A stretch of DNA of 11,413 nt, taken from an uncultured Deinococcales bacterium. GTDB taxonomy: Bacteria; Deinococcota; Deinococci; Deinococcales; JAAFIG01. Made by a program: the position numbers and the translations under genes. This document shows, in pieces, positions 1-11,413 of the stretch (position 1 is the first letter of the stretch; each line of letters opens with the position of its first letter). The notes below the pieces were generated by a model. That model worked only from the letters and a program-made list of their open reading frames with translations, searched no databases and was not told the DNA's origin. Where the stretch lies: positions 1 through 11,413 of the forward strand of contig CAXTTL010000156.1 in the NCBI GenBank assembly GCA_964247135.1, given 5' to 3'.

Positions 1-3000
1 CCCTTTGATCTCGAGCTTGTTGTTCTCGAGTTTGCCGATCAGTTGTTTGGCGTTCAAACGCACCCCAGCCAGCCTGCCCTTGAAGTTTTCGACGTTCAGC
101 ACCGCGTCGGGTTTACCGTACTCGCCTTTCAGCTCGAGGTTGAGCGTGCCGTTGGCTTCCGGGTTCAAGCCGCGCAAGGTCGGCAAAAGGTCGAGCACCG
201 GCGTGAAGCTGGTGTTGGAAAAGCCCAGTTTCAAGTTGACCAGGTTTTTGCTGTAACGCCCCGAACCCAGCCATTCACCACCGTTTTTGGACTTTAAATG
301 CAAACTGTCCAACTCGAGGTTGCCCTTGTTAAAGACCGCACTCGCCGCGCCAATCAGGGCGTCTTGCCCCTCGCCGATCTCGAGCTTTTCAAAAGAGGCT
401 TTGACACTGCCCAAAAGCGGGTTTTTGACTGGAATATCGTAACGGGCGACTCCAGTCACCAATGCCGTGCCTGGCAATGCGCCGAAGACCGAACCCAAGA
501 GCGCATGAAATGGGGCGTTGCGCAAATCCAAATTGCCGGTGATGTTCTCGCCGTCGTAAGAACCTTGAAAGTCCGAATCGCCGTAAGAATTGAGCTTGAG
601 CGCCGAATCGGTTTCGCTCTGGTTGGGTTGCCTGCTGCTGCCGATCGTACCTTTAAAACGGATGCTCGAGTCTGCCGCCGAACCCGAAACTTGCAAGCGC
701 ACGTGGGTTTCGCCCACCGCGTTGTCGGTGGTGCTGGGCAAGGTCAAATCTGGAATACTGACCACAAAAGTCGTGATGCCGTCCACGATTTGCAAACCGC
801 CATATATTCGTCCTTTGGCGTTCGGCGCAATCCCGTGAACCACCGCGATTTCCTCGAGTTTAACCGTGTCAAGGCTGGCGGTGATCGAGTACGGGTTGCT
901 GTCTGGCGCACTGTGGGTGTACGCCTCGAGCGCGGGCAGCAGGTTTGAAATCCCGCCGCTGCCTTCAAATCTGGCTTTGCCGCCAAGGGTTTGGGCGGTT
1001 CCGCTGGCGGTAAATGAATCCTGGTTTAAGACAATGGTCGCAGTCGTGACAGCGCTCAGTCCGCTGGCTTCGATGGGAAAAGCTTGTGCCAAAAGCTTGC
1101 CCTGAATGCCTTTGGAATCCAGTGTGATCTGCCCCTGAATCTTGCCCTTGTTGTTTTTGCCGTTCAAATCAAGTTTCAAATCTCCCTGCCACAAGTCATG
1201 CTCGAGTTGAAACTGTCCTTTGGCGGTGCCTGGCGTTCCGGCGTAATCGAGCGCAATCTGGGCGGGTTTGTTGTTTTCGCTGGCGAACAGGGCGCTGCCT
1301 GTGCCGTCAATTTGCCAGCCCAAAGCCGCGATCTCGAATGGCGTTTTGACGTTCGACCAGCTCGCCTTGGCTGTGCCCGCCAGCAGCGTTTTGCCGCTTT
1401 GCAATTCGAGGTTCGCGTCCAAACTCAGGCTGCCGCCGTAACCCTCGAGCTGTAAAGCCGCCAGGTCGAGTTTGGGCATTTTGCCGATTAATTCGGCATT
1501 CTCGAGCGTAAATTGACCAGTGTTTGTACCATCTTGAAGCTCGAGCGTGGCGCGAAGATCGTTCAGCAAGTCGCTGCCCCCGAGTGCGATATTTGCTTTG
1601 GCGTTCAACTTTCCCTGAGTTGCCTCGAGAAGCGCTTTGGGTTGTGCCAGTGTGCCCGAAGGCGAGAGCTTGATGGTCGTGGCGCGTTCCTGGTACTGAA
1701 TCGTTCCTGAAAGATTGCCTTTGGCGTCCAGTGCAATTGCACCCGTGGTCTGAACACCGCCCAGGTTTGCGCCATTCGGGTCTGGGTTGAGTTTGGATTC
1801 AAGCTTGATCTCGAGCGGCTGAAGATTGGCTGTCAATCCGAGACGCATTCCAAATGCATAGACATCGCCCTCGAGTTTTGGCGCGTCGAATGCGCCAGAA
1901 AGTTGCAGGCTGGCAACGCCCGAGTTTTCGGCTTCGATACCGTACAAACTTTGCTTGGGCAAACCGTCCAGGGCAATCAGACCCGTCCAACCTTTAGCGC
2001 TGTTGGCACTGGCGTTGCCCTTGGCGCTGATGCCGTTGCTGCTGGCGTTCACGTCCAAATTGAGGTTGTCTTTGGTGTAACGCCCACCAATTTCGCCAGT
2101 TGCAATACCGCTCAAAACACCAGTGAATCCCAGGTCGAGTGCAGGTGAGGTGATGCCGCTCGAGTTGAGTTTGAGCTTTTGCCCAGATGCCACAAGCTCG
2201 AGGTTGGTGATGCCGGCATTTTTTCCGTCCCAGACAATTTCGCCGCCCTCAAACAAGGCTTTGCTCGCCAGTTTCTCGGGCGTCCAATTGAGAAAAAGTT
2301 TCATGTCTGGCGCGGTGATGCTCGAGAATTTTGGCTGGGTTAAATTGCCCGTAAAATTAAAGCTGGGTTTAAAGATCGAGCCGCTTACAGTCGCATTTCC
2401 AGTGGCACGACCCGCCGCCGACTCGAGCAGGGATTTCAAGTCAAGCCCAAGCGTTAAATTGCCCGAGAGCTTGGGATTGAAACGGTTTTCGCTGGCTTCG
2501 AGTTTAATGCTGCCAAGTGCGGCGTTCTCGAGTTTGATTTGATACTGACCGTCGCCCGTCCCGCGCAAATTGATGCTCGAGATTGAGTCTGGTAAACCTG
2601 AAAGTCGCAAGTCGGCATTGCCTTGAAGGTTTGGATAACTCCCTGCGAGCGCACCGTCAAATTCCACACCGTACACTTTGGCTTGTCCAGCCACAGCAAT
2701 TTTAGGGGTCGTCATCACGTCTCGAGCGCTGAGTTTAAGTTTGCCGCTGGCGCTGCCCGAGAATGTCGCGTCCGCCTCGAGTTGCGGATTCAGCAATTTG
2801 CCACTGACGCCAACCAGCGCACTGGCAGTCCAATCGTCTTGGCTGCCAGGACGGAATTTCTCGAGCGTTAAATCACCCAGCACATCTGGGTTGCTGGCGT
2901 CCCCAAAGAGTTTTGCCGCGCCGCCCGCCGTGCCTTGCACCCCAAAAGACTCGAGGTTGATGTTTGTCAGTTTCGCGTTGATGCCGTCCGATTTCAGGCT

Positions 3001-6000
3001 GGAGTCAATCGAACCAATCAAACTGAGGTCGCCGCCCAGAAGCTTAGCGTTTAAATTGGTGGTGGCTCTGTTGGCTTCGTATTGTGCATTGCCAACCAGT
3101 GACACCTCCCCGATTTGCTCGAGCTTGCCGGTGGCTTGAAAGTCACTCAAATTCGCTTGAATACCCTGTCCCGCGTCGCTGGCGGTTAGTAACCCCGATA
3201 CCTCGAGCGTGCCAAGGTTGACGGGCAGCAGCGGCTCGAGTTGAACTTGTTTGAAATTTCCACTCGCCTGCCACTTGCCGCCTGTTAAATCGGCGCTGAC
3301 CTGAATTTTTTCACCCTCGAGTTTGGCTTTTGCCGCACCGTTGTCGTAACTGGCAATCAGGTTGGCGTCCAAATCACCGGCGACATCATCGAGTTTGCCC
3401 GTCAGGTTCACGAATGGGCTTGTCCAATTCCCGTGCGCCTCGCCGTTTGCGGTCAGTGTCAATTGCCCAGGTTTATGCCACAACGCGCCAACATCAAAGC
3501 GTTCAAGCTCGAGTGTGGCATTCAAATCTTGGGTGATGTTTCCTGGCAGCACGGCATTCACGCGCCCACCCTGCCAATTCAGCGCCAGTGCCAGATCGTT
3601 GTGCCCAATTAACTCGAGTTTGGCAGGCTTACCGAGCAAATCACCGCTCGAATTGAGGTTGCCACCAAAACCCATATTCTTTGACCATGACAGCGTGCCA
3701 TCAAGCTCGAGGGTGCTATCCTGGTACATGGCTTTGGCTTGTTTCAGGCGCAAGTTGACTTGCTCGAGTCCATCCAAACTTCCCTCGAGCACGCCGAGCA
3801 CTTGATCGCCGCTGATCGCAACATTGAAGCGCTTGCCGTCAAATCCCGCCTCGAGTTTCGTGCCTGGGGCAATCAAACCAAAGCTTGCCGTACCGAGAAC
3901 TGCGGTGGCTGAGACGTCTGGATGCTCAAACGTACCCGTCGCGCCGCCCGAAAATTTGGCGGGCGCAAAGTCAAAACTCGAGTCGCCCGTGAAATTGGCT
4001 TTCAAGTTTGGGTACAAGCTGCCGTTTACTTCGGCAGTTGCGTTTTGATACTCGAGCTTGAGTTGCTGCGCCTCGAGTTGCGCGTTGTGATATTGCAGCG
4101 TTCCGCCGAGCTTCACGCCCTCGATGGTGCCGCTCAGGTTGTGCGCTGTGACCTCCAGGTTTTGAAACTCGAGGTCGCTTTGCAGATTGCCTTCAAGTTT
4201 TTGCCCGAGAGTGTCTTGCAATCCCGCCAAACTCGAGATTCCAATATGCCCCGTACCATGCACACCGCTCGAGTTGAGTTCGGCTGTGGCATTCAGATTT
4301 GCCGCATCCCAGGCTGCTTTGGCAGTGATTTGCGAGCCAATTAAACTCGCCTCGAGTTTGGTGATTTTTTTCAGCAACGTTCCCTCAGCATTCAGTCTCA
4401 GGTTTCTCGAGTGTTCACGCACATCGCCTGTGATTGCCCCGCGCAAACCATCGACCGTCAACTCGGCGTTGGCTTGTGGGTACAATCCACCCGAAATCGC
4501 AAACGTGTATTTCCCTGGCAGCACACCCTCGAGTTGCGCGTTCAACTGCCCAGCCTCGATCTTCGCAGTACCATCGGCGGAAACATCAAAGGCTTTTAAT
4601 CGCTCGAGTTTTAGAGCCATTGAACCCGCCTCGAGTTTGAAATCTGGGATATTAAGGCTGCCAGTCACCCGACCGCTCGCAGAAACGCCCACAATGCGCA
4701 GCAGGCGCAAATCCAGATCGAGTTGATCGGCGCTCAAACCAGCATTACCAATTTGAAAATCGCTGCTCGAGGTTGCCCCCAACCCTGCATTGCCATTCAG
4801 CGACCAAGTTTGACCCTCGAGTGTGGCTTGGGCGTTCAGTCGCACCGCATCGCCGTCGACTTTGGCATTGACGCTCTCTAAAGTTGCCTTGACCTCGAGT
4901 TGCTCTCCCAGCTTGCCGCTGGCATCAAAATTCAGTCGTCCTGGTTGAACCGTTTTTGCAATGTTTTCAGGCAATGCCAGTGCCGTACCCGTCAAATCCA
5001 GATCGCCTTTTGCCGTAAATTCGCGCAGGTTGGCGGTGGCGTTCAAGTTCAGAACACCCTTGGACTCGAGCCTCAGGTTTGGATCGGTTAACCCTCCCGA
5101 GACTTGCATATCAGCCGTTGCACCCTGCCCCCAAGCCGAATACGGCAAGCGCAAACCGCCGTTCCAACGCTCGCCGTCAAACACCAAGGCATCCGTCCCT
5201 CGGGTGATGCGAATGCCCAGCGCTTGACCCAGCGAAGCCGAGAATTTCAGTTCGGCTGGCTCGAGGCTGACCGTTCCACCTGGTACGCTTTGTGAATAAT
5301 TCAAAATCCGAAGTGTTCCCTCGGTTTCGAGGAACTGCCCAGATTTCGCACCCAGTTCAAAACTCGAGATGGCGGCGAGTTCGATTGGGTAGTTTGATTT
5401 TTCAGATTGGACTGAGAGTTTTGACACCTCGAGCGGAAATTTCCAACTTGCAGCCTTCAACGATAGCGGCAAAGCTCCGCCGAGGGTGGCGTTAAACGAA
5501 CCATCAGGCAACCAATTGGCTTTGATCGGAAAGCCAGAAACCTCAGAACTCAGCGCCCCATTCAAATGCTTATTCTCGAGTTTCAGCCGTCCACTGACCA
5601 GACTTGATGTACCCGAGAACAACGACAAATTTAATTTCTCGAGCGTCACCTCACCCGTCATGCTCGAGTCAAACAAAACCTTGCCCGTGCCGCCTTGGGC
5701 ATCTTGCAGGTTCGCGGTTGCATTCCAAGTTTTCAGGTTGCCGCGCACCCGAGCGTCCAGATTGATGGCAGTCTCAGCCGCTCCCAAATTGGCACTGACG
5801 CCCGCATTGAACTCGAGTTTTGGCAGGCTGACCAAACCGTTCAGATTCACCAGCGTCTCGAGTTGCTTGGGCAAAATCGTGCCAGCGAAAGCCGCCAAAA
5901 ATCCGCTCGGCGCTTTGCCAGTCACATTTAAAGCACTCCAAGGTCCGTTCGTCTCGAGTTTCCAAACTTCAGATTTTGGTGATCTTCCGCTCGAAACAGA

Positions 6001-9000
6001 TTGAACTTGTCCGCGCCAAGCCGAATCCATGATGTGCTCGAGGTTGAGTCCGAGCGTGGCATTGAGTTTGCTTTCAAAAACCTGTCCTTGAACCGTGCCA
6101 TTCAGACCACCCACAAAACCCGAGTCGAGGTTCGCGCCGTTCAATTTGGCGCTGGCTTGAAATGTTTGCGCTTGCAGGGCATCGCCAGCCAAAGCACCCG
6201 CACCGCTCGAGGCTTGAAGCGTGCCGTTCAAAGTTTTCCCCTGCACCTCGAAGCTGGCTTGCAGTTTCTCGAGTTTGATGTTCGCGCTTTTATCGCTCGG
6301 GGTTTTTTTGACAAGAATATTCGCAGGGTTTTTCTGGATTCTCGAGACCATTTGTTTGGTTCTTGTAGGGGTGAACCTTGTGTTCACCCTGCGCAACGAG
6401 TCACTTTGAAAGTTCCCCGAAAACGTGTTGGTCGTTTTTGTTTTCAAACCCGAGCCTAAATTGAATTCTTTCAAGAACGCATTGAAATCCTTCGTATCTC
6501 CGTTTGCACTGTCCGAATCGAGTTTGACCGAAATCTTGTTCCCCTCGAGTTGTCCTGAACTTTTAAAGCTTGCAAGGCTGACGCTCGAGCCGTTCCGCAC
6601 CGCTTGCGCCGTTGCGCCATCGAGTGAGCCTAAAACTTTTTGACCGATCAAATCCGCATTTGCCCTAAATTGCTCGAGCTTAAAATCTGCATTGTTCCAA
6701 TGTCCCGAACCCATTTTGGCGTTCAGTTGTCCACTGATATTTTTGTCTTCCAAAGTCGCATCGGCATTAAAATCTTGCAACTCGAGATTCGTGTCTTTCC
6801 AAGTTCCGCTGCCCGTTTGCGCCTCAAGTGTGCCCTTTGTGTTGTTGCCGAACTTTTCGGCATTCAAGGTCAATTTTCCAAGTTTGGCAGAGACATCTTT
6901 CCACCTTCCATCGCCCGATGCCGCCTCGAGCGTTCCATGAAGTTCCTGTCCAAGCATTGCGCCACTCAGCTTGAACTGCTCGAGTATCGCCGTGGCATCT
7001 TGGTAACTTCCAGTCCCTCGCAAGCCGTTGATATCTCCAGTCAACTGACCATCTTTAATTTGGGCATTGAGTTTAAACTGCTCGAGTTTGGCACTTGCCT
7101 CTTGGTAACTGCCAGAGCCTTGTTGCGCCTCGAGTTTGGCATTCAGGTTGTTGTCAATCCAACTGCCCTCAGCTTTGAACTGACTCAAGTCAACAGTGGC
7201 TTTTTGGTATGCGCCCACTCCCCGGTTCGCCTCGAGCGTGGCAAAAATCTGCTGGTTCAAAAACTTTCCCTCGAGCTTGAGTTGCTCGAGTTTGGCATTG
7301 GCGTCTTTGGATGTTCCCGATGCCGTTGCGGCTTGCAGTGTGCCGCTGAGTTGTTGATTAATCCAATTGCCCGCAAATTTGACCTGCTCGAGGTTGGCGC
7401 TGATGTCTTTCCAAGTTCCGTTTGCCCCTTGCGCGGTCAGTGCACCAACGATGGCGTTCCCGTTCAGGTTGGCATTCAGTTTCAAATCCTGAAAATTTCC
7501 AGTTGCGCCTTGATACGTTCCCGAAGCTTGAAGGGCTTCAAGGTCACCCGCAAAAATTTTGTTCTCGAGCTTGCCATTAAACGTAAACTGCTCGAGTTTG
7601 CCTTTGTCGTTCTGGTACGCGCCCGTGGCTCGAGTTCCCGTCAGGTTACCGGTGATGATGTTGTCTCTCAGTTTGGCATTCAGTACCACTTGCTCGAGAT
7701 TCGCATTGGCATCTTTACGGTAAGTTCCCGAAGCGGCAGCCGATGTCAGTTTGCCTTGAATCACGCCATCATCGCTGCTGGCTTCGAGCCTCAACGCGTT
7801 CAAATTGGCGCTCAGCTCTTGCCAAGTGCCATTTGCTTTCCCCGTCTCGAGTTTGCCCGAAAATTGATTGCCTTCCATTGCGCCAGAAAACGCAAATTTT
7901 GCCAGGTTTGCACTGGCGTCCTGATACTGACCCGAAGCCCGCGAAGCTGTCGCGTCGGCACTCAGGCGTTGATGCTCGAGTTTGGCATTCAGGTTGAATT
8001 GATCAAGGTTCGCTTTGATTTTTTGCCAACCACCGCTGGCATGGCTGGCTTGGAGGTAGGCTTGATATTGTGAGGCTTGCTTGTTGGCTTTCAGTTTAAA
8101 ATGCTCGAGTTTGAATTCTTGACCTGCATACACGCCTTGCACCAGACTTCCCAGCACATTGCCACGCAGGCTGGCGTCTTCAAATTTTTTCGACGCCGCA
8201 CCTGTGAAATCCAGATTTCCCTCGAGCATTTCGGCGCTGAAAGTATCCTGTCCCAAGTTGCCAGAAAGGCTTTCAGTCTTAAATTTTTCAAGGCTGGCAT
8301 TGCCATTTTTCAGGTTGTACCGACCGTTCAACTCGAGTTTTGAAACCCCAAATTGATCTGTCTCTTTTATAGCATTGGCGCTTCCAAGTACGGCTTGGAT
8401 TTGCAATTGGTCATTCTCGAGTTGACCTTTTGCCACCACCTGCGAGGCTTCTAGCTGATAGCCTTCAAACCGTCCTGAAAGCGCTTGGCTTTGAACCGCA
8501 AAACCCAAGTTGTTACCGCTCGAGTTGATGTTGGCGGTCGTGTTCTCGAGGGTGAACGGGTGCTTTTGATAGCTTCCAACCGCGCTCGAGATTTGAAGAT
8601 CGGTTTTGAGTTTGAGTGGCTTTCCAAGTACAAGATCAAAATTGTTCGCCGCGAGTGTTTTGGTTTCAACCTGCCAATCCTTGCCCGTCGCCGTGAGCGT
8701 TCCAGTGTTCAAATTTCCGCTGATGCTCGAGCCAACCCGAGCGATATTGGCGCTTAGGTTTTGAGTCTTTGCCGTGATGCCCTCGAGTGTCCCATCCAAA
8801 CTTTGCGCTTTGATTTTCGCCTCGAAATTGGCAGTGGTTAGCTTGTTGGGATTGGTTGTGTTCAGATCGCCCGTTAGCTCGAGATTCGTGACATTGACTG
8901 GATTGTTCTGCACGGTCACGCTGCCCGTTTGAACCTTGGCAGAAACCTCGAGTTTGCCATTTTTGGGTTGCGCACTGGCGTTGATGTTTTGCAGGTCAAA

Positions 9001-11412
9001 CGCCGTTCCCGCCAGTTTGCCAACCAAAGTGATCGCCGTTAAGTTGCTGCGAAGTTGCCCATCACTTTTGGCGTTCACAACCAAACTCGAGGCTTTCAAG
9101 CGTTGCCCTTGGATATCGGCGTCGAGCGTTGAGGCGTTCAGGATGACATCAAAGTTCTGAGGACTGACAAACGTGGCTCGAGCCGTCAGGTTGTTGGCTT
9201 GCAATTTTTGCCCTTGCACGTTCGCATCCACACTTTGCGCACTGGCATCGAGCTTGATTTTTGATCCAACAACCGAACCCTTCGCCTTCAACGCCACGGC
9301 ATTCACACGTTGATTTTGGAATTCTCCCTCGAGCTTGTCGGCGCTGACGTCAAAGTTGATGCCCGCTTTGCCGCTGGAAACTTGTCCAACCGAATTCAGA
9401 ATCGTAATCGGTTTGTTCTGGTATCGTGCCGAGAACGAACCGCGCCAATTCGCATTTAAATCTCGAGTGGCAAGGTTGTATGCTCCAGTTTGAATCTCGA
9501 GTTTGCCGACCGTACCGCTTATGCTCACGCGGTTTTGTTTGAAAGTTCCGTTCAATGCGATCTGATCTGGATTCCAATCCAAACCAAGTTTTTTGATTTC
9601 CGCGCCCAAACCGAGTCGCTCGAGTTCGGGTTTGCTGGGCAATGTGCCAAACGCTTTGAACGTCAGGTTGTCGATTTGACCGTTGACCGCAGCGCGAACC
9701 GAGCCATAGGTCAAGAATGCGTCGATTGTTGGGAAAACCTGTCCGCTAACGGTTGCACCTTTCAAAAGCGAATTGATGACTTTGGCATTGGTGCTGACCC
9801 GATTGTTCTTGACGCTGACCTCCGCCAGAATCGGGATTCCGAACGCTTTTGCCGTCACTTTCGCCGTGCCGTTGGTGTTGACAAACTCGAGTTTTGCCAC
9901 ACCAGAAATTTGCCCTTGCGAGGATTTTGGCAGCAGCGCATCGAGGGCACTCAGGTTCACCTCACCGCTCGAGTTCAGCGTGCCGTTCTCAAATTTCAAC
10001 CCGAGTTTTCGCCCGCCCGCCGTGAAAATGCTGCCGCCCGCCATCAGGCTCGAGCCGAGGTTGGCGTACACGTTGCCGCTTAAAACGTCTGGGTAACTCG
10101 AGATGCTGGCGGTGGTTGAAAGCTTGAACGGGGCAAGTTGCAATTTGCCAGTTGCCAGTGCCATCACGGTTTTTCCTGGCAACGGCGAATAGCTTAGGTT
10201 TCCGTCGAGCGCAATGTTTTTGCCTTGTCCGGTTGCACGAATTAGCCCATAATCGGTCTTGGCATTTAATTTTCCCAACAGGTCGCCGTTGAACAAATAC
10301 GTCGCATCGCCCGAAAGTTTGGCTTGCTGTCCCGAATATTTCACCAACCAGTTGCGCGGTTTGATGCGCACGCGGTCGGCTTGCAAGAAAGCCTCGAGCT
10401 TGTCCGCGCTCCAGTAGCCATTGAGTTGCTTTCCAACCTCGAGCGTGAACGGTCCATCGGCATCCTCGAGCGTTGCGCCTTGGTACGTTAGACCGGTCGC
10501 TTTTAAGTTACCCGTCAGCACGCCGTTCGCACCTTGCAAACGGTAATTTGCACTGGCACTGACCACGCCTGCCGGTTCGAGTTGCAGGTTTTTGAGGCTG
10601 ACCTCCCCGCGCTCGAGGTCGCCAGTCCAGGCAAATTCGCCAAGTTGAGCCGTGCCCGAAAGTTTTCCATCTTTGACCTTTAAGGCAAATTCTCCTGGAA
10701 AACTCGAGGGTTTGACGCCAGGAATTTTGATTGAATTTTGTTTGGTGTCGCCAGTGATGCGAATGTCGGTACTCACGCCGCCGAGTTTGAAGCTTCCTGA
10801 AATCAAATTTTTAAATGGGATCGAAACCTGGAGCTTGTTAAAATCTCCAGTGCCAGCAATGGTTTTTCCGTTTTGCAATACGCCGCTCGCCTGGGCTTGA
10901 CCGTTCAAGATTTTGGTCTTGATGTTGTAAGCCAGATCATCGCCCTTTAAGCTCAGTAAGCCCAGCGCCTCGAGCGGTGCGCCCAAAACCTTCTTGCCCG
11001 TTACGCTGGCGTTGATGGTTGCCAGATTCTCGAGCAGTTTGAAATCGAGCTTCGCTTTGGCAGCCACGGGTGCATCCAAAAATCTCGACTTGGATTGAAG
11101 ATTTGCCGTGAGCGCATCTCCTGGGCTGTTGAACGCCCAATCACCCGCGATCTTCTCGAGCGGAAATTCGAGCACGCGCCCAGTTCCAGCAATTTTTCCT
11201 GAAAATTTGAGCTTTTCCCAACCGCCACCCGAGACGGTCACGCGCACCCTACCCGAGGCTGGCAAGTCCGCCTTAAAGGCAATTAAGGCGGGTTTAATTT
11301 TGGGTTCCGCCCAACCCGTCACGTCAATGTTCTCTTTTTTAAATGCCGTGTTCACGTTGATCTTCAACTCGAGCGGACCCTCGAGCGCCGTGCCCCTAAG
11401 CTGCCCAGAAAT
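1..11412 (-). CDS. tamB: Giant TamB/AsmA-like (repeating beta-groove, bridge-like lipid transfer) envelope protein; internal fragment of 3804 codons, open at both window edges
   Basis: No TTA/CTA/TCA triplet (minus-strand stop) found in + frame 1 across the whole window by manual reading. The translation begins ISGQLRGTALEGPLELKINVNTAFKKENIDVTGWAEPKIKP and ends ...NAPFHALLGSVFGALPGTALVTGVARYDIPVKNPLLGSVKASFEKLEIGEGQDALIGAASAVFNKGNLELDSLHLKSKNGGEWLGSGRYSKNLVNLKLGFSNTSFTPVLDLLPTLRGLNPEANGTLNLELKGEYGKPDAVLNVENFKGRLAGVRLNAKQLIGKLENNKLEIKG. It has alternating hydrophobic/polar beta-strands throughout and recurring AsmA/TamB-type motifs: GEYGKPDA (~103-126), SGTLAQPKA (~1633-1659), SGAFDAPKLEG (~1867-1899), SGSIFKPSF (~2359-2385), SGKLLNPQL (~2779-2805), GDASNPDV (~2881-2904), GNWTSPFV (~3409-3432), GTFEHPDV (~3913-3936), SGGLTDPNL (~5074-5100). 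The last ~250 aa resemble, from memory, the region preceding DUF490 in Deinococcus TamB proteins. The ORF itself is near certain; the family call is pattern recognition without a database search. Confidence 0.85.
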   Translation of the reverse strand, partial: MSGQLRGTALEGPLELKINVNTAFKKENIDVTGWAEPKIKPALIAFKADLPASGRVRVTVSGGGWEKLKFSGKIAGTGRVLEFPLEKIAGDWAFNSPGDALTANLQSKSRFLDAPVAAKAKLDFKLLENLATINASVTGKKVLGAPLEALGLLSLKGDDLAYNIKTKILNGQAQASGVLQNGKTIAGTGDFNKLQVSIPFKNLISGSFKLGGVSTDIRITGDTKQNSIKIPGVKPSSFPGEFALKVKDGKLSGTAQLGEFAWTGDLERGEVSLKNLQLEPAGVVSASANYRLQGANGVLTGNLKATGLTYQGATLEDADGPFTLEVGKQLNGYWSADKLEAFLQADRVRIKPRNWLVKYSGQQAKLSGDATYLFNGDLLGKLNAKTDYGLIRATGQGKNIALDGNLSYSPLPGKTVMALATGKLQLAPFKLSTTASISSYPDVLSGNVYANLGSSLMAGGSIFTAGGRKLGLKFENGTLNSSGEVNLSALDALLPKSSQGQISGVAKLEFVNTNGTAKVTAKAFGIPILAEVSVKNNRVSTNAKVINSLLKGATVSGQVFPTIDAFLTYGSVRAAVNGQIDNLTFKAFGTLPSKPELERLGLGAEIKKLGLDWNPDQIALNGTFKQNRVSISGTVGKLEIQTGAYNLATRDLNANWRGSFSARYQNKPITILNSVGQVSSGKAGINFDVSADKLEGEFQNQRVNAVALKAKGSVVGSKIKLDASAQSVDANVQGQKLQANNLTARATFVSPQNFDVILNASTLDADIQGQRLKASSLVVNAKSDGQLRSNLTAITLVGKLAGTAFDLQNINASAQPKNGKLEVSAKVQTGSVTVQNNPVNVTNLELTGDLNTTNPNKLTTANFEAKIKAQSLDGTLEGITAKTQNLSANIARVGSSISGNLNTGTLTATGKDWQVETKTLAANNFDLVLGKPLKLKTDLQISSAVGSYQKHPFTLENTTANINSSGNNLGFAVQSQALSGRFEGYQLEASQVVAKGQLENDQLQIQAVLGSANAIKETDQFGVSKLELNGRYNLKNGNASLEKFKTESLSGNLGQDTFSAEMLEGNLDFTGAASKKFEDASLRGNVLGSLVQGVYAGQEFKLEHFKLKANKQASQYQAYLQASHASGGWQKIKANLDQFNLNAKLEHQRLSADATASRASGQYQDASANLAKFAFSGAMEGNQFSGKLETGKANGTWQELSANLNALRLEASSDDGVIQGKLTSAAASGTYRKDANANLEQVVLNAKLRDNIITGNLTGTRATGAYQNDKGKLEQFTFNGKLENKIFAGDLEALQASGTYQGATGNFQDLKLNANLNGNAIVGALTAQGANGTWKDISANLEQVKFAGNWINQQLSGTLQAATASGTSKDANAKLEQLKLEGKFLNQQIFATLEANRGVGAYQKATVDLSQFKAEGSWIDNNLNAKLEAQQGSGSYQEASAKLEQFKLNAQIKDGQLTGDINGLRGTGSYQDATAILEQFKLSGAMLGQELHGTLEAASGDGRWKDVSAKLGKLTLNAEKFGNNTKGTLEAQTGSGTWKDTNLELQDFNADATLEDKNISGQLNAKMGSGHWNNADFKLEQFRANADLIGQKVLGSLDGATAQAVRNGSSVSLASFKSSGQLEGNKISVKLDSDSANGDTKDFNAFLKEFNLGSGLKTKTTNTFSGNFQSDSLRRVNTRFTPTRTKQMVSRIQKNPANILVKKTPSDKSANIKLEKLQASFEVQGKTLNGTLQASSGAGALAGDALQAQTFQASAKLNGANLDSGFVGGLNGTVQGQVFESKLNATLGLNLEHIMDSAWRGQVQSVSSGRSPKSEVWKLETNGPWSALNVTGKAPSGFLAAFAGTILPKQLETLVNLNGLVSLPKLEFNAGVSANLGAAETAINLDARVRGNLKTWNATANLQDAQGGTGKVLFDSSMTGEVTLEKLNLSLFSGTSSLVSGRLKLENKHLNGALSSEVSGFPIKANWLPDGSFNATLGGALPLSLKAASWKFPLEVSKLSVQSEKSNYPIELAAISSFELGAKSGQFLETEGTLRILNYSQSVPGGTVSLEPAELKFSASLGQALGIRITRGTDALVFDGERWNGGLRLPYSAWGQGATADMQVSGGLTDPNLRLESKGVLNLNATANLREFTAKGDLDLTGTALALPENIAKTVQPGRLNFDASGKLGEQLEVKATLESVNAKVDGDAVRLNAQATLEGQTWSLNGNAGLGATSSSDFQIGNAGLSADQLDLDLRLLRIVGVSASGRVTGSLNIPDFKLEAGSMALKLERLKAFDVSADGTAKIEAGQLNAQLEGVLPGKYTFAISGGLYPQANAELTVDGLRGAITGDVREHSRNLRLNAEGTLLKKITKLEASLIGSQITAKAAWDAANLNATAELNSSGVHGTGHIGISSLAGLQDTLGQKLEGNLQSDLEFQNLEVTAHNLSGTIEGVKLGGTLQYHNAQLEAQQLKLEYQNATAEVNGSLYPNLKANFTGDSSFDFAPAKFSGGATGTFEHPDVSATAVLGTASFGLIAPGTKLEAGFDGKRFNVAISGDQVLGVLEGSLDGLEQVNLRLKQAKAMYQDSTLELDGTLSWSKNMGFGGNLNSSGDLLGKPAKLELIGHNDLALALNWQGGRVNAVLPGNITQDLNATLELERFDVGALWHKPGQLTLTANGEAHGNWTSPFVNLTGKLDDVAGDLDANLIASYDNGAAKAKLEGEKIQVSADLTGGKWQASGNFKQVQLEPLLPVNLGTLEVSGLLTASDAGQGIQANLSDFQATGKLEQIGEVSLVGNAQYEANRATTNLNAKLLGGDLSLIGSIDSSLKSDGINAKLTNINLESFGVQGTAGGAAKLFGDASNPDVLGDLTLEKFRPGSQDDWTASALVGVSGKLLNPQLEADATFSGSASGKLKLSARDVMTTPKIAVAGQAKVYGVEFDGALAGSYPNLQGNADLRLSGLPDSISSINLRGTGDGQYQIKLENAALGSIKLEASENRFNPKLSGNLTLGLDLKSLLESAAGRATGNATVSGSIFKPSFNFTGNLTQPKFSSITAPDMKLFLNWTPEKLASKALFEGGEIVWDGKNAGITNLELVASGQKLKLNSSGITSPALDLGFTGVLSGIATGEIGGRYTKDNLNLDVNASSNGISAKGNASANSAKGWTGLIALDGLPKQSLYGIEAENSGVASLQLSGAFDAPKLEGDVYAFGMRLGLTANLQPLEIKLESKLNPDPNGANLGGVQTTGAIALDAKGNLSGTIQYQERATTIKLSPSGTLAQPKALLEATQGKLNAKANIALGGSDLLNDLRATLELQDGTNTGQFTLENAELIGKMPKLDLAALQLEGYGGSLSLDANLELQSGKTLLAGTAKASWSNVKTPFEIAALGWQIDGTGSALFASENNKPAQIALDYAGTPGTAKGQFQLEHDLWQGDLKLDLNGKNNKGKIQGQITLDSKGIQGKLLAQAFPIEASGLSAVTTATIVLNQDSFTASGTAQTLGGKARFEGSGGISNLLPALEAYTHSAPDSNPYSITASLDTVKLEEIAVVHGIAPNAKGRIYGGLQIVDGITTFVVSIPDLTLPSTTDNAVGETHVRLQVSGSAADSSIRFKGTIGSSRQPNQSETDSALKLNSYGDSDFQGSYDGENITGNLDLRNAPFHALLGSVFGALPGTALVTGVARYDIPVKNPLLGSVKASFEKLEIGEGQDALIGAASAVFNKGNLELDSLHLKSKNGGEWLGSGRYSKNLVNLKLGFSNTSFTPVLDLLPTLRGLNPEANGTLNLELKGEYGKPDAVLNVENFKGRLAGVRLNAKQLIGKLENNKLEIKG
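6100..6501 (-). repeat. Degenerate C-terminal end of the repeat array (about 3 units), interrupted by a basic segment of about 30 aa
   Basis: Reads GDTKDFNAFLKEFNLGSGLKTKTTNTFSGNFQSDSL, then RRVNTRFTPTRTKQMVSRIQKNPANILVKKTPSDK, then SANIKLEKLQASFEVQGKTLNGTLQASSGA and GALAGDALQAQTFQASAKLNGANLDSGFVGGLN. Confidence 0.65.
6365..6389 (+). repeat. GTAG-type REP-like palindrome located inside the CDS
   Basis: GTAG (6365-6368), then GGGTGAAC (6369-6376), loop CTTGT (6377-6381) and GTTCACCC (6382-6389). This is a perfect 8-bp stem directly preceded by the GTAG tetranucleotide, the architecture of RAYT-associated REP sequences. Only one copy is in the window, so its repetitive nature cannot be confirmed here. 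Confidence 0.6.
6502..8136 (-). repeat. Core coding tandem repeat: 16 units of 34 aa (102 bp; one unit is 35 aa), consensus about G-x-[WY]-[QK]-D-A-S-A-[NK]-L-E-Q-F-K-L-N-[AG]-x-h-x-x-x-x-h-x-G-x-L-x-A-x-x-[AG]-S
   Basis: Translated units include GGWQKIKANLDQFNLNAKLEHQRLSADATASRAS, GQYQDASANLAKFAFSGAMEGNQFSGKLETGKAN, GTWQELSANLNALRLEASSDDGVIQGKLTSAAAS, GTWKDISANLEQVKFAGNWINQQLSGTLQAATAS, GSYQEASAKLEQFKLNAQIKDGQLTGDINGLRGT, GSYQDATAILEQFKLSGAMLGQELHGTLEAASGD and GHWNNADFKLEQFRANADLIGQKVLGSLDGATAQ. The length check holds: 16x102+3 = 1635 bp. A 17-bp exact DNA match (tgtctttccaagttccg) lies at 6792-6808 and 7404-7420, an offset of 612 = 6x102. Confidence 0.93.
8137..9429 (-). repeat. Degenerate N-terminal extension of the same repeat: 12 units of 33-42 aa
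   Basis: Units such as ARYQNKPITILNSVGQVSSGKAGINFDVSADKLE (34), GEFQNQRVNAVALKAKGSVVGSKIKLDASAQSVD (34), GKLAGTAFDLQNINASAQPKNGKLEVSAKVQTGS (34), GSYQKHPFTLENTTANINSSGNNLGFAVQSQALS (34) and GRFEGYQLEASQVVAKGQLENDQLQIQAVLGSAN (34). Longer units appear to carry extra residues in the second turn. The 12 units sum to 431 aa and abut the core array exactly. Confidence 0.75.
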
Positions 11413-11413
11413 C

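Follow-up and report, generated by a model that had tools for sequence, protein, structure and literature searches.

For lipid bridges of the AsmA/VPS13 class, a link between the length of the protein and the width of the gap is mostly assumed, and the matching of envelope machines to the inter-membrane distance is known mainly from changes in the length of Lpp in E. coli. The locus analysed here, from an uncultured Deinococcales genus, raises the question why a giant TamB gene carries a long block of 34-residue repeats in its middle, and whether this block, which a preliminary description had regarded as a candidate length extender or periplasmic ruler, fits the length of the bridge to the envelope.

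The repeat block within a giant TamB gene

The window, i.e. the whole stretch of DNA that was analysed, is a complete contig of 11,413 nt (C156) and holds, as a single minus-strand frame free of stop codons, the middle 3,804 aa of a TamB-family protein whose full length we estimate at ~4,560 aa. The following features were delimited:

1..11412, minus strand: internal part of a predicted TamB-family gene (3,804 codons, open at both contig ends)
6228..9411, minus strand: genus-specific insertion (aa ~668-1728, ~1,060 aa), from a MAFFT alignment with the TamB genes of four sister-genus genomes
8104..9429, minus strand: decayed copy of the core array, aa 662-1103 (13 x 34 = 442 aa), from the core-array profile, a self-match and an indel
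6472..8103, minus strand: core array of 16 tandem 34-aa units (aa 1104-1647), from HMM, lag and shuffle statistics
6277..6471, minus strand: basic linker containing Ser, Thr and Pro (aa ~1648-1712, ~65 aa), from orthologue indels and model 1 (see below)
6100..6276, minus strand: one to two degenerate unit-like hairpins (aa 1713-1771), from hhalign, leading back into the part shared with the sister genera

The insertion nearly coincides with the block first described (nt 6100-9429, corresponding to aa 662-1771 of the minus-strand frame).

Membership in the TamB family is assigned through the DUF490/TamB domain (PF04357), which lies beyond the window on a separate contig of the same assembly, C287, together with the C-terminal 490 aa of the predicted protein. 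In C287, the open frame of 490 aa at the contig end matches this domain with 48.7 bits (E 8.6e-13) and passes the gathering cut-off of 22.4; the match came from this C-terminal piece alone, and PF04357 did not come up when the full-length orthologue P0002 was scanned. Since the two contig ends share no k-mer of 21 nt or more, the join relies on protein continuity: the C287 frame begins with KGQITTDESF and continues the ...LEIKG at the end of the window, as in the orthologue consensus. Roughly 265 N-terminal codons are missing from the assembly, including the membrane anchor that is seen in orthologues. Judged by eye, P0002, P0003, P0006 and P0007 start with a basic stretch followed by ~20 hydrophobic residues; orthologues have a length of ~4,460-4,520 aa, with a hydrophobic anchor at the start in four of six and a DUF490-type C-terminus common to the five full-length ones. 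Among frames holding DUF490, giant size is the rule across Deinococcota.

Written in rows of 34, aa 1104-1647 form 16 units in a single register over 544 residues with zero net indels (consensus EQFKLNAxLxxxxxxGxLxAxxASGx(W/Y)(Q/K)DAxAxL), and a single-unit HMM matches exactly these 16. At lag 34, BLOSUM62 scores average 1.29 in the core, and no such average among 50 shuffles exceeds -0.25. In sliding windows of 102 aa, only 14 windows in a row, with starts between aa 1089 and 1531, lie above the 95th percentile of 100 shuffles, each of them with 34 as its best lag. The repeat is real, and its 16 in-register units lie far above the shuffles. The core contains neither proline (0 of 544 residues) nor a single GxxxxP motif, just as the preliminary description had stated, and its units share 26-50% identity with the reference unit.

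A tandem repeat at the DNA level could be ruled out, as Tandem Repeats Finder reported zero arrays inside the block and the nucleotide identity between core units is 35-61%. The word CTCGAG, of which seven in-frame sites fall on the Leu34-Glu1 junction, was considered as a mark of unit borders that drives unit loss and was rejected: it is a hyper-abundant word of this genome with a core density (11.0/kb) similar to that in the remainder of the gene (8.1-10.6/kb), and the single deletion that can be placed falls mid-unit, which also speaks against such a mechanism.

For aa 662-1103, upstream of the core in the protein, a relationship to the array is detected only by a multi-unit profile. The lag-34 signal in this part is below significance, and neither single-unit HMMs (from 16 or 75 units) nor hhalign with them give anything significant. 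The core-array profile, however, reaches 34.5 bits, a value that none of 290 scored shuffles attains (300 made; maximum 7.2), as compared to -0.6 to 6.2 bits for four flank pieces of equal length. This part further matches itself off the diagonal (hhalign P 5e-7), and in one congener a tblastn comparison of the core with the stretch immediately upstream gives 26% identity at E 4.4e-4. In model 1, a low-confidence prediction of the whole block from 5 sequences (mean pLDDT 44) that we took for secondary structure only, the part is all-beta with strands of ~15 aa. From these comparisons, aa 662-1103 appear to be a decayed copy of the core array in which the aromatic residue of the unit is largely gone. 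The linker at aa ~1648-1712, in turn, is no array unit; its length varies among orthologues by indels of 9-43 aa, and model 1 shows it mostly without regular structure (pLDDT 22-39). Beyond it, aa 1715-1740 match the unit profile (hhalign P 0.0026), and the alignment with the sister genera resumes at ~aa 1729. The array as such is thereby confirmed, and the initial count of about 31 units is a fair one, with 16 certain units (HMM, lag 34) and ~14-15 decayed ones (array profile, hhalign).

Predicted fold and origin of the array

An AlphaFold model of core units 5-12 (eight units, pLDDT 84.1, pTM 0.75) was obtained from a shallow alignment of 15 rows, all from one genus, with 10 being paralogous blocks from the array. 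It predicts a pure antiparallel meander of 16 complete strands of 15 residues each, plus two partial strands at the ends, in which all 17 connections are turns of 2-3 residues that recur every 17 residues, without any loop or helix. The turns fall on unit positions 11-12 (D/G-N) and 28-29 (Q-D, directly after W/Y27), and the unit of two ~15-residue strands with two short turns and no helix that had been read from the sequence is hence recovered in the model. Parallel coil stacking, as expected of a beta-solenoid, is absent from the eight-unit model, which is built of antiparallel hairpins, and no solenoid protein stands among the best 50 rows of either VIA-align list. The five-strand-plus-loop unit of RBG proteins is likewise absent from the array, though not necessarily from the flanks, to which this comparison does not apply. 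According to the model, the fold would be an open antiparallel two-strand meander, neither a closed beta-solenoid nor a set of independent globular domains, and its nearest shapes are grooved sheets.

In VIA-align, the lowest rmsd values (2.5-2.9 A over 176-178 residues) were obtained for MORN arrays and junctophilin, among them the MORN structures 6t6q (Z 11.2, 2.5 A, 177 residues) and 6t4r (Z 11.0, 2.7 A, 178 residues). The N-terminal jellyroll of LptD (7omm_A) matches with Z 10.6 and 3.3 A over 147 residues and LptC with Z 7.8, and variants of the OspA single-layer sheet are found as well. Beta-barrels and ApoB100 reach Z 8-13 but at an rmsd of 8-10 A, which we read as merely indicating a long antiparallel sheet. 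AsmA-like or TamB periplasmic chains do not occur among the best 50 rows of either VIA-align list, and Foldseek found no match in the PDB at E <= 0.001, with TM-scores of at most 0.27. Among the sequences of solved structures, the best match to the array profile is E. coli TamB (9xdc_B) at a non-significant E of 0.31; the closest protein-language-model clusters are YdbH-like and TamB (scores of 0.77-0.82), which can be taken as leads only. The MORN profile (Pfam PF02493) has no match on the block, and the resemblance to MORN arrays is structural only.

Two conserved apolar stripes run along the predicted sheet, one next to either turn (F3/L5/A7/L9 with I14/G16/L18/A20, and A23/G25/W27 with A30/A32/L34). 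In a regular hairpin without bulge they would face opposite sides of the sheet, an arrangement that a simple taco, apolar on its inner side alone, would not predict.

With regard to its origin, the block is a lineage-specific insertion, as had been suspected. Between the same anchors, the TamB genes of the sister genera hold 74, 74, 151 and 176 aa as compared to ~1,060 aa here. The unit profile does not match these four segments significantly (hhalign P 0.043-0.34); one of them shows, by eye, a recurring G-x-Y-x-G/N motif at a spacing of ~34-42 aa, and from the segment lengths and this motif only, it is suggested that the segments (74-176 aa) may be homologous to the unit. The core array was detected in four of the five other genomes of the genus and in none of 13 genomes from four other genera of the family, and the units are kept in every genome of the genus in which the region is assembled; nine genes from outside the genus gave neither a unit match nor a lag-34 signal. 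In 1.84 billion representative proteins the unit is confined to this orthologue group, and Pfam and NCBIfam hold no family for either unit or block, with just two chance-level Pfam rows at E <= 1, which is in line with the earlier idea of a possible unnamed family.

The variable copy number that had been predicted is also found. Within the genus, orthologues carry 13 to 16 core units and differ by indels of about one or two units (35, 34, 34 and 68 aa lost, and a gain of 35 aa in the decayed part of P0005). Since units that are absent from others are present in P0008, the orthologue at the greatest distance (60% identical), these differences are read as losses. In four pairwise comparisons, dN/dS is 0.18-0.23 for the block (0.18-0.21 for the core) and 0.10-0.19 for the flanks, and the block is under purifying selection. 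Judged by the divergence of its units, the expansion is old, and it is still being trimmed by loss of whole units. Other TamB genes of Deinococcota contain unrelated expansions elsewhere, including a near-identical 286-aa triplication.

Bridge length and envelope width

An independent yardstick is available within the same genomes, namely the stalk of the SlpA-like outer-membrane tether. This stalk comprises 462 aa in a congener and ~478 aa in the genome of the window, whereas the sister genus has stalks of 275 and 277 aa, and the difference resides in its coiled-coil part. The gain of 186 aa corresponds to ~27.6 nm, and that of TamB (929.5 aa), converted at 17 aa per 0.48 nm, to 26.2 nm, so that the proposed tuning of copy number to envelope thickness receives support from a second protein. 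Over 11 Deinococcota genomes of eight genera, which are related and were picked for their spread of TamB length, the TamB frame length (measured from stop codon to stop codon) correlates with stalk length at a Spearman coefficient of 0.79, or 0.88 for genus means. For one genus (g3) the sizes agree poorly, the stalk being longer by 358 aa but TamB by just 737 aa.

For D. radiodurans, a TamB homologue of 4,002 aa (PMC5382914) and a periplasm of 121 +/- 4 nm (PMC9388160) were reported, and the same conversion gives 4,002/17 x 0.48 = 113 nm by our arithmetic. That the long TamB of Deinococcus matches a thick envelope had already been proposed (Yu et al., 2017; PMC5382914), and the ~28 nm stalk of D. 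radiodurans SlpA was described as equal to the distance from outer membrane to wall (von Kuegelgen et al., 2022; PMC9388160). Very long exceptions are mentioned in PMC4494059, and its supplementary figure S3, which deals with TamB lengths, may bear on them. A full-text search of the literature revealed no publication that describes hairpin repeats in TamB or relates the length of TamB to that of the tether in Deinococcota.

From our point of view, the block is probably a genus-specific expansion of hairpins within a giant TamB bridge, which would keep the length of the bridge equal to the width of the envelope. TamB would be anchored in the inner membrane, with its DUF490 end at the outer membrane, and tandem beta-hairpin modules would have expanded within the periplasmic beta-sheet of this AsmA-like protein, at a site that is also variable in sister genera. 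Each 34-residue unit would add two antiparallel 15-residue strands, or ~0.96 nm, with no need for a cross-over loop, and ~30 units could make the bridge longer by roughly 26-30 nm. Its likeliest role would be to keep the bridge level with the envelope, whose SlpA/OmpM-type stalk grew by a similar distance. The repeat with its boundaries, the insertion, the indels of unit size, the selective constraint, the hairpin meander as a prediction and the parallel growth of the tether are results of the analysis, from which we infer the values in nm, a continuous apolar lipid track on one face and a selection of length by envelope width.

The interpretation given in the preliminary description is, overall, partly supported, and most of its testable predictions were borne out. 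Its length extender is supported, and the parallel growth of a second envelope-spanning protein suggests that the repeat serves to fit the bridge to an envelope of greater width; a strict ruler role would go further and have TamB set the width and not follow it. Among the observations that run counter to the length-matching reading are the core being less hydrophobic than the flanks, the stripes on two faces and the linker of ~65 aa after the array that model 1 shows without regular structure.

Three other readings can be imagined. The array could be a stiff single-layer beta-sheet rod of the type of MORN arrays or the central sheet of OspA, a spacer or strut, perhaps across the thick wall, that carries no lipid and makes the bridge mechanical. 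The MORN and junctophilin matches of lowest rmsd and the OspA variants would fit such a rod, as would the composition of the core, with 24% hydrophobic residues as compared to 29-31% in the flanks, strand faces that are half polar and many apolar positions taken by Ala or Gly. However, within the unit one stripe of eight positions carries apolar residues or Ala/Gly in 92-100% of the 12 units considered, which would give a continuous apolar track, the match to the LptD jellyroll, part of a lipid bridge, covers almost the full length of the strands, and the language-model leads go to YdbH-like proteins and TamB. A rod is, in our opinion, unlikely. In a reading that we consider still less probable, the array is a periodic binding ladder whose W/Y-Q-D turn, recurring about every 1 nm on one edge, binds wall glycan or another periodic envelope polymer and fixes TamB in the wall, its length being a by-product. 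Position 27 is indeed aromatic in 75% of 12 units and followed by Q/K and D, the array lies at ~20-44% of the protein length from the inner-membrane end (orthologue numbering), and in D. radiodurans a large part of the 121-nm periplasm is occupied by wall (PMC9388160). The Pfam search, however, gave no match to a carbohydrate-binding family, and the decayed units are similarly constrained although they mostly lack the aromatic residue.

Equally improbable, in our opinion, is a neutral runaway duplication that was merely tolerated, with the growth of the tether being coincidence or a matter of shared ancestry. Insertions evidently can be tolerated, given the unrelated expansions at other TamB sites in Deinococcota, and evolution is somewhat faster in the block than at the termini. 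Neutrality is nonetheless difficult to reconcile with a dN/dS of ~0.2 in all four comparisons, a register held over 544 residues without net indels, indels in whole units only, old units that were kept wherever the region is assembled, and added lengths that agree (26 versus 27.6 nm).

Returning to length matching, one could speculate, albeit with some doubt, that SlpA stalk and TamB strand count are two co-evolving yardsticks of different build that both set and follow envelope width in Deinococcota, and that this genus is still in the midst of the process. Its self-sufficient hairpin module, which would be smaller than any groove-extending unit seen so far in AsmA-like proteins, would have undergone a ~30-fold amplification to add the ~27 nm of the tether, with adjustment continuing in steps of one hairpin (~1 nm). 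The array represents a natural series, in which related genera carry two to ~31 hairpins at a single site and members of the genus 13-16 core units, and it offers a simple conversion of 34 residues to ~1 nm; together with the stalk as yardstick, this makes length matching testable. Protein engineers, in addition, gain a minimal repeat for beta-sheet bridges of chosen length.

Comparison with known systems

In E. coli, the closest relatives in architecture are TamB, YhdP and YdbH. Like these TamB/AsmA-like proteins, the orthologues combine a putative anchor at the N-terminus with a periplasmic part of great length that is predicted to be all-beta and a DUF490 at the C-terminus, and the role proposed for the giant TamB is also that of a membrane-to-membrane bridge. 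Unlike E. coli TamB (1,259 aa), the giant TamB is ~3.6 times as long, and about a quarter of it is a 34-aa hairpin array that is not covered by Pfam and confined to one genus. A giant TamB of the same order is DR_146T of D. radiodurans, which is needed for envelope integrity and whose extra length was suggested to span the thicker wall and periplasm (PMC5382914). The array is, however, absent from the Deinococcus-type genes compared (nine genes outside the genus), and the DR_146T paper treats domains, not a hairpin repeat or variation in copy number (PMC5382914).

With RBG proteins (VPS13/ATG2/BLTP and AsmA-like), the array would share the lengthening of one long sheet by addition of antiparallel strands, and RBG bridges of different length were described to serve different gaps (PMC10345924). 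The RBG unit has five strands and a groove-crossing loop (PMC10345924), whereas the array unit consists of two strands with 2-residue turns and is visible in the sequence. MORN arrays (TbMORN1 6t4r, TgMORN1 6t6q, junctophilin 7rxe; Z 9.8-11.2) resemble the model in having tandem hairpins in one twisted antiparallel sheet; the strands of the array are longer (15 residues), so that they superpose only partially, and MORN proteins are cytosolic and eukaryotic. The Lpt bridge (LptC, LptA and the N-terminal domain of LptD) likewise spans the envelope with consecutive antiparallel strands and carries lipid, but it has no sequence match to the array and is made of separate proteins and not of a single chain.

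Lastly, the SlpA/OmpM tether is another protein of the envelope for which length has been interpreted as that of a spacer (PMC9388160). Its stalk is an alpha-helical coiled coil, unlike the array of TamB, and its relevance here lies in a length that varies together with that of TamB.

A giant TamB-family gene divided between two contigs

The window is the entire contig C156 of an assembly of 5.09 Mb in 386 contigs (84% complete) and carries a single stop-free minus-strand frame of 3,804 aa (P0001) that is open at both ends and of which no part was named by Pfam and NCBIfam scans. On contig C287 of the same assembly, PF04357 (TamB/DUF490; 48.7 bits, E 8.6e-13) was found within a 490-aa frame that runs off the contig end and that, judged by full-length orthologues, picks up where the window's frame ends. 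Among 5.8 billion proteins, six relatives were retrieved, the full-length ones comprising 4,456–4,519 aa and one being cut at 2,154. Four of the six start with a basic-then-hydrophobic N-terminal anchor, and the C-terminus of all five full-length relatives is that of C287. The six loci recovered from species-representative genomes all stem from Deinococcales bacterium MAGs (6/6). About 265 N-terminal codons of the window's gene are absent from the assembly.

Across the phylum, PF04357 is present in 346 of 364 genomes and in 259 of the 263 high-quality ones, a tally that takes in one genome flagged unpublished. Among the matches listed on uncut contigs, the DUF490 frames are giant, most of them with 3,150–4,300 aa and the shortest near 2,700–2,800; those of the sister genera comprise 3,545–4,319 aa. 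When the whole orthologue P0002 (4,519 aa) was compared with Pfam by hmmscan, PF04357 was not listed, whereas the last 490 residues alone gave 48.7 bits. Routine annotation can hence leave such very long proteins without a name, as is also seen from the precomputed Pfam column, which reads "-" for 6/6 orthologues. At the nucleotide level, the palindrome CTCGAG occurs 112 times in the window (about 1 per 102 bases, vs. about 2.8 copies expected); 86 copies are in frame and encode 86 of the 102 Leu-Glu pairs of the protein, with the same density in the repeat core as in the rest of the gene.

A genus-specific array of 34-residue units

The block under study (nt 6100–9429, corresponding to aa 662–1771 of P0001) contains the following features:

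442 residues (exactly 13 x 34) directly before the core, minus strand: decayed part, matched by the whole-core-array profile
aa 1104–1647, minus strand: core array of 16 units of 34 aa, in one register when written in rows of 34
aa ~1648–1712 (nt 6277–6471), minus strand: basic, Ser/Thr/Lys/Arg-rich linker of ~65 aa after the core

The core units follow the consensus EQFKLNAxLxxxxxxGxLxAxxASGx(W/Y)(Q/K)DAxAxL, with a mean lag-34 BLOSUM62 score of 1.29 vs. a shuffle maximum of -0.25 (50 shuffles). Only 14 consecutive sliding windows (starts aa 1089–1531) exceed the 95th percentile of 100 whole-protein shuffles, all 14 with 34 as the best lag, and a unit HMM finds 16 units on P0001 and nothing more at E <= 0.01. 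The core is poorer in hydrophobic residues (24% vs. 29–31% in the flanks), richer in Asn and Gln (17% vs. 10–11%) and, as the preliminary description had stated, contains neither proline nor GxxxxP motifs. Nucleotide identity between units is 35–61% and no DNA-level tandem repeat is detectable in the block; the repeat units are old.

For the 442 residues before the core, lag analysis gave no periodicity and unit-by-unit profile searches found no units. The whole-core-array profile scores 34.5 bits on this part (none of 290 scored shuffles above 7.2), vs. -0.6 to 6.2 bits on four equal-length flank pieces. The decayed part further matches itself off-diagonal (P 5e-7) and carries a 35-aa indel in one orthologue, and in a whole-genome search the core aligns to the stretch just upstream in a congener (26% identity, E 4.4e-4). 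One further unit-like segment lies behind the linker (P 0.0026). The initial count of about 31 units is hence fair, since 16 certain units are joined by about 14–15 decayed ones. The linker, placed mid-way along a supposed continuous bridge, differs in length by 9–43 residues among orthologues, and most of it lacks regular structure in an earlier low-confidence model of the whole block (pLDDT 22–39 at the linker).

When a full-length orthologue was aligned with the TamB genes from four genomes of sister genera, its residues 927–1990 (P0001 aa ~668–1728) stood opposite only 74, 74, 151 and 176 aa. These limits are almost those of the block in the preliminary description, and the block is a lineage-specific insertion. 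Its copy number is variable, as core gaps of 35, 34, 34 and 68 aa among the orthologues of the genus leave 13 to 16 units; the missing units represent losses because the most distant orthologue retains units that are absent from others. In four pairwise comparisons dN/dS was 0.18–0.23 in the block and 0.10–0.19 in the flanks, and the array is therefore constrained.

A 16-unit profile search of 1.84 billion representative proteins (E <= 0.001) returned 10 matches. Three of them are real: the cluster of orthologues, a fragment of 199 aa, and a cut homologue of 1,805 aa that shares 60% identity with P0002. The other seven are repeat proteins that are unrelated and match partially over short stretches. 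By whole-genome search, the core is present in four of the five other genomes of the genus, the missing one consisting of 980 contigs, and in 0/13 genomes of the four other genera of the family; nine TamB genes from other genera showed no lag-34 signal and no unit match. Overall, the block is a constrained, genus-specific array of hairpins, quantised in units.

In two cases TamB has grown at other sites in other lineages. A sister-genus TamB of 4,319 aa (L022, G127:C422:1000-15500) carries ~590 extra residues downstream, opposite orthologue residues 2800–3300, and, around aa 1365–1400, a low-complexity stretch of 18 aa in duplicate. In a Deinococcus-type frame of 4,110 aa (L024, G035:C1:2188000-2202000), a 286-aa segment is present in ~3.3 tandem copies of 95–96% identity at aa ~531–1482, roughly the same protein region as the 34-aa array; it is a recent triplication that explains much of the excess length over congeners.

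The SlpA-like tether as a length yardstick

For Deinococcus radiodurans, PMC9388160 equates the ~28-nm coiled coil of SlpA with the distance between outer membrane and wall and gives a periplasm width of 121 +/- 4 nm, and PMC5382914 reports a TamB homologue of 4,002 aa, the length of which its authors already tied to the thick envelope. By our own arithmetic, 4,002 aa at 17 residues per 0.48-nm strand would span 113 nm. In view of these dimensions, SlpA-like genes (SLH domain, coiled coil and barrel) were compared, the stalk being taken from the conserved SLH anchor to the barrel start.

The stalk comprises 462 aa in a congener. In the window's own genome it was counted at ~478 aa, from a frame that runs off the contig, and in the sister genus it has 275 and 277 aa; all extra residues lie within the coiled-coil part. 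The gain over the sister genus amounts to 186 aa for the stalk (27.6 nm as helix) and 929.5 aa for TamB (26.2 nm). Across 11 genomes from eight genera, picked for spread of TamB lengths and including related genomes that are not independent points, TamB frame length (stop codon to stop codon) correlates with stalk length (Spearman 0.79, p 0.004; Pearson 0.63; Spearman 0.88 on genus means); two further genomes, in whose incompletely readable sequence no SlpA-like frame was found, stand outside the correlation. One genus fits poorly, its stalk (+358 aa) being far longer than its TamB gain (+737 aa) predicts. The longest stalk seen, with 634 aa, belongs to the L022 genome. At the tether loci of the window's genus (L031, G137:C70:72800-77600, and G000 C283 from base 2801), the ~186 extra stalk residues include runs rich in Ala, Asp and Gln, as well as three short inserts that contain Pro and Gly and do not look helical, so the coiled coil of this stalk may be broken into segments instead of being continuous.

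Predicted fold and possible roles of the array

Modelled with five orthologues, the whole block comes out, in a poor model (pLDDT 44), as all-beta with strands of 15 residues. An 8-unit model of aa 1240–1511, built from a 15-row alignment that combined orthologues with paralogous blocks taken without overlap from the same arrays, reached pLDDT 84.1 and pTM 0.75. It consists of 16 full 15-residue strands and two partial end strands, with turns of two residues (one of three) every 17 residues, at unit positions 11–12 and 28–29, and thus agrees with the earlier proposal that each unit would be a two-strand meander. Language-model features place YdbH-like and TamB clusters nearest to the core (scores 0.77–0.82), which we regard as leads only. 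Foldseek retrieved no solved structure for the 8-unit model at E <= 0.001, and the best 50 VIA-align matches listed include no solenoid and no AsmA-like chain; the low-rmsd matches are open antiparallel sheets. These are MORN arrays (6t6q, Z 11.2, 177 residues at 2.5 A; 6t4r, Z 11.0, 178 residues at 2.7 A; junctophilin, Z 9.8, 176 residues at 2.5 A) and, at 3.3 A over 147 residues (Z 10.6), the N-terminal jellyroll of LptD from the LPS bridge, whereas barrels and ApoB100 superpose only at 8–10 A.

From our point of view, the reading of the array as a length extender is well supported, and each hairpin unit should add about 1 nm to the bridge. That this length would be matched to the envelope is backed, at the level of sequence, by a single quantitative coincidence together with a trend across the phylum. 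Within the strand limits of the model, conserved apolar positions form two stripes, 3/5/7/9 with 14/16/18/20 adjoining one turn and 23/25/27 with 30/32/34 adjoining the other, which would lie on opposite sheet faces if the hairpin is regular, although a bulge or the curling of the sheet might bring both to a single groove. This predicted pattern poses a real difficulty for the putative lipid-conduit reading, and the main rival is that the array would form a spacer as stiff as a MORN array. Less likely are an aromatic ladder that binds the wall and a neutral expansion.

Compared with what is already known, namely the TamB family and the general idea that a thick envelope goes with a long TamB, three things are new as far as full-text literature searches show: the minimal hairpin module with its periodic sequence, the variation in its copy number, and the growth of the SlpA-like tether in parallel with TamB.
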